This document shows, piece after piece, positions 1 to 64,000 of a stretch of DNA of 64,000 nucleotides. The stretch's first letter is position 1; every line of letters starts with the position of its first letter. The translations under genes and the position numbers were made by a program. The DNA is from Clostridia bacterium (lineage in GTDB: Bacteria; Bacillota; Clostridia; UMGS1840), in contig JAFUIN010000001.1 in the NCBI GenBank assembly GCA_017468465.1, positions 14,425 through 78,424 on the forward strand, in the 5' to 3' direction. The notes beneath the pieces are model-generated. The model saw only the letters and a list, made by a program, of their open reading frames with translations. It had not been told where the DNA came from and searched no databases.

Positions 1-996
1 GCGGAAAATATTATTTCGGAAGCCAGAAAAACCGTGGCAGATTCCATTGGTGCAAAAGAAACTGAAATTTATTTCACTCCCTCCGGAACCCTGGCAAATA
101 ATACTGCAATTTTGGGGTATCTTCGCAGAAATAAGCATAAGGGAAATAAGGTGCTCATTTCTTCTGTAGAGCACGCTTCCGTCTATAATATCGGGAAATA
201 CCTTTCGGAAAACGGATACCTTGTGGAATGGATTCCCATAAAAGACGGAGAGCCCGATTGGGAATGGTTGGACGAACATCTGGACGAAGAGACTGCCCTT
301 GTGAGTATGATGGCGGTGAATAATGAAACCGGGACGGTGTTTGACATTTCTGCCATCAGAACCATCATTGACAAAAAGGGCTTAAAAGCCGTGCTTCATT
401 CCGATTGCATTCAGGCGTATGGAAAGCTGCCCATTTCGGTGCGGGACTTTGGTGCTGATCTGATGAGCTTTTCCGGTCATAAAATCGGTGCTCCCAAGGG
501 CATCGGCGTGTTGTATGTAAAAAAAGGGGTTCTGCTGGAACCAATGTATTTGGGCGGCGGTCAGGAAAACAATTTGTTTTCCGGCACGGAAAACGTGGCA
601 AATATTGCCGGATTTTCCGAAGCGGTAAAAATTTTTCAGAAAGAAAAGCCCATGGAAAAAATGAGGGAGCTTTCACAGACGTTTCTTTCTTGTCTTTCTC
701 CTGAAATTCCTGTAAACAGCAAACATTCATTGGGCACCATTGTGAATATTTCCTTGAATCTCAGGTCGGAAATTGTGCTTCATATGTTGGAAAGTGAGGG
801 CATTTATGTATCCTCCGGGTCTGCGTGCTCGCAAAAAAAAGGCGGCAGTAATCGCGTATTGGAAGGCTTTTCGGTGCCTAAAAAACAGCAGGATACTGCT
901 GTGAGAATTTCCTTTTCGCAGCACAACACGATAGGCGAAGTAAAATACGCTACAGAAAAAATAAATGGAATTTACCTCAAAAATAAAAAAAATTGA
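1..996 (+). CDS. Cysteine desulfurase (class V aminotransferase, NifS/IscS-like), 5'-truncated by window edge
   Basis: Frame 1 is open from base 1 (AENIISEARKTVADSIG...), so the GTG at 34 is internal. PLP-lysine motif SGHKIGAPKGIG and active-site loop SSGSACS are present. Confidence 0.85.
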   Translation, partial: AENIISEARKTVADSIGAKETEIYFTPSGTLANNTAILGYLRRNKHKGNKVLISSVEHASVYNIGKYLSENGYLVEWIPIKDGEPDWEWLDEHLDEETALVSMMAVNNETGTVFDISAIRTIIDKKGLKAVLHSDCIQAYGKLPISVRDFGADLMSFSGHKIGAPKGIGVLYVKKGVLLEPMYLGGGQENNLFSGTENVANIAGFSEAVKIFQKEKPMEKMRELSQTFLSCLSPEIPVNSKHSLGTIVNISLNLRSEIVLHMLESEGIYVSSGSACSQKKGGSNRVLEGFSVPKKQQDTAVRISFSQHNTIGEVKYATEKINGIYLKNKKN

Positions 997-1014
997 AAAA
1001 CTTTCAAAAATAGC

Positions 1015-1043
1015 TTGACAATTTCTTGATAATTCGGTATAAT
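1015..1043 (+). promoter_or_regulatory. Sigma-A type promoter for the rpmH operon
   Basis: TTGACA (1015-1020), 17-nt spacer, TATAAT (1038-1043), about 115 nt upstream of rpmH. Confidence 0.6.
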
Positions 1044-1159
1044 ATTGAATGCTAAAATTGATAAATATTGTTTTTTATCAAAGTTTGGCGCAAAAACCTT
1101 GATAGCAGGGATTCCGTTTTGTAAAGTAATCAACGATATATATTGGAGGTGCAAAAATC

Positions 1160-1294
1160 ATGAAAAGAACTTATCAGCCGAAAAAAAGACAGAGAAAAAG
1201 AGAACACGGTTTCTTCAAAAGAATGAGAACCAGAAATGGTAGAAAAATCTTAGCTAGAAGAAGAGCAAGAGGCAGAGTTAGTCTTAGCGCATAA
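1160..1294 (+). CDS. rpmH: 50S ribosomal protein L34
   Basis: Hand translation gives [44 protein letters not shown] (44 aa) with RBS GGAGGT 8 nt upstream. It is too short for the ORF track, and the track ORF 1045..1242 is in another frame. Confidence 0.95.
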
Positions 1295-1403
1295 TTCAAA
1301 AGATAAGAAATGTCGTCAAATGCTTAATGCTTGCGGCATTTTTTCTTTATCTGCCTGATTTTGTCAAATTAGGAAATTTTATCATGAAATCCGTAGGATT
1401 GGC

Positions 1404-1760
1404 ATGAGGTGTGAGGGAAAACGCTTGGTTACTTCTTTAACAGAAAATTATGAGTTTCAAAGAGTTTATAAGAAGGGGCAGTCATATCCCGGAAGATATG
1501 CCGTTTTGTATTACTTAAAAACCAATCGTGCGACGGTTCGTATGGGAATTACTGCCACTAAAAAAATAGGCAAAGCTTGTGTCAGAAATCGTGCCAGACG
1601 CTTGATATACGAAAATATGCGGCTGGTTATGCCTGCAATGAAGCCGGGCTGCGATGTTGTAGTTGTAGCGCGAAATGCCATTGTGGGGTCAGATTTTTTT
1701 GCATTGGGCAAGGAGCTGAAAAAGCTCTTACAAAAAGCGGAGGCGTTTTCTGATGAGTAA
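1404..1760 (+). CDS. rnpA: Ribonuclease P protein component
   Basis: YEFQRVYKKG...ITATKKIGKACVRNRARR is typical RnpA and the gene sits directly after rpmH. The start is uncertain; an alternative TTG at 1425 follows GAGGGA. Confidence 0.9.
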   Translation: MRCEGKRLVTSLTENYEFQRVYKKGQSYPGRYAVLYYLKTNRATVRMGITATKKIGKACVRNRARRLIYENMRLVMPAMKPGCDVVVVARNAIVGSDFFALGKELKKLLQKAEAFSDE

Positions 1761-1959
1761 GCTTTTTATTTTGCTGGTCAAAGGGTATCAAAAGTTTATT
1801 TCACCGCTTTTGGGTGCCCGATGCCGATTTTACCCAAGCTGTTCGCAATATGCCATTCTTGCCGTTCAAAAATACGGATTTTTCAAAGGTTTTTTGAAAG
1901 CCTGCTATCGTATTCTGCGATGCAATCCATGGAATCCGGGAGGCATCGACTACCCGTAA
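1753..1959 (+). CDS. yidD: Membrane protein insertion efficiency factor YidD
   Basis: 68 aa with YQKFISPLLG..CRFYPSCSQYA...RCNPW motif. It overlaps the rnpA end and precedes yidC. Confidence 0.9.
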   Translation: MSKLFILLVKGYQKFISPLLGARCRFYPSCSQYAILAVQKYGFFKGFLKACYRILRCNPWNPGGIDYP

Positions 1960-1987
1960 ACCGACCTGATTGGAAAGGAATATTTTA

Positions 1988-2893
1988 ATGTTTGATTTTA
2001 TTTATGTGTTTTTGGGCACAGTTATGCGGTTTATCTACAATTTTGTAGATAATTTCGGTATCGCTATTATTCTGTTTACCATTTTGGTTCGTGTGTGCCT
2101 GCTTCCGCTTGTGTTTAAGCAGCAGAAATCCATGGCACATATGCAAAAAATGCAGCCAAAACTGCAGGAATTGCAAAAAAAATATCAGTACGATAAAGAT
2201 AAGCTCAACGAAGAAACCATGAAGCTTTATCAGCAGTACAAATTCAACCCTATGAGCAGCTGTTTGCCGCTTTTTATTCAGATGCCCATTCTCATTGCCA
2301 TTTATGGCGTAATTCAAAACCCCATTACTTACATTTTAGGGCATCCTGTAACCGAGGAGTTAAAAGCCGCATTAACCGTGCTTTGTCAGACTCCCACCGA
2401 TACACAGCTCAATGTTGTTGCCTTTGTCAGCAACAATTTTGATAAGGCAAAAGAACTGCTTTCCACCATTACCACCACCTTTACCGCAGAAAATTTTGTG
2501 ATGAACTTTAATTTCTTCGGTATCAACCTGGGGTACACTCCTTCAACTTCTGTAATGGAACATCCCATTTTGTGGGCATTGCCTGTGTTGGCAGGTCTGA
2601 CCACATTTTTAACCAGCTACATTTCGCAAAAGCTGAATGCAAAAACACAGACTCAGGAGCAGGCTTCTCAAATGAAGAGTATGCAGCTGATTTTTCCGTT
2701 TATGACAGCATATTTCTGTTATATTCTGCCGGCTGCAATGGGCCTTTACTGGATTGTGGGTAACTTGATCCAGATTATCCAGAGCTTGACGTTGGATCGT
2801 TACATTATGCAAAAAGAAGTGGACGATTTAGACCAGAAGGAAGAAGAAAAAGCCCTGTTAAGAAAAGAATTGAAAAAGAAGAGAAAGAAATAG
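1988..2893 (+). CDS. yidC: Membrane protein insertase YidC/Oxa1 family
   Basis: Multi-TM protein with a basic C-terminal tail in conserved rnpA-yidD-yidC-jag synteny. ATG 1988 has RBS GAAAGGA 8 nt upstream; the track start (TTG 1970) is the alternative. Confidence 0.9.
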   Translation: MFDFIYVFLGTVMRFIYNFVDNFGIAIILFTILVRVCLLPLVFKQQKSMAHMQKMQPKLQELQKKYQYDKDKLNEETMKLYQQYKFNPMSSCLPLFIQMPILIAIYGVIQNPITYILGHPVTEELKAALTVLCQTPTDTQLNVVAFVSNNFDKAKELLSTITTTFTAENFVMNFNFFGINLGYTPSTSVMEHPILWALPVLAGLTTFLTSYISQKLNAKTQTQEQASQMKSMQLIFPFMTAYFCYILPAAMGLYWIVGNLIQIIQSLTLDRYIMQKEVDDLDQKEEEKALLRKELKKKRKK

Positions 2894-2911
2894 AAAGGTA
2901 GGAAACTATCC

Positions 2912-3730
2912 GTGAAAGAAATTATTACCTCTGCCAAAACCGTAGACGAAGCAATCGAAAAAGCAGTGGCAGAATTAGCAGTAGATAGAGATTTAATTGA
3001 ATTTGAAATTTTAAGCGCTCCCACCAACGGATTTTTAGGCCTGGGTGCAAAACCGGCAAGAATTTTAGCAAGATATGATGTGAAAAAACCGGAAGAAGTA
3101 AAAGAAGAACCCAAAAAAGTCGAAGCAAAAGCCCCCAAAGCAAAGGTGGAAAAGAACCCGGCAAAAGAAGTAAAGCAGCCTGAAACAAAGAAACCTACCA
3201 TCAATTATGAAGACGATGCTGATTTTGTTCCCAGTGAAAACGGTGTAAGCTTTGTGGAAGATTATGTGAAAAAACTGTTTGAATTAATGGGAATGGAAAT
3301 GACTGCAGAAGTTCGTCAGCAAGGCAGAATTATTTTTGTGAATATTGCGGGGGACGAAGCAGGCAGCATTATCGGAAAACACGGTGACACTTTGGATGCA
3401 ATTCAGCACATGCTGCAGCTTGCATTCAATAAAAAAGTAAAAGGCGGTGAAAAAATCCGTCTGGATACCGAAGACTATCGTATGAAACGTGAAAAAACCT
3501 TGACCGGTCTTGCAAAAAGCATTGCAAACCGTGTGATTAAATCACGTGGAAAATATGAATTGGAACCCATGAAAGCATATGAAAGAAGAATTATTCATTC
3601 TGCGCTTCAGAGCTATCCGATGATTACCACCTATTCTGTTGGTGTAGAGCCTCAGAGACGCTTGATTGTTGCATTTAAGCATAGAAATCAGCAAAATCAG
3701 GAAAATCAGGAAGCTGCTACAGAAGAATAA
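2912..3730 (+). CDS. jag: Jag/KhpB-type RNA-binding protein (Jag-N, KH and R3H domains)
   Basis: N-terminal TSAKTVDEAIEKAVAEL (Jag_N), a Lys/Glu-rich linker, then IIGKHGDTLDAIQ (KH) and ERRIIHSAL (R3H). Located downstream of yidC. Confidence 0.85.
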   Translation: MKEIITSAKTVDEAIEKAVAELAVDRDLIEFEILSAPTNGFLGLGAKPARILARYDVKKPEEVKEEPKKVEAKAPKAKVEKNPAKEVKQPETKKPTINYEDDADFVPSENGVSFVEDYVKKLFELMGMEMTAEVRQQGRIIFVNIAGDEAGSIIGKHGDTLDAIQHMLQLAFNKKVKGGEKIRLDTEDYRMKREKTLTGLAKSIANRVIKSRGKYELEPMKAYERRIIHSALQSYPMITTYSVGVEPQRRLIVAFKHRNQQNQENQEAATEE

Positions 3731-3830
3731 TCTGTGGATGAAGCCCACAGTCATTTGCTGTTTGTCGGATTGCACCAATCGCTACAACAAAAAAGGGACT
3801 GTCCTAAAAAAATGACAGTCCCTCACATAC

Positions 3831-3906
3831 GCTGGTGTAGCTCAGTCGGTAGAGCATCTCACTCGTAATGAGAAGGTCACGTGTTCAAGTCACGCCACCA
3901 GCTCCA
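3831..3906 (+). tRNA. tRNA-Thr (anticodon CGU), CCA encoded
   Basis: Hand-folded cloverleaf: 7-bp acceptor GCTGGTG/CACCAGC, D arm GCTC/GAGC, anticodon stem TCTCA/TGAGA with loop CTCGTAA, and T loop TTCAAGT. There is one A49-C65 mismatch and the discriminator is U. Confidence 0.93.
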
Positions 3907-3912
3907 AAAAAA

Positions 3913-3941
3913 ACGACAAGTTCGACTTGTCGTTTTTTTTT
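3913..3941 (+). terminator. Intrinsic terminator after tRNA-Thr
   Basis: ACGACAAGT-TCG-ACTTGTCGT hairpin followed by a 9-T run. Confidence 0.8.
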
Positions 3942-4077
3942 ATGAAACAAATTTTTCAGGATTTTTGAAATATACTTTGTGTGTAATTTGTTGCAATTTG
4001 AAATATATCGTGCTATAATGTTATAAGTTAATGAAAATTTATGATCTGTTACGGAAATAAACGAAGAGGAGTTCTAT

Positions 4078-5685
4078 TTAATCCTTTAGCAGCGCATAAC
4101 CGCTAAAGCTTGAGTATATTATGTTTCCATCCTCAAGATCAGCCGTAAAGGAAACCATGTATAATCCCACGTGTTCATTCACTCTGTAAACATCCAATTC
4201 GTGTTGTTCTGTGCCGTATTTTTGATGTAATTCTCTTGCAAGGTCATATAGATTGATGTTATACTGCTGACCGTTGTGATCAACTGTAAGAACCTCATCG
4301 TAGGCGTACACTTTGACCATTTGTTGATATTCTGTGATGTCAGCAGATGATTTTGTCTGGAAAAACCAGCCTTCATATCTGGATTCCTTTTCGCTGTCGG
4401 AAAAGCCGAATATTTCTGAAAAATTTTTTTCATCGTTTGGGATAAAGTCAGGCGTTTTTTTTGCATTATACTTCAAATAATTGTACGAGCTGATGATGGC
4501 TTTGGCATCTTCATCGTTGATGTTGTTGTTTGGAATCACAGCTCCATCGCTTATCATATTATTCTTCGTCAGGACATTTTTCAGGATAGCAGTCTGGCTG
4601 GCAACCGGCATGTCGATCACATTCAAAGGTGTAACGGTAACCAGCAATACAACCATTCCGGAGATCAGTGCAATCTTGTTTAAGTGCTTTGGCACAATGA
4701 TTGCTCCACCGATAAATAAGATGCTGATTGCAATTAGCACAAGAGAAATTGTTCTTGGTGTGGTGAGCCCGTATGCATTGATTCTTTCAAACACCGCAAG
4801 GGCTTGCATAATCAGCACGGGAATCAGAAAATAACCGCCATACTTTATAAAAAGCTTTGCAAGCTTTTCGGTATACTGCATCACGCTCATCACAAAGAAA
4901 ATGAAAAAGAGAGATGCAAAGGATGCAAACCAGTTAATTTCACCTACAGGCATATTCAGCGTGAATACGATTTTTGCAAGGTATATGAGCAAAATAGCGA
5001 TCAGAAGTATGTATAACGGCAATCCGGCATACAAAACAAAAATGCGGAATATTTTTGATTGTGATGCGGGAGTTTCCTTTTTTGGAATAAAGGAAAGAAA
5101 GATGTTGGGAAATCCTATCACCCATACAAAAAGGTTTACAAGTAAATATAGCTTATAGCTGTTATCCCAGGTGAATATCAGGGATTGAAAGGCTGCAATG
5201 CAGGTGGATAATCCACCGGAAAGCACCCCACATACCGCACCCGTAAAAATAAAAGAGGATACCAGCTTGGGAAATGCAACATCACGGTTTTCTCCTCGCA
5301 TCAGCGTTGAAAAGATAAAGCAGAGCAGCGCAACCATAATGCCGAAGTATGCCATAATGGTATACAGGGAGTCGTAGTTTTGTTTGATGAGTAAAAATCC
5401 TGCGATTGCAGTCAGTGCGCACAGGCTGTACTGTATCAGACTGTTTAGTTTATGGCTGATGTATTCCTGTATGGTTTTCAGGAGAACAGAAAACAACGCA
5501 ACCAAAGCATAGGTCATACACAAGGGAACGATGATTTCTTCCTTGCTTGATCCAAACAAAATTTCGTGGGATACAGTCAGATAACAGAGCACAGAACAGA
5601 CAAAGGCAATTAAATATCTTTGAATACCGTTTTTTACATTTGTGAAAAAGTTTTGAACATATTCTCGTACTTTCATGCTGAACAC
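4078..5685 (-). CDS. Hypothetical multi-pass membrane protein with a C-terminal soluble domain
   Basis: 535-aa ORF with about 10 or more hydrophobic segments and then a roughly 150-aa hydrophilic tail. I recognise no catalytic motif. A DUF4153-like family is a weak guess from memory. Confidence 0.7.
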   Translation of the reverse strand: MFSMKVREYVQNFFTNVKNGIQRYLIAFVCSVLCYLTVSHEILFGSSKEEIIVPLCMTYALVALFSVLLKTIQEYISHKLNSLIQYSLCALTAIAGFLLIKQNYDSLYTIMAYFGIMVALLCFIFSTLMRGENRDVAFPKLVSSFIFTGAVCGVLSGGLSTCIAAFQSLIFTWDNSYKLYLLVNLFVWVIGFPNIFLSFIPKKETPASQSKIFRIFVLYAGLPLYILLIAILLIYLAKIVFTLNMPVGEINWFASFASLFFIFFVMSVMQYTEKLAKLFIKYGGYFLIPVLIMQALAVFERINAYGLTTPRTISLVLIAISILFIGGAIIVPKHLNKIALISGMVVLLVTVTPLNVIDMPVASQTAILKNVLTKNNMISDGAVIPNNNINDEDAKAIISSYNYLKYNAKKTPDFIPNDEKNFSEIFGFSDSEKESRYEGWFFQTKSSADITEYQQMVKVYAYDEVLTVDHNGQQYNINLYDLARELHQKYGTEQHELDVYRVNEHVGLYMVSFTADLEDGNIIYSSFSGYALLKD

Positions 5686-5827
5686 ATCCTTTCTATAAGT
5701 CTATTTTAGCATAGCGGCTTTATATTTTCAAGATATTACGAAAAAAATCAGAAAGATATAGAAGCAGCCGAGGGAACAAGATTGTTGTTTGTTTTATCTA
5801 ATGTATTGATTTTTAAGGAGATAAACT

Positions 5828-6760
5828 ATGAAGTATTCAGACAGTTTTGGAAAGAAAAGCTCCCAAATACTTTTGGGGACTGCATATTTTGGAGACACCA
5901 TTTCCGAGGCAGAGGCATTTGCCATTATGGATAAATATTACGAGATGGGTGGCCGCCATATTGACGTTGCCCGTCTTTATGCAGATGGAGAAGCAGAAAA
6001 AGTAGTCGGAAAGTGGCTGAATGACAGAAAGCCTGCCGACATCCTTGTTTCCACCAAAGGCGGATATTATGATATGGATGGAGGAGAGGCACCCCGAATC
6101 AACGAAGCGGATATCCGTTTTGATTTGGAATGCAGTTTGAAGGCGTTAAAACAGGAGCAAATCGAATTTTACTGGCTTCACCGTGATGATGAAGCAAGAC
6201 CGGAAAATGAAATCATTGATATGATGAATCGGCTGGTCAAGGAAGGGAAAATTAAACAATTCGGTGCATCAAACTGGCGTTCACAAAGAATCGAAATGGC
6301 AAATCAATATGCAAAAGAAAATGGACTTGCCGGATTTTCAGCAAGTCAGATACGCTTTAATCCTGCCTATTGTCTGGGTGAAAGAGGCGGACTGGTAGGA
6401 ATGGATGCGGATGAGTTTGCATTCTATAAAAACAATCCTATGCCGGTGGTGGCATATTCTTCCCAGGCAAAAGGATTTTTCTCAAAGATGGCAGAACAGG
6501 GCGAAAGTGCGCTGTCCGAGAAAGCAAAAAAGCGGTACCTGTGTGAAGAAAATTTGAGACGGTTAGAGTTGATTAAACAGCTTTCGGCAGAACAGCGCTG
6601 CAGTGTTGCAGCTGTGGTATGCGGCATTCTTTGTTCTATCTCGGCTGTGGAGGTATTTCCGATTATCGGCGGAAGAACCCTTTCCCAGATTGAAGATTCT
6701 ATGAGAGGCGCGGATGTTTCAATTCCGGCAAATGTGATAACCGACGTGTTGGGTTATTAA
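5828..6760 (+). CDS. Aldo/keto reductase family oxidoreductase
   Basis: GTAYFG...GGRHIDVARLYADGEAE..VG, EFYWLHRDD and GKIKQFGASNW are typical AKR motifs. RBS AAGGAG lies upstream. Confidence 0.85.
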   Translation: MKYSDSFGKKSSQILLGTAYFGDTISEAEAFAIMDKYYEMGGRHIDVARLYADGEAEKVVGKWLNDRKPADILVSTKGGYYDMDGGEAPRINEADIRFDLECSLKALKQEQIEFYWLHRDDEARPENEIIDMMNRLVKEGKIKQFGASNWRSQRIEMANQYAKENGLAGFSASQIRFNPAYCLGERGGLVGMDADEFAFYKNNPMPVVAYSSQAKGFFSKMAEQGESALSEKAKKRYLCEENLRRLELIKQLSAEQRCSVAAVVCGILCSISAVEVFPIIGGRTLSQIEDSMRGADVSIPANVITDVLGY

Positions 6761-6779
6761 ACGCAAAAGAACAAGTATA

Positions 6780-7985
6780 ATGGAGAATGGGAAAATGAAT
6801 CTCTTGGATCAGTGTAAAAAATATGGAAAATTGATACTAAAATGGGTGCTTTTCGGCATCTTAATTGGCTTTCTTGGCGGACTATTGGGCACTGCTTTTC
6901 ATATCAGTGTGGATTTTGTTACCGAACAGCGGGAACATAACCATTGGATGATTTATCTGTTGCCTATTGGCGGGCTTCTTATTGCAGCGATGTATGGTCG
7001 CTTTCGTAACTTTGGCAATATTGACACAAAGCGTGTCTTTCAGGCGGTGAAAGAGAAAAAAGATGTTCCGCTTGTGATGATTCCACTGATTTTTTTTGGT
7101 ACGGTCATTACGCATGCATTGGGTGGTTCTGCCGGCAGAGAAGGGGCTGCACTCCAGCTTGGCGGCAGTATGGGCTACAATGTAGGACAAGCATTGAAGC
7201 AGGAGGATGACAGCAAAAAGCTGATGGTGGCAGCGGGGATGAGCAGTGTGTTTTCTGCTTTGTTTGGAACACCGCTTACTGCAACAGTTTTTTCCCTTGA
7301 GGCAACCAGAGTAGGAATGTTCAATTTTCGTGGCTTGCTTCCGGGGCTGATTTCTTCTGTGACAGCGTTTTTAGTATCCCGTTTTTGTGGGGTGGAACCG
7401 GTTCGTTTTCTGATGCCTTTCGTATCGGGGAATCTGATGTTTTCCATATTAAAGGTAATTGTGCTTGGGATTTTATGTGCAGGAGTTTCTATGGTGTTTG
7501 CATGGTCTCTTCACAAGAGTGAACATCTTGCGAAAAAGACTGCTCCGAATGCTTATGTTCGTGCTTTTGCCGGCGGGGTTCTGCTTGTGGGACTTACTTA
7601 TCTTGCCAAAACACACGACTATAACGGTGCGGGGATGGGTGTAATTGCAAATGCAATCGCCGGAGAAGCAAATTTTGAGGCGTTTCTTATGAAGATTCTG
7701 TTTACTGCAGTTACCGTTGCGGCTGGATTTAAGGGTGGCGAGATTGTGCCTACCTTTTTCATTGGAGCAACCTTTGGTTGCATGGCAAGCGGTCTGTTGG
7801 GGTTAGACCCCGGGTTTGGAGCCTGCCTTGGATTTATTGCTTTATTTTCCGGCATGACAAAATGTCCGTTTGCTTCCGTATTGTTAGGCTTGGAAGTGTT
7901 TGGGGTGAAGGGAATTCTCTTTTTTGCCATCATTGTTCCTGTCACTTACCTTTTTTCCGGACGTCTGGGACTATATAATGAATAA
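6780..7985 (+). CDS. ClC family anion channel/antiporter (short form, possibly CLC-F-like)
   Basis: GSAGREGAALQLG (gating-Glu motif without the Pro of GREGP), GTPLTA and GGEIVPTFFIGA; about 10-12 TM segments over 401 aa. Confidence 0.85.
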   Translation: MENGKMNLLDQCKKYGKLILKWVLFGILIGFLGGLLGTAFHISVDFVTEQREHNHWMIYLLPIGGLLIAAMYGRFRNFGNIDTKRVFQAVKEKKDVPLVMIPLIFFGTVITHALGGSAGREGAALQLGGSMGYNVGQALKQEDDSKKLMVAAGMSSVFSALFGTPLTATVFSLEATRVGMFNFRGLLPGLISSVTAFLVSRFCGVEPVRFLMPFVSGNLMFSILKVIVLGILCAGVSMVFAWSLHKSEHLAKKTAPNAYVRAFAGGVLLVGLTYLAKTHDYNGAGMGVIANAIAGEANFEAFLMKILFTAVTVAAGFKGGEIVPTFFIGATFGCMASGLLGLDPGFGACLGFIALFSGMTKCPFASVLLGLEVFGVKGILFFAIIVPVTYLFSGRLGLYNE

Positions 7986-7989
7986 AAAA

Positions 7990-8016
7990 ATCCCGTATGG
8001 AAACTCCATACGGGAT
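7990..8016. terminator. Bidirectional terminator between the ClC gene and rpsT
   Basis: ATCCCGTATGGA-AAC-TCCATACGGGAT perfect hairpin flanked by an A-run and T-rich sequence. Confidence 0.7.
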
Positions 8017-8034
8017 TCTTGGGACTTATGAGAA

Positions 8035-8304
8035 TTAACCTTTGATTGCCGCGTTGTATTTTTTCGCAACGTTAGATTTTTTTCTGGAAGCGGTGTTTTT
8101 CTTCAGAACGCCTTTGGTGCAAGCCATATCAATGGTTTTCACGGTGTTCTGGAAGATTTCTGCCAAGCCTGCTTTGTCTTCTTTGTCGCAAGCTGCTTCA
8201 AAAGTTTTTAAGGTAGTTTTTAAGTTAGATTTAATCATCTGGTTCTGCAGAGTTTTGGTTGCAATAACTTTTACTCTTTTTTCAGCGGATTTAATATTCG
8301 GCAT
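8035..8304 (-). CDS. rpsT: 30S ribosomal protein S20
   Basis: MPNIKSAEKRVKVIATKTLQNQMIKSNLKT... is a canonical S20 N-terminus; 89 aa. Confidence 0.95.
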   Translation of the reverse strand: MPNIKSAEKRVKVIATKTLQNQMIKSNLKTTLKTFEAACDKEDKAGLAEIFQNTVKTIDMACTKGVLKKNTASRKKSNVAKKYNAAIKG

Positions 8305-8421
8305 TTCAAAAATACTCCTTTTCTTAAAATTAAGTTTTTATAAGTATTATTTGAGTCAGAGGTTGCAGCCAAGAACGACTTGGCATTGCACTCAAATAGT
8401 ATTACCAATATAACCTTTAGT

Positions 8422-8450
8422 ATTATAATGAATAAATTGTAAAATGTCAA
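8422..8450 (-). promoter_or_regulatory. Sigma-A promoter of rpsT
   Basis: On the minus strand: TTGACA (8450-8445), 17 nt, TATAAT (8427-8422). This leaves a leader of about 110 nt. Confidence 0.6.
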
Positions 8451-8608
8451 GTGATTTCCTTAAAAAAGTTTCAAAAAATTTCATATTTTGTAAAAGAGGG
8501 CAGAATTCTTCTTTGCGTTTTTTGAAAATTGCTTGCTTTTTTTGTAGGGATATTGTATAATAAGAAAGTTGATTTTTGGGATTTATCTTACCAAAAGGAG
8601 TGTCTTAT

Positions 8609-8782
8609 ATGAAAATCATCGGTCTTATTTTGTTAGCAGCGGGAGCGTTTGTTTCCTTTGGAGCGTCGTTTTTGGTATCTAAGCTAAAAAAAAGAGATGC
8701 TACAGAGCAAGAGATTGTATCCACAAAGCTCGTGGGGCTGCTTTTTGCTGCAGCAGGTCTTGTTATCGTTCTTTTGAGTTAG
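8609..8782 (+). CDS. Small two-TM membrane protein (hypothetical)
   Basis: ATG 8609 is preceded by AAAAGGAG. The 57-aa product has two hydrophobic helices, MKIIGLILLAAGAFVSFGASFLV and LVGLLFAAAGLVIVLL. The track start at 8576 is probably over-extended. Confidence 0.5.
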   Translation: MKIIGLILLAAGAFVSFGASFLVSKLKKRDATEQEIVSTKLVGLLFAAAGLVIVLLS

Positions 8783-8801
8783 ACAGAAGACAGGTAGAGG
8801 T

Positions 8802-9764
8802 ATGAATCAGAAAAGCAAAGAATTATTGGAATTATTAAAGCAAAATGATTTGATTTTAGCACCAATGGCAGGGGTTACGGATTTAGCATTCCGTGAGATT
8901 GCAAGAGAACAGGGTGCTTTTCTTTGTGTATCGGAAATGATTAGCGCAAAAGCGTTGACTTATAAAGACAAGCATACGTTTGATTTGCTGAAAACTTCAA
9001 AAGAAGATTCGCCGCTTTCGGTACAGTTGTTTGGTCACGAGCCGGCTGTTTTGTATGATGCGGTCAAGCAAATTGAGGATATGGGTTTTTCTATGATTGA
9101 TTTGAACTCAGGGTGTCCCGCTCCGAAAATTGTGAAAAACAGTGACGGTTCTGCATTGATGCAGCAACCAAAGCTGCTGTTTGAAATCGTATCTGCCATG
9201 CGAAAAGCAACTCAGCTGCCCTTAAGCGTAAAATTGCGCATCGGCTTTGATTCGGAACATAAAAACGTGGTGGAATGCGCCAAGCTTTGTGAAGAAGCAG
9301 GAGCGGATTTTCTGACTGTTCACGGAAGAACCAGAGAAATGCAGTATAGCGGAGCTGCCGATTTGTCTTATATCAAGCAGGTAAAAGAGGCAGTTTCTAT
9401 TCCGGTTATCGGAAACGGTGATGTCTGTGACAGTGCAAGCTATTTCAGAATGAAAGAAGCGACCGGTTGTGACGGAGTGATGATTGGTCGTGCTGCACTG
9501 GGGAATCCCTTTATTTTTGACTTGATAAAACATCCAAACCGCACCATTTCCAAAGAAGAAAAAATGGGTGTTTTGTACCGCCAGGCAGAAAAAATGAACG
9601 AAACGAAAAAAAATGCCATTAAAGAAGCAAGATGCCACATTTTATGGTACTTAAAAGGGTTCCATAATGCAAAACCATATAAATTGAAAGTGGCAAATTT
9701 ACTGACACTTTCGGATGTCAAAAATTATATCGATGAAATTCTTTCGGATGATCGTGTATATTAA
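8802..9764 (+). CDS. dus: tRNA-dihydrouridine synthase (DusB-like)
   Basis: LAPMAGVTDLAFR, DLNSGCPAPKIVK and TVHGRTREMQYSG motifs of FMN-dependent Dus enzymes. Confidence 0.85.
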   Translation: MNQKSKELLELLKQNDLILAPMAGVTDLAFREIAREQGAFLCVSEMISAKALTYKDKHTFDLLKTSKEDSPLSVQLFGHEPAVLYDAVKQIEDMGFSMIDLNSGCPAPKIVKNSDGSALMQQPKLLFEIVSAMRKATQLPLSVKLRIGFDSEHKNVVECAKLCEEAGADFLTVHGRTREMQYSGAADLSYIKQVKEAVSIPVIGNGDVCDSASYFRMKEATGCDGVMIGRAALGNPFIFDLIKHPNRTISKEEKMGVLYRQAEKMNETKKNAIKEARCHILWYLKGFHNAKPYKLKVANLLTLSDVKNYIDEILSDDRVY

Positions 9765-9776
9765 ATTCTAACATTA

Positions 9777-9806
9777 CCGGCTGACTCTTTTGGTCAGTCG
9801 GTTTTT
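9777..9806 (+). terminator. Intrinsic terminator after dus
   Basis: CCGGCTGAC...GTCAGTCGG hairpin followed by TTTTT. Confidence 0.75.
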
Positions 9807-9920
9807 ATGTTTCAAAAAACTTAACAGTTGTGATAAAAATTACATTCGTATTTTCTGTGAACAAAGGAAACAATAATAACTGTCCAAGGACAAAAAATAA
9901 CGCGGATGTGATGGAAAATT

Positions 9921-10937
9921 TTGTGCAAAAATTCAATTAAAAAATTTTATATTTCATTAGTAGTATTTCTGTTTTCTGTGGGTTTTATCCGCTTGCATTT
10001 TATGAATGAAATTCCGGTGAACAGCCAAAGCGAAGTCCGATACCTGATTCCTTCCGGAAAAGCAGTTGGGATGAAGCTGAAAACCAAAGGCGTGATGGTG
10101 GTAGGAGTAGAACAAAACGGGCACCTTCCGGCAAAAAAAGCAGGTATAAAAGTAGGGGATATCATCCAAAAAGTAAACGAAACCACCCTGCAAAATACCC
10201 GCCATTTTGAAGAAATTTTAGAAACCACAAAAGAGGAAACGCTGCTATTGACTGTGCTTCGTAAAGAAAAGGAGTGCACCCTGAAACTGACGCCCACCTT
10301 GAACCAAAGTAATCAGTATGTTTGCGGATTCTGGCTCCGTGACAGTGCTGCCGGAATTGGAACCGTTACGTTTTTTACAGAGGATAAATCCTCCTTTGTG
10401 GCACTGGGGCATCCGGTCAACGATATGGATACCGACCTCTCCTATTCCGTAAGGCTTGGCTATCTGGAGCTTGTGGATATCAAAGGCGCAAAGCAAGCAC
10501 AAAAGGGACGCCCCGGTGAGTTGATTGGTGTTTTATCGGGGGAAGCAGTCGGCAGAATTTGTGAAAACACGGCATCGGGCATCCGGGGAAACGTGAAAAA
10601 TCAAACCATTGTTACAGAAAAAAAGATGCCTATTGCCAAGAAAAACGAAGTCAAAAACGGAAAAGCAACCATTTTATCAACAGTTTCGGAGGAAGGCACC
10701 AAAGAATATGAAATTGAGATACTTCGCATTTTAGACAATGGAGACTATAAGGATTTTGTGATTGAGGTAACAGACAGTGAGCTTCTTTCCAAAACAGGAG
10801 GCATCGTTCAGGGAATGTCGGGTTCACCGATAATTCAGAATGGCCGAATTGTGGGAGCTGTAACACACGTTTTTGTAAACGATTCCAAAAAAGGCTATGG
10901 CATATTTATTGAGAATATGTTAGCGGACAATGAGTAA
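9921..10937 (+). CDS. spoIVB: Stage IV sporulation protein B (S55 serine peptidase with PDZ domain)
   Basis: N-terminal TM, PDZ-like KAGIKVGDIIQKVN, and a C-terminal GGIVQGMSGSPIIQNGRIVGAVTHVFVNDSKKGYG catalytic region. Confidence 0.85.
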   Translation: MCKNSIKKFYISLVVFLFSVGFIRLHFMNEIPVNSQSEVRYLIPSGKAVGMKLKTKGVMVVGVEQNGHLPAKKAGIKVGDIIQKVNETTLQNTRHFEEILETTKEETLLLTVLRKEKECTLKLTPTLNQSNQYVCGFWLRDSAAGIGTVTFFTEDKSSFVALGHPVNDMDTDLSYSVRLGYLELVDIKGAKQAQKGRPGELIGVLSGEAVGRICENTASGIRGNVKNQTIVTEKKMPIAKKNEVKNGKATILSTVSEEGTKEYEIEILRILDNGDYKDFVIEVTDSELLSKTGGIVQGMSGSPIIQNGRIVGAVTHVFVNDSKKGYGIFIENMLADNE

Positions 10938-10975
10938 AAATTACCCGTCACGATTGCTGACGGGTAATTTTATTT
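10938..10975 (+). terminator. Intrinsic terminator after spoIVB
   Basis: AAATTACCCGTCA-CGATTGC-TGACGGGTAATTT hairpin plus T-rich tail. Confidence 0.8.
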
Positions 10976-11100
10976 GGTAATGTGTTTTTTCGCATTCTAA
11001 AATTTGCTGAAATTAAAAAAAACCATTCCAACTATTCGGAATAACTTGAAATTTTCTAACCGATATGCTATAATAAATCAAGCAAGAAGAAGGCAGGCTG

Positions 11101-11634
11101 ATGAAATTTACATTTGAAAATACATACAATCAAAAAGCATTATCTGTTATGGCAAAGTGTATTAGAAAGACTGTCAGAAAAGCAAAAAGCAACCAAAGCC
11201 ATATTTTTGGTTGGATTGTTGCCGTGTTAGGGATTCTTCTGTCACTTTCTTCCGGTGAGGAAAGGTTTATCATTGATGGAAGAAAAATCATCACCTGGCT
11301 TGTGGTTCTTGTGCTTGTTGCTGCACTGTTTTTGGAAGACAAAATCAATGGATATTTTGCAAAAAAACGGCTGCTTCCCGGTACGGAAAAAGCTGTGGTA
11401 ACCTTCGATTGTGAAAATTCGGACAGCTTTCTTTCAGAAACAGCTGTCGGCAAAACGGAATTTTCGTATGATAAGATAGGGCTGGTGGCAGAAACAGACG
11501 CATACTTTGTGTTTATATTCAGCAGCAGTCATGCACAAATTTATGATAAAAACAATCTTTCCGGCAGCACTTGTGAGGAATTCAGGCAATTTATCACCGA
11601 ACGAACAAACAAGAGCATTATCGCAGTCATATAA
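11101..11634 (+). CDS. Hypothetical membrane protein (YcxB-like architecture)
   Basis: 177 aa with two central TM helices followed by a small soluble domain. The family assignment comes from architecture only. Confidence 0.55.
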   Translation: MKFTFENTYNQKALSVMAKCIRKTVRKAKSNQSHIFGWIVAVLGILLSLSSGEERFIIDGRKIITWLVVLVLVAALFLEDKINGYFAKKRLLPGTEKAVVTFDCENSDSFLSETAVGKTEFSYDKIGLVAETDAYFVFIFSSSHAQIYDKNNLSGSTCEEFRQFITERTNKSIIAVI

Positions 11635-11691
11635 AGTGTTTTCCCAAAAAGCGATTGACATTAAATTTATCACAAAAAGGAGAGCTCCGCT

Positions 11692-12795
11692 ATGTTATTT
11701 GAAAAAGTGAAGAAAAATTTCGGATTTGGATTTATGCGGCTTCCCATGGATGGCGAGCAAGTGGATTACACTCAGGTAAATGAGATGGTAGACACTTTTT
11801 TAGAAGAAGGCTTTAACTATTTCGATACGGCACATGGATATTTGGACGGGAAGAGCGAAATCGCCATTCGGGAATGTCTGGTAAAGCGTTACCCGAGGGA
11901 TAGCTTTGTTTTGGCAGATAAGCTTTCTCCCTGGTATTACAATGCGGAGGAAGAAATCCGTCCGCTATTTCAAAAACAGCTGGAGGCTTGCGGGGTAGAT
12001 TTTTTTGATGTTTATTTGTTTCATTGTATGAATCAGGAGTTGTATCAGAAAAATATCCGTTGCAATTCCTTTGAAATTGTGAAGCAGTTAAAAGAAGAAG
12101 GAAAAATCGGACACATTGCCATGTCGTTTCACGATACAGCGGATGTGCTCGACAAAATTCTCACAGAGCAGCCTATGATAGAATATGTGCAGCTTCAGTT
12201 TAATTATCTGGACTATGATGACCCGGGCGTACAAAGCAGAGCTTGTTATGACGTGTGTATGAAGCACGGAAAAAAAGTGCTTGTTATGGAGCCTGTTAAG
12301 GGTGGTAATCTGGTGAATCTTCCGAAAGAAGCGAAAGAGCTGCTTCGGGCAAACAGCAAAGACAGCGAGGCGGCTTTTGCAATACGTTTTGCAGCAAGCT
12401 TTCCCAACATTGAAATGGTGCTGTCTGGGATGGGGAATATGGATATGCTTCGGGATAATGTTTCTGCTATGAAGGAGTTTGTTCCCTTGAGCGAAGAAGA
12501 ATTTGCACTTTCTGAGAAGCTTCGTTCACAAATTCGGGCTGTGCGGCAAATTTCCTGCACTGCTTGCCGTTATTGTGTAGATAATTGTCCCCAAAAAATT
12601 CAGATTCCCGATGTATTCTCTGTTTATAACAAACATTTGGCAGCAGAATCCGCCTGGAAAGAAACCAAAGTGATTTTACAAGAGCAGCACGCCAATGTGA
12701 AAGACTGCATTCAGTGTGGCGCTTGTGAGAAATACTGTCCGCAAAACATTCACATTAAAGAGACAATGAAGCTTTTGGGCGAAGCAATGGATTAA
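11692..12795 (+). CDS. Aldo/keto reductase with C-terminal 4Fe-4S ferredoxin-type domain
   Basis: The AKR core (FNYFDTAHGYLDGKSE) is followed by two Cys clusters, CTACRYCVDNCP and CIQCGACEKYCP. Confidence 0.85.
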   Translation: MLFEKVKKNFGFGFMRLPMDGEQVDYTQVNEMVDTFLEEGFNYFDTAHGYLDGKSEIAIRECLVKRYPRDSFVLADKLSPWYYNAEEEIRPLFQKQLEACGVDFFDVYLFHCMNQELYQKNIRCNSFEIVKQLKEEGKIGHIAMSFHDTADVLDKILTEQPMIEYVQLQFNYLDYDDPGVQSRACYDVCMKHGKKVLVMEPVKGGNLVNLPKEAKELLRANSKDSEAAFAIRFAASFPNIEMVLSGMGNMDMLRDNVSAMKEFVPLSEEEFALSEKLRSQIRAVRQISCTACRYCVDNCPQKIQIPDVFSVYNKHLAAESAWKETKVILQEQHANVKDCIQCGACEKYCPQNIHIKETMKLLGEAMD

Positions 12796-12898
12796 AAAAA
12801 TGAGACAGAAAGCAACTGTTACTTCTTGTGATATCCGACTCTAAAAAAGCTTATCTGTGGCAGATGGAACAATATAAAAGATTGAAGGAGAAAAAACA

Positions 12899-13921
12899 AT
12901 GAAAAAATTTCTGTTACCGGAAAGTGGTCAGTTTTACAAGGCGAATCTGCATTGTCACACCAATGTGTCAGATGGCAGACTTTCCCCTGCTGAAATGAAG
13001 GAAGAATACAAAAAAAGAGGCTATAGCGTGATTGCTTATACCGATCATAATGTGCTGGTTCCTCATCCGGAGCTGACCGATGATGGTTTTGTTGCACTTC
13101 ACGGCTTGGAATATGATATCACGGAAGAAGCAAAGCAAGATGAGCCGTTTCACCGGTTAAAAACCTGCCATATTTGTATGATCACTACCGATCCGGATTA
13201 TGTGGTGCAGCCCTGTTTTTGGTATTCCTGGCTCTATCAGCATTTGCCGGACCCATCTGTGGTTCAGCATGATGAGTCTATTCCGCCGTACGAATTTCAA
13301 TATACTCCCGAGTATATCAACGATATGATTAAAACCGCCCGTGAAAAAGGCTATTTTGTAACCTATAATCATCCGGCATGGTCTCAGGAAGGCTATGAAA
13401 TTTACAGCAAGTACGAAGGGATGAACGCCATGGAAATCTGCAACTACGGTTGTATTACCGAGGGATATCACGATTATAATCCCCATGTGTACGATGAGTT
13501 GCTCCGCCAGGGTAAAAAGCTGTACTGTATTGCAACTGATGATAACCACAACGGTCGCCCCCTGGATAGTCCACATTGCGATTCCTTTGGCGGTTTTACG
13601 ATGATTAAGGCAGAAAAGCTGGAATACAGAGCCATCGCTGATGCACTGAAAAACGGTAACTTCTATGCTTCACAGGGGCCTGAAATTCACAGCTTATATG
13701 TGGAAGACAACAAATTACATATTAAAACCTCTGATGCGGCAAAAATTGTCTTCACCACCGGTGTCCGCCACGGAAAGTGTCAGTATCCGTCGGAAGGGGA
13801 TACCATAAACGAAGCAGAGTTTGAGCTTCGCCCTGATGACATTTATGTTCGTGTGACCGTGTTTGACAAGAGCGGCAAGCCTGCTGATACCAACGCATAT
13901 TTTGTGGAAGATATTTTATAA
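12899..13921 (+). CDS. PHP-family metal-dependent phosphoesterase/hydrolase, paralog 1
   Basis: N-terminal ANLHCHTNVSDG (HxH) and AYTDHN, later TYNHP and ATDDNHN. RBS GAAGGAG lies upstream. 340 aa. Confidence 0.8.
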   Translation: MKKFLLPESGQFYKANLHCHTNVSDGRLSPAEMKEEYKKRGYSVIAYTDHNVLVPHPELTDDGFVALHGLEYDITEEAKQDEPFHRLKTCHICMITTDPDYVVQPCFWYSWLYQHLPDPSVVQHDESIPPYEFQYTPEYINDMIKTAREKGYFVTYNHPAWSQEGYEIYSKYEGMNAMEICNYGCITEGYHDYNPHVYDELLRQGKKLYCIATDDNHNGRPLDSPHCDSFGGFTMIKAEKLEYRAIADALKNGNFYASQGPEIHSLYVEDNKLHIKTSDAAKIVFTTGVRHGKCQYPSEGDTINEAEFELRPDDIYVRVTVFDKSGKPADTNAYFVEDIL

Positions 13922-13934
13922 AGGAGACCTCGCT

Positions 13935-14972
13935 ATGAGAACTTACTTATTGCCCGAAAAAGGACAGTTTTATAAAGCAAATTTACATTGTCATACCACC
14001 GTTTCCGACGGAAATCTGACGCCGGATGAAATCAAGGAGGCATACAAACAGCGCGGATATTCTGTTGTGGCATTTACCGACCATAATATTTTAGTGCCGC
14101 ATCCGTATCTGCAAAGCGACGATTTTGTGGCGTTGTATGGTATGGAATACTATTTTGCAGAGGTGCTTCCCGGTCAGTCATGGGAACAATCCAGAACCTC
14201 TCATTTGTGTCTGATTTCATTGGATCCTGAAAATGTGATTCAGCCTTGCTTTTATCAACCGAATTGGTTTTATGACAGACTTTTAGAACGTAACGACCCC
14301 CGCTATCAGGTGACATTGGATCCTAATGCGCCTGCTTACGAAAGAGTGTTCACACCCGACGGTGTGAATGAGGTGATTCAAACCGCCCGTGAAAAAGGTT
14401 TTTTTGTTACTTACAATCATCCCAAATGGTCCAAGGAGGGTTATGAAACCTACAGCCAATACAAGGGAATGCACGCCATTGAAATTTGCAACTACGCCTC
14501 CTATGTGAAGGGCTTCCACGAATATAACACCAAGGTGTATGAAGAAAAACTGCATAACGGTGAAAAAATCTTTGGTATTTCTGCCGACGATAACCATAAC
14601 GGTTCTCCCTTTGACAGCCCGTATAACGATTCCTTTGGTGCTTTTACCATGATCAAAGCAGAAAATTTGGATTACCGTTCCATTACCGATGCTTTGGTGA
14701 AAGGTCATTTTTACGCATCTATGGGGCCGGAAATTTACAGCATGTATCTGGAAGGCAACAAGTTGCACGTGAAAACCTCCGATGCAGCCATCATCAACTT
14801 TACCTCCGGCATCCGTCATTGCTATAATGAGTATTGTCCGGAAGGCGGCAAGCTCAACGAAGTTATTTTTGATGTATGGCCACAGGATATTTTCTTCAGA
14901 GTAACCGTGTGCGACAAAGAGGGCAGACGTGCAACCAGTAATGCCTACTTTGTGGAAGATTATGTGAAATAA
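13935..14972 (+). CDS. PHP-family metal-dependent phosphoesterase/hydrolase, paralog 2
   Basis: ATG 13935 is preceded by AAGGAGA, and the N-terminus MRTYLLPEKGQFYKANLHCHT aligns with paralogs 1 and 3. The track start at 13863 overlaps paralog 1 and is rejected. Confidence 0.8.
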   Translation: MRTYLLPEKGQFYKANLHCHTTVSDGNLTPDEIKEAYKQRGYSVVAFTDHNILVPHPYLQSDDFVALYGMEYYFAEVLPGQSWEQSRTSHLCLISLDPENVIQPCFYQPNWFYDRLLERNDPRYQVTLDPNAPAYERVFTPDGVNEVIQTAREKGFFVTYNHPKWSKEGYETYSQYKGMHAIEICNYASYVKGFHEYNTKVYEEKLHNGEKIFGISADDNHNGSPFDSPYNDSFGAFTMIKAENLDYRSITDALVKGHFYASMGPEIYSMYLEGNKLHVKTSDAAIINFTSGIRHCYNEYCPEGGKLNEVIFDVWPQDIFFRVTVCDKEGRRATSNAYFVEDYVK

Positions 14973-14988
14973 ACGGGAGGATTTTGAT

Positions 14989-16041
14989 ATGAGAAAATAT
15001 TTATTGCCCGAAAACGGACAGTTTTATAAAGCAAACTTACATAGCCATTCTACCATGTCTGACGGAAAGTTGTCTCCCGAAGAGATGAAGGCGGAATATC
15101 AGAAGCGCGGCTATAGCGTGATTGCTTATACCGACCATAACGTAATGGTTCCGCATCCGGAATTAACCGATGAAAACTTCGTTGCTCTCACCGGAACCGA
15201 ATACGATTTTGATAACGAAACCGAAGAAAATCCCTATCACGTGATTCCGGTTTGTCACATCTGCCTGATTGCATTGGACCCCGATAACGTGGTGCAGCCC
15301 TGTTTCAGCCTTCCCAATCGGTATTACGACAGAATCGTGTCATTCAACGACCCCCGATATACTGTTACTTACGATAAAACCCAGCCAAATTATTCCCGTG
15401 ATTATACGCCGGAATGTATCAACAACATTATGAAAACCGCCCGTGAAAAAGGCTTTTTCGTAACCTATAACCATCCCACCTGGTCGCTGGAACGGTTTGA
15501 AATTTACGGCAAGTACGAAGGGATGAATGCCATGGAAATCTGCAACTATGGTTGCGTTACCGAGGGCTATGACGAATATAATGCCGCTCAGTATGACGAA
15601 ATGCTTTCTGCCGGCAAAAAAATCTTTTGTATTGCAACCGATGATAATCACAACCACTATTCCTTTGACAGCCCTCGTTGCGATTCCTTTGGCGGCTTTA
15701 CTATGATTAAAGCGAAAAAGCTGGAATACCGTTCCATTACCGATGCACTGGTAAAAGGTCATTTCTATGCCTCTATGGGCCCCGAAATTTACAGCTTATA
15801 TCTGGAAGGCAACAAGCTTCACATCAAAACCTCCGATGCAAAGCGTATTGTGTTTGCCACCGGTATCCGCCATTGCCATACTGCATATCCCACCAACGGC
15901 GATCACATCAACGAAGCGGAATTTGAGCTTCGTCCTGATGATATTTATGTTCGTGTGACCGTGTTTGGGATGGACGGAAAACCTGCCGATACCAACGCTT
16001 ATTTCTTAGAAGACATCTTAGGCGAATCAGATAAAATGTAA
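14989..16041 (+). CDS. PHP-family metal-dependent phosphoesterase/hydrolase, paralog 3
   Basis: MRKYLLPENGQFYKANLHSHSTMSDG; RBS GGGAGGA upstream. The protein is a mosaic of paralog-1-like and paralog-2-like segments. Confidence 0.8.
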   Translation: MRKYLLPENGQFYKANLHSHSTMSDGKLSPEEMKAEYQKRGYSVIAYTDHNVMVPHPELTDENFVALTGTEYDFDNETEENPYHVIPVCHICLIALDPDNVVQPCFSLPNRYYDRIVSFNDPRYTVTYDKTQPNYSRDYTPECINNIMKTAREKGFFVTYNHPTWSLERFEIYGKYEGMNAMEICNYGCVTEGYDEYNAAQYDEMLSAGKKIFCIATDDNHNHYSFDSPRCDSFGGFTMIKAKKLEYRSITDALVKGHFYASMGPEIYSLYLEGNKLHIKTSDAKRIVFATGIRHCHTAYPTNGDHINEAEFELRPDDIYVRVTVFGMDGKPADTNAYFLEDILGESDKM

Positions 16042-16068
16042 GAATTTTCATAAAATATAAAAAAACAC

Positions 16069-16097
16069 TTGACATTTTGATAAAAGGATTGTATAAT
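16069..16097 (+). promoter_or_regulatory. Sigma-A promoter of the rplU operon
   Basis: TTGACA (16069-16074), 17 nt, TATAAT (16092-16097). Confidence 0.7.
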
Positions 16098-16099
16098 AC

Positions 16100-16210
16100 T
16101 GTGGTAACCGCTCTGGAGTGGCATAAGAATCTTACTTTGGTAAGGTCACCATGATCCGGGCGTGTCCTAAATAACCATCCGAAAACGGATGCAAAAAATT
16201 TAATTGGGAG
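16100..16210 (+). promoter_or_regulatory. Structured 5' leader of rplU-prp-rpmA (candidate L21-leader type ribosomal protein leader)
   Basis: A leader of about 115 nt lies between the promoter and rplU and contains several hairpins (for example CATCCG-AAAA-CGGATG at 16176-16191). Its position matches the Firmicute L21 leader. The family was not verified. Confidence 0.45.
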
Positions 16211-16218
16211 GTGCTTTT

Positions 16219-16530
16219 ATGTACGCAGTTTTGAAAACCGGCGGAAAGCAGTACAAAGTAGCAGAAGGAGATGTAATTTACATCGAAAAATTAGGACTTG
16301 GTGAAAACGAAACCTACACTTTTACCGAAGTGTTGGCAATCGGTTCTGATGATGGCATCAAAGTTGGTGCTCCTTATGTTGACGGTGCAACTGTAACCGC
16401 AAAAGCAATCAAAGAAGGAAGAAGCAAAAAGATCATTGTTTACAAGTATAAACCGAAAAAAGGTTATCACAAAAAACAGGGTCACAGACAGGCTTATACC
16501 AAAGTACAGATTGAAAAAATCAACGGTTAA
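16219..16530 (+). CDS. rplU: 50S ribosomal protein L21
   Basis: [25 protein letters not shown] is canonical. ATG 16219 follows GGGAGGTG. The track start at 16204 is over-extended. Confidence 0.95.
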
Positions 16531-16536
16531 TTTTTT

Positions 16537-16869
16537 ATGATAAACATTGAAATTAACAGGAATTACATCGGTAATATTAACCGATTTTCGGTAGATGGGC
16601 ATTCCGGCTATGAGGAAAGCGGCAGAGATATTGTTTGTGCCAGCGTTTCCACTGCCACACAATCCGTTGTGTTGGGGATGTCAGAAATCTTAGGAATCCG
16701 CTTGAATATTATCATTGATGACGGTCATCTTGAATGTGTAATTCCTGAAATTTCCGACCAGCTTGTATTGGAAAAGGTAAACATTTTGTTGGAAACAATG
16801 GTGTTAACCTTGTACCAGATGGCGTCGGAATATCCTGATTATGTAAAAATGTTAGAAGTGGAGGAATAA
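16537..16869 (+). CDS. prp: Ribosomal-processing cysteine protease Prp (YsxB family)
   Basis: Located between rplU and rpmA. The GHSGY...DIVCASVS motif carries the catalytic His and Cys. Confidence 0.9.
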
Positions 16870-16873
16870 AATT

Positions 16874-17149
16874 ATGTTCAAAATTAATTTCCAATTATTT
16901 GCTCATAAAAAAGGTGTAGGTAGCACCAAAAACGGCAGAGACAGTGAATCCAAAAGACTGGGTGCGAAAAGAGCAGACGGTCAGTTTGTTTTAGCTGGCA
17001 ACATTCTGGTTAGACAGAGAGGCACCAAAATCAATCCCGGTGAAAATGTTGGAAAAGGCTCTGACGATACTTTATACGCTTTAATCGACGGTAAAGTAAG
17101 ATTTGAAACCAAAAGAGATAAAAAACAGGTTAGCGTATACGCTATCTAA
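16874..17149 (+). CDS. rpmA: 50S ribosomal protein L27 (with Prp-cleaved N-terminal extension)
   Basis: [30 protein letters not shown]: a 9-aa propeptide followed by the canonical AHKK start. Confidence 0.95.
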
Positions 17150-17168
17150 TCTCAAACATCGCAAAGAG

Positions 17169-17202
17169 AAAGCTGTATCATTTCGGTGATACAGCTTTTT
17201 TT
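17169..17202 (+). terminator. Intrinsic terminator after rpmA
   Basis: AAAGCTGTATCA-TTTCGG-TGATACAGCTTT hairpin plus T-run. Confidence 0.85.
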
Positions 17203-17220
17203 GTGCATTTTTTGGTATCA

Positions 17221-17256
17221 AAAAGGTCTGTAGCATTTCTCGCACAGACCTTTTTT
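17221..17256. terminator. Bidirectional terminator (3' end of lexA)
   Basis: AAAA-GGTCTGT...ACAGACC-TTTTTT; an A-run and a T-run flank the hairpin. Confidence 0.7.
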
Positions 17257-17268
17257 AGCTCATTTTTA

Positions 17269-17904
17269 TTAGAATTTTCGGATTAAGCCAATCACTTTTC
17301 CCAAAATGTTTAGCTTGGTGACAATAATCGGCTCCATGGTGTCATTTTCCGGCTGCAGACGGAAATATCCATCTTCCTTGTAAAAGGTTTTGACGGTAAC
17401 GCTGTCATCCAGAAGTGCAACCACAATTTCACCGTTTTCTGCTGCAGGCTGACGGGCAACAATTAAGAAGTCGTCGGGAAGAATCCCTTTTTGAATCATA
17501 CTGGTACCCTGAACCTTTAGCATAAAGACTTGCTTATTGTTGGTCAGCTCAACGGGAATGGTCATAGTATTGTCAAAATTTTCGGATGCCCAGATCGGTT
17601 CGCCGGCTGCAACATTCCCCAAAATAGGAACCTCCACCACATTGGTATTGGACATATCCGGGTTGGAAAGAGGAGCTTTGGTTTCCTGCCCCTTCACCAC
17701 CGAGATGGCTCTGTTTTTGGAAGAGCTTTTGTTCAAGAAGCCTTTTTCTTCTAAATTTTTCAGGTGGGTGAACACGGTTGCGGTAGAACGCAACCCAACC
17801 CCCAAGCAAATATCACGAACTGTAGGCGGAAATCCGTTTTTTTCCTGAAAATCATTGATAAAATCTAAAATCAGTTTTTGTTTTTTGGTTAATTCCATAT
17901 CCAT
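17269..17904 (-). CDS. lexA: LexA repressor (S24 autopeptidase)
   Basis: N-terminal wHTH (LTKKQKLILDFI..NGFPPTVRDI), cleavage site VAAGEP, and catalytic GTSM...K in the C-terminal domain. Confidence 0.95.
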   Translation of the reverse strand: MDMELTKKQKLILDFINDFQEKNGFPPTVRDICLGVGLRSTATVFTHLKNLEEKGFLNKSSSKNRAISVVKGQETKAPLSNPDMSNTNVVEVPILGNVAAGEPIWASENFDNTMTIPVELTNNKQVFMLKVQGTSMIQKGILPDDFLIVARQPAAENGEIVVALLDDSVTVKTFYKEDGYFRLQPENDTMEPIIVTKLNILGKVIGLIRKF

Positions 17905-17999
17905 AACAGAAAGCTCCTTATTAGGTGTTTTGTCGAAAAAGACCTGAAAAACAAGGTTTTTTTCAGGTTTTTTCGGTATTTTTTCGCTTTGTTATTCAT

Positions 18000-18028
18000 A
18001 GTATAACATATAAAATTTGATTTGTCAA
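18000..18028 (-). promoter_or_regulatory. lexA promoter
   Basis: On the minus strand: TTGACA (18028-18023), 17 nt, TATACT (18005-18000). The -35 element overlaps SOS box 1. Confidence 0.6.
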
Positions 18029-18039
18029 ACATTTGTTTG
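18026..18039. promoter_or_regulatory. SOS (Cheo-type) box 1
   Basis: CAAACATTTGTTTG, a near-palindrome related to Gram-positive CGAAC-N4-GTTCG. Confidence 0.6.
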
Positions 18040-18059
18040 TATTTTTTTGAAAAAAACTC

Positions 18060-18088
18060 TTGACAAGAACAAATGTTTGTGCTACAAT
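18060..18088 (+). promoter_or_regulatory. Promoter of the yneA-like gene
   Basis: TTGACA (18060-18065), 17 nt, TACAAT (18083-18088). The spacer is occupied by SOS box 2. Confidence 0.65.
18066..18079. promoter_or_regulatory. SOS box 2
   Basis: AGAACAAATGTTTG (GAAC-N4-GTTT) inside the promoter spacer. Confidence 0.65.
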
Positions 18089-18101
18089 AGCCTCAAGAAA
18101 G

Positions 18102-18115
18102 AAACAAATGTTCGT
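18102..18115. promoter_or_regulatory. SOS box 3
   Basis: GAAACAAATGTTCG (AAAC-N4-GTTC), just downstream of the -10 element and the TSS. Confidence 0.65.
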
Positions 18116-18133
18116 GTTTAGGAGGTAAAATCC

Positions 18134-18412
18134 ATGAAATTAACGAAAAAAGGAAAAAAATGTTTGGTTTTTGTTTCGGTATTGATTTTATTGGGCGTTT
18201 TTGCTCTCAGCCAGGTAGACGTTTTGGCAAATAAAGAAGAAGTGAAATATATTTCCTACATTGTCAGAGAGCAAGATTCTCTTTGGAGTATTGCAGAGGA
18301 ATTTGGCGGGGAAGAAGACATCCGTAAAACAGTGTATGAGATTCAGAAATTAAACGGTGTCAAGTCGGATTCCTTAAAAGTGGGAACCAGACTGTTCATT
18401 CCGAATGTGTAA
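18134..18412 (+). CDS. yneA: YneA-like SOS-induced cell-division inhibitor (TM + LysM)
   Basis: 92 aa with an N-terminal TM (CLVFVSVLILLGVFAL) and a LysM domain (YIVREQDSLWSIAEEF...KLNGVKSDSLKVGTRLFIP). It is divergent from lexA, as in Bacillus. Confidence 0.75.
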   Translation: MKLTKKGKKCLVFVSVLILLGVFALSQVDVLANKEEVKYISYIVREQDSLWSIAEEFGGEEDIRKTVYEIQKLNGVKSDSLKVGTRLFIPNV

Positions 18413-18414
18413 CG

Positions 18415-18454
18415 AAAAAACCGAAGATGCAGAAACGAAGCATCTTCGGTTTTT
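18415..18454. terminator. Bidirectional terminator between yneA-like and spoIVFB
   Basis: AAAAAA-CCGAAGATGC...GCATCTTCGG-TTTTT. Confidence 0.8.
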
Positions 18455-19277
18455 AGCATTGTGAGAGTAAAAGTGTGCCGTCGCAGGTTAAGATTTTGGT
18501 TAAAATCTGAGTTTCTGTGACGGTTTTTATGATTTTACCGTCTTTTATTACGTGAACAATATAATATTGGTCACCTTGGAAATTCCGGATGATTTTTTGA
18601 GCGGGTAAATTCCATCTGGCTCCTAAATAGCAAATTGGGCGGCTGCCTGAAAAGTCAGTTTGTTCTTGCCGTTTTGCTGTTTCACCTATCGTTTGGCATA
18701 GGGTCAGCTTGTTCTGACACAGGCAGGAATACAACAAAAAAATACCGATGAGAATTAAAGAATATTGATATTTTGTGTACCAAAGCAGCCATAATCCGGA
18801 GGCGAAAATTGCAGAAGAAAGGCTGAGCGACAGCAGTCTCATTTTTTGTTTGGCAGTTGTTTTGTCATATTTTTTTGAAAAGTAAATTTCAAGCGCTCTG
18901 CCTCCGTCCAGCGGGAGACAGGGAATCAAATTAAAAAGCCCCAAAAACAAATTGGAGAAAAAGAAATATTCGGCACAAGGAAAGGGCCGATAGCTCTGTA
19001 TCAGCCAAATGACAAGAGAAATCAGCAAATTAGCAACAGGTGCCGATAAATAAACTGTCAGACTGTCGGGCGGCTTATTTTCCGTCTGGATGCAGATGCC
19101 AAAGGGCTCTAACAGAATTTTACGAACGACAATTTTTTCGTTGCACAGAAAAAACAGATGGATTGCTTCGTGAAACAACAAGGAAAGATAGGTGATGAAA
19201 AATGGAATCATATTGTGCGTGAGATAAGAAAATATCACAACCAGAGGGAGCAAGGGGCTGATTTTCAAATGCTTCAT
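18453..19277 (-). CDS. spoIVFB: Site-2 (M50) intramembrane metalloprotease, SpoIVFB-like
   Basis: HEAIHLFF (HExxH in a TM segment), NLIPCLPLDGGRAL (the second M50 motif), and a C-terminal CBS-like soluble domain. Confidence 0.8.
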   Translation of the reverse strand: MKHLKISPLLPLVVIFSYLTHNMIPFFITYLSLLFHEAIHLFFLCNEKIVVRKILLEPFGICIQTENKPPDSLTVYLSAPVANLLISLVIWLIQSYRPFPCAEYFFFSNLFLGLFNLIPCLPLDGGRALEIYFSKKYDKTTAKQKMRLLSLSLSSAIFASGLWLLWYTKYQYSLILIGIFLLYSCLCQNKLTLCQTIGETAKRQEQTDFSGSRPICYLGARWNLPAQKIIRNFQGDQYYIVHVIKDGKIIKTVTETQILTKILTCDGTLLLSQC

Positions 19278-19873
19278 TGCTTGGGCAGAAACAGAACGGG
19301 ATTCATCCGTTTTTCTCCTTTTCGGATTTCAAAATGCAGGTGTGGACCGGTGGTGTTTCCTGTGCTGCCTGCAATGCCGATACTATCTCCTTGTTTTACG
19401 GTTTCGCCCTCTTGCTTTGTGAATTGTTCCAAATGAGCATAGCAGGTGGTGAACTGGTCGTTATGGGAAATCAGAATATAATTTCCAAATCGCTCATCGG
19501 TGCCTGTTTTAGAAATGATGCCGTCTGCCGCTGCTTTCACATCGGTTCCGGCGTTGATGTCGATATCAATTCCGGTATGCTGTTCTGCGATTTGCGTGAG
19601 GGGGTTCAGCCGTTCCCCGAAGGGAGAGGTAACCGTTCCGTTTAAGGGATAGATGAATTCCGGATAGGTAAGGTTTTTTTGATAGGATGCGGTCACATCC
19701 TTCAAAAATTGTCCGATATCAGCTTCTCCGCGCATAAAATAATCCAGATTTTTTCGGAGCGTTGTTTGTCCGGATGCCAAAATGACAATCAGTGAAAGCA
19801 TCAGAATGACAATGGGCAGACACCCCATACGGTGTTTTTGTGAGGGCTGTTTTGTTTGTTTGTTTCTTTTCAA
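19274..19873 (-). CDS. M23/LytM family peptidase in the SpoIVFA position
   Basis: N-terminal TM plus an M23 domain with HTGIDID and GPHLHFEI. A 4-nt overlap with spoIVFB indicates an operon. The start is TTG and uncertain. Confidence 0.8.
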   Translation of the reverse strand: MKRNKQTKQPSQKHRMGCLPIVILMLSLIVILASGQTTLRKNLDYFMRGEADIGQFLKDVTASYQKNLTYPEFIYPLNGTVTSPFGERLNPLTQIAEQHTGIDIDINAGTDVKAAADGIISKTGTDERFGNYILISHNDQFTTCYAHLEQFTKQEGETVKQGDSIGIAGSTGNTTGPHLHFEIRKGEKRMNPVLFLPKQ

Positions 19874-20042
19874 AATGATTTCCTGTTCTCCGCCTGACTG
19901 TTAGCGGGGGAGAGTTTCCTTTCTGCTTCTTGGTGAGCGAGAAGCGCATTTTTTCTTGTCCTGTTATTTCACAATATGAAAAAAATCTAAAAATATGTTA
20001 ATTTTTACTGGACATTTTCGCAAAATGTGATACAATAATATA

Positions 20043-21119
20043 TTGAAAGATTATATACTATTATATAGTGACAAATTTTTTATCGAATTTTTCTCAGAAA
20101 GGGGGAGCGTTGTGCAGACCAAATTTTTCTCATCATCATCGCTACAGGAAGCGGCAGATTTGATTCATATGGGAGAGACGGTGGTGTTTCCGACGGAGAC
20201 GGTATACGGCCTTGGTGCAGATGCTTTTAATGCCCAGGCAGTACTGAAAATTTTCAAAGCCAAAAACCGTCCTGCAGATAATCCGCTGATTGCACATATT
20301 TCCTCTTTGGATATGATTGATTCATTAACTTGCGATTTTAATCCCATGGCACAGAGCATTGCAGCTTCTTTTATGCCGGGGCCCATTACGTTGGTTTTGA
20401 AAAAGAATGGCAGCGTGCCGGATGCGGTAACTGCCGGCCTTCCGACTGTGGGAATCAGGTTTCCGAAAAACGAAGTTGCAAGAACCTTCATTTCTTTATG
20501 CAATACCCCCATTGCAGCACCTTCTGCCAATATTTCCGGTACGGTTTCTGCAACGACATTTGAGGATGTAAAGCGGGAGCTTTCCGGTAGAGTGGGAGGC
20601 ATTATCGAGGGAGAGAATTGTGAGTTTGGGATTGAATCCACCGTGGTGGACGTAACGGGAGAGGCACCTGTTATTTTGCGTCCCGGAAGCATTACACTGG
20701 AAATGCTTCGTGAGATTTTGCCGCAAACAAAGCTGCATCCTTCTCTGATTTCAGAAACAAAAGTAGAAAAGCCTGCTTCTCCGGGAATGAAGTATATTCA
20801 CTATTCTCCCAAGGCAGAAGTGGTTTTGGTATATGGCGAGCGCGAAAAAATTGTTACTTATTTTGAGGAACAGTTACAGCCTTCGGAATGTTTATTTTTA
20901 TTTCAGGAGGAATTAGAACAATTTTCTAAAAATAAAATGTCTTTAGGCAGCGCAGCCGATTTGAATGAAATGGCACATAGAATCTTCCGGCAGTTAAAGC
21001 AGGTGGACCTGCTTGGTTACCAGAGAGTTTATATTCCCGCAGTGGAAGAAACGGGGATTGGTCTTTCTGTGATGAATCGGTTGAAAAAATCCAGCGGAGG
21101 GAAGGCGATTCATTTATGA
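20043..21119 (+). CDS. tsaC: L-threonylcarbamoyladenylate synthase, long Sua5/YwlC type
   Basis: VVFPTETVYGLGADA, NRPADNPLI, SANISG, and a C-terminal Sua5 domain. A TGnTACAAT -10 element at 20028-20036 puts the TSS near 20043, so GTG 20112 (after AAGGGGGAG) is the likelier start. Confidence 0.85.
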   Translation: MKDYILLYSDKFFIEFFSERGSVVQTKFFSSSSLQEAADLIHMGETVVFPTETVYGLGADAFNAQAVLKIFKAKNRPADNPLIAHISSLDMIDSLTCDFNPMAQSIAASFMPGPITLVLKKNGSVPDAVTAGLPTVGIRFPKNEVARTFISLCNTPIAAPSANISGTVSATTFEDVKRELSGRVGGIIEGENCEFGIESTVVDVTGEAPVILRPGSITLEMLREILPQTKLHPSLISETKVEKPASPGMKYIHYSPKAEVVLVYGEREKIVTYFEEQLQPSECLFLFQEELEQFSKNKMSLGSAADLNEMAHRIFRQLKQVDLLGYQRVYIPAVEETGIGLSVMNRLKKSSGGKAIHL

Positions 21120-21553
21120 TTTCGGTTGCTTCTCTGACACCTCAGAATGTGGAAGGTGTGGCAGCGGTAGAACGAGCTTGTTTTTCTACTCCTTGGAGCA
21201 GAGAGTCGTTTCAAAAGGATTTGACCAATGAAAATGCTGTGTATTTTTGTCTGGAAGAAGCGGGCAAAGTAATCGGCTATGTTGGCATGTGGAACATCCT
21301 TGGAGAAGGGAATATCAATAATATTGCTGTTTTACCTGATTATCGCAGAAAAGGCTATGGAAGGCTGTTGTTAGAGCGGCTGATTGCCTATGGAGAAGAA
21401 CACAAGCTTTCTTTTTTAACGTTGGAGGTAAGAGCGTCCAACGAAGGTGCCATCCGGTTATACAGCTCTTGCGGCTTTCGTGAAGTAGGGCGCAGAAAGA
21501 AATATTACGACCGTCAGGAAGATGCAATTTTAATGACACGTGTCTTTGAATGA
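21116..21553 (+). CDS. rimI: Ribosomal-protein-alanine N-acetyltransferase (GNAT)
   Basis: NIAVLPDYRRKGYGRLLL is a GNAT motif A. The gene lies between tsaC and tsaD with a 4-nt overlap. Confidence 0.8.
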   Translation: MISVASLTPQNVEGVAAVERACFSTPWSRESFQKDLTNENAVYFCLEEAGKVIGYVGMWNILGEGNINNIAVLPDYRRKGYGRLLLERLIAYGEEHKLSFLTLEVRASNEGAIRLYSSCGFREVGRRKKYYDRQEDAILMTRVFE

Positions 21554-21574
21554 ACAAAAAACGAGGGAAAAATT

Positions 21575-22663
21575 ATGGCAAAAATACTGGCAATCGAAAC
21601 TTCTTGCGATGAAACTGCGGCAGCAGTTGTGGAAAACGGTAGGACGGTTCATTCCAACATCATATATTCACAGGCAGATTTGCACGCAAAATTCGGCGGT
21701 GTTGTGCCGGAAATTGCATCCCGCAAACACATTGAGGCAATCGATAAAGTGGTCGATGAGGCACTGCTTCAGGCAGGCACCACCTTTTCGGATATTGATG
21801 CCATTGCGGTGACATCCTGCCCCGGGTTGGTGGGTGCGCTTCTCACAGGTGTTTCTTATGCAAAGGCATTAAGCTATGCAAGAAAATTACCGTTAATTTC
21901 GGTGCATCATATCAAAGGGCACATTGCGGCAAACTATCTGGAAGATGTCACGCTGAAGCCGCCGTTCTTGTGTCTGGTGGTATCCGGCGGACATACCCAG
22001 ATTGTTTATGTGAAAGACTATCTTTCTTTTGAAATTCTGGCAAAAACCCGCGACGATGCCATTGGCGAAGCCTATGACAAGGTGGCAAGAGTGCTGGGAC
22101 TTCCTTATCCGGGCGGTGTGAAGGTGGACAAAATGGCACAGTTGGGAAATCCCGATAAAATCACATTCACCAAGCCAAAATTGGGCGAAACGGATGATTT
22201 TTCGTTTAGCGGTATAAAAACTGCCGTAAATTGTTATATTAAGAAAATCATACAAAAGCCAATCACAGACTACAAAGATGACGAATTTTTAACTCAGGAA
22301 GGCTTCCAAGGGCTTGGGCTGAAGGCAGAAGGCGGAGGCATCACCAAAAATGATGTGGCAGCCTCTTTTTCCAAAACGGTTACCAAGATGCTGTTAGACC
22401 CGTTTTTCAAGCTGGCAAAGGAAAAAGGCATTCGTCAGGTTTGTATGGCAGGCGGGGTTAGTGCCAATTCGTTTCTTCGGAAAGAATTTTTCTCCCGTGG
22501 AGAACAGCTGGGGTTAAAAACGGTTTGTCCCCACATTTCTTTATGCGGAGACAATGCTGCCATGATTGGAAGCTTTGCTTATTTCAAATATGAAAAACAG
22601 TTGTTTGGGGACACTTCGCTGAATGCGATTCCCTACATTAGTATTGAGGAGGAATATCGGTAA
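21575..22663 (+). CDS. tsaD: tRNA N6-adenosine threonylcarbamoyltransferase
   Basis: ILAIETSCDETAAAV, SRKHIE and VHHIKGHI metal-site motifs, plus LCLVVSGGHT. Confidence 0.95.
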   Translation: MAKILAIETSCDETAAAVVENGRTVHSNIIYSQADLHAKFGGVVPEIASRKHIEAIDKVVDEALLQAGTTFSDIDAIAVTSCPGLVGALLTGVSYAKALSYARKLPLISVHHIKGHIAANYLEDVTLKPPFLCLVVSGGHTQIVYVKDYLSFEILAKTRDDAIGEAYDKVARVLGLPYPGGVKVDKMAQLGNPDKITFTKPKLGETDDFSFSGIKTAVNCYIKKIIQKPITDYKDDEFLTQEGFQGLGLKAEGGGITKNDVAASFSKTVTKMLLDPFFKLAKEKGIRQVCMAGGVSANSFLRKEFFSRGEQLGLKTVCPHISLCGDNAAMIGSFAYFKYEKQLFGDTSLNAIPYISIEEEYR

Positions 22664-22689
22664 GAAACAGCTTATCCGATTGTATCAGA

Positions 22690-23925
22690 ATGAAGAAAAT
22701 CTCAAAAAATGCCGACATTTACATTTTGCCGGCAAATAAATTCAAAACCTTTTCGGTAAGCTTTCATTTTTTCACAGAGCTTACGAAAGAAACTGTTACC
22801 AAAAACGCCCTGTTTCCCTTTCTTTTGAAATTGGGAAGCAAGGCATATCCCGATATGCTTTCGGTAAACAGAAAGCTTCAGGAGCTTTATGGCGGTGTGT
22901 TTGAATGCCGCGTAGCAAAGCGTGGAGATGTGCATGCCTTAAGCTTTGTGTTTGAGTTTTTAGAGCCTGCTTTTTCCGACGGTGAGCAGTTGGCAAACTG
23001 TTTGACATTTATGAAGGAAATGCTCACCAATCCGCTGGTAGAAAACGGGGGCTTTTCGGAAGCCTTTGTAGAGAGAGAAAAGGAAAACCTCACCGATTAT
23101 ATTAACGGCATTATTAACGACAAACGGGAATACACCAATATCCGTCTGACAGAAGAAATGTTTGCGGGAGACAATTATGCACTGTATGAGTATGGCAGTG
23201 TGGAGGATTTGAAGCAGATTTCTCCCAGGGATTTATATGAAAGTTATCTGGAAATTATAGAAACCGCACCTCTTACCGTGTTTATTTCCGGCGGTGTGCA
23301 GGAAGAAGAATTTTTGCAGGTATTTTCTGATTTAATTGAAAAAGAACGTAAACCGTTCCCCCAAAACACCATTTATCAAAAGCATCTTCCAACACCACAT
23401 AAGGTGGAAGAAAATCAGAATTTGGTGCAGGGAAAATTTGCCCTTGGGTTTGAGACGGGAATCCGTCCCGACCAGGAGGATTATTATGCCTTAAATCTCT
23501 TAAACAGCGTGTTTGGGTCCGGCCCACATTCCAAGCTGTTTATGAACGTGCGGGAAAAAATGTCGCTTTGTTATTATGTCTATTCCCGCTTAAACAGAAT
23601 GAAAGGCACCATGTTTGTGGGCATCGGCACCGATAAGGAGAATTTCCAAAAAGCGTATGATGCCATTTTAGAACAGCTGGAACTGTGTAAAAAAGGCGAA
23701 ATTTCTGAGGAAGAAATCGAATTTTCCAAAAAGTTTATTATTGGCATCCTAAAACAAACCGGAGATAATCAGCATAATCTTGCCGATTTTTATATGAGTG
23801 GAATTTTAGCGGGAAATCCTCTTTCTCCCGAAGAATATATCGAAAAAATAGAATCCTTAACCAAAGAGGATATTGTAAGAGTTGCCAAGGGAATCACCCT
23901 GCAAACCGAATATTATTTATCATAG
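22690..23925 (+). CDS. M16 family peptidase-like protein, non-catalytic subunit
   Basis: Insulinase fold-length protein (411 aa) lacking HxxEH, paired with the following catalytic M16 gene. Confidence 0.75.
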   Translation: MKKISKNADIYILPANKFKTFSVSFHFFTELTKETVTKNALFPFLLKLGSKAYPDMLSVNRKLQELYGGVFECRVAKRGDVHALSFVFEFLEPAFSDGEQLANCLTFMKEMLTNPLVENGGFSEAFVEREKENLTDYINGIINDKREYTNIRLTEEMFAGDNYALYEYGSVEDLKQISPRDLYESYLEIIETAPLTVFISGGVQEEEFLQVFSDLIEKERKPFPQNTIYQKHLPTPHKVEENQNLVQGKFALGFETGIRPDQEDYYALNLLNSVFGSGPHSKLFMNVREKMSLCYYVYSRLNRMKGTMFVGIGTDKENFQKAYDAILEQLELCKKGEISEEEIEFSKKFIIGILKQTGDNQHNLADFYMSGILAGNPLSPEEYIEKIESLTKEDIVRVAKGITLQTEYYLS

Positions 23926-23941
23926 GAAAGGAGTGCTTTTT

Positions 23942-25231
23942 ATGGAGTTTACCAAAACCTACGAAGAAAAACTGGGCGAAACTCTTTATAGCGGCAAGCA
24001 TGAAAGCGGACTGGATGTGTTTGTGCTTCCCAAAAAAGGGTTTTCCAAAAAATATGCCATTTATTCCGTAAAATACGGTTCCATAGATACCTCCTATCTG
24101 GTAAACGGCAAAGAAGTGAATGACCCCATGGGGATTGCCCACTTTTTAGAGCATAAGCTCTTTGAGCTGCCCGGTGGTGGAAATGCTTTTGACTTGTTTT
24201 CCAAAACCGGTGGAAATGCCAACGCATTCACCTCTCATGATATGACAGGGTATTTGTTTTCCTGCAGTGATTATTTTAACGAAAATTTAGATATTTTGCT
24301 GTCATATGTCAATGACCCCTACTTTACAGTGGAAAATGTGGCAAAGGAGCAGGGCATCATTGCACAGGAAATTAAAATGTACGATGATGACCCCGAGTGG
24401 AGATTGTTTAACAACGCTCTGGAGGCTCTTTATTTTGAAAATCCTGTTCGTAATGATATTGCCGGAACGGTAGAATCTATTTCACACATTACCAAGGATT
24501 TTTTGTATCAGATTTATGATACTTTTTATCATCCGGAAAATATGGTGCTGTTTGTTGCAGGGGATGTTGACGTGGATGATGTTGCAAAATTGGTTGATAA
24601 AAATGTGAAAAAGCGTGACCGTTCCTTTCTGGTGGAGCGAAAAATTTATCGGGAGCCGGACTGCGTGAAGCAGAAACGGATTGTGAAAGAAATGAGCGTT
24701 TCACAGCCCAGCTTTATTCTCGGTTTCAAAGATAACCATGTGGGGCTGACCGGAAAAGAGCTTCTCAAAAAGAATATGGAAACAGCACTTCTTCTTAAGA
24801 TGATGTTTTCACCGTCGGCACCGCTGTATAACGAGTTGTATCAAAAAGGACTAATCAACGACACCTTTGGGTTTGACTGTCTGAATTCAGATTCTTATTT
24901 TGCCACCTTCTTAAATGGGGAAGCAAAAGAGATTGACCGTACCGTAGAAGCGGTGCTTGCGGGCATTGAATCGGTGAAGAAAAACGGTTTTTCCAAGGAA
25001 GAAATCGAGCGGTGCAAAAAAGCATCGCTGGGCCGCCAGATTCGTGCATATGATGCCATCGAATCGGTTGCTAACAGCTTTGCGGCAAATTATTTCTATC
25101 AAATCGGTGCGTTTGACTTTTTAAGCGTGTATCCTGCCATTACGGAGGAAAGTCTTATGAAACGTCTGATGGAAGTGTTTAACGAGCATTATGCCGTATC
25201 GGAAATGAAACCTGTATCCAAAGGGGAATAA
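23942..25231 (+). CDS. M16 family zinc peptidase (catalytic subunit)
   Basis: The HFLEHKLF inverted zinc motif (HxxEH) is present. ATG 23942 follows AAAGGAG. The track start at 23882 overlaps the previous gene. Confidence 0.85.
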   Translation: MEFTKTYEEKLGETLYSGKHESGLDVFVLPKKGFSKKYAIYSVKYGSIDTSYLVNGKEVNDPMGIAHFLEHKLFELPGGGNAFDLFSKTGGNANAFTSHDMTGYLFSCSDYFNENLDILLSYVNDPYFTVENVAKEQGIIAQEIKMYDDDPEWRLFNNALEALYFENPVRNDIAGTVESISHITKDFLYQIYDTFYHPENMVLFVAGDVDVDDVAKLVDKNVKKRDRSFLVERKIYREPDCVKQKRIVKEMSVSQPSFILGFKDNHVGLTGKELLKKNMETALLLKMMFSPSAPLYNELYQKGLINDTFGFDCLNSDSYFATFLNGEAKEIDRTVEAVLAGIESVKKNGFSKEEIERCKKASLGRQIRAYDAIESVANSFAANYFYQIGAFDFLSVYPAITEESLMKRLMEVFNEHYAVSEMKPVSKGE

Positions 25232-25248
25232 AAGGAGAGAAATTCATT

Positions 25249-26202
25249 TTGAATACCATTTCTTTTGAACAGCTGGGGCTGCACTTTCACATCAATCGGG
25301 TTGCTTTTCAGTTCGGCAACCTGAAGGTGCATTGGTATGCTTTAATTATTTTAACTGGTGTTATCCTGGGCTTTTTATATGCCACGATATTTGCAAAGAG
25401 AGAAAATTTGGAAACCGATACCCTTTATGATGTTTTGCTTTGGGGGCTTCCCAGCGCAATCATTGGGGCACGGCTTTATTATGTGGTGTTCAATTTTTCG
25501 GAATATGCCGGAAGATTTTGGGATGTTTTCAAAATCTGGCAAGGTGGAATCGCTATTTACGGCGCTGTAATCGGCGCAGCGATTTCTACCTACATATATG
25601 CAAAGGTGAAGAAAATTCCCGCATTACAGCTGTTTGATATGGGCGCTTTTGGCTTGATGGTGGGGCAGGCAGTCGGACGTTGGGGGAATTTTGTCAACCA
25701 GGAAGCCTTTGGAACCAATACCGACTCCGTTTTTGCTATGTCGGGCAATCTCATCCATGCCCAGCTTGTAAAAATGCAGAGTATGGGGATGGCTGTGAAT
25801 CCGGATATGGGGGTTCACCCTACCTTTTTCTATGAATCTATATGGAACCTGTTTGGAGCAATCTTGTTAGGATTGTTTCACAAAAAGAAAAAACATCACG
25901 GGCAGATGTTTTCAGTGTATCTTGTGTGGTACGGCATCGGTAGATTTTTTATTGAAGGGCTTCGTACCGACAGCTTATATTTTTTCTCTTTCCGCATTTC
26001 ACAGGTTGTTGCGTTGGTTACAGTGATTTTGGGAATGATTCTTTTGATTTATTTTTACAAAAAGCCGCTCTGTAAACCATTGGAACAAGAGATTGATGTG
26101 GCTAAAAACGAAGAAGAAAAGGAGACAGCAGAAGAAACAGCTCCACCCTTAAACATCATTGATAAGGAAATCAAGCGAAACGAAGATAAAAGGAGAACAT
26201 AA
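25249..26202 (+). CDS. lgt: Prolipoprotein diacylglyceryl transferase
   Basis: HWYALIILTGV, GGIAIYGAVIG, GRWGNFVNQEAFG and GLRTDSL motifs, with a C-terminal charged tail. Confidence 0.9.
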   Translation: MNTISFEQLGLHFHINRVAFQFGNLKVHWYALIILTGVILGFLYATIFAKRENLETDTLYDVLLWGLPSAIIGARLYYVVFNFSEYAGRFWDVFKIWQGGIAIYGAVIGAAISTYIYAKVKKIPALQLFDMGAFGLMVGQAVGRWGNFVNQEAFGTNTDSVFAMSGNLIHAQLVKMQSMGMAVNPDMGVHPTFFYESIWNLFGAILLGLFHKKKKHHGQMFSVYLVWYGIGRFFIEGLRTDSLYFFSFRISQVVALVTVILGMILLIYFYKKPLCKPLEQEIDVAKNEEEKETAEETAPPLNIIDKEIKRNEDKRRT

Positions 26203-27336
26203 ATGGTAACCATTGCAAATGATGCAAAGTACGCAATTTGGCTGACAAAAATATTGGGCTATGGTAATCCCAAGGGAAAACAGCTGATCAATACTTACGG
26301 TTCAGCACGGGCTGTTTTTGATTTGAAGCCTTCTGAAATCGACAAAATTTCTTACTTAACGCCGCAACAGAAAACGGCACTTTATAACAAAGATTTAGAT
26401 TACGCTTTGGGTGTCATTGAACAATGTATGTTGAACAATGCGTCTGTCTATTGCTATGGAGAAGAAGGATATCCCGATTGTTTGTCGGTGATTTATGCAC
26501 CGCCCATTGTGCTTTATGAAAAAGGACATCATTACGATTACGATACGGCGCCCACCTTTGGCATTGTGGGAACCCGTGATTTGACTGAATATGGCAGACG
26601 GACATCCTACGATTTTGCATATGACCTGGCAAAAAACGGCATGATTATTGTTAGCGGTATGGCAGACGGATGTGATTCACAGGCACATTTTGGAGCGTTG
26701 AAAGCAGGACAGGCTACGGTTGCTGTTTTGGGAACAGGCATTGACGTGGTGTATCCCAAAAAGAATCAGGAACTTTATGAATATATTTGCGGTTACGGAG
26801 CAGTGTTGAGTGAATATCCGCCCGGAACGAAAGCTACGCACTACAGCTTTCCGCAAAGAAATCGAATTATCAGTGCGATTTCTATGGGAATACTGGTGGC
26901 AGAAGGGGACTTGGACAGCGGTTCTCTCATTACAGCCGACCATGCAAACAATCAGGGAAAGGATGTATTTGTCATTCCCAACAACATCTATGCAGAAAAC
27001 AGCAGAGGAACCAATCAGCTGCTTAAGGAATTTGCTTTGGTTGCCACTTGTCCCCAGGATATTGTGCAACGGTATATTGAGCATTTTCCCGAATATTTAT
27101 ATCAGGAAGCCAAAGAGCATAAGGTTTCACAGGAGCAATATGTCAAGGCATTGGCAGAATTGTCGCCTGATGAGAAGAAACTGTTGGAGCAAATTACGGA
27201 AAAACCAAGATATATTGATGAATTAGTCAGACGTTCCGGTCTTCCGGTTGGGAAGGTGAACGGACTTTTGACCTTGCTTATGATGAAAGACATTATCTAC
27301 AGCGTGCCGGGAAATTCCTATGCACTGAAGCTGTAA
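26203..27336 (+). CDS. dprA: DNA processing protein DprA (Smf)
   Basis: GIVGTRDLTEYGR, SGMADGCDS and FPQRNRIISA Rossmann-like DprA core. Upstream of topA, as in Bacillus. Confidence 0.9.
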   Translation: MVTIANDAKYAIWLTKILGYGNPKGKQLINTYGSARAVFDLKPSEIDKISYLTPQQKTALYNKDLDYALGVIEQCMLNNASVYCYGEEGYPDCLSVIYAPPIVLYEKGHHYDYDTAPTFGIVGTRDLTEYGRRTSYDFAYDLAKNGMIIVSGMADGCDSQAHFGALKAGQATVAVLGTGIDVVYPKKNQELYEYICGYGAVLSEYPPGTKATHYSFPQRNRIISAISMGILVAEGDLDSGSLITADHANNQGKDVFVIPNNIYAENSRGTNQLLKEFALVATCPQDIVQRYIEHFPEYLYQEAKEHKVSQEQYVKALAELSPDEKKLLEQITEKPRYIDELVRRSGLPVGKVNGLLTLLMMKDIIYSVPGNSYALKL

Positions 27337-27366
27337 CTGGTTGATGAATAAAGGAGAGTAAAATAT

Positions 27367-29514
27367 ATGGCACAGAACTTAATTATTGTGGAATCCCCGG
27401 CAAAAGCCAAAACCATCGAAAAATATCTTGGTCCCGGCTATGAGGTTATTGCATCCATGGGGCATTTGAGAGATTTGCCGAAAAAAACCATGGGCGTTGA
27501 CATAGAAAAAAACTTTGAACCAAAATATCAGATTATGCCGGAACGAAAAGAACTGGTGAAAAAACTGACTCAGCTTTCCAAAACGGCTGACCGTATTTAT
27601 CTGGCGACAGACCCTGACCGCGAAGGAGAAGCAATCAGCTGGCATATTGCCAACATCCTGAAAATCGACGAAAAAGAGCCTTGCCGAGTAACCTTTAACG
27701 AAATTACCCAAAATGCGGTTACCCAGGCAATGAAAGCTCCCCGTGCCATTGATTTGGACCTGGTGGATGCACAGCAGGCACGCCGTGTATTAGATAGAAT
27801 TGTGGGGTATAAATTAAGTCCGTTTTTATGGAAAAAAATCCGTAAGGGATTATCTGCCGGCAGAGTACAATCGGTTACTGTGCGGATTATTTGCGACAGA
27901 GAGGATGAAATCAATTCCTTCAAACCGGAAGAATACTGGACCATTGATGCAGAATTTCTAACAGCGGACAAAAAGAAATTTGTTTCCAGATTATACGGCA
28001 AGAACGGCAAAAAAATGGAAATTCACGACGGCGAAACCGCCGGAGCAGTTCTGGCAGAATTAAAGGAGTCTCAAATTGCGGTAAAAAGCGTGAAGAAAAC
28101 CGTGAAAAAACGGTACGCTTATCCGCCTTACAGCACCAGTACCTTGCAGCAGGATGCTTCCAGAAAGCTCAATTTCACCTCTCGCAAAACCATGTCTGTT
28201 GCACAAACACTTTATGAAGGGGTAGAAATTGAAGGAAAAGGGCTCTTGGGGCTGATTACCTACATGAGAACCGACAGCCTGCGTGTATCTCAGGAAGCGG
28301 TATCTGCAGCAAAAGAATACACGTTACAAAACATTGGCAAAGACTATTATCCGGAAAAGCCCAATGTGTATAAGAAAAAAGGCACAACCACGCAGGATGC
28401 TCACGAAGCAATCCGCCCCACTTATATTGAGCTGGAACCGGATATGATTAAATCTTCTTTGACCAATGACCAATATAAACTTTACAAGCTGATCTGGAAT
28501 CGTTTTCTTTCTTCTCAGTTAAAGCCGGCACTGTTTGATGTGCTGACGGTAGAGGTGGAAGCAAACAGCGAAAAAAGCACTTACAATTTCCGTACCTCTG
28601 CACAGAATATGAAGTTTGACGGATGTATGAAATTCTATCTTTCTCCTGATGAAGAAGAAGACGATAAGGTGAAAATTCCCACCCTTTCTGATGGAGAAAG
28701 CCTGAGCCTTTCCAAGCTCACCGACAAACAGAATTTCACCACACCACCCAGCCGATACACAGAAGCAAGTCTCATCAAAGCGCTGGAAGAAAAAGGCATT
28801 GGCAGACCGTCTACCTATGCACCGACGATCTTTACCATTTTAAGCCGTGAGTATATTGAAAAAGAAGGCAAAACGCTGAAGCCGACCCAACTGGGAGCAT
28901 TGGTGACAGAAGTTATGAAAAAAAGCTTCCCGAGTATTGTGGATGAGCATTTTACCGCAACTATGGAAGAAGATTTGGACGGAATTGAATCGGGCAAATA
29001 CTGGAAGGATGTATTGGGCGAGTTTTATGCCGATTTTCAGAAGGGCTTGTCAGTTGCAGATGAAACTGTAGAAAAAACACCTGAAGTTTCCGATGTTTTA
29101 TGTGAAAAATGCGGTGCACAAATGATTATCAAAAGCGGACGATTCGGGAAATTTTTGGCGTGTCCTAACTATCCGGACTGTAAAACCACCAAGCCTCTGG
29201 TAAAAGAAATCGAAAACATTCCCTGTCCCAAGTGCGGCAGCAAAATTCTGGAAAGAAAATCCCGCACCGGAAAAATTTTCTACGGTTGCGAAAAATATCC
29301 GGAATGTGATTTTGCTTCCTGGGATAAGCCCACCGGAAAGGTATGCGAAAAATGCGGAAGCTATATGATTGTGAAAAAATATCAGCGCGGCGGTAAGGAA
29401 TATTGCTCCAACGAGGCTTGCGAACTGAGTGCACCCAAGCCAAAAGCAAAAAGTACAGCAAAAAAGACCACTGCGAAAAAAACAGCAACCAAGAAAAAAT
29501 CAACAAAGGAATAG
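27367..29514 (+). CDS. topA: DNA topoisomerase I
   Basis: TOPRIM LIIVESPAKAKTI, LATDPDREGEAI, catalytic-Tyr region YMRTDS, C-terminal C4 zinc ribbons and a Lys-rich tail. Confidence 0.95.
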   Translation: MAQNLIIVESPAKAKTIEKYLGPGYEVIASMGHLRDLPKKTMGVDIEKNFEPKYQIMPERKELVKKLTQLSKTADRIYLATDPDREGEAISWHIANILKIDEKEPCRVTFNEITQNAVTQAMKAPRAIDLDLVDAQQARRVLDRIVGYKLSPFLWKKIRKGLSAGRVQSVTVRIICDREDEINSFKPEEYWTIDAEFLTADKKKFVSRLYGKNGKKMEIHDGETAGAVLAELKESQIAVKSVKKTVKKRYAYPPYSTSTLQQDASRKLNFTSRKTMSVAQTLYEGVEIEGKGLLGLITYMRTDSLRVSQEAVSAAKEYTLQNIGKDYYPEKPNVYKKKGTTTQDAHEAIRPTYIELEPDMIKSSLTNDQYKLYKLIWNRFLSSQLKPALFDVLTVEVEANSEKSTYNFRTSAQNMKFDGCMKFYLSPDEEEDDKVKIPTLSDGESLSLSKLTDKQNFTTPPSRYTEASLIKALEEKGIGRPSTYAPTIFTILSREYIEKEGKTLKPTQLGALVTEVMKKSFPSIVDEHFTATMEEDLDGIESGKYWKDVLGEFYADFQKGLSVADETVEKTPEVSDVLCEKCGAQMIIKSGRFGKFLACPNYPDCKTTKPLVKEIENIPCPKCGSKILERKSRTGKIFYGCEKYPECDFASWDKPTGKVCEKCGSYMIVKKYQRGGKEYCSNEACELSAPKPKAKSTAKKTTAKKTATKKKSTKE

Positions 29515-29517
29515 AGT

Positions 29518-30849
29518 ATGAATCAAACCATTCACATTGTGGGGGGAGGCTTGGCAGGGGCAGAAGCTGCATATGCCGCAGCCCGTCTGGGCGGTCAGGT
29601 AAAGCTTTATGAAATGAAGCCGAAGAAAAAGTCTCCTGCACATAAAAGCGATGATTTGGCAGAGCTTGTCTGTTCCAATTCCTTAAAAGGAAACCGAATT
29701 TCCAATGCCTGTGGACTTTTGAAAGAAGAGCTTCGTTATTTAGGCTCTCTTTGTATGGAAAGTGCAGAGCTTTCCAAGGTGCCTGCCGGAGATGCGTTGG
29801 CGGTGGATCGGGACAAGTTTTCTCGCTATATTACCCAAATTATTCAAAAACATCCCAATATTGAAATTATTTCGGAAGAAGTAACGAAAATTCCGGATGG
29901 AATTTGCATTTTAGCAACCGGGCCGTTGACCTCCGAACCCCTTGCAAAAGAAATTGCCAGCCTTTTGGGAGAAGAAAGTCTGTATTTTTTTGATGCAGCA
30001 GCTCCCGTTGTGGCGAAAGACAGCATTGATATGTCGGTGTGCTATAAAATGGCGCGCTACGGTAAAGGCACGGCAGATTACATCAACTGCCCCTTCACAA
30101 AGGAGCAATATGACGCTTTTTACGAGGAGTTAGTTCATGCGAAGTTAGCGCCGCTTCATCTGGAAGAAGAACAAAAAATCAAAGTGTTTGAAGGCTGTAT
30201 GCCGGTGGAGGTTATGGCAAAGCGAGGCGAAAAAACCTTGCTGTTTGGTCCTATGAAACCGGTTGGCTTGCCGGACCCGGTGAGCGGAAAAGAGTATCAC
30301 GCTGTGGTTCAGCTCCGGCAGGAAAACACCGAAGACACCATGTATAATTTGGTGGGCTTTCAGACCAATCTGACCTTTGGAGAACAAAAGAGAGTGTTTT
30401 CAATGATTCCGGGACTTCAAAATGCAGAGTTTCTCCGCTATGGCGTGATGCACCGGAATACTTACATCAATGCACCCAAACACCTGTTACCCACCAATCA
30501 GCTGAAAATCAGACCAAATCTGTTTTTCGCAGGGCAAATGACAGGGGTAGAAGGCTATGTGGAGTCCATGGCGTCCGGTTTTTTAGCGGGAGTGAATGCC
30601 TATCTTTATGCAAATGACAAGGAATTGCTCACCTTCCCGAAAGAAACAGCATTGGGAGCATTACTCCATTATATTACAGATGAAACCATTGAAAATTTTC
30701 AACCGATGAATATGAATTTCGGCATTTTGCCGAAACTTGAGGAACGAATCAAGTCCAAGCAGGAACGGTATGAAAAAATTGCCGGCATTGCTTTGGATAA
30801 GATGAAGCAGTTTATCAGGGAAAACCAGATTTTAAGAGGGGAACCGTAA
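29518..30849 (+). CDS. trmFO: Methylenetetrahydrofolate--tRNA-(uracil-5)-methyltransferase
   Basis: IHIVGGGLAGAEAA FAD motif and LVCSNSLK. Located downstream of topA. Confidence 0.95.
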   Translation: MNQTIHIVGGGLAGAEAAYAAARLGGQVKLYEMKPKKKSPAHKSDDLAELVCSNSLKGNRISNACGLLKEELRYLGSLCMESAELSKVPAGDALAVDRDKFSRYITQIIQKHPNIEIISEEVTKIPDGICILATGPLTSEPLAKEIASLLGEESLYFFDAAAPVVAKDSIDMSVCYKMARYGKGTADYINCPFTKEQYDAFYEELVHAKLAPLHLEEEQKIKVFEGCMPVEVMAKRGEKTLLFGPMKPVGLPDPVSGKEYHAVVQLRQENTEDTMYNLVGFQTNLTFGEQKRVFSMIPGLQNAEFLRYGVMHRNTYINAPKHLLPTNQLKIRPNLFFAGQMTGVEGYVESMASGFLAGVNAYLYANDKELLTFPKETALGALLHYITDETIENFQPMNMNFGILPKLEERIKSKQERYEKIAGIALDKMKQFIRENQILRGEP

Positions 30850-32691
30850 ATGGCACAAACAAAGAATTTAGAGTCCAAACTGGACGAGATTTTATGCGAG
30901 GTGGAGCGTCCTGCCCGTTATGCAGGAGGAGAATATAACAGTGTGGTAAAAGATTGGGATAAAACCGATCTTCACTTTGTGTTTTGTTTTCCCGACTTGT
31001 ATGAAATCGGGATGTCTCATCTGGGCATCAAAATTTTATATGAAATCTTAAACCGTCGTGACGATATCTGGGCAGAGCGGGTGTTTATGGTAGGTCAGGA
31101 TATGGAAGACAAAATGAAAGAACACCACATTCCGCTGTATTCTTTAGAAAGCAAAATGCCCTTAAAAGCACATGATGTCATTGGCTTCACTCTCCAGTAT
31201 GAGCTGTCTTATTCTTCCATTTTGTCAATGCTTGCTTTGGCAGAAATTCCGCTTCTTTCCAAAGAAAGAGACGAGACATATCCTCTGGTATGTGCCGGTG
31301 GCCCTTGTGCATTCAATCCTGAACCGCTGGCAGATTTTATCGACTTTTTTATGATTGGCGAAGGGGAAGATGTGATTGTCAGCGTGTCTGACATTATTCT
31401 GGAAGGTAAGAAAAACGGTTGGGCAAAACAAGAAATTTTAGAAAAACTGGCAGCATTGCAGGGTGTTTATGTTCCCTCTTTGGTAGCGGTGGAATATCAT
31501 CCTGACGGCACGGTGAAATCCATTTCCAAAACAGTAGAAAAAACGGTGATTACAGACCTTTCCAACGCAATATATCCCACCAAATTAGTGGTTCCCTTTG
31601 CAGAAGCGGTTCACGACCGTATTACCTTAGAGGTTATGCGTGGCTGTATGAGAGGCTGTCGATTCTGTCAGGCAGGGTATATTTACCGTCCCAAACGGGA
31701 AAAAGATTTTGAAAAGCTGTCTGAAATTGCCAAGCTTTCTTTCTGCAGTACCGGATATGAGGAAATTTCGCTTTCTTCGTTAAGCACCAGCGATTACTTA
31801 CAGTTAAAGGATTTGAAAACCAGGCTCAACAGCTTTACCAAAGAAAATATGATCAATCTGGCATTGCCGTCTCTTCGGATTGACAATTTTCACGAAGAGG
31901 CGTTGGAAAGCTTGTCCGAAGTGCGAAAAAGCTCTCTGACCTTTGCGCCAGAGGCAGGCACCCAGCGGATGCGGGATATTATCAACAAAAATATTTCCGA
32001 AGAAACCATCTTAAACACCATGAAGTTTGCTTATGAAAACGGCTGGTCTACCGTGAAGCTTTATTTTATGATTGGCTTGCCCTTTGAAACCGATGAGGAT
32101 GTTTTGGGCATCTGTGAACTGGTGAAAAAGATTGAGGCAATTTATTACAGCGTGCCCAAAGAACAAAGAGGGAAGCGGTTTGGCATTACTGTTTCGGTTT
32201 CTACCTTTGTGCCAAAGCCGCATACGCCGTTCCAGTGGGCACCGCAGGATTCTTTTGATACCATTTTAAGAAAGCAAAATCTATTAAAAGAAAATTTACG
32301 CTCCAAGCATATTCGCTTAAACTGGCACGATGCGGAAACTTCTGTTTTGGAAGGCGCATTTTCCAGAGGAGACAGACGGCTTGGAAAGGTGCTTTTAGAA
32401 GCTCATCAATTGGGCTGCAAGTTGGACGGCTGGAACGAATATTTCTCCTTTGAAAAATGGCAGGAAGCATTCAAAAATGCCGGTGTAGATATGACATTTT
32501 ACAATGAGAGAGAGCGTTCTATAGACGAGGTTCTCCCCTGGGAAGTAACCTCTTGCGGTGTGACCAAGGAATTTTTCAAACGGGAATTAGCCTTGGCGAA
32601 AGAAGCACTGACCACGCCAAACTGTAAAGATAAATGTGCCGGCTGCGGTGCAAACCGCTATCAGTGTGACAGCGTTTGTCACAACCGGTAA
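30850..32691 (+). CDS. Radical SAM protein with N-terminal B12-binding-like domain (uncharacterised large family)
   Basis: EVMRGCMRGCRFCQAGY contains the CxxxCxxC cluster motif. The protein is 613 aa with a C-terminal Cys-rich tail, CKDKCAGCGANRYQCDSVC. Confidence 0.85.
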   Translation: MAQTKNLESKLDEILCEVERPARYAGGEYNSVVKDWDKTDLHFVFCFPDLYEIGMSHLGIKILYEILNRRDDIWAERVFMVGQDMEDKMKEHHIPLYSLESKMPLKAHDVIGFTLQYELSYSSILSMLALAEIPLLSKERDETYPLVCAGGPCAFNPEPLADFIDFFMIGEGEDVIVSVSDIILEGKKNGWAKQEILEKLAALQGVYVPSLVAVEYHPDGTVKSISKTVEKTVITDLSNAIYPTKLVVPFAEAVHDRITLEVMRGCMRGCRFCQAGYIYRPKREKDFEKLSEIAKLSFCSTGYEEISLSSLSTSDYLQLKDLKTRLNSFTKENMINLALPSLRIDNFHEEALESLSEVRKSSLTFAPEAGTQRMRDIINKNISEETILNTMKFAYENGWSTVKLYFMIGLPFETDEDVLGICELVKKIEAIYYSVPKEQRGKRFGITVSVSTFVPKPHTPFQWAPQDSFDTILRKQNLLKENLRSKHIRLNWHDAETSVLEGAFSRGDRRLGKVLLEAHQLGCKLDGWNEYFSFEKWQEAFKNAGVDMTFYNERERSIDEVLPWEVTSCGVTKEFFKRELALAKEALTTPNCKDKCAGCGANRYQCDSVCHNR

Positions 32692-32713
32692 CCCCATTCT
32701 TTTTGGGAAAGGA

Positions 32714-33820
32714 ATGAGCGAATTGAAAAGATTGGTTATTGAAACCGACAAATTAAGAGAAAATGTTCAAAACCTCAAAGAATATTGTAAAGATACCACT
32801 ATAATTGGGGTGGTAAAGGGCGATGGATACGGCTTGTCACTGGTTCCTTATGCAACCTTTTTGTCAGAGCAGGGGATTACACACTTTGCTGTTTCGGAGG
32901 CGTCTGAAGCATTGGCATTGAAAGAATGTGAACAGTTTTATCAAGCCGTTGTTTTGTTGATGACACCCCAGAATGATGAAAAAACGGTGGAACAACTGCT
33001 GAAAAAAGGGGTTACCCTGACAGTTGGAGCTTTGCCACATCTGGAGCTCATTGAAAAAATTGCAGAAACCAAAGAGCTTGTTGCCAATGTGCATCTGAAG
33101 GTGGATACCGGCTTTGGAAGATTTGGCTTTTCCTATCGGAATGAAAAAGAAATTGTAACAGCTTTTTCAAAGCACGGAAAAACCGTGAATATTACCGGGG
33201 TATTTACGCATTATTCCTGCTCTTTTGAACCCAAATATAAAATTACCAAACAGCAGGATGAGCGTTTCGACAGCGTGCTTGAAATCTTAACAAAACAAAA
33301 CGCTTCGCTGATGGAAAACCTTTTGATTCACAGCGCCAATTCCTGTGGTGCACTTTTGTATCCCAATAAGAATCGCAATGCGGTTCGTATCGGGTCTGCA
33401 TTTTTGGGACGTCTTCCCATGAAAGCACCGGTGAAGCTTCATCGCATTGCTTATCTGGAAACCAAGGTGTTGGATGTAAATGAAGTGCGTAAAGGGGATA
33501 ACATTGCATACGGCAATGTTTATCTTGCCAAGGAAGATATGAAAACCGCGGTCATCGGCATTGGCTATAAAGACGGTTTTTTTACCACCAAGCAGAATGA
33601 TGCTTACCGTTTGATTGATATTTTGCGATATCTGTATGCCGATTTCAGAAGCCTTGGTAAGAAAACATTTCTCTACCAAGGAAAATATGAAATTTTGGGA
33701 CGGGTCGGGATGTATTGTGCCATTGTAAAAAATGACGGAAGCTTGTCACCAAATGATATTGTAAAGGTAGATTGTAATCCTTTATTGATAGATTTCTCCA
33801 TCCGTCGGGAATACCGATAA
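32714..33820 (+). CDS. Alanine racemase-fold (fold-type III PLP) protein, divergent
   Basis: IGVVKGDGYGLS (PLP-Lys region), HLKVDTGFGRFG, and AVIGIGYKDGF...GRVGMY. ATG 32714 follows GGGAAAGGA. The track start at 32636 overlaps the radical SAM gene. Confidence 0.7.
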   Translation: MSELKRLVIETDKLRENVQNLKEYCKDTTIIGVVKGDGYGLSLVPYATFLSEQGITHFAVSEASEALALKECEQFYQAVVLLMTPQNDEKTVEQLLKKGVTLTVGALPHLELIEKIAETKELVANVHLKVDTGFGRFGFSYRNEKEIVTAFSKHGKTVNITGVFTHYSCSFEPKYKITKQQDERFDSVLEILTKQNASLMENLLIHSANSCGALLYPNKNRNAVRIGSAFLGRLPMKAPVKLHRIAYLETKVLDVNEVRKGDNIAYGNVYLAKEDMKTAVIGIGYKDGFFTTKQNDAYRLIDILRYLYADFRSLGKKTFLYQGKYEILGRVGMYCAIVKNDGSLSPNDIVKVDCNPLLIDFSIRREYR

Positions 33821-33847
33821 TATTACATAGAAAGCGAGGACACGGCT

Positions 33848-35122
33848 ATGGAAATTGTCAGCTATATTCTGTTGGCACTTTCGGTTGTGATTGTGGTGCT
33901 TTTGATTCTTGTTTTAACCACCAAAAATAACCAGAACGATTTTTCCAATTTACGAATGGAACTGACCAATCAACTGAAAAACATGTCAGACATGCTTTCG
34001 GAAACTCAAAAACAAACTGCACATCAGCAGGATGTAAGAATCGGCGATTTGAATACCCGTTTTGAATCCTTTCAGAAGGAGGTTTCCGAACGGTTAAAAT
34101 CTTCGGAAGAACGGCTCAATCAGTTTTCCTTGAACAACGAAAAAAAACTGGAGCAAATTCGGGAAACAGTGGAAGGAAAGCTGACCCGAATGCAAGAAGA
34201 TAACAATAAAAAACTGGAAAAAATGCGGGAAACTGTGGATGAAAAGCTGCAAAAAACACTGGAAGACAGAATTGGAAAGTCCTTTCAGTTGGTATCACAG
34301 CGACTGGAAGAGGTTTATAAAGGTCTTGGGGAAATGAAAACCCTTGCTTCCGGTGTGGGCGATTTGAAAAAAGTGCTTTCCAATGTGAAAACCCGCGGAA
34401 TTTTAGGCGAAATTCAGCTGGGCTCTATTTTGGAACAGATGTTTTCGCCCGACCAGTATGAGCAGAATGTTGCAGTGAAAAAAGGCAGCTCCAATGTGGT
34501 GGAGTTTGCCATTCGTTTGCCCGGCGACGGAAAAGAACCGTTGTATTTACCCATTGATGCCAAATTTCCCGTGGATGCTTATGCGCAGCTTACCGATGCT
34601 TATGATACCGGTGATATCACACAGATTGAAGCGGCAAAAACTGCGTTGGACCGTCGCATCAAACAGTTTGCCAAAGACATCAGTGAAAAATATATTTCAC
34701 CGCCGGAAACCACCGATTTTGCCATTATGTTTTTACCGGTGGAAGGCTTATATGCCGAAGTGGTTCGTCACGGAATGGTGGAGGTGCTGCAACGGGAATA
34801 TAAAATCAATCTGGCAGGTCCAACCACCATTTGCGCTTTTTTACAGAGTTTGCAAATGGGCTTCAAAACCCTGGCAATTCAAAAGCGTTCCAGCGAAGTG
34901 TGGAATGTTTTGGGTGCTGTAAAAACCGAATTTGAGAAATTCTCCGATGTCATTCAATCTGCACAGCAGCGGTTGGATCAGGCGCATGGCGAGCTGGAAA
35001 AGCTGGTAGGGGTCAGAACCCGTGCCATCCGCAGGAAGTTAAACAGCGTTTCTTCACTGTCCGAGGAAGAAACCAGAAAGCTTTTGCCCGATGTGTCGGA
35101 ATCGGACGAAGTGGTTGAGTAG
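33848..35122 (+). CDS. rmuC: DNA recombination protein RmuC
   Basis: N-terminal TM, a long coiled coil, then the RmuC nuclease-like core (RGILGEIQLGSILE, FAIMFLPVEGLY). Confidence 0.9.
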   Translation: MEIVSYILLALSVVIVVLLILVLTTKNNQNDFSNLRMELTNQLKNMSDMLSETQKQTAHQQDVRIGDLNTRFESFQKEVSERLKSSEERLNQFSLNNEKKLEQIRETVEGKLTRMQEDNNKKLEKMRETVDEKLQKTLEDRIGKSFQLVSQRLEEVYKGLGEMKTLASGVGDLKKVLSNVKTRGILGEIQLGSILEQMFSPDQYEQNVAVKKGSSNVVEFAIRLPGDGKEPLYLPIDAKFPVDAYAQLTDAYDTGDITQIEAAKTALDRRIKQFAKDISEKYISPPETTDFAIMFLPVEGLYAEVVRHGMVEVLQREYKINLAGPTTICAFLQSLQMGFKTLAIQKRSSEVWNVLGAVKTEFEKFSDVIQSAQQRLDQAHGELEKLVGVRTRAIRRKLNSVSSLSEEETRKLLPDVSESDEVVE

Positions 35123-35146
35123 TGTAAGAGAAAGAAGGCAGTTTTT

Positions 35147-36595
35147 ATGAAGTTTAATTCCAATATCAATTTATCCATGCTGACCGATTTTTACGAGTTT
35201 ACCATGTCAAACGGCTATTTCAAAAATGGAATGAAAGATACCATTGTGGCATTTGATTTGTTTTTTCGGAAAATTCCAAACGATGGTGGCTATGCCATTA
35301 TGGCAGGCTTGGAGCAACTGATTGAATATATCAAAAACCTGCATTTTTCCAAGGAGGATGTGGCTTATCTTCGGAACAAAGGAATCTTTTGCGAAGAATT
35401 TTTAGAATATCTGGAAAACTTCCGGTTTTCTTCTTCTGTATGGGCAATTCCGGAGGGAACACCGATTTTCCCCATGGAGCCGGTTGTCAGCGTAAAAGGA
35501 CCGGTCATTGAAGCGCAGCTGATGGAAACCATGCTTCTTTTAACAGTGAACCATCAGTCCCTCATTGCGACCAAGGCAAACCGCATTGTGCAGGCAGCTG
35601 AGGGCAGAGCGGTGATGGAATTTGGTTCTCGTCGTGCACAAGGCTACGACGGTGCAATTTACGGTGCAAGAGCCGCTTACATTGGCGGATGTGCCGGAAC
35701 AGCCTGCACCGTTACAGACCAGTTGTTTGATATTCCCGCTCTGGGAACGATGGCACACAGCTGGGTGCAGATGTTTGATTCCGAATTGGAAGCGTTTTTA
35801 ACTTATGCGAAAAACTATCCGGAAGATTGTACCCTTTTGGTAGATACCTATAATGTGCTAAAGTCGGGCATTCCCAATGCCATTAAAGCCTTTGATCAGG
35901 AAGTTGTTCCCAGAGGGTTCCGCCCCAAAGGGATCCGCATTGACAGCGGAGATATTACCTATCTTTCAAAAAAAGCCAGAAAAATGTTGGATGATGCCGG
36001 CTATCCTGGTGTAAAAATTGTGGCATCTAATTCGCTGGATGAATACATTATTCGCGATATGCTCAACCAAGGAGCCAAGGTGGATACATTCGGGGTTGGG
36101 GAACGGCTGATTACCTCAAAATCTGAGCCGGTATTTGGCGGCGTTTATAAATTGGTTTCGGTATTTCAGGGCGAAAAAGAAATCCCAAAAATCAAGCTTT
36201 CGGAAAATGTGTCTAAAATCACTATTCCCGGTTTTAAGAGCTTGTATCGTTTATATTCCAATGAAACAGGGAAAGCCATTGCCGATGTGATTACATTGCA
36301 CGATGAAAGCTTTGACGGTGTCACCGAATATGAGCTGTTTGACCCGCAGTTTACCTGGAAACGAAAAAAAGTGACCAATTTTACAGCAAGAAAGCTGTTG
36401 GTTCCGATTTTTGAAAATGGGAAACAGGTGTATACTTCTCCCACCTTGAAAGAACTCAAGGATTATTGCAAACAGGAGGTAGATACCCTGTGGGATGAGG
36501 TGAGACGTTTCGAGAATCCGCACACTTATTATGTAGATTTGTCCCAGAATCTTTGGGAAATTCGTGATAAAATGTTACAGGAGCACAACTCATAA
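35147..36595 (+). CDS. pncB: Nicotinate phosphoribosyltransferase
   Basis: LTDFYEFTMSNGYF, EFGSRRAQG, GTMAHSWVQ and IRIDSGD motifs. Confidence 0.9.
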   Translation: MKFNSNINLSMLTDFYEFTMSNGYFKNGMKDTIVAFDLFFRKIPNDGGYAIMAGLEQLIEYIKNLHFSKEDVAYLRNKGIFCEEFLEYLENFRFSSSVWAIPEGTPIFPMEPVVSVKGPVIEAQLMETMLLLTVNHQSLIATKANRIVQAAEGRAVMEFGSRRAQGYDGAIYGARAAYIGGCAGTACTVTDQLFDIPALGTMAHSWVQMFDSELEAFLTYAKNYPEDCTLLVDTYNVLKSGIPNAIKAFDQEVVPRGFRPKGIRIDSGDITYLSKKARKMLDDAGYPGVKIVASNSLDEYIIRDMLNQGAKVDTFGVGERLITSKSEPVFGGVYKLVSVFQGEKEIPKIKLSENVSKITIPGFKSLYRLYSNETGKAIADVITLHDESFDGVTEYELFDPQFTWKRKKVTNFTARKLLVPIFENGKQVYTSPTLKELKDYCKQEVDTLWDEVRRFENPHTYYVDLSQNLWEIRDKMLQEHNS

Positions 36596-36669
36596 TTTTT
36601 ATGTCTTTTGCATATTGATAGCAGTAAATCGGAAAAATTTGCTTAAGTTTTTCTTTTTCACCCGGGGAA

Positions 36670-36699
36670 TTGACAAAATATGTGAAAATATGCTATACT
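36670..36699 (+). promoter_or_regulatory. Candidate sigma-A promoter of mgtC-like gene
   Basis: TTGACA (36670-36675), 18 nt, TATACT (36694-36699). Confidence 0.5.
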
Positions 36700-36727
36700 A
36701 TTTGTTAATGATGAGAGGAGGGAAAAG

Positions 36728-37369
36728 ATGGAACTGTATTTGACGTACATTCTTCGTCTGGTAGTTGCCAGCGTGTGCGGTGTTATTATTGGATTTGAGC
36801 GTACAAACCGTGCAAAGGAAGCAGGTTTACGGACCCATTGTATTGTTGCTTGTGCATCCTGCCTCATGATGTTAGTTTCTATTTACGGCTTTATGAATAT
36901 TCCCAATATTACCAACCGCGACCCTGCCAGAATTGCAGCGCAAATTGTCAGTGGAATCGGTTTCTTGGGTGCCGGTATGGTGTTTGTAAAGCATCAGATG
37001 ATCAGCGGCCTTACCACAGCTGCAGGTATCTGGGCAACTGCCGGAATCGGCATGGCGATTGGTTGTGGCATGTATGTGGTGGGAGTTTCCGGCACATTGC
37101 TGATTCTTCTGGCACAAACAATTCTGCACTTCAGAGGCAGATTCACCGCAAAGCCGAAGAGTAAGATTATGACCGTAAAAAATATTGAAAATGCGGACAT
37201 TATCAAAGAGAAATTTGCGGAGAACAAGATCACCGTTTACGATACCAATATCGTGAAGAAAAACGGGATGTTTACCTATGTGTTCTACATAGAAATTCCT
37301 TGCGATTTGAACGAAGAAGAATTTCTTCGCGGAATCCCGTATGACTGTGCATTAAAAAGTGAACTTTAA
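36728..37369 (+). CDS. mgtC: MgtC/SapB family membrane protein
   Basis: GFERTNRAKEAGLRTH and VSGIGFLGAGMVF motifs, with a C-terminal ACT-like soluble domain. Confidence 0.85.
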   Translation: MELYLTYILRLVVASVCGVIIGFERTNRAKEAGLRTHCIVACASCLMMLVSIYGFMNIPNITNRDPARIAAQIVSGIGFLGAGMVFVKHQMISGLTTAAGIWATAGIGMAIGCGMYVVGVSGTLLILLAQTILHFRGRFTAKPKSKIMTVKNIENADIIKEKFAENKITVYDTNIVKKNGMFTYVFYIEIPCDLNEEEFLRGIPYDCALKSEL

Positions 37370-37395
37370 TTGAAATACAGTAACTGCACGAAACC

Positions 37396-37444
37396 GACCC
37401 CTAAAAGTTAGAGTGAAAATCTAACACTTAGGGGTCTTTTTTTT
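37396..37444 (+). terminator. Intrinsic terminator after mgtC
   Basis: GACCCCTAA...TTAGGGGTC stem followed by 8 T. Confidence 0.8.
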
Positions 37445-37534
37445 GTGGCAGAATATCGTTTTGAAATGTTTTGTTATTCTTAAAAAACGAAGAAACAAAA
37501 GATTTTGGTACCAATGTTTTGTTGCTTGACCACA

Positions 37535-37577
37535 TAAAAAAGAGCTGTGACAAAATGAATGTCATTTTGCCACAGCC
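37535..37577 (-). terminator. Intrinsic terminator of the argD-argF-GNAT operon
   Basis: On the minus strand: GGCTGTGGCAAAATGA...TCATTTTGTCACAGCTC followed by TTTTTT. Confidence 0.8.
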
Positions 37578-37600
37578 TACTGAAAAGTTTGAGCTTTTTG

Positions 37601-38095
37601 CTATACTTTTTTATATTCTTTTACCATCAGCGCACGTTTGTAGCCACGGTCTTCGGAAATGGAGTCGATGTAGAACTTTCTGCCATAGTAGAAACGAACC
37701 AAATCAAAATATTTTGCGGCGGTGTGAAGCTCCAGCCGGCTGACACCTTTTTCCATCATTACAGTATCCACAACGCTCATTAAGCTTTTGCCAACCCCAT
37801 GATTCTGAAATTCGGGGCTGACACCAAACCGGCTTAAATATGCAGTGCCGTCGGGCTTCACTTTAATACGGACACTTCCGGCAGGCACTTCATTGATAAA
37901 TGCCACAAACACCAGTTTGCTATCTAAGTCTCTTAAAATATCTTCGTAGGTTTCGTTCAAGGCTTCGGTATCTTCTAACCCTGCATTTTTAATGTACTTC
38001 TGAAACGAAATTTTGGTGATTGCCTGAATTTCTGGAATTTCCGCTTCGGTTGCAAGACGAATATGAAAGCCGTAAAAATCTTTTTCTTTTGCCAT
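37601..38095 (-). CDS. GNAT family N-acetyltransferase (last gene of the arg operon)
   Basis: FGVSPEFQNHGVGKSLM is a GNAT motif A. 164 aa, located 22 nt downstream of argF. Confidence 0.8.
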   Translation of the reverse strand: MAKEKDFYGFHIRLATEAEIPEIQAITKISFQKYIKNAGLEDTEALNETYEDILRDLDSKLVFVAFINEVPAGSVRIKVKPDGTAYLSRFGVSPEFQNHGVGKSLMSVVDTVMMEKGVSRLELHTAAKYFDLVRFYYGRKFYIDSISEDRGYKRALMVKEYKKV

Positions 38096-38117
38096 TGTTA
38101 TACAAATCCTCTTTCTC

Positions 38118-39041
38118 TTATTTGTAGGAGTCTGCCATCAGCATGGTCATAATTGCCTTTTGTGCATGGAGACGGTTTTCTGCTTCTTGGAAAATGCGGG
38201 AGTGGGGTCCGTCGATGACATCTTCGGTTACTTCAAATCCACGGTATGCCGGCAGACAATGGAGGAAAATGGAATTTTCGCTGGTTAAAGAGAACAGCTT
38301 TTTGTTTACCTGATAGTCACCAAATTCTTTTACCTTGGTTTCTTTTTCCGATTCCTGCCCCATACTTACCCAAGTGTCGGTATATACAATATCTGCACCC
38401 TTCATTGCTTCTTCGGGGTCAACGGTTTCTACAATTTTGCAGTTTTTTGCTAAATCTTTTGCCTTTTCAATCTGGTCGGGGACGCATTTATATTTTTCGG
38501 GAGTTGCAATGTAGCAGTCGATGCCTGCCATTGCACAAGCGTGTGCCAGAGAATGTGCCATATTGTTGCCGTCACCCACATAGGCAAATTTTAAGCCTTC
38601 CAGCTTGCCGAATTCTTCGTAAATGGTTTGCATGTCTGCCATTGCCTGACAGGGATGCTCCAAATCAGTTAAGGCGTTGATAACGGGGATAGAGCCGTAT
38701 TTTGCCAAATCGTAAACATCATCCTGAGAGAAGGTACGAATCATAATGCCGTCTAACATGCCCGACAGCACGTTTGCAGTATCGTAAATGGTTTCGCCTC
38801 TTCCCAGCTGGATATCATTAGAGCTTAAAAACAGAGGATGACCGCCCAGCTGATACATTCCCACTTCGAAGGAAACACGGGTTCTTGTGGAGGATTTTGC
38901 AAAAATCATCCCCAGGCTTTTTCCGGAAAGATAGGGGTGAGGGGTGCCGGCCTTCTGCATCTTTTTCAGTTTGTGTGCCAGGGTTAAAATATCGTCAAAT
39001 TCTTGTTTTGTAATATCGGTAATACTGATAAAATGTTTCAT
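38118..39041 (-). CDS. argF: Ornithine carbamoyltransferase
   Basis: SSTRTRVSFE, HPCQAMAD, FLHCLPAY motifs. Confidence 0.95.
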   Translation of the reverse strand: MKHFISITDITKQEFDDILTLAHKLKKMQKAGTPHPYLSGKSLGMIFAKSSTRTRVSFEVGMYQLGGHPLFLSSNDIQLGRGETIYDTANVLSGMLDGIMIRTFSQDDVYDLAKYGSIPVINALTDLEHPCQAMADMQTIYEEFGKLEGLKFAYVGDGNNMAHSLAHACAMAGIDCYIATPEKYKCVPDQIEKAKDLAKNCKIVETVDPEEAMKGADIVYTDTWVSMGQESEKETKVKEFGDYQVNKKLFSLTSENSIFLHCLPAYRGFEVTEDVIDGPHSRIFQEAENRLHAQKAIMTMLMADSYK

Positions 39042-39058
39042 GTCTATAAATTCCTTTC

Positions 39059-40243
39059 TTAATAAGCGGTGAGAAGCTCTGTAAGCTTTGCTGTGAGTAA
39101 ATCAATTTCGTTTTTGGTGATAATCAGCGGGGGAACCAACCGGAATACAGTTTCGCCAACGGTTCCAACCAAGAAGCCTGCTTCAAACAGCTGTTTGGAG
39201 AGAGCTTTTGCAATGGGCTGAGCAAATTCAACCCCAATCATCAGCCCTTTTCCGCGCACTTCCCTTATCAATGGGAATTTTTCTTTGAGCAAATTCAGTT
39301 CATTCATAAAGTAAGTGCCCATTTCTTTGGCGTTATTCAAAACACCGCCGAGGAGTTCGTTTACCACACAGATTCCGGCTGAGGTTGCCAACGGATTTCC
39401 GCCAAAGGTGGTTCCGTGGTCTCCGGGGGTAAATGCAGCAAACTGCTCTTTACAAAGGATTGCACCAATGGGAATTCCACCTGCCAACGCTTTCGCCAAG
39501 GTGAAAATATCCGGTTCCACTCCGACGGTTTCATAAGCAAATAGGGTGCCGCAACGTCCCATGCCGGTTTGCACTTCATCAAAAATCAGGACAATATCTT
39601 TTTCGGTACAAATTTTTCGGATTTCCTGTAAGTAAGCTTTTTGCAGCGGTCTTACGCCGCTTTCGCCCTGGATCACCTCCAGCATCACTGCACCGGTTTT
39701 CTCGGTAACAGCTTTTTTGAAGGCTTCGATGTCATTTGCCGGAACATGAATGAATTTTTCCACCAGAGGAGCGTAAGGCTTTTGATATTTTTCCTGTCCG
39801 GTTGCAGATACGGTTGCCAGAGTCCTTCCGTGAAAAGAATTCTCTAATGTAATCACTTCCGGCTTTTTCTGCCCTTTATTATAAAAATATTTTCGTGCCA
39901 GTTTTAAGGCGCCTTCGTTTGCTTCTGCGCCGGAATTTGCAAAGAATGCCCTGTCGCAACAGGAATTTTCGCACAGCATTTTTGCTAAATTTGCCTGAGA
40001 TTCAATGTAGTACAGACTGGAGGTATGTATCAGTTTTTTCGCTTGATTGCAGATGGTTTCGGTAAGCTTGGGATGGTTGTGGCCCAAGACATTTACTGCG
40101 ATTCCTGCCATAAAATCGTAATACACTTTGCCGTCGGTTGCGGTCATGGTCATCCCGTTTCCTTCGGTGAAGCAAACGGGGAGCCGCTCGCCAAAGGTAT
40201 TCATATAATACTTCCGGTCAGTTTCTCTGATTTGGTCTAACAT
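39059..40243 (-). CDS. argD: Acetylornithine aminotransferase
   Basis: Class III aminotransferase motifs: NSGAEANEGALKLARK, DEVQTGMGRCG and TFGGNP (PLP-Lys region FTLAKALAGG). Confidence 0.9.
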   Translation of the reverse strand: MLDQIRETDRKYYMNTFGERLPVCFTEGNGMTMTATDGKVYYDFMAGIAVNVLGHNHPKLTETICNQAKKLIHTSSLYYIESQANLAKMLCENSCCDRAFFANSGAEANEGALKLARKYFYNKGQKKPEVITLENSFHGRTLATVSATGQEKYQKPYAPLVEKFIHVPANDIEAFKKAVTEKTGAVMLEVIQGESGVRPLQKAYLQEIRKICTEKDIVLIFDEVQTGMGRCGTLFAYETVGVEPDIFTLAKALAGGIPIGAILCKEQFAAFTPGDHGTTFGGNPLATSAGICVVNELLGGVLNNAKEMGTYFMNELNLLKEKFPLIREVRGKGLMIGVEFAQPIAKALSKQLFEAGFLVGTVGETVFRLVPPLIITKNEIDLLTAKLTELLTAY

Positions 40244-40257
40244 AATTTCACCTTCAA

Positions 40258-40271
40258 TGAATAATTATACA
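40258..40271. promoter_or_regulatory. Candidate ArgR operator (ARG box)
   Basis: TGAATAATTATACA resembles the TGAAT-W4-ATTCA core. It lies between the -10 element and the argD RBS. A second weaker AT-rich palindrome (TACATATTTATACA) sits in the promoter spacer. Confidence 0.4.
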
Positions 40272-40292
40272 TTTTTAACTAATAATAAACCT

Positions 40293-40321
40293 ATTATACT
40301 ACATATTTATACATCTGTCAA
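40293..40321 (-). promoter_or_regulatory. Sigma-A promoter of argD operon
   Basis: On the minus strand: TTGACA (40321-40316), 17 nt, TATAAT (40298-40293). Confidence 0.65.
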
Positions 40322-40359
40322 TAACTTTCGGGATATTTTTTGTTTTTTGCAAAAAGATA

Positions 40360-40388
40360 TTTACAAATCGGTTATATTATGTTATAAT
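40360..40388 (+). promoter_or_regulatory. Candidate promoter of lepA
   Basis: TTTACA (40360-40365), 17 nt, TATAAT (40383-40388). This implies a leader of about 150 nt. Confidence 0.5.
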
Positions 40389-40543
40389 ACTATATTGAAA
40401 TCGTATCGTTAGTTTTTCTGCGTTCTGCAGAAGATGAGAAACCTGTGATTGAAAATTTATACAAAAAATATACAGTGTCCGTATTATGCGGAATTTTTGA
40501 AGAAAGGAACACGGCAGATTTTATATCGCCTTTTTGATAAATT

Positions 40544-42346
40544 ATGAGCGACAGACAAAAACACATCAGAAATTTCTCCATTATTGCCCATATTGACCAT
40601 GGGAAATCTACCCTGGCAGACCGCCTGTTAGAAAAAACCGGGGTTGTTTCTGCCAGAGAAATGGAAGAACAGCTTCTGGATAATATGGAGCTGGAGCGTG
40701 AGCGCGGCATTACCATTAAGGCAAGAGCCGTTCGTTTGGTGTATCAGGCAAAAAACGGAGAAGAATATATTTACAATTTGATTGATACTCCCGGTCACGT
40801 GGACTTTAACTACGAAGTGTCCCGCAGCTTAAAAGCTTGCGAAGGAGCTATTCTTATTGTGGATGCTGCGCAGGGGATTGAAGCGCAGACCTTGGCAAAC
40901 GCTTATCTGGCAGTAGATAACGATTTGGAAATTCTGCCGGTGATCAATAAAATTGACTTGCCCAGCGCCAGACCGGATGTTGTAAAAAACGAAATTGAAG
41001 ATATTATCGGGATTCCGGCAGATGAAGCACCGCTGATTTCTGCAAAAAACGGGACGAACATTGAAGATGTGCTGGAAGCTATCGCAACTGCCATTCCGGC
41101 ACCCTCAGGGGATGAAAATGCGCCCCTTAAGGCATTGATTTTTGACTCTTATTATGATGCTTACAAGGGCGTTATTATCTACATTCGTGTGATTGATGGA
41201 AAAATCACCCAAAACACTACCATGAAAATGATGTCCAACGGCAAAGAGTTTGAAGTGGTGGAATTGGGATACTTAAATGCGCTTGGCATGACGCCCTGTC
41301 AGGAGCTTTGTGCCGGCGAGGTTGGCTATGTAACCGCTTCCATTAAAACCTTGCGGGATACCTCTGTGGGAGATACTGTTACCGATAAGTTCAATCCTGC
41401 AAAGGAGGCTCTGCCGGGATATAAAGCTGTTCAGCCTATGGTGTTCTGCGGGCTATATCCGGTGGACGGTGCCCGTTATGACGATTTGAAGGATGCTCTG
41501 TTGAAGTTACAGTTAAATGACGCAGCATTGATTTTTGAACCGGAAACCTCTATTGCATTGGGCTTTGGGTTCCGCTGCGGATTTTTGGGATTGTTGCATC
41601 TGGAAATTATTCAGGAACGTCTGGAACGGGAATTCAATTTAGATTTAATTACCACTGCTCCCAGCGTAATTTATAAAATTACCAAAACAGATGGCACCAC
41701 CATGAATCTGGATAACCCCACCAATCTTCCCAATCCTTCGGAAATTGCTTCTATGGAGGAGCCGTTTGTTTCGGCAACCATTATGTCGCCTACCGATTAT
41801 GTGGGAAATATTATGGAGCTTTGTCAGGAACGTCGTGGTGTGTTTATTGATATGAAATATCTGGATGAAACGAGAGTTTCCATCCATTACGATATGCCGC
41901 TCAATGAAATTATATATGATTTCTTTGATGATTTGAAATCCCGCACAAAGGGATATGCTTCTTTGGATTACGAGCTGGCAAGCTACAAGGAGTCCAAGCT
42001 GGTGAAATTAGACATTCTCTTAAACGGCGAAATTGTGGATGCACTTTCCTTTATTGTGCATACCGATAAGGCTTATGCCCGCGGCAGAAGAATTGCAGAA
42101 AAACTCAAGGAAGTAATTCCGAGACAGTTGTTTGAAATTCCCATTCAGGCGGCAATCGGCAACAAGGTCATTGCCCGTGAAACCGTAAAAGCAATGCGCA
42201 AAGACGTGCTTGCAAAATGTTACGGTGGGGATATTACCCGTAAGAAAAAGCTTCTGGAAAAACAAAAAGAAGGTAAAAAGCGGATGCGCCAGTTTGGCAC
42301 GGTGGAAGTGCCACAGGAAGCGTTTATGTCCGTGTTAAAGCTGTAA
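40544..42346 (+). CDS. lepA: Translation elongation factor 4
   Basis: [30 protein letters not shown] and NKIDL GTPase motifs, plus the LepA C-terminal domain. Confidence 0.95.
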
Positions 42347-43458
42347 TGATGAAAGCGGGACTTTATTTTCACATTCCTTATTGTGTCAGAAAATGTGAGT
42401 ATTGCGACTTTTATTCCATTTCGGACCTTGGGAGCCAGCAGACCTATTTTGAAGCAATTCGCAAGGAAATGGAAGGCTATCGCTACAAAAACATTTTGGT
42501 GGATTCTGTTTTCATCGGGGGCGGAACTCCTTCTTATGCAGATGCAAAAGAGGTGGAAAGTCTGTTGGAGCGGGCAAGGGAGATTTTTTCGTTTTCTCCC
42601 GATACCGAAATTACCATTGAACTGAATCCTAAAACCTTTGACGAAGAAAAACTTTTGGTGTATCGAAGAAGCGGTGTAAACCGCATCAGTATGGGGCTTC
42701 AGTCTGCCAATGATGATGAGCTTTCAAAGCTGGGCAGAATTCATACGGCAAAGGAATTCCTTTCATCCTATCATTTGCTGCGAAAAAACGGCTTTTCCAA
42801 TATCAATACCGACATTATGTATGGGTTGCCCGATTCCACTGTCACTACATTGCAAAAAACGCTGACCTTTTTGAAGGAATTGGACTGTGAGCATATTTCA
42901 GCCTATGCACTGACCTTGGGTGAAGATTCCCCTCTTTATCAAAGAGGGTATCGGTTTCCCGACGATGACGGTGTGTATGAGCAATACCGTTTGGTGTGTG
43001 AAATGCTGTCCGATTACCGCCATTATGAAATTTCCAATTTTGCAAAAGTGGGAACTTCTCCTTGCAGACATAATCTGAAATACTGGCAAAGAGCGCCTTA
43101 CCTTGGTTTTGGTGCGGCAGCGCATAGCTTTTATGAGAATTGCCGCTGGGAAAACCCTGCCGATATCCAGGGTTATATCAAGCAGATGGAAAGAGGAGCG
43201 CATTCTTTGATTACCAATATTTCGGCAGAGGAAGCAATGTGGGAAACATTGATGCTGTCTCTGCGGACAGACAGCGGTGTCAGCTTTTCCCAGCTGCCTG
43301 AGCATTTTTGGGAACAAAACCGCTCGCTACTTCAGCAATATGAAGCACATGGTTATGTCAAAACCGGCGAAACAGGTTTTTCGCTTACGGAAGACGGATA
43401 TTTTGTTTCCAACAGTATTTTGACTTCGCTGAAGCTGGACACCCTTCACAATCAGTAG
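42346..43458 (+). CDS. hemW: Radical SAM heme chaperone HemW (HemN-like)
   Basis: YFHIPYCVRKCEYCDF contains the CxxxCxxC motif. The start overlaps the lepA stop (TAATGATG), in conserved lepA-hemW synteny. Confidence 0.9.
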   Translation: MMKAGLYFHIPYCVRKCEYCDFYSISDLGSQQTYFEAIRKEMEGYRYKNILVDSVFIGGGTPSYADAKEVESLLERAREIFSFSPDTEITIELNPKTFDEEKLLVYRRSGVNRISMGLQSANDDELSKLGRIHTAKEFLSSYHLLRKNGFSNINTDIMYGLPDSTVTTLQKTLTFLKELDCEHISAYALTLGEDSPLYQRGYRFPDDDGVYEQYRLVCEMLSDYRHYEISNFAKVGTSPCRHNLKYWQRAPYLGFGAAAHSFYENCRWENPADIQGYIKQMERGAHSLITNISAEEAMWETLMLSLRTDSGVSFSQLPEHFWEQNRSLLQQYEAHGYVKTGETGFSLTEDGYFVSNSILTSLKLDTLHNQ

Positions 43459-43512
43459 AAAAACGATAGCGTCACAAGATAGATTATAAGAAAGTTTACG
43501 AGAGAGACGATT

Positions 43513-45549
43513 ATGAAAAAACAGTCTAAACAAAAGAAACAGTCACCAAAACAAAAAAAGAATATTGTAACCAATAAAGAAACCCTTTCTGTGATCAGAA
43601 AGCTGTATTCCATTCCCAATTTGGCAATCAGTTTTGTTGTGATGTGTGCCTTTTCGGTGTCACTTGCTTTTTACAATCCGATTTTGGCGGGAATACAGTT
43701 CTTCGTGTCTCTTTTGATATTTGTAATATTTCTGATGAGTGGCAACAATTCTGCCAGAAAGTTTCGTGAATATATCGAAGGTCTTTCTTTTGACGTGGAA
43801 TCTGCCAGCCACAATTCTGTGTTAAAGTCTCCTTTCCCCATGGCAATTCTGCGTGAAAACGGAGAAATTATGTGGTATAACGATTCTTTGGCGACACTTT
43901 TGCCGCAGGGAGATTATATCGGTAAAATTTTCAACCAGGTATTTTCTGAGTTTGAATTGCCCGCAGAAAGCGGAAACAAATCGGAGATTTTTCTTCAGGA
44001 ACGGAATTTTACTGTATACAGCGTGCTTGCCGATGAATCAAAATCTGCAGAGGAACGGGTATATGTTTACTACTTCATCGAAACAACTGACCTCTGTGAG
44101 CTGAAACAAAAATACGAAGAGGATATGATTGTAAAAGGTTATATCTATGTTGATAACTTAGACGAAATCACCAAGCATATCTCCGATTCGGAGCGTGCTG
44201 TGATTGCTTCTCAAACCGAAAAACTGATTTCCGATTTCGTTGGAATGCATCAGGGAGTTCTTAATAAATTTGACCGTGACCGCTATTCCTTCATCATGGA
44301 ACGGAAATTTTTTGAAGAAATTCTGAAAAATAAAATTCCCATTCTGAAAGAAGTGAAAAATATTGAAACCTACGACAGCCTGCCTGTTACCTTGAGCATT
44401 GGTATCGGCGTGGGAGAAAGTCTGGGAGAAACCGAAAACTTTTCCCGTGTGGCGCTGGATATGGCGTTGGGCCGTGGCGGTGACCAGGCGGTTATCAAAA
44501 AAGGAAACGATTTTACTTATTTTGGCGGTCAGAACAGAGAAACCGAAAAACGAACCAAGGTTCGTTCCAGAATTATTGCCTTGTCGTTTAAGGAAATGGT
44601 AGCAGAAGCCGATAAGGTGATTATTATGGGGCACAAAAGCGCTGACATGGACTCTTTGGGGTCTTGTCTGGGGCTTGCCCGAATTGCCTCTGCCTACGAT
44701 AAACCGGCGTACATCATTATTGATGAAAGCAATGTCAACACCGAAGCGGTATTCCAAAAAACCCGTGCAGATAAGGATTTTGACGATACTTTTGTCACTC
44801 CTGCACAGGCAGAAATGCTGCTAGATTCCAATACGTTGGTGGCTGTGGTGGATACCCACAAAGCATCCTTGACAGCTGCGCCTGAGATTTTGACAAAGGA
44901 CGTGAAAATCTTTTTGGTTGACCACCATCGTAAAGGTGCCGACTTTATCTATGATGCACAGCTTACCTTCCACGAGCCTTACGCATCTTCTACTTGTGAA
45001 TTGGTGGTGGAGATGCTTCAATATCTGGATGATAAAGTGAAGCTTAAAAGGCTGGAAGCAGAAAGTCTTTATGCCGGCATTTTGATTGATACCCAGAATT
45101 TTTCTATGAAAACCGGTGTCAGAACCTTTGAAGCGGCATCGTATTTACGAAAAACCGGTATGGAACCCGGTGTTGCAAAAAATCTGGTTAAAACCGATTT
45201 TGACAATTACATCAAAGTGTCTGAAATTGTCCGTTCTGCTGAAATTTATAAAGACTCTATTGCTATTGTAAGATATTACGGTGAAGAGGATAACAGCATC
45301 TTTATTGCACAGGCGGCAGATGATTTGATTGATATTAAAGGTATTGAAGCAGCATTTGTTATTTTCCGACGGGGCGAGGACACCATTATCAGTGCCCGTT
45401 CCAACGGGAAAATCAATGTGCAGGTCATTATGGAAAAAATGGGTGGCGGCGGACATCAGTTGGTTGCAGGCTGTCAAAGCAAAGAACTGACAGTTGACCG
45501 TGCCATTATGCAGATTAAAGAAATATTAGACGAAATGGAAGAAGTGTAA
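43513..45549 (+). CDS. gdpP: Cyclic-di-AMP phosphodiesterase GdpP (2 TM, PAS-like, degenerate GGDEF, DHH/DHHA1)
   Basis: Two N-terminal TM helices, GHKSADMDSLGS (DHH motif I), VDHHR, and GGGGHQLVAG (DHHA1). Located upstream of rplI-dnaB, like Bacillus yybT. Confidence 0.9.
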   Translation: MKKQSKQKKQSPKQKKNIVTNKETLSVIRKLYSIPNLAISFVVMCAFSVSLAFYNPILAGIQFFVSLLIFVIFLMSGNNSARKFREYIEGLSFDVESASHNSVLKSPFPMAILRENGEIMWYNDSLATLLPQGDYIGKIFNQVFSEFELPAESGNKSEIFLQERNFTVYSVLADESKSAEERVYVYYFIETTDLCELKQKYEEDMIVKGYIYVDNLDEITKHISDSERAVIASQTEKLISDFVGMHQGVLNKFDRDRYSFIMERKFFEEILKNKIPILKEVKNIETYDSLPVTLSIGIGVGESLGETENFSRVALDMALGRGGDQAVIKKGNDFTYFGGQNRETEKRTKVRSRIIALSFKEMVAEADKVIIMGHKSADMDSLGSCLGLARIASAYDKPAYIIIDESNVNTEAVFQKTRADKDFDDTFVTPAQAEMLLDSNTLVAVVDTHKASLTAAPEILTKDVKIFLVDHHRKGADFIYDAQLTFHEPYASSTCELVVEMLQYLDDKVKLKRLEAESLYAGILIDTQNFSMKTGVRTFEAASYLRKTGMEPGVAKNLVKTDFDNYIKVSEIVRSAEIYKDSIAIVRYYGEEDNSIFIAQAADDLIDIKGIEAAFVIFRRGEDTIISARSNGKINVQVIMEKMGGGGHQLVAGCQSKELTVDRAIMQIKEILDEMEEV

Positions 45550-45583
45550 TTCTTCTGTGAATATGAGAAAGGATGGATGAAAT

Positions 45584-46030
45584 ATGAAAGTAATTTTACT
45601 GCAGGACGTAAAAGGAAGCGGAAAAAAAGGGGATGTTATCAACAGCTCTGACGGTTATGCAAGAAATTTTCTGTTTCCGAAAAAATTGGCAGTGGAAGCA
45701 ACTGCTGCAAATTTGACGGAGCTTAAAAATCAAAAAGACTCTGTTGCGCATAAACGTGCGGTGAATCACGACAACTCCGAGAAATTAAAAGAACGTCTGG
45801 AAGCGCAGACTTTTACCATTTCTGCAAAATCCGGCGATAACGGAAAACTGTTTGGTGCAGTGACCTCCATCGACCTGGTCAAAGCCATTCAGGAGCAGAG
45901 CGGCATTGAAGTGGAAAAGAAAAAAGTGGTATTGAAAGATGCTATCAAGATGCTGGGTGTATACGAAATAACCGTAAAGCTGTTTGAAGACGTCAGCGCA
46001 AAAGTGAAAGTTGAAATTAAAGGATTATAG
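45584..46030 (+). CDS. rplI: 50S ribosomal protein L9
   Basis: [36 protein letters not shown] is canonical. Confidence 0.95.
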
Positions 46031-46036
46031 TAAGCT

Positions 46037-47368
46037 ATGGATATTGTAAGAGATTTACCCTACAGCCTGGAAGCCGAAACTGCGGTTTTGGGTTCTGTGA
46101 TTATTGATAAGGAACGTTTGCTGGAAGTGATGGAAGTGATTTCGGCAGACGATTTTTACCTGGAAAAAAACAAGGCGATTTATCAGGCGATCTCCAATTT
46201 ATTTAATTTGAATATTCCGGTTGATGTGGTTACTCTTTATGAAGAGTTGACCCGTCAGGGCATTTATGAGCAGGTTGGCGGAAAAGAGTATATTTTGGAC
46301 ATTGTAAACTCTGTTCCCACTACCGAAAATGTGAAGCACTATGCGCAGATTGTATCCGATAAAGCACACTTAAGAAAATTAATCGGCTTGTGCCAGGAAA
46401 TTGAAACCGCAGGCTATGAATCCAAAGGGGCACAGGAAGTAACCGAGCTTGCCGTGCAAAAGATTTTTGATTTGGTTTCCGAGCGGGATATGGGCGGTGC
46501 GGTGCACATTAAACAGGTTTTGTACCAAAACTATAATAAATTGGCAGAAATGATGGGAAAACAGGGAGAAGTCTCCGGTATTCCTACCGGTTTTTCTGAA
46601 CTGGACAGACGCCTTTCCGGACTTCAGCCCTCTACTTTGGTGTTGATTGCAGCCCGTCCGGCAATGGGGAAAACCTCTTTTGCCATTAACATTGCACAAA
46701 ATGTCGCCATTGGGCAGAACATTCCGGTGCTTATCTTCTCGTTGGAAATGTCCAAGGAGGAATTGGTAAACCGTATTATTTCTTCGGAAGCAAGAATTGA
46801 GTCAGACAAAATTCGTTCCGGAGAAATCAGCCCCGAAGATTTGAATAAGTTTTTAGATATTATGGAGCCCTTATCCAAGGCACCCATTTACATTGATGAT
46901 ACTGCATCCATTACGGTGACAGAGCTTCGTGCCAAAGCAAAACGGCTGAAGCTGGAAAAAGGACTGGGACTCATTGTGATTGACTATCTGCAGCTGATGA
47001 ACGGTCGTCGTTCGGAAAGCCGCCAGGTAGAAATTGCGGAAATCAGTCGTAGCTTAAAAATTTTGGCAAAAGAGCTGGAAGTTCCTGTGATCGCAGTTTC
47101 CCAGCTGTCCCGTGGTCCGGAAAATCGTGCCGACAATAAGCCGATGCTTTCCGACTTGAGAGAATCCGGTGCCATTGAACAGGACGCCGACATTGTAATG
47201 TTTTTATTCCGTGAGGAATATTATAAGCCCGAAACCACCGAAAAACATAACATTGGCGAATGTATTATCGCAAAGCACAGAGCCGGCGAAACCGGTTCCT
47301 TTGAAATGACCTGGTTGGGCAAATATACCAGCTTCTATGATTTGGAGACTCGTCATGATCCCTATTGA
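46037..47368 (+). CDS. dnaB: Replicative DNA helicase
   Basis: LPYSLEAETAVLGSVI N-terminus, Walker A ARPAMGKTSFA, and IDYLQLM, SQLSR motifs. Confidence 0.95.
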   Translation: MDIVRDLPYSLEAETAVLGSVIIDKERLLEVMEVISADDFYLEKNKAIYQAISNLFNLNIPVDVVTLYEELTRQGIYEQVGGKEYILDIVNSVPTTENVKHYAQIVSDKAHLRKLIGLCQEIETAGYESKGAQEVTELAVQKIFDLVSERDMGGAVHIKQVLYQNYNKLAEMMGKQGEVSGIPTGFSELDRRLSGLQPSTLVLIAARPAMGKTSFAINIAQNVAIGQNIPVLIFSLEMSKEELVNRIISSEARIESDKIRSGEISPEDLNKFLDIMEPLSKAPIYIDDTASITVTELRAKAKRLKLEKGLGLIVIDYLQLMNGRRSESRQVEIAEISRSLKILAKELEVPVIAVSQLSRGPENRADNKPMLSDLRESGAIEQDADIVMFLFREEYYKPETTEKHNIGECIIAKHRAGETGSFEMTWLGKYTSFYDLETRHDPY

Positions 47369-48722
47369 TGTTACAAGGTTTGATTTGTTTCGCAAAGTAC
47401 AACAAGCAGTGGCAGACAGCCATATGCTGTCTGATGGGGATTCGGTTCTGGTTGGTCTTTCCGGAGGCGCCGATTCTGTTGCTCTTTTACGGATTCTTCT
47501 GGCGTTGAAAGAGCAATATCACCTGTCTGTTTCCTGTGCACATGTGAACCACAGACTCAGGGGTGATGCGGCAAAACGGGATATGCAGTTTGTCACGAAT
47601 CTTTGCAAAAAGACGGAGGTTCCCCTTGCGGTTTTAGAAGAAGATGTGAAGGACTATGCCCTTCGTTATCATCTTTCTTTGGAGGAAGCAGGGCGCGCAG
47701 TGCGATACCGCTTTTTTACAGAGCAAAAGACCGATAAAATTGCAGTGGCACATACCAAAAATGATAATGCAGAAACCGTTTTTATGAATTTGGTAAAGGG
47801 AAATCTACCCATGGGCATTCCCCAAAAACGAGAACAGATTATCCGCCCGCTTTTGGGGATAACCAAGGAAGAGCTTGTTTCCTTTCTGGCAGAAATCGGG
47901 CAGGATTATGTGACCGATGAAACCAATTTTTCCAAAGAATATTTGAGAAATCGTATTCGCCTGGAAGCAATTCCCTATTTGGAAGAAAATTTTAACAAAA
48001 ACTTCACACAAACCGTATATAATACCTCTGACATTTTGTGGCAGGAGCAAGATTATCTGGAGGGCATGGTTTCGGAGTTTCTGAAAACGCATGCAACGAT
48101 TCAGGCGCAACGGATACAGATATCCAAAAAGGCAGTTGCCGAAGCCCACGTTGCCATTGCAAGAAAGGTAATCCGTCGGTGTTATTATCTTCTTGCAGGG
48201 GAAAAAGGACATATTTCTTACGAGCAGATTCATCGCCTGCTTGCTCTTTGCAAAAGTGGGCAAAGTGGGCAGAAAATAGAGCTTCCCTCCAAGGTGGAAG
48301 GGGCGCTTTGTAATGATTGGCTGATGTTCTCTCGTAAGCAAGAGGAAACATCTTATACTTATCCTCTTTCTTTCGGGGAATGGGTGGATGTGCCGGAATG
48401 GGATTGTGCTTTTTGTCTTGCCAAAGAAATGCCGGAGGATTGCGATTATTCTTATCCTATGGTTGTATCATCCGGTGACAGTGTATGGGTAAGAAATCGA
48501 AAAAACGGCGATAAAATTTATTTTAGTAATCAAAATATTCATAAAAAAGTTTCCGATTTTTTATCGGAGAAAAAAGTTCCGCTTTGGGACAGAAACCGTA
48601 TTCCATTGGTTTTGGTCAATGATGACATACGTGTCATTACAGGATATTTTTGGGAAAGTATTCCGAAAAAAGCAAATAATATCATACATGTTTTGATAAA
48701 ATTTAAGAGAAAAGGAAATTAG
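47337..48722 (+). CDS. tilS: tRNA(Ile)-lysidine synthase
   Basis: PP-loop VGLSGGADSVALL. Upstream of hpt-ftsH. ATG 47355 is an equally plausible start. Confidence 0.9.
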   Translation: MIWRLVMIPIDVTRFDLFRKVQQAVADSHMLSDGDSVLVGLSGGADSVALLRILLALKEQYHLSVSCAHVNHRLRGDAAKRDMQFVTNLCKKTEVPLAVLEEDVKDYALRYHLSLEEAGRAVRYRFFTEQKTDKIAVAHTKNDNAETVFMNLVKGNLPMGIPQKREQIIRPLLGITKEELVSFLAEIGQDYVTDETNFSKEYLRNRIRLEAIPYLEENFNKNFTQTVYNTSDILWQEQDYLEGMVSEFLKTHATIQAQRIQISKKAVAEAHVAIARKVIRRCYYLLAGEKGHISYEQIHRLLALCKSGQSGQKIELPSKVEGALCNDWLMFSRKQEETSYTYPLSFGEWVDVPEWDCAFCLAKEMPEDCDYSYPMVVSSGDSVWVRNRKNGDKIYFSNQNIHKKVSDFLSEKKVPLWDRNRIPLVLVNDDIRVITGYFWESIPKKANNIIHVLIKFKRKGN

Positions 48723-48726
48723 TGTT

Positions 48727-49275
48727 ATGGCAAAGATGGAGCAGGATGTTAAAAAAGTTTTGTTTACAAAAGAAGAAATCGAGGCAAGAATAGTAGAACT
48801 GGGAAAACAAATCACCACTGATTATGAGGGAGCAAAAAGCCTGCTGGTAATTGGAATTTTGAAAGGTTCTTGCATATTTTTTGCAGATTTGGTTCGTCAG
48901 CTGGATTTGCCTGTGGAGATTGAATTTATGAGCGTGTCCAGTTATCAGGACAGCAGTGTATCCAGCGGTGAAGTAAAAATCACCAAGGATGTATCTCACT
49001 CAGTTGCCAAACGGCACGTTTTATTTGTGGAAGATATTATTGATACCGGCTTTACCATGTCCAAGGTAATGGAGATTTTCAAAGAAAGAGGTGCTGCTTC
49101 TGTGAAGCTTTGCTCTCTTTTAAGCAAGCCTGACCGTCGTAAAGTAGAGATTGATATTGATTACTTAGGTTTTACCATTCCTGATGAATTTGTCATTGGC
49201 TATGGTTTGGATTTTGCTGAAAAATACAGAAATCTGCCGTATGTTGGCGTTCTGGATGAAAGCGTATATCTGTAA
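48727..49275 (+). CDS. hpt: Hypoxanthine phosphoribosyltransferase
   Basis: PRPP motif VLFVEDIIDTGFT, and IGYGLDFAEKYRNLPYV. Confidence 0.95.
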   Translation: MAKMEQDVKKVLFTKEEIEARIVELGKQITTDYEGAKSLLVIGILKGSCIFFADLVRQLDLPVEIEFMSVSSYQDSSVSSGEVKITKDVSHSVAKRHVLFVEDIIDTGFTMSKVMEIFKERGAASVKLCSLLSKPDRRKVEIDIDYLGFTIPDEFVIGYGLDFAEKYRNLPYVGVLDESVYL

Positions 49276-49305
49276 TTTTAGATATTTTTATATTGGAGGT
49301 AACGG

Positions 49306-51195
49306 ATGAAGAAGTTTTTGAAGAATATCGGTTTTTATGTGCTGTTATTTGCCATTTTTATGACAGTGCTTTCCATTTTGACCGTAGGAGATCAGCCGGA
49401 GATTGTGAAATATTCCGATTTTGTGGTGCAGTTTAAGGCAGGCGAAATCAAATCCATCACATACTATCAGGGCGAAAACCGTGTGGAAGCGGTGCACAAT
49501 TCCAAAGGAATGGAAAAAAATATTGAAGTTGTGATTCCCAGTCTGGACACCATGAATCAGGATTTGGGTGTGGATATTTCCAAATATATGGCAGAGGGGA
49601 AAGACACTCTGACCTATTCGGTTGTTCCGCCTCAGACAGCACCCTGGTGGTTTGCCATTATTTCACCCCTTGGGCTCATTATCATTGCTGTTTTGTTCTG
49701 GGTGTTCTTTATGCGTCAGGCAGGTGGTGGCGGCGGTGCAATGGCTTTTGGGAAAAGCAAAGCACGTATGACCGACCCCTCCAAAGCAACTGTTACCTTT
49801 GATGATGTAGCAGGTGCAGATGAAGAAAAAGAAGAACTGAAAGAAGTGGTGGATTTCTTAAAAAATCCCCAGAAATATCATGCCATCGGTGCAAGAATTC
49901 CCAAAGGACTTTTGCTGGTTGGCCCTCCGGGAACCGGTAAAACACTGCTTGCAAAGGCTTGTGCCGGCGAGGCAGGTGTTCCCTTCTTTTCCATCAGTGG
50001 TTCTGACTTTGTGGAAATGTTTGTCGGTGTGGGTGCATCCCGTGTAAGAGATTTGTTTGAAAATGCAAAAAAAGCATCCCCTTGTATCATTTTTATCGAC
50101 GAAATTGATGCTGTTGGCCGTCACAGAGGCGCAGGCTTAGGTGGCGGACACGATGAAAGAGAGCAGACTTTGAATCAGCTGTTGGTGGAAATGGATGGTT
50201 TTACCGAAAATCAGAACATCATTATTGTAGCTGCAACCAACCGCCCCGATATTTTAGATCCGGCACTGCTTCGTCCCGGTCGATTTGACCGTCAGCTTGT
50301 GGTGAATTATCCCGATGTAAAGGGCAGAGAAGAAATTCTCAAGGTTCACTCCCGTAAAAAACCGTTGGCTTCCGATGTGGATTTATCTGTTATTGCAAAA
50401 ACCACTGCCGGCTTTACCGGAGCCGATCTCGAAAATCTGTTAAACGAAAGTGCACTTCTTGCAGCTCGTGAAAATAGAACCCAGATCAATATGCAGGATG
50501 TTTCCGAGGCGATGATTAAGGTTATCGCAGGGCCGGAAAAGAAATCCAAAAAGGCGAGCGAAAAGGAAAAGAGCTTAACGGCATATCATGAAGCAGGTCA
50601 TGCTATTGTGACAAAGCTTCTGCCCAATCAGGACCCTGTGCATCAGATTTCCATTATTCCCAGAGGCAGAGCAGGCGGTTATACCTTGTCTCTCCCCAGT
50701 GAAGATAAAATGTATGCTTCCAAAGTGGGTATGATGGAAGAAATTGTGGTTCTTTTAGGTGGTCGTGTGGCAGAAAAACTGGTGCTTGACGATATTTCTA
50801 CCGGTGCTTCCAACGATATTCAGCGTGCAACCAAAATTGCCCGTGAAATGATTACCAAATATGGTATGAGTGAAAAATTAGGTCCCATTTGCTTCGGCAG
50901 TGAGCAGGATGAGGTGTTTATCGGAAAAGATTTTGGTCAGACCAGAAACTATTCCGAACAGGTTGCCTCTCAAATTGATGAAGAAATCAAAGCAGTGATT
51001 GACAGTTGTTATGAGAAATGTCAGGCACTATTGTCAGACAATATGGAGCTGCTGCATGAGCTTGCAAAACTGCTTTTGGAAAAAGAAAAGGTGGAAGGCG
51101 ACGAATTTTTGGCACTCTATAATAAGGTGAATGGCATCGTGGAAAATCCTTCCAACGAAGAAACAACCCAAGAGGCACAAGATGGCAACGAATAA
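49306..51195 (+). CDS. ftsH: ATP-dependent zinc metalloprotease FtsH
   Basis: Two TM helices, Walker [15 protein letters not shown], the SRH motif, and zinc site HEAGHA. Confidence 0.95.
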
Positions 51196-51799
51196 AAAAC
51201 CAAAATTCTATGCAGTAAAAGTGGGAGCTGCTCCCGGTATTTATGAAAGCTGGGCAGAATGCGAGCCCTTAATTAAGGGCTTTGCCGGCGCAGAATACAA
51301 AAGCTTTTCCACCCGTGAAGAAGCAGAGTATTATCTTACGGGAAAGGCTCTTGCTGTGGAGCAGTTGCCTAGTGAAGATACTCTTTTTGCCTATGTAGAC
51401 GGAAGCTATAACATAGAAACCGGTGTTTACGGATACGGTGTTGTTTTGATTTTTTCCGACGGACATATCGAGGAGATGTCCGGCGGAGATAAAAAAGAAG
51501 AAGTAGCTTCTATGCGAAATGTGGCAGGAGAGCTGAAAGGTGCTATGCTTGCCATGCAGTATGCCGTGAACCACGGATTTCGGAAAGTGAAAATTTTTCA
51601 CGATTACGAAGGCATTGCAAAATGGGCAAAGGGTGAGTGGAAAACCAATCTGGATGCTACTGCTTCCTACAGAGAATTTGCCTGGATGATTGGTGCAAAA
51701 ATTGAGCTTTCTTTTGAAAAGGTAGATGCTCACACCGGTGTATTTTATAATGAGCGGGCAGATGTCTTAGCGAAACAGGGCGCCGGAATTACGGAATAA
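51182..51799 (+). CDS. rnhA: Ribonuclease H1 with N-terminal hybrid-binding domain
   Basis: [45 protein letters not shown] is an HBD. It is followed by an RNase H core with acidic residues in YVDGSY, GELKG, HDYEG and [11 protein letters not shown] 51182 overlaps the ftsH stop. Confidence 0.8.
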
Positions 51800-51807
51800 A
51801 TTATCAC

Positions 51808-51865
51808 AAAAAATGACATTATTTGCATTGCAAGTATTGTCATTTTTGTTTTTTTGTGATAGAAT
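51808..51865 (+). repeat. Terminator-promoter cassette, copy A
   Basis: A 14-bp-arm hairpin (51813-51843) plus a T-run. The -35-like TTGTCA lies in the 3' arm (51837-51842), followed by 17 nt and an extended -10 TGATAGAAT (51857-51865). 52/58 identical, ungapped, to 57064-57121. Confidence 0.8.
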
Positions 51866-51890
51866 AGATTTAACGAAAGTTAAATCTATT
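51863..51890. promoter_or_regulatory. Perfect 12-bp inverted repeat overlapping the -10/TSS (candidate operator)
   Basis: AATAGATTTAAC-GAAA-GTTAAATCTATT, with all 12 pairs complementary. This segment is absent from cassette copy B. Confidence 0.6.
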
Positions 51891-51892
51891 TG

Positions 51893-51971
51893 GCTAAATT
51901 CGCGTTCCGCGAGCTAAATTGAGCAAGCTCAGCTAAATTGCCTACGGCAGCTAAATGTGCTTCGCACGCTA
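51893..51971 (+). repeat. Tandem array of four GCTAAAT + short hairpin modules (unclassified leader element)
   Basis: GCTAAAT occurs at 51893, 51913, 51932 and 51950, with GCTA at 51968. The spacers are distinct palindromes: TCGCG-TTC-CGCGA, TGAGC-AA-GCTCA, TGCC-TAC-GGCA and GTGC-TTC-GCAC. Confidence 0.75.
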
Positions 51972-52025
51972 CAGTATGAAACTCAGATAAAAATAAATTT
52001 TTTCGATTATAGGGAGAAGAATGAA

Positions 52026-52370
52026 ATGTATAAAAAAATAGAGCAGTTAAAAACAGTAACCAAAAAAACTAACGAAGGCAAAGATAAAATGTTCAAGACC
52101 AACCTTGCAGACTTTGACGGTTGGAATCCGAAAGCCAGACTGTTTTCTTTGGTGCAGGTACCGCCGGGGGAAGAAGTAGACTTTCATATGCACGTTGGTG
52201 AGAGTGAAACATTCTTTATTCTTTCCGGCAAGGGCATCTATACTGATAACGGAACTCAGGTTGAGGTGGCACCCGGAATGGTAACCTTCACACCCTCAGG
52301 GGAAGGCCATTCCATTAAAAATACGGGCGATGATATGCTTTCCTTTATCGCTTTGATTGTAGTTGATTAA
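52026..52370 (+). CDS. Cupin domain protein (small, single domain)
   Basis: Metal-site motifs FHMHVGESETFFILSG and PSGEGHSIKN. ATG 52026 lies 9 nt after AGGGAG. The track start (GTG 51957) lies inside the hairpin array and is rejected. Confidence 0.8.
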   Translation: MYKKIEQLKTVTKKTNEGKDKMFKTNLADFDGWNPKARLFSLVQVPPGEEVDFHMHVGESETFFILSGKGIYTDNGTQVEVAPGMVTFTPSGEGHSIKNTGDDMLSFIALIVVD

Positions 52371-52479
52371 ATGCCGACGTTTTGATTGGTGATACCCGGC
52401 TTGTCAAAAAAAGTAATCATGCTTAAAAATGTGGCAATGCCACAGTTCAAAAAAATATATAGATATGGAGGAATTCAAG

Positions 52480-53388
52480 ATGAATTCACAACAAGCAGTT
52501 CGTGCAGCGGTAGACGCTCACACTATTATTCCTGCGTTCAACATTCCCTATTTGCCGATGGTTGAACCGGTTGTTCAGGCGATTGTAGATGAGGATTCTT
52601 TGGCGATGGTTCAGGTTGCCCGTCTGGAATGGGAAAAATTTGAATCACAAAGTCCCGAAGCAGTTGCAAAAGAATATTTCAAGTTTGCAAAAGAAGGTTA
52701 CACCCTTCTTCATCTGGACCATGTTCCCGCCATTGACGAGGATATGAAAAAAGTAGATTATATGGATATTATCAAACGGGCATTGGATGTGGGCTATCAG
52801 TCTGTAATGGTTGACGGTTCCAGACTTCCCCTGGACGAAAACATTGCAACTACAGCAGAAGTTGCAGCACTGGCAAAAACCTTTGGAGCTGCAGTGGAAG
52901 CAGAATTGGGAGCAGTATCCGGTCACGAAGGAAGTGGCATCGGCTTAAGCTATGAAGAACTGTTTACCACCAAAAAAGGTTTCACAGTTCCGGAAGAAGC
53001 AAAACGGTTTGCAAAGGAATCCGGCTGTGACTGGTTGTCTGTTGCTGCCGGAAGTTTCCATGGCGCCATCGCGTCCAGCACCAAGCATCTGAAAAAGCCC
53101 AATGCAAGACTGGACATTGAACATATTAAAACATTGTCTGAAATTACCGGCAAAATGCCCTTGGTACTTCACGGCGGAAGCGGCATTGAGCAAGACTACA
53201 TCTTAAAAGCAATGGCAAACGGTATCGCAAAAATCAACGTAGGAACTGAAATCCGCCAGCCCTATGAATTTGCACTGGAAGAAAAACCGGGTGATATTGC
53301 CTATGCACAGCAGAAGGTGTATGACCGTACCCGTTGGGTAATTCATGAATTTTTGCGCACCACCGGTAACCACAGCAAATTAAAATAA
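52480..53388 (+). CDS. Class II ketose-bisphosphate aldolase family protein
   Basis: IIPAFNIPY, LHLDHV, VEAELG and LVLHGGSG motifs. ATG 52480 follows GGAGGAA. Confidence 0.8.
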   Translation: MNSQQAVRAAVDAHTIIPAFNIPYLPMVEPVVQAIVDEDSLAMVQVARLEWEKFESQSPEAVAKEYFKFAKEGYTLLHLDHVPAIDEDMKKVDYMDIIKRALDVGYQSVMVDGSRLPLDENIATTAEVAALAKTFGAAVEAELGAVSGHEGSGIGLSYEELFTTKKGFTVPEEAKRFAKESGCDWLSVAAGSFHGAIASSTKHLKKPNARLDIEHIKTLSEITGKMPLVLHGGSGIEQDYILKAMANGIAKINVGTEIRQPYEFALEEKPGDIAYAQQKVYDRTRWVIHEFLRTTGNHSKLK

Positions 53389-53428
53389 AATTGTAAGCAC
53401 ACCTCACGGTACAGTGTAAGGAGCCATT

Positions 53429-54394
53429 ATGAAAACAGTTTTTATTTTGAATCCCAAGGCAGGTAAGGGACGGCAAAAAGAAAAAACAGAAGAAATTCTG
53501 CTCAAAATAATTGCCGAAAAGGAGCTGGATGCACAAGTTTACGTCACCGCCTATCCGGGCGATGCCACAAGGTTTGTGAGAGAGCATTGTAAGACTTATG
53601 GAGCGGCCCGGTTTATTGCTTGTGGCGGAGATGGAACCTTAAGCGAAGTGCTAAACGGCGCTGTTGGGTTTTCGGGGGCAGAGGTTGGTGTGATGCCGCT
53701 GGGAAGCGGAAACGATTTTTGCAGAAATTTCCCGTGTGATACTGCATTTGGCGATGTATATTTGCAGGCAGTATCGGAAGCTGTTGCTTGTGACGCCATT
53801 CGGTATACTACCACGGTGAACGGAGAAGCTGTTACGGGGTATTGTGCAAATATGTTTAATATTGGCTTTGACTGTAAGGTGGCAGATACCACCAATCATC
53901 TGAAAGATAAAACTGTATTTGGTGGTTCTTTTGCATACTTTTTGTCCATTCTTATGAATCTGATTCAAAAGAAGGTGACGTTTCTTACGGTAACAGCAGA
54001 CGGGCTTTGTGAGCATAGCGGAGCAACGCTTTTAACCTCTGTTGCCAACGGAAAATACTGTGGCGGCGGGATTATGAGCAATCCGATGGCATCCTTACGT
54101 GATGGGAGAATCAATTTCAATATCATCAGAAACATTTCCCGTTTGCGGTTTGTTTCGTTGCTCTTTTCTTATATGAAAGGGACGCATATGTCCAAAAAAG
54201 GAATTGAGAAGTACATATTGTCCAAGCATTGCAAAACCTTGACGGTAACGCCGGAGAACGGCATTATGAGGCTTTGTATTGATGGAGAAATTGTGACTGC
54301 CGGTGAAACCACCTTTGAAATTGTGCCCAATGCGATTCAGTTTGTGTTGCCCGGGGTGAAAAACCAAAGCACGTTAATCGGAGTATGCAGATAA
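53429..54394 (+). CDS. Diacylglycerol kinase-family lipid kinase (YegS/DagK-like)
   Basis: FIACGGDGTLSEVLNG and MPLGSGNDFCRNF motifs. Confidence 0.85.
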   Translation: MKTVFILNPKAGKGRQKEKTEEILLKIIAEKELDAQVYVTAYPGDATRFVREHCKTYGAARFIACGGDGTLSEVLNGAVGFSGAEVGVMPLGSGNDFCRNFPCDTAFGDVYLQAVSEAVACDAIRYTTTVNGEAVTGYCANMFNIGFDCKVADTTNHLKDKTVFGGSFAYFLSILMNLIQKKVTFLTVTADGLCEHSGATLLTSVANGKYCGGGIMSNPMASLRDGRINFNIIRNISRLRFVSLLFSYMKGTHMSKKGIEKYILSKHCKTLTVTPENGIMRLCIDGEIVTAGETTFEIVPNAIQFVLPGVKNQSTLIGVCR

Positions 54395-54410
54395 AAAATC
54401 AAAAAAATAC

Positions 54411-54439
54411 TTGACAATCGTTTACAGATATGGTATACT
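54411..54439 (+). promoter_or_regulatory. Sigma-A promoter of the T-box-controlled gene
   Basis: TTGACA (54411-54416), 17 nt, TATACT (54434-54439). Confidence 0.7.
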
Positions 54440-54445
54440 ATGCTC

Positions 54446-54737
54446 TAATGAAAGGCTGTGACGAAGAGGGCAGATTCAGGCGAACCTTTGAGAGAAGTGG
54501 CGGTTGGTGCGAGCCATAGGGGACAGAGTTTGTTTGTAGCTTCTGAGCCGGGAGGAAGAAAGTTTTCAAAAGAAATGAGTAGAACCTCTCCGTGATTGCT
54601 GCGTTAAGGCATAAGAGGTTGTTAGACCTTAAGAGTGGCGATAGAATTATCGCAATTTGAGTGGTACCGCGGGTGAATAATTGCTAAAACACTCGTCTCA
54701 AAGAATTTTACCGATGCTTTGAGGCGAGATTTTTTTT
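54446..54737 (+). promoter_or_regulatory. T-box riboswitch leader (tRNA-sensing transcription attenuator)
   Basis: Stem I has a K-turn (GGC-UGU-GA.../...GA-GCC, 54454-54549), an AGAGA bulge (54491-54495) and distal loop GGUUGGUGCGA. Stem II has AGUAGAA. The T-box sequence AAUUUGAGUGGUACCGCGGGUG lies at 54654-54675. The terminator is CTCGTCTCAAAG/CTTTGAGGCGAG plus U8 (54692-54737). Confidence 0.85.
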
Positions 54738-54763
54738 GCCTCAAAAAAGGAGGATTTTTTAAT

Positions 54764-57055
54764 ATGGAAAACTCAATGGACATCAGCTTAAAAATTAAGG
54801 AGATGGCATGGCGTATTCGCGAGCTTCGGGAAATTGAAGGCTTTACCCCCGAAGATATGGCGGAAAAGACAGGTGTATCGTTGGAAGACTATCGGAAAAT
54901 GGAAAATGGAGAAGCAGACCTGAACTTTGCTTTTATTTACCGTTGTGCAGAAGTGTTCCGGGTAAACGTTACCGATATTATCGAAGGTACCAGCCCCAAT
55001 CTTCGCTCTTACACAGTGACTCGTGCAGGAGCTGGTCAGCAGATTGCAAAGGCTCATGGCATGGTATATTACAATATGGCACATGCTTTCCGTAACAGAA
55101 TCGCAGAGCCCTTGTATGTTGTAAGCACCTATGATGAAGCAGCACAAAATAAAGACATTGAACTGACCACTCACGAAGGTCAGGAATGTGATATTGTGAT
55201 TGAAGGCAATCTGATGGTGCAAATCGGGGAACATAAAGAAGTGCTTGGCCCCGGCGACAGCATTTACTATAACAGTAGCACTCCCCACGGTATGATTGCT
55301 GTAAATGGAAAAGACTGTAAATTCTACGCGTTTGTGCTTCGTGCCGATGCCGAAGTTGCTGAAAAAGTGGCAGAAGTGGTTCCTACAGAGCAGATTATCG
55401 GCTCCATTCATCGGGATACCAAAGACAGAATTTATCATAAATTTATCGACGTGGTGGAAGACGAACAGGGAACACCTACCTCTATCACCTTCAAAAATAC
55501 AGAAAAGTTCAATTTTGCATTCGATTTGGTGGATGAGCTGTCCAGAAAAGAGCCGGACAAGCTTTGTATGCTCCACATTTCCAAAAACAAAACCGAACGT
55601 CGCTTCACCTTTACCGATATGCGTAAAAAATCCAGCCAGTGTGCTAACTATTTTGCATCCTTGGGGATTAAAAAGGGCGACCGCGTTATGCTCATTTTAA
55701 GACGTCACTATCAGTTCTGGATTGCTATGCTGGGGCTGAATAAGCTGGGTGCTGTTGCCATTCCGGCGGTTGACCAGCTGCACGAGCATGATTTGGAATA
55801 TCGTTTCCAGTCTGCAGGGGTTAGTGCAATTGTTTGTACTGCAGAAGGCGAAGTTTCAAACTATGTTGATATGGCGGCGAAAAATTGCCCCACATTGCAG
55901 CATAAAATGCTGGTTGGCGGCAAAAAAGAGGGCTGGAGAAGCTTTAACGAAGAATATAAACGCTTCAGCACACATTTTGAACGTACCGAAGATTCTCCCT
56001 GCGGTGATGATACCATGCTGATGTATTTCACCTCCGGAACCTCCGGCTATCCGAAAATTGCTACCCATAACTATAAATATCCTTTGGGTCATTTTCATAC
56101 TGCTAAATATTGGCACAATGTAGACCCTGACGGATTGCACTTTACCATTTCCGATACCGGTTGGGCAAAGGCAATGTGGGGCAAATTATACGGTCAGTGG
56201 CTGTGCGAAGCGGCAACCTTTGTATACGATTTTGACCGATTTGATGCAGCAGAAATTCTGCCCATGTTCCAGAAGCATCACATTACCACCTTCTGTGCAC
56301 CGCCTACTATGTTGCGCATGATGATAAAACAGGACATTTCCAAATACGACTTTTCTTCTGTTCGTCATATGACTACCGCTGGAGAAGCACTGAATCCGGA
56401 AGTGTACCGTCAATTTGAAAAAGCAACTGGCTTACAGATTAAAGAAGGTTTCGGTCAGACCGAAAGCACCATGATTATCGGGAACCTGGTTGGTAAGCCT
56501 CATAAAATCGGTGCAATGGGAAAACCGGCACCGATTTACAAGGTAGAGCTTCATAATGCAGACGGTGAACAGGTAAAAACCAGTGAATCCGGCGAAATTG
56601 TTATCAATGTTAAAGACGGCGCACCTTGCGGTCTCTTTACCGGATATTACGGTGACGAAGAAAAAACCAAAGAGGTATGGCACGATGGCTATTATCACAC
56701 CGGTGACGTTGCCTGGTGCGATGAAGACGGATATTATTGGTATGTTGGCCGTGTGGACAATGTTATTAAATCTTCCGGATACAGAATCGGACCCTTTGAA
56801 ATTGAAAGCGTTATTATGGAGCTTCCATATGTTTTGGAATGCGGTGTTTCTGCTGTTCCCGATGAAGTAAGAGGGCAGATTGTAAAAGCCAGCATCGTAT
56901 TGGTTAACGGCACGGAAGGCACAGATGAGCTGAAAAAAGAAATCCAGAATTATGTTAAGGAAAAAACAGCTCCCTATAAGTACCCCAGAATTGTTGAATT
57001 CAAGGAATCGTTGCCCAAAACCGTAAGCGGAAAAATTCAGAGAAACAAATTGTAA
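54764..57055 (+). CDS. Fusion protein: XRE-type HTH + cupin + AMP-forming acyl-CoA synthetase (medium/short-chain ACS-like)
   Basis: N-terminal HTH (IRELREIEGFTPEDMAEKTGVSLEDYRKMENG), cupin (GDSIYYNSSTPHGM), then adenylation motifs YFTSGTSGYPK, EGFGQTES, YYHTGD, GRVDNVIKSSGYRIGPFEIE and PKTVSGKIQR. ATG 54764 lies 9 nt after AAAGGAGGA. Confidence 0.85.
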   Translation: MENSMDISLKIKEMAWRIRELREIEGFTPEDMAEKTGVSLEDYRKMENGEADLNFAFIYRCAEVFRVNVTDIIEGTSPNLRSYTVTRAGAGQQIAKAHGMVYYNMAHAFRNRIAEPLYVVSTYDEAAQNKDIELTTHEGQECDIVIEGNLMVQIGEHKEVLGPGDSIYYNSSTPHGMIAVNGKDCKFYAFVLRADAEVAEKVAEVVPTEQIIGSIHRDTKDRIYHKFIDVVEDEQGTPTSITFKNTEKFNFAFDLVDELSRKEPDKLCMLHISKNKTERRFTFTDMRKKSSQCANYFASLGIKKGDRVMLILRRHYQFWIAMLGLNKLGAVAIPAVDQLHEHDLEYRFQSAGVSAIVCTAEGEVSNYVDMAAKNCPTLQHKMLVGGKKEGWRSFNEEYKRFSTHFERTEDSPCGDDTMLMYFTSGTSGYPKIATHNYKYPLGHFHTAKYWHNVDPDGLHFTISDTGWAKAMWGKLYGQWLCEAATFVYDFDRFDAAEILPMFQKHHITTFCAPPTMLRMMIKQDISKYDFSSVRHMTTAGEALNPEVYRQFEKATGLQIKEGFGQTESTMIIGNLVGKPHKIGAMGKPAPIYKVELHNADGEQVKTSESGEIVINVKDGAPCGLFTGYYGDEEKTKEVWHDGYYHTGDVAWCDEDGYYWYVGRVDNVIKSSGYRIGPFEIESVIMELPYVLECGVSAVPDEVRGQIVKASIVLVNGTEGTDELKKEIQNYVKEKTAPYKYPRIVEFKESLPKTVSGKIQRNKL

Positions 57056-57063
57056 AAAATATA

Positions 57064-57121
57064 AAAAAATGACAATATTTGCTTTGCAAGTATTGTCATT
57101 TTTAATTTTATGTGATATAAT
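57064..57121 (+). repeat. Terminator-promoter cassette, copy B
   Basis: Hairpin ATGACAATATTTGC-TTT-GCAAGTATTGTCAT (57069-57099) plus a T-run. TTGTCA (57093-57098), 17 nt, then TGATATAAT (57113-57121). It terminates the ACS gene and promotes the MFS gene. Confidence 0.8.
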
Positions 57122-57172
57122 GTATTTGGTAATTTTTACAGCCAAAATATCTAACAGCAAAGGAAGAAAAAA

Positions 57173-58495
57173 ATGAACACACAAACGACAAAAAGTTGGC
57201 GCACAAACAAATGGATGAGAGCAGCAATTCCGGCGCTTTTACTGCATTGCAGTATCGGAACCGTTTACTGCTGGTCCATTTTCAGCCAGGAAATTGCAGA
57301 TTATATCGGCTTTTCAAAGGGTGCTACCGAGTGGGCATTCAGCCTTGCGATTTTCTTTTTGGGGATGTCGGCAGCCTTTTTGGGAAATATTGTAGAAAAA
57401 GATATCCATAAATCGTCTTTGATTGCTACCATCTGCTTTGCAATCGGCATGGCGGGAACCGGTGGATTTATCTACTATGGCGGTCTTCATCAGGGAAGTG
57501 TGGTTTCTTTAATCGGCATTTATCTTTGCTATGGCGTCATTATGGGCATCGGCTTGGGAACCGGCTATCTTTCTCCCGTCAAAACGCTGATGATCTGGTT
57601 TAGCGACAAAAAAGGTCTTGCAACCGGCCTTGCAGTTGCAGGCTTTGGTGCAGCAAAAGCGATTGCCAGCCCCATTATGCAGTCAATGCTTTCTTCCATG
57701 GGGGAAAGCGGAATCTACAAAATGTTTTTGATTTTGGCTTGTGTATATTTTGTCATGATGTTTATCGGGCATCTTTTGCTGAAAAAGCCGGACGATTGGC
57801 ATGAGCCTACGGGAGCAGAAAAGAAAGACAGCATCATGACCGTCTTAAAATCCAGACCGATTAGCAACTATGTTGGGATCTGGCTGATGTTCTACATCAA
57901 CATTACATGCGGGCTGGCCCTTTTGTCGCAAGAAAAAATGATTGTAAAATGTATCGGCTTAGCAAGCTTTGTAGGGGTTATTTCTACGGTGTCTGCAATC
58001 TTTAATGCTGTGGGACGTCTTGGCTTTTCTGCTTGGGGCGACAAGATGAAAGACAGAAACACCATCTATAAAATTATTTTTGCTTTCTCTATTTTGTTTA
58101 CTGCCATTGTCATTGTAACAAATGGTATTGCAAACGGCGCAAACAGCGGCTTTTTAGCAGCGTTAGTGCTGATTCTCATTATGTTTGTCAATGCAGGCTA
58201 TGGCGGCGGATTTTCCAATGTTCCCACCTTGCTGTCTGACCATTACGGCATGGGAAGCATCAGCGCAATTCACGGAATCACCCTTTCTGCATGGGCATTT
58301 GCAGGGCTTAGCGGAAATCAGCTTGCTACCTGGATTGTAAATAATTTTGGAAATCCCGTTACACAAAATGGAGTTACGGTGAATCCCCAGGGATACCAGA
58401 TGGTGCTTTATGTTACCATTGCACTTTACATCGTTGCAATGCTTCTGAGTATGTTTTTGGTAAAAAGCAAAGCAGAAGTAAAGCAGAAGGCTTAA
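57173..58495 (+). CDS. MFS transporter (oxalate/formate antiporter-like, OFA family)
   Basis: About 12 TM segments over 440 aa, with N-terminus RWMRAAIPALLLHCSIGTVYCWSIF typical of OFA-type MFS carboxylate transporters (from memory). Confidence 0.75.
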   Translation: MNTQTTKSWRTNKWMRAAIPALLLHCSIGTVYCWSIFSQEIADYIGFSKGATEWAFSLAIFFLGMSAAFLGNIVEKDIHKSSLIATICFAIGMAGTGGFIYYGGLHQGSVVSLIGIYLCYGVIMGIGLGTGYLSPVKTLMIWFSDKKGLATGLAVAGFGAAKAIASPIMQSMLSSMGESGIYKMFLILACVYFVMMFIGHLLLKKPDDWHEPTGAEKKDSIMTVLKSRPISNYVGIWLMFYINITCGLALLSQEKMIVKCIGLASFVGVISTVSAIFNAVGRLGFSAWGDKMKDRNTIYKIIFAFSILFTAIVIVTNGIANGANSGFLAALVLILIMFVNAGYGGGFSNVPTLLSDHYGMGSISAIHGITLSAWAFAGLSGNQLATWIVNNFGNPVTQNGVTVNPQGYQMVLYVTIALYIVAMLLSMFLVKSKAEVKQKA

Positions 58496-58601
58496 TAACT
58501 GCCGGCAAGATACCATTATTTTTGAAAAAACAAATTATTGACATCTAAGGCGAACATTCTGTGTATGATAAATAAATTTAAGATTAAACGGAGGAATCAA
58601 A

Positions 58602-60722
58602 ATGAATCATTTTATTTTCAATAAGGAAAGAATGGATTTCCGCTACAGTTCCGGCACTACCATTTATAATGAAAAACTTTGGGACGGAAGATTGGTGAGT
58701 ATCAATTACTGCGCAACCGGCATGCCTCCCCATGACCACGACTGCGTGATGGAGGCTCCTGTATGTGCTTTCGACTTAGCTGTTGACGGCAAGGACGCCA
58801 CCTTCGGCTGGGAATTTGAAAACTGGGAAACATCGGAGGAAACATCCGGCAGAGCTTATGCAGAACTGACCTTAAAAAATCATAGATTGGCATTACAGAT
58901 GCGCGTGTTGACCTTCTGTGGAGAAAACGGATTTTTCTCCAGACATATTTATCTGAAAAATCTTTCCGATAAACCTCAGTCCATTACCAAAATTTCACCT
59001 CTTTGCGGTACCTTGTGGGAAAAGAAACACGATGTGAAAGATTCGCTGGGTGACTATGATAAATCCTTGGTTTATGTAGGTTGTTTCAAAGATAATCACT
59101 GGGGTGCAGAAGGCAATTTTGATTGGTATAACGTGCCCTATAATGCATGGGTTTCCTTTGGCGGTGAAAACGGAAGAAGCGGTCATGGCCATCCCTTTGC
59201 GATTGCAAAAAATGACCTGTTGGGCGGTTATTTTGTGTGTCAGATGGAATGGGGTGCAAACTGGAAATTCGCATTCAAAAACGATTTTAGAAACTTTGCT
59301 GCAACCGATAACAACGGCTTAAAACCCTATATCCGTGTAAAATTCAATCTGTCTCCCGAAGCACCTGCCCCCATGCGTGTTATGGAAGCAGGAGAAGAAG
59401 TGGAAGCACCCCGCATCCATTTTGGCTTTGGCTACAACGATTTTGACGATACCATTTATGCACTGCATACTTATCAGAGAAAATATCTGTTGCACAGACC
59501 CAATCGTGGTTATGATATGATTTCCTATGACCATTGGGGCTATATGGAACACGAAATGACCGAAGAAAAACTGCTGATCGAAGTGGAACGTGCCGCAAAA
59601 TTAGGCGCAGAAATCTTCGTGATTGATGCCGGCTGGTACGGCAGAGCTGACAAAAACTTCTGGTTAAGTGTTGGCGATTGGCATATGTGTCATCTGGAAA
59701 ATGACTTACATCCCGTTGTAAAACGAGCAAAAGAACTGGGTATGAAATTCGGTCTCTGGGTAGAACCGGAAGCTTGGGGGATTGACAGTTTAGCTCGTGA
59801 AGAACATCCCGGATGGTTGCTTGAGCGTTATGGTCACGGCATTGAAAGAGTAATTGATTTTTCTCATCCTGAAGCAGAAAAGTATATTGAAGATGTGCTT
59901 TGCTCCTTAGTAGAAAAATATGATCTGGATATGATTCGTCTGGACTACAATAATGGTTACATCGGCGAAGGAGGCTTCAATGAAAACGGTGACTATTTAG
60001 AAAACAGTCATTGGCGTAATGTAGAAGCAATTCACAGAATTTTTGACAATATTCATAAAAAATATCCCGATTTACATTTGGAAAACTGTGCTTCCGGTGG
60101 CGGCAGAACGGACCTGGGTATGATGACCAGATTCTCCAAAACGCAGTTCTCCGACTGGTACAAATTCCCCCGTGTTGCACGCACCTTCAACGGAATGTCT
60201 ATGTGCTTACCGCCGGAATGCCTGATGTTTATTTATGGCTCTGCTATGAGCGCATCTGCTTACGGTAATGCAGAATCACAGCTGCAGATGACCGTTCAGG
60301 GAATTCCGCAGTTGTCCGGTGTTGCCCGCTATGAAGAAGAAGTAAATCCCGAGCTGGAAGCGATGATTCAGAAATATCTGAAGCTGTTCAAAGAATATAT
60401 CAGACCCATTCAGAATAAAGTAAAACTCTATCATCATACCCCTGTTGTGGGTGGATTCTCCGGCAGAGGCTGGGTGGTAACCGAAGCAATGCTTCCGGAC
60501 GGCTCCAAAGGATATGTGAATATCAACCGTCTGCCCAATGCAACAGAAGATGTATGGCAGTTAAAGCTGAAGGGTTGCGATTGCACCAAAGATTACATTT
60601 TGACTGACGTTGCTACCGGCAAGCAGTTTGCTGTCAGCGGTTACAGCTTATATACAGAAGGAATGCCCGTTGCATTGGACGGTGCGCTGACCTCTCGTAT
60701 GTTTTTAGTAGAACTGAAATAA
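58602..60722 (+). CDS. Glycoside hydrolase family 36 (alpha-galactosidase-like)
   Basis: FVIDAGWYG, KFGLWVEPE, IRLDYN and ENCASGGGRTD motifs of GH36 (nucleophile and acid/base regions). Confidence 0.8.
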   Translation: MNHFIFNKERMDFRYSSGTTIYNEKLWDGRLVSINYCATGMPPHDHDCVMEAPVCAFDLAVDGKDATFGWEFENWETSEETSGRAYAELTLKNHRLALQMRVLTFCGENGFFSRHIYLKNLSDKPQSITKISPLCGTLWEKKHDVKDSLGDYDKSLVYVGCFKDNHWGAEGNFDWYNVPYNAWVSFGGENGRSGHGHPFAIAKNDLLGGYFVCQMEWGANWKFAFKNDFRNFAATDNNGLKPYIRVKFNLSPEAPAPMRVMEAGEEVEAPRIHFGFGYNDFDDTIYALHTYQRKYLLHRPNRGYDMISYDHWGYMEHEMTEEKLLIEVERAAKLGAEIFVIDAGWYGRADKNFWLSVGDWHMCHLENDLHPVVKRAKELGMKFGLWVEPEAWGIDSLAREEHPGWLLERYGHGIERVIDFSHPEAEKYIEDVLCSLVEKYDLDMIRLDYNNGYIGEGGFNENGDYLENSHWRNVEAIHRIFDNIHKKYPDLHLENCASGGGRTDLGMMTRFSKTQFSDWYKFPRVARTFNGMSMCLPPECLMFIYGSAMSASAYGNAESQLQMTVQGIPQLSGVARYEEEVNPELEAMIQKYLKLFKEYIRPIQNKVKLYHHTPVVGGFSGRGWVVTEAMLPDGSKGYVNINRLPNATEDVWQLKLKGCDCTKDYILTDVATGKQFAVSGYSLYTEGMPVALDGALTSRMFLVELK

Positions 60723-60741
60723 TAATCAAGGAGAATTTACT

Positions 60742-61509
60742 ATGGCATTTTTTGAAGCGAATTTCTACAGTGAATCTTTAGGTCTTCAGACAACCGTAAA
60801 TGTAATTATGCCGCAAAGACACACCGATGGACAAATTGGTGTGGAGGGGAAGGCTGGTAATGCAGAATATAAATGCTTATATTTGCTTCATGGCTTAAGT
60901 GACGACCATTCCATCTGGCTGCGGCGCACCTCCATTGAACGCTATGCTGATGAATACGGCATTTGCGTGGTGATGCCGTTTGGCGGAAAAAGCTTTTATA
61001 CCGATATGAAATATGGGGAACAGTTTTACACCTATATTTCCGAAGAGTTGCCCCGCTTGATGTATGAATTTTTCGGTATTTCCCAAAAGAGAGAAAACAA
61101 CTTCATTGCAGGGCTTTCCATGGGTGGCTATGGGGCTTTGAAAATCGGACTGAAAAATCCGGAAAAATATGCTGCTTGTGCCGGACTTTCTTCGGTTGCG
61201 GATATTCGCAGCTGGACCAAAGGCTGTCCTGATCTGATGGCATCTGTTTTCGGAGCAAATCCGCAAGTTCCCGACTCTGAAGATTTATTCTGTATTGCAG
61301 AAAATGCCGACAAGAATGCACTGAAACCCCGTGTTTATATGGGAGTCGGAACAGAAGATTTCTTATATGAAGATAATGTGCGGCTTCGTGACAAATTCCA
61401 GACCCTTGGGTTTGACTATACCTATCGGGAATCCTCCGGCACACATTGCTGGACTTTCTGGGACGAATACATCCAGTATGTGATGAATTGGATGTTTAAC
61501 GAAAAATAA
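60742..61509 (+). CDS. Esterase family protein (EstA/esterase D-like, PF00756-type)
   Basis: LYLLHGLSDDHSIW, the nucleophile elbow GLSMGGYGA, and C-terminal SGTHCWTFW. It resembles the tributyrin esterase EstA layout. Confidence 0.8.
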   Translation: MAFFEANFYSESLGLQTTVNVIMPQRHTDGQIGVEGKAGNAEYKCLYLLHGLSDDHSIWLRRTSIERYADEYGICVVMPFGGKSFYTDMKYGEQFYTYISEELPRLMYEFFGISQKRENNFIAGLSMGGYGALKIGLKNPEKYAACAGLSSVADIRSWTKGCPDLMASVFGANPQVPDSEDLFCIAENADKNALKPRVYMGVGTEDFLYEDNVRLRDKFQTLGFDYTYRESSGTHCWTFWDEYIQYVMNWMFNEK

Positions 61510-61569
61510 GCTTTTTGTAAGTCGGGGCTGACCGATGAATTGTCGCACAGCATAAGAGGAATATGTTTT

Positions 61570-62727
61570 ATGAAAAAAGTAGTAATTGCCATTGATTCTT
61601 TCAAAGGAAGCCTTTCTACCTTCGGGGCAGGAACGGCAATCGAGGAAGGAATCAGACAAGTATATCCGAATGCCGAGGTAATCATTTCCCCCATTGCTGA
61701 TGGGGGAGAGGGGACTGTAGAAGCGGTTGTTTCTGCTACAGGTGGCGAATTTGTCACCTGTAGCGTTTGCGGTCCTTTGGGGAACAGAATCGCCGCATCC
61801 TATGGCTTTATTTCGCAGACCAAAACTGCCGTGATTGAAATGTCTCAGGCAGCAGGAATCACCTTAATCAGCGATGCTGAGAGAAATCCCTTACATACCA
61901 CCACCTTTGGTGTGGGAGAATTGATTCTGGACGCCATCTCCAAAGGCTGTCGCAATTTTGTGATTGGCATTGGAGGAAGTGCCACCAATGACGGTGGAGT
62001 AGGAATGCTTCAGGCATTGGGCTTTGAATTTTTGAACAAAGACGGAAAACAGGTTTCTTATGGTGCAAAAGGTCTTCAGGAAATTGTTGCAATCAAAACA
62101 GAGAATGCAGTAAAAGAGCTGAAGGAATGCCAATTTTCAGTTGCCTGTGATGTCAAAAATGTGCTCTGCGGAGAAAACGGCTGCAGTGCGGTTTACGGGC
62201 CACAAAAAGGGGCAACACCCGAAATGATTTTAGAAATGGATTCCTGGCTGAAGGATTATGCACGTCTGACAAAAGAGGTTCTTCCTGCTTCGGACGAGAA
62301 TTTTCCCGGTACCGGTGCCGCAGGAGGAATGGGATTTGCACTTCTTTCCTATCTGGATGCAACACTATGCTCCGGTATAGAGCTTGTAATCAGAGAAACC
62401 GGGCTGGAACGTCATATTCCGGATGCCGATGTTGTCATCACCGGTGAAGGACGGTTGGACGGACAGTCCTACATGGGGAAAGCTCCCATTGGTGTGGCAA
62501 AGCTTGCAAAAAAATATGGAAAAACAGTGCTTGCATTTTCGGGCTGTGTAACCGATGATGCAGTACTGTGTAATGAACATGGAATTGATGCATTTTTTCC
62601 CATTGTGAGAAAACCGTGTACTTTGGAAGAAGCGATGGATGTGGAAAATGCTCATAAAAACTTAAGGGACACCGTTTGCCAGGTGTTTCGTTTGCTGAAC
62701 GTGTACGACAATCGTTCAATCAATTAA
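61570..62727 (+). CDS. glxK: Glycerate kinase
   Basis: MKKVVIAIDSFKGSLS, ADGGEGT, IGIGGSATNDGGVGM and ITGEGRLDGQS motifs. The track start at 61540 is over-extended. Confidence 0.9.
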   Translation: MKKVVIAIDSFKGSLSTFGAGTAIEEGIRQVYPNAEVIISPIADGGEGTVEAVVSATGGEFVTCSVCGPLGNRIAASYGFISQTKTAVIEMSQAAGITLISDAERNPLHTTTFGVGELILDAISKGCRNFVIGIGGSATNDGGVGMLQALGFEFLNKDGKQVSYGAKGLQEIVAIKTENAVKELKECQFSVACDVKNVLCGENGCSAVYGPQKGATPEMILEMDSWLKDYARLTKEVLPASDENFPGTGAAGGMGFALLSYLDATLCSGIELVIRETGLERHIPDADVVITGEGRLDGQSYMGKAPIGVAKLAKKYGKTVLAFSGCVTDDAVLCNEHGIDAFFPIVRKPCTLEEAMDVENAHKNLRDTVCQVFRLLNVYDNRSIN

Positions 62728-62774
62728 AAACTATCAGACAACTTGACATAAAACAGCAAAAGGAGATACTGCTT

Positions 62775-63575
62775 ATGAAATGTGAAAAAATCCTGTTAGA
62801 TGAGGGCGTATATTTAGAAACCTACATTGCAGACCAAAACCCTTGGTTCAAAAGAAAAGCAATGCTTGTGATTCCCGGCGGAGGATATGAATTTGTAGAC
62901 AATTTTGTAGAGGGAGACCCTGTTGCACAGGCGTATATTCCCTATGGCTTCAATGCTTTCATATTACGCTACACGGTGGATCGTTCCAAAGCGTTTCCGG
63001 GGCAGCTGATTGAAGCTTCTAAAGCAATGAAATACATTCGTGACCATGCGGAAGAATATGGCATTGACCCCGAAGAGGTTTATGCCATTGGTTTTTCCGC
63101 CGGAGGACATCTGTGCGGTTCGCTGGCGACTATGTGGATGAGAAAAGAAATTCGGGATGCTGTTCCGATGCCTTATGGCTATAATAAGCCAAAGGGAGTC
63201 ATTCTGATGTATCCTGTTATCACAGGCAATCCGGAATTTTCTCATCAGGACAGCTTCCGCAATTTACTTTGCAACAACAATCCCACCGAAGAACAGCTGA
63301 AATCGGTTAGTTTAGAGAATTTTGTAAACGAAGATACCGTGCCTGCCTATATCGCTCACGGCACAGGAGATGACTGTGTGCCCGTTGAAAATTCGCTGAT
63401 TATGGCGAATGCCTATACCAAAGCCAAAGTTCCTTATGAACTGCATATTTATCCTGACAGAAAGCACGGCTTTGGGCTGGGGAACGAAATTACCGGTCAG
63501 AATACCGATTATCACATCGGGGAAAACATTAGTCGTTGGGTGGAAGAAACGGTTATCTGGATGAAAACGCTGTAG
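62775..63575 (+). CDS. Alpha/beta hydrolase (acetyl esterase/lipase-like)
   Basis: VIPGGGY oxyanion region, nucleophile elbow GFSAGGH, and C-terminal GTGDDCVP...HGF. ATG 62775 follows AAAGGAGA. Confidence 0.8.
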   Translation: MKCEKILLDEGVYLETYIADQNPWFKRKAMLVIPGGGYEFVDNFVEGDPVAQAYIPYGFNAFILRYTVDRSKAFPGQLIEASKAMKYIRDHAEEYGIDPEEVYAIGFSAGGHLCGSLATMWMRKEIRDAVPMPYGYNKPKGVILMYPVITGNPEFSHQDSFRNLLCNNNPTEEQLKSVSLENFVNEDTVPAYIAHGTGDDCVPVENSLIMANAYTKAKVPYELHIYPDRKHGFGLGNEITGQNTDYHIGENISRWVEETVIWMKTL

Positions 63576-63695
63576 TTGTTTTTTCTGACATGATACAGTT
63601 GGATGAAGTGTCTGTTTTTTGTGATGCAGGGAATGAAAAAGATGTGAAAAAACACCTTTACTCCCGGCAAAATTTGTTTTAAGTAGGAAACCAAT

Positions 63696-64000
63696 ATGAA
63701 TTTTTTAACACTCTTATTCGGTATCTTTGCACTTCTCGGTGCCTTGGACCGAATCACCGGCAACCATCTGAAGCTGGGAGATGAATTTGAAAAAGGTGTG
63801 CAATCAGTAGGGCCCTTGGCAGTTGCAATGGTAGGGATGCTTACTGTTGCACCGGTTTTATCCCAATTTTTGATTCCGCTCTGTACGCCCTTTGCCAAGC
63901 TAATTGGTATTGACCCGTCTTTTATTGGCGGATTTGTTGCCAATGACATGGGCGGTGCTGCGATTGCCGCACAGCTTTCCGGTACGGTGTGGAGTCGGTT
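63696..64000 (+). CDS. eutH: EutH-family (ethanolamine permease-like) membrane protein, 3'-truncated by window edge
   Basis: Hand translation gives MNFLTLLFGIFALLGALDRITGNHLKLGDEFEKGVQSVGPLAVAMVGMLTVAPVL...GGFVANDMGGAAIA, which matches the EutH N-terminal pattern. It is absent from the ORF track because it is open-ended. Confidence 0.75.
   Translation, partial: MNFLTLLFGIFALLGALDRITGNHLKLGDEFEKGVQSVGPLAVAMVGMLTVAPVLSQFLIPLCTPFAKLIGIDPSFIGGFVANDMGGAAIAAQLSGTVWSR

Follow-up and report, generated by a model that had tools for sequence, protein, structure and literature searches.

A conserved HTH-cupin-acyl-CoA ligase fusion behind a valine T-box in Clostridia: a candidate enzyme of branched-acid salvage

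The gene considered here lies in a 64,000-nucleotide stretch of a Clostridia genome (contig JAFUIN010000001.1; hereafter ‘the window’) and encodes a 763-aa protein in which an XRE-type helix-turn-helix (HTH) domain and a cupin barrel precede a complete acyl-CoA synthetase. This three-part architecture, proposed in the initial annotation, is borne out by Pfam domain search and by motifs; it is real, conserved and under purifying selection. Upstream of the gene lies a T-box leader whose specifier codon, which the initial annotation had not given, is one for valine, and it is this codon that allows a physiological role to be assigned to the enzyme. As a whole, the gene is best explained, at slightly better than an even chance, as a valine-T-box-induced isobutyrate CoA ligase for valine synthesis that carries a ligand- or metal-binding partner module. 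Architecture, conservation, T-box and specifier are shown directly, as are the gene context in relatives and the existence of split and fused forms; we infer which acid is used, which way the pathway runs and what the N-terminal module does. The features are collected in Table 1.

Table 1. Features of the fusion gene, its leader and its downstream flank, in window positions
Feature	Position	Strand	Basis
Sigma-70-type promoter of leader: TTGACA, 17 nt, extended -10 TG-n-TATACT	54411..54439	+	Promoter scan
T-box leader: Stem I, Stem III, antiterminator/terminator	54449..54737	+	Rfam RF00230; T-box motif in relatives
Specifier codon GUA (valine), then conserved purine G at 54539	54536..54538	+	Leader alignment
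T-box sequence AGUGGUACCGCG	54660..54671	+	UGGU pairs with tRNA 3' end ACCA (discriminator A)
Leader intrinsic terminator: 12-bp stem CUCGUCUCAAAG/CUUUGAGGCGAG, then U8	54692..54737	+	Folding
Ribosome-binding site AAAGGAGG	54746..54753	+	Read directly from the sequence
CDS of 763-aa fusion protein, stop codon included	54764..57055	+	ORF list, Pfam, homologues
XRE-type five-helix HTH-like domain, residues 10-75	54791..54988	+	Pfam, AF2, net charge -7
Cupin barrel, residues 121-195	55124..55348	+	Pfam Cupin_2; invariant His137, Glu141, Asp143, Asp165, His175
Flexible linker, residues 196-216	55349..55411	+	AF2 low pLDDT; low conservation, indels
ANL N-terminal domain, residues 217-660	55412..56743	+	Pfam AMP-binding; PDB 3ETC alignment; A3, A5, Trp450, Ala468
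ANL C-terminal domain, residues 661-763	56744..57052	+	Pfam AMP-binding_C; motif A8, catalytic Lys757 of A10
Gene terminator hairpin: A-tract, 18-bp stem, U-tract	57065..57103	+	Folding, hairpin/promoter scan
MFS monocarboxylate-transporter homolog	57173..58495	+	Best NCBIfam match SfMCT, 221 bits, below cut-off 320

The listed open reading frame (54719..57055, forward strand) opens with TTG; the ATG at 54764, 10 nt past the ribosome-binding site, gives the 763-aa product. Pfam places HTH_3 at residues 18-71 (E 1e-7; 32.3 bits against a cut-off of 23), with HTH_19 and HTH_31 also above threshold in this region; Cupin_2 at residues 131-189 (E 4e-12); AMP-binding (PF00501) at residues 260-629 (E 1e-58); and AMP-binding_C (PF13193) at residues 679-757 (E 3e-20). 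The translation contains the motifs YFTSGTSGYPK (A3), GFGQTES (A5), GRVDNVIKSSGYRIGPFEIE and PKTVSGKIQR (A10), and the core motifs of the ligase (A3, A5, GRVDNVIKSSGYRIGPFE and PKTVSGK with Lys757) are kept across 58 family members. Conservation in the protein is lowest in the linker of about 22 residues, where the family alignment shows indels; its AF2 pLDDT falls below 50 at residues 195-216, in a model with an overall pTM of 0.69.

The initial annotation had allowed that such an architecture might be an annotation artefact, for example a frameshifted gene pair in relatives, and a survey of homologues answers this: the fusion is full length in all 80 of the related genome loci retained from at least 585 matching stretches. 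The identical domain set, in 750-770 aa, recurs in at least 120 clusters at 80-93% identity and in at least 120 further clusters at 42-58% identity; the fusion is present in Oscillospirales, Lachnospiraceae, Christensenellales and Solobacterium. The identity of the N-terminal module tracks that of the enzyme domain among relatives, which argues against a front end decaying as a pseudogene; this reading, like that of an assembly or frameshift artefact, is ruled out by the unbroken frame in the window and by products of 750-770 aa in hundreds of independent assemblies, and its probability is negligible. No characterisation of the fusion protein, and nothing specific on the fusion or on the genetics of the pathway proposed below, was found in the literature searched.

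T-box control of the gene, also claimed in the initial annotation, holds. RF00230 matches positions 54449-54703 with 85.7 bits (E 2.8e-19). The gathering score is higher, at 93, and the default Rfam scan therefore passed over the leader; the leaders of orthologs score from 83 to 112 bits. A T-box motif lies 5' of the gene in 79 of 79 related loci. The GTA triplet and its purine, directly 5' of the closing-stem CTTC, are invariant in all 78 aligned leaders while the flanks vary; the Solobacterium leader has GTC, likewise a valine codon; and over all leaders counted the specifier is GTA in 78 and ATC in 39. The leader promoter matches 11 of 12 consensus positions, plus the TG extension, and its -35 and -10 are the sole conserved blocks 5' of the leaders in orthologs. 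The leader terminator folds at -18.1 kcal/mol (z -3.98); its 5' arm shares sequence with the 3' arm of the antiterminator, whose pairing is backed by the Rfam alignment, and the two structures are thus mutually exclusive. The T-boxes of valS, ilv-leu and brnQ are built from the same elements: a codon and purine in the specifier loop, a UGGN bulge, and terminator and antiterminator helices that compete. The window clade differs from the known branched-chain amino-acid T-boxes in its specifier loop, where the canonical S-turn (AGUA/GAA) is absent and replaced by AGGG ... UUU; this sequence varies in orthologs, and Solobacterium retains GAA. It differs also in the gene controlled, here a fatty-acid CoA ligase; no report of such a ligase under T-box control was found in the literature searched.

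The closest PDB relative of the synthetase part is MacsMa, the medium-chain acyl-CoA synthetase of Methanosarcina acetivorans (3ETC; E 2.5e-186 to 8e-186, 623 bits over 515 residues), and the best NCBIfam model is MbcS, named for the methylbutyryl-CoA synthetase of Staphylococcus aureus, at 440 bits against an equivalog cut-off of 850; the ligase is, by sequence, a relative of MbcS and not an equivalog. It shares with both the ANL fold and motifs and the pocket tryptophan: Trp450, invariant across the family, aligns with Trp259 of MacsMa (the Trp of ‘KYWQNV’), an alternative tryptophan whose role in the Macs-type acyl pocket has been described (PMC10455477). MacsMa prefers 2-methylbutyrate (PMC10455477), and MbcS selects 2-methylbutyrate and isobutyrate, not isovalerate or acetate (PMC10026030); these substrates match the isoleucine and valine specifiers seen here. 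At pocket residue 468 the Val-type paralogs have Ala, and the Ile-type paralogs have Gly, as does MacsMa. Because of the T-box specifiers, the gene context and this Ala/Gly difference, a preference for isobutyrate or 2-methylbutyrate is proposed: the product most probably joins CoA to a small alpha-branched acid at the expense of ATP, with isobutyrate the likeliest substrate. Unlike the fusion, MacsMa and MbcS lack the N-terminal HTH-cupin module and, as far as described, the T-box.

Gene context enters through more distant relatives. In 38 loci of the L027-L080 group a further fused paralog sits directly upstream, its T-box specifier being AUC (isoleucine), and the Val- and Ile-type paralogs are followed by genes for a 2-oxoacid:ferredoxin oxidoreductase (OFOR) and a branched-chain aminotransferase: among the 38 loci with sufficient downstream DNA, the OFOR alpha, beta and gamma genes occur in 36 and a class IV aminotransferase gene in 31. 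Valine and isoleucine T-boxes in this context point to a salvage of branched acids into amino acids by reductive carboxylation. The conversion of isobutyryl-CoA to 2-oxoisovalerate and then to valine is a classical rumen and gut route, and for the rumen it is accepted that 2-methylbutyrate is reductively carboxylated to give isoleucine (PMC2812497). That is, uncharged tRNA-Val would pair with the GUA specifier and allow transcription past the leader terminator, which would otherwise not occur; the ligase would spend ATP to activate isobutyrate to isobutyryl-CoA; OFOR would reductively carboxylate this to 2-oxoisovalerate; and transamination would yield valine. The sister paralog with the AUC T-box would serve the same route from 2-methylbutyrate to isoleucine. 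The evidence for the valine route rests on these more distant relatives, since OFOR or aminotransferase genes lie nowhere in the window and near none of the closest relatives (L001-L026; 0 of 19 loci). None of the gene's neighbours in the window is conserved beside its orthologs in the 80 loci. The MFS homolog downstream, a possible branched-acid importer by sequence, has its own promoter and adjoins the gene in 0 of 80 loci, and its association with the gene is weak.

A second perspective on the ligase supposes that in the window clade isobutyryl-CoA mainly primes iso-even branched-chain fatty acids, the acid being salvaged when valine, the normal source of primer, runs short. This is the role of MbcS in S. 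aureus (PMC10026030, PMC11167679), whose model is the best NCBIfam match, and it would agree with the separation of the gene from OFOR and aminotransferase genes in the window and in L001-L026; it is compatible with any reading of the N-terminal module. Nevertheless, orthologs 75-78% identical to the window protein, and governed by the same kind of T-box, run in the same direction as OFOR genes in 36 of the 38 distant loci and as aminotransferase genes in 31; the partner genes may simply lie elsewhere in the genome; and a T-box signals a shortage of an amino acid for translation. We consider the supply of primers, which sets MbcS apart from the amino-acid synthesis proposed here, an unlikely main role.

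The N-terminal module is not confined to the fusion. Of the six informative free-standing relatives, four precede an AMP-binding gene at a distance of -4 to +21 nt, in one case a ligase 50% identical to that of the window. The module has long been a dedicated partner of ligases of this subfamily, and other anaerobes encode it separately, just upstream of the ligase and translationally coupled to it. The invariance of the cupin residues holds across 45 free-standing and 58 fused sequences. In the AF2 model the first domain has a five-helix XRE fold (helices 7-25, 29-36, 40-47, 55-65 and 69-74; pLDDT 87-98). The domain is acidic: the net charge of the HTH is -7 here and averages -5.0 +/- 1.5 over 124 members, where the corresponding values are -4 for the helical domain of HppE, +3 for the regulator 1y9q and -2 for the XRE regulator 6jq1; that of helices 2-3 alone is about -4. 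The recognition helix (helix 3) carries a near-invariant Glu41-Glu42, and positions 40 and 45, the equivalents of base contacts, vary even among orthologs. We take Glu41 and Glu42 to stand where 434 repressor has its DNA-contacting Gln29 and Ser30, from a profile alignment together with textbook knowledge.

The initial annotation had likened the protein to BirA, in which the acyl-adenylate is a corepressor. By homology there is no such likeness: the catalytic fold is that of the ANL enzymes, unrelated to biotin protein ligase, and the N-terminal part is not a winged helix but XRE plus cupin, the latter with no BirA counterpart and set apart from the ligase by the disordered linker. None of the observations points to an acyl-adenylate corepressor or to dimerisation driven by the adenylate. 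The concept is nevertheless shared, as a DNA-binding-type N-terminal domain on an adenylate-forming enzyme recalls BirA, PutA and NadR. In this perspective the protein would be a bifunctional trigger enzyme whose HTH dimer binds an operator under the influence of the cupin ligand or of the acyl-AMP/acyl-CoA state, adding a second layer of sensing to the T-box; the cis-acting T-box signal could so be passed in trans to unlinked oxidoreductase or transporter genes. The threshold matches to three HTH families and the confidently predicted XRE fold speak for this, as do an alignment with the PuuR model from end to end of the module (residues 15-187; weak, at 26 bits against a cut-off of 211), the similarity of the HTH to BzdR-type regulators (weak, E 3e-7 to 6e-6), the best overall superposition, which is with 1y9q, an ‘HTH_3 regulator’ (TMq 0.66), and the purifying selection on the module. 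XRE-cupin factors (PuuR; PauR, PsdR and ErfA of Pseudomonas) have the same two-domain layout of about 185 aa and the same Pfam families, are associated with an adjacent metabolic gene, and typically act as local repressors of such genes (PMC7901475). They are separate, low-copy regulators, whereas the module is fused or translationally coupled to an enzyme. Some loci, split and fused (L081, L085 and L094 among them), have no T-box at all, so that some other regulator is needed there; and where the pathway partners are unlinked, as in the window clade, a trans-acting factor would be useful. BzdR regulates an anaerobic benzoate-CoA ligase operon in response to the product, benzoyl-CoA, and thus also ties an XRE-type domain to an acid-CoA ligase pathway; its sensor, however, is shikimate-kinase-like rather than a cupin, and it is a separate protein with known operators.

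The search for an operator covered local promoters near the gene, its orthologs and its paralogs. Palindromes enumerated in 116 orthologous and paralogous promoter regions, against shuffled controls, revealed none that recurred; only A/T-rich low-complexity sequence and T-box stems did. A scan for inverted repeats in the split loci, the divergent L094 intergenic region and the window promoter gave no shared motif either. A 10-bp palindrome, ATTGTACAAT, overlaps the -10 in L085 and L086, which agrees with DNA binding. The targets suggested in the initial annotation fell away: the 12-bp inverted repeat at 51863 has no second copy in the window and coincides in part with the -10 of another operon, and the ‘cassette hairpin’ at 57065-57103 is a strong terminator (-20.3 kcal/mol, z -7.8), with one near-copy in the window at 51814, none in other loci except for a partial counterpart after the closest ortholog (L001), and a 3' arm that doubles as the -35 of the next promoter. 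The acidic HTH, its glutamates and variable contact positions, and the want of a shared palindrome in these searches speak against a repressor; the 1:1 stoichiometry with the enzyme and the 4-nt gene overlap in split loci better fit a protein partner. Binding of DNA by the HTH is doubtful, and the trigger enzyme stays a tentative alternative.

The helical domain may also have a purely structural role, in a catalytic, HppE-like metal-dependent cupin that performs an extra step on the acid, the acyl-CoA or the keto acid. HppE, HEPD and MPnS, Fe(II) cupin enzymes of phosphonate metabolism, combine an XRE-like helical domain, which does not bind DNA, with a cupin. HppE gives the top Foldseek matches of the module (E 7e-14) and a profile match across both domains (E 2.5e-12), near the best; the matches to HppE and MPnS are as good as that to 1y9q, a putative regulator; the helical domain is likewise acidic; and His137, Glu141 and His175 have the His-x3-Glu...His spacing of the HppE iron ligands His138, Glu142 and His180. 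PuuR carries the same His/Glu/His pattern, and for this reason the metal triad was rejected as a means of telling enzyme from regulator. Against catalysis, identity to these enzymes is only about 20%, and superposition on HppE reaches a TM-score of only about 0.5, the domains being oriented differently; phosphonate genes are absent nearby, the neighbours being genes for the ligase, OFOR and aminotransferase; HppE chemistry calls for an oxidant, whereas the module occurs in strict gut anaerobes; and the proposed pathway has no need of another step. A catalytic module is thus quite improbable.

We therefore favour, at a little better than even, a ligand- or metal-sensing partner module over a repressor, which is given clearly less weight. 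The module would bind a small molecule or a metal and serve the ligase as regulator or partner, rather than being a classical operator-binding repressor, because of the acidic HTH, the acidic or variable recognition helix, the disordered linker, the coupled free-standing relatives and the lack of a conserved palindrome in the promoters searched. It could, for example, sense a common metabolite at the His-Glu-His site: only 2 of 75 cupin positions separate Val-type from Ile-type paralogs, which suggests a shared ligand. A cupin that distinguishes valine from isoleucine as end product is disfavoured by the same count. Some observations count the other way. The HTH_3 threshold is passed, and the alignment with a true repressor, PuuR, runs end to end, though weakly; acidic charge is an indirect indicator, the XRE regulator 6jq1 itself being negative; and operons with the regulator first and the enzyme second are common.

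Isobutyrate and 2-methylbutyrate are required by many anaerobes of rumen and gut, which have long been held to carboxylate them to valine and isoleucine; to our knowledge, the activating enzymes and their regulation are poorly defined in Clostridia. One tentative account, which we would not rate as probable, is that a one-component XRE-cupin sensor was absorbed by the enzyme whose separate partner it had been, giving widespread ‘sensor-ligases’ of gut and rumen Firmicutes, in which a metabolite bound by the cupin gates either the ligase or DNA binding; the His-Glu-His site would then bind a pathway metabolite such as a metal-chelated 2-oxoacid product. If so, the activation of an acid, costly in ATP, would require a metabolic go-signal as well as amino-acid need, the latter read by the T-box from tRNA-Val or tRNA-Ile; each paralog's substrate would be labelled by its specifier codon; and the genetic basis would be revealed of a decades-old route of reductive carboxylation to valine and isoleucine. 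The arrangement of valine and isoleucine T-boxes on paralogous ligases, followed by oxidoreductase and aminotransferase genes, offers a testable gene set in which RNA switches predict substrates, and it would extend T-box control to a fatty-acid CoA ligase. The module, kept in hundreds of species whether fused or translationally coupled to the ligase, would be either a new enzyme-tethered allosteric sensor or a rare hybrid of enzyme and transcription factor; both outcomes would be informative about the evolution of XRE-cupin proteins, and the system is of practical relevance to ruminant nutrition and to gut cross-feeding that involves branched short-chain fatty acids.

The fusion of an XRE-type helix-turn-helix (HTH), a cupin and an ANL-superfamily acyl-CoA synthetase in one product, as proposed in the initial annotation, is borne out by a Pfam domain search (Table), and all four ANL motifs quoted there are found in the translation of 54764-57055. 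The reading frame (+ strand, 54719..57055, listed with a TTG start) is uninterrupted; the ATG at 54764, 10 nt 3' of the ribosome-binding site AAAGGAGG, gives the 763-aa product. The same domains recur in at least 120 protein clusters (80-93% identity, 751-765 aa) and, when a 42%-identical member of the family was the query, in at least 120 additional clusters, nearly all of 750-770 aa, with Lachnospiraceae, Ruminococcaceae, Solobacterium and Acutalibacteraceae among the source names. With one genome per species scanned, at least 585 stretches matched; the 80 best, which were kept, are full length throughout (75-96% identity) and derive without exception from MAGs of gut or rumen Clostridia. 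The full-length architecture in the clusters and in 80/80 kept loci rules out an artefact.

Table. Features of the window (nucleotide positions) and of the fusion protein (residues)
Feature	Position	Strand	Details
tRNA gene	3831-3903		66.8 bits; sole other Rfam match in window
Inverted repeat AATAGATTTAAC-GAAA-GTTAAATCTATT	51863-51890		perfect 12-bp; overlaps -10 and start site
Near-consensus promoter of leader	54411-54439	+	
T-box sequence AGUGGUACCGCG	54660-54671	+	
Leader terminator	54692-54737	+	12-bp stem and U8; -18.1 kcal/mol, z -4.0
MFS transporter, directly downstream	57173-58495		most similar to bacterial monocarboxylate (L-lactate) transporter SfMCT; 221 bits, under cut-off
HTH_3	residues 18-71		Pfam, E 1e-7, over threshold
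Cupin_2	residues 131-189		Pfam, E 4e-12
AMP-binding	residues 260-629		Pfam, E 1e-58
AMP-binding_C	residues 679-757		Pfam, E 3e-20

The T-box control that had been claimed for the gene is confirmed by an E-value-threshold scan, which places RF00230 at 54449-54703 (85.7 bits, E 2.8e-19), slightly short of the gathering score of 93; a default Rfam scan of the window reports the tRNA alone. The low score is explained by replacement of the canonical AGUA/GAA S-turn in the window's T-box clade. A T-box motif stands 5' of the gene in 79/79 related loci. GTA-purine, directly 5' of the closing stem on the 3' side of the specifier loop, is invariant in 78/78 aligned leaders while the bases around it differ (TTTGTAG, CGGTAG, ATGTAG, TTGTAA); this makes GUA (54536-54538), a valine codon, the specifier. 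The 5' arm of the terminator is also part of the antiterminator. By eye, its 3' arm TTTGAGGC could also pair with GCCTCAAA just 5' of the ribosome-binding site, a possible extra hairpin (54719-54745) 3' of the leader U-tract.

Among solved structures MacsMa is the nearest (3ETC; 515 residues aligned at E 2.5e-186) and prefers 2-methylbutyrate (PMC10455477); the top NCBIfam model, with a score under the equivalog cut-off, is MbcS, active on 2-methylbutyrate and isobutyrate, not on isovalerate or acetate (PMC10026030). The MbcS range agrees with the specifiers of the fused ligases: a second paralog upstream carries ATC (isoleucine) in 39 cases, a Solobacterium fusion GTC (valine), another distant pair ATC, and no fused ligase was found with a leucine specifier. 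The tryptophan of the Macs pocket is kept as Trp450. Paralogs with valine and with isoleucine specifiers (Val type and Ile type) are cleanly separated by six ANL positions only, two of them in the pocket segment GWAKAMWG; at residue 468 the Val type has Ala, the Ile type and MacsMa Gly. Kinship with MacsMa and MbcS, the specifiers, Trp450 and Ala468 thus point to isobutyrate as the probable substrate of the window enzyme.

As AMP-forming ligation is effectively irreversible and amino-acid shortage triggers a T-box, the operon should run from acid to amino acid: the ligase would convert the acid to acyl-CoA, reductive carboxylation would yield the 2-oxoacid, and transamination the amino acid. 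Such a route by reductive carboxylation has long been proposed for rumen organisms (PMC2812497). Around the 75-78% identical orthologs (L027-L080) a gene order recurs: the second fused paralog (~755 aa, upstream, 38 loci); a ~350-nt gap holding the T-box leader of the Val-type ortholog; that ortholog; a CbiA/ParA-like P-loop protein and then a gap of ferredoxin-subunit size; the alpha (POR_N+PFOR_II), beta (TPP_enzyme_C) and gamma (POR) subunits of a 2-oxoacid:ferredoxin oxidoreductase (36 of the 38 loci with sufficient sequence); a class IV (branched-chain) aminotransferase (31 loci); and often a LeuA-like gene.

In one such operon (L034, 12739-12980) a third T-box (112 bits, specifier CTC, leucine) lies downstream of the aminotransferase and precedes the LeuA-like (HMGL-like and LeuA_dimer) gene. 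The P-loop protein (~220 aa), between ligase and oxidoreductase genes, is kept in 50 loci (e.g. L061, 8295-8957), occurs also in a locus where ligase and module are separate genes (L092, 707-1378), and could be an Fe-S maturation factor. In a Lachnospiraceae MAG (L094, 4371-9268) two fused paralogs stand in tandem, 17 nt apart and without a T-box; 318 nt of intergenic DNA separate them from a divergently transcribed operon of P-loop, ferredoxin, oxidoreductase and LeuA-like genes. This locus regulates the same set of genes in another way.

In the clade of the window (L001-L026) neither oxidoreductase nor aminotransferase genes adjoin the ligase gene (0/19 loci; none in the window): the pathway partners must lie elsewhere, or the acyl-CoA may instead prime fatty-acid synthesis, the role described for MbcS. 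The window neighbors (a 137-aa cupin, a class II aldolase-like protein, a YegS-type lipid kinase, the MFS transporter and a glycosidase) are not conserved beside the gene in other loci, none of the five. A strong terminator and then a promoter of its own precede the MFS gene, which is not syntenic in relatives; by its similarity to SfMCT its product is a plausible short-chain acid importer. Upstream of the gene in the closest relative (L001; fusion proteins 96% identical) is an ORF of 706 aa (3446-5566), equal in length to the window glycosidase (58602-60722), which is downstream. The glycosidase is matched in one fetched locus only; if that locus is L001, there has been local rearrangement despite near-identical coding sequence.

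AlphaFold2 confidently models the N-terminal module (residues 1-200, pLDDT 93) as a five-helix XRE domain followed by a cupin barrel; residues 195-216 of the full-length model (pLDDT 86, pTM 0.69) are disordered, and the module is predicted to be tethered to the ligase, not packed. Identity to orthologs is ~0.70 for the HTH, ~0.75 for the cupin and 0.79 for the ANL N-domain, lowest in the linker; the pace at which the module evolves is only slightly above that of the enzyme. A search with residues 1-250 against 1.84 billion representatives returned the fusion family, then free-standing ~185-aa proteins at 30-42% identity sharing the motifs HxGQEF(D/N)Y and GDSIYFDSxxPH. Of six informative free-standing relatives, four are encoded just ahead of an AMP-binding gene in the same orientation, at a distance of -4 to +21 nt; the ligase from one of these loci is 50% identical to that of the window, and one split locus also holds P-loop and ferredoxin genes. 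No T-box was found at split loci with an adjoining ligase.

Whether this module binds DNA can be argued both ways. Local repression of neighboring metabolic genes is known of XRE-cupin proteins (PMC7901475), and a classical repressor would suit an HTH that passes Pfam thresholds and resembles those of BzdR-type regulators, in a module that aligns end to end (weakly) with the PuuR model and has as its top global superposition 1y9q, an uncharacterised 'HTH_3 regulator'; some loci, too, are without a T-box. But the HTH is acidic (net charge -7 in the window, -5.0 +/- 1.5 in 124 family members, mean -5.5 in free-standing relatives), near the HppE helical domain (-4) and unlike 1y9q (+3). Helix 3 (S-x-E-E-Y-x-x-C/Y) carries conserved Glu41 and Glu42 (the latter nearly invariant in the Val type) and varies at 40 and 45 even between orthologs; by alignment, we take these four residues to correspond to those contacting DNA in the 434 repressor. 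No recurrent palindrome was found near 116 promoters, and no common motif in split and divergent loci.

The non-DNA-binding enzymes HppE and MPnS, moreover, rank level with 1y9q in profile and fold searches (profile E 2.5e-12, 3.4e-12 and 8e-13, respectively; Foldseek against HppE, E 7e-14), and the invariant His137, Glu141 and His175 have the spacing of the HppE ligands; that the cupin is itself catalytic is a minor alternative. Overlapping genes and 1:1 fusion better suit a protein partner. Only 2/75 cupin positions separate Val from Ile type, so that any ligand is probably common to both paralogs, not the specific acid or amino acid. On balance a sensor or partner role seems somewhat likelier than that of a classical repressor.

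The fusion protein is not a homolog of BirA, to which the initial annotation compared it, though it might work like a trigger enzyme. Of the DNA targets proposed for it, the inverted repeat at 51863 is real, 12 bp and the sole copy in the window, but nothing links it to the fusion protein; it sits on the promoter of the 137-aa cupin/aldolase/lipid-kinase genes, for which it could act as operator or form a 5' stem-loop. The cassette hairpin at 57065-57103 is the gene's own terminator (-20.3 kcal/mol), with a near-identical terminator-plus-promoter module at 51809-51870; L001 has a related hairpin, other loci none. The two ~65-nt modules (51809-51870 and 57065-57125; ~92% identical) flank a 5.2-kb segment carrying the T-box gene. 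Each consists of an A-tract, a hairpin (13-bp arms, TGACAaTATTTGC/GCAAGTATTGTCA) and a T-run; TTGTCA in the 3' arm is the -35 of a promoter with an extended -10. The window has these two only, and 90 other loci none. In the 137-aa cupin gene the 5' UTR (51880-51975) carries four tandem AGCTAAAT(T/G) units with a mini-hairpin of 3-4 bp after each (cgcg-ttc-cgcg, gagc-aa-gctc, gcc-tac-ggc, gtgc-ttc-gcac), which could be sites for an RNA-binding protein.

The enzyme adds a member to the Macs/MbcS group; its leader is a T-box. No description was found, in the full-text literature searched, of a fatty-acid CoA ligase under T-box control, of paired Val and Ile paralogs beside oxidoreductase and aminotransferase genes, or of a conserved coupling, or fusion, of this ligase with an XRE-cupin module. 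The module occurs in both arrangements, split or fused, and is therefore a long-standing partner of this ligase subfamily.
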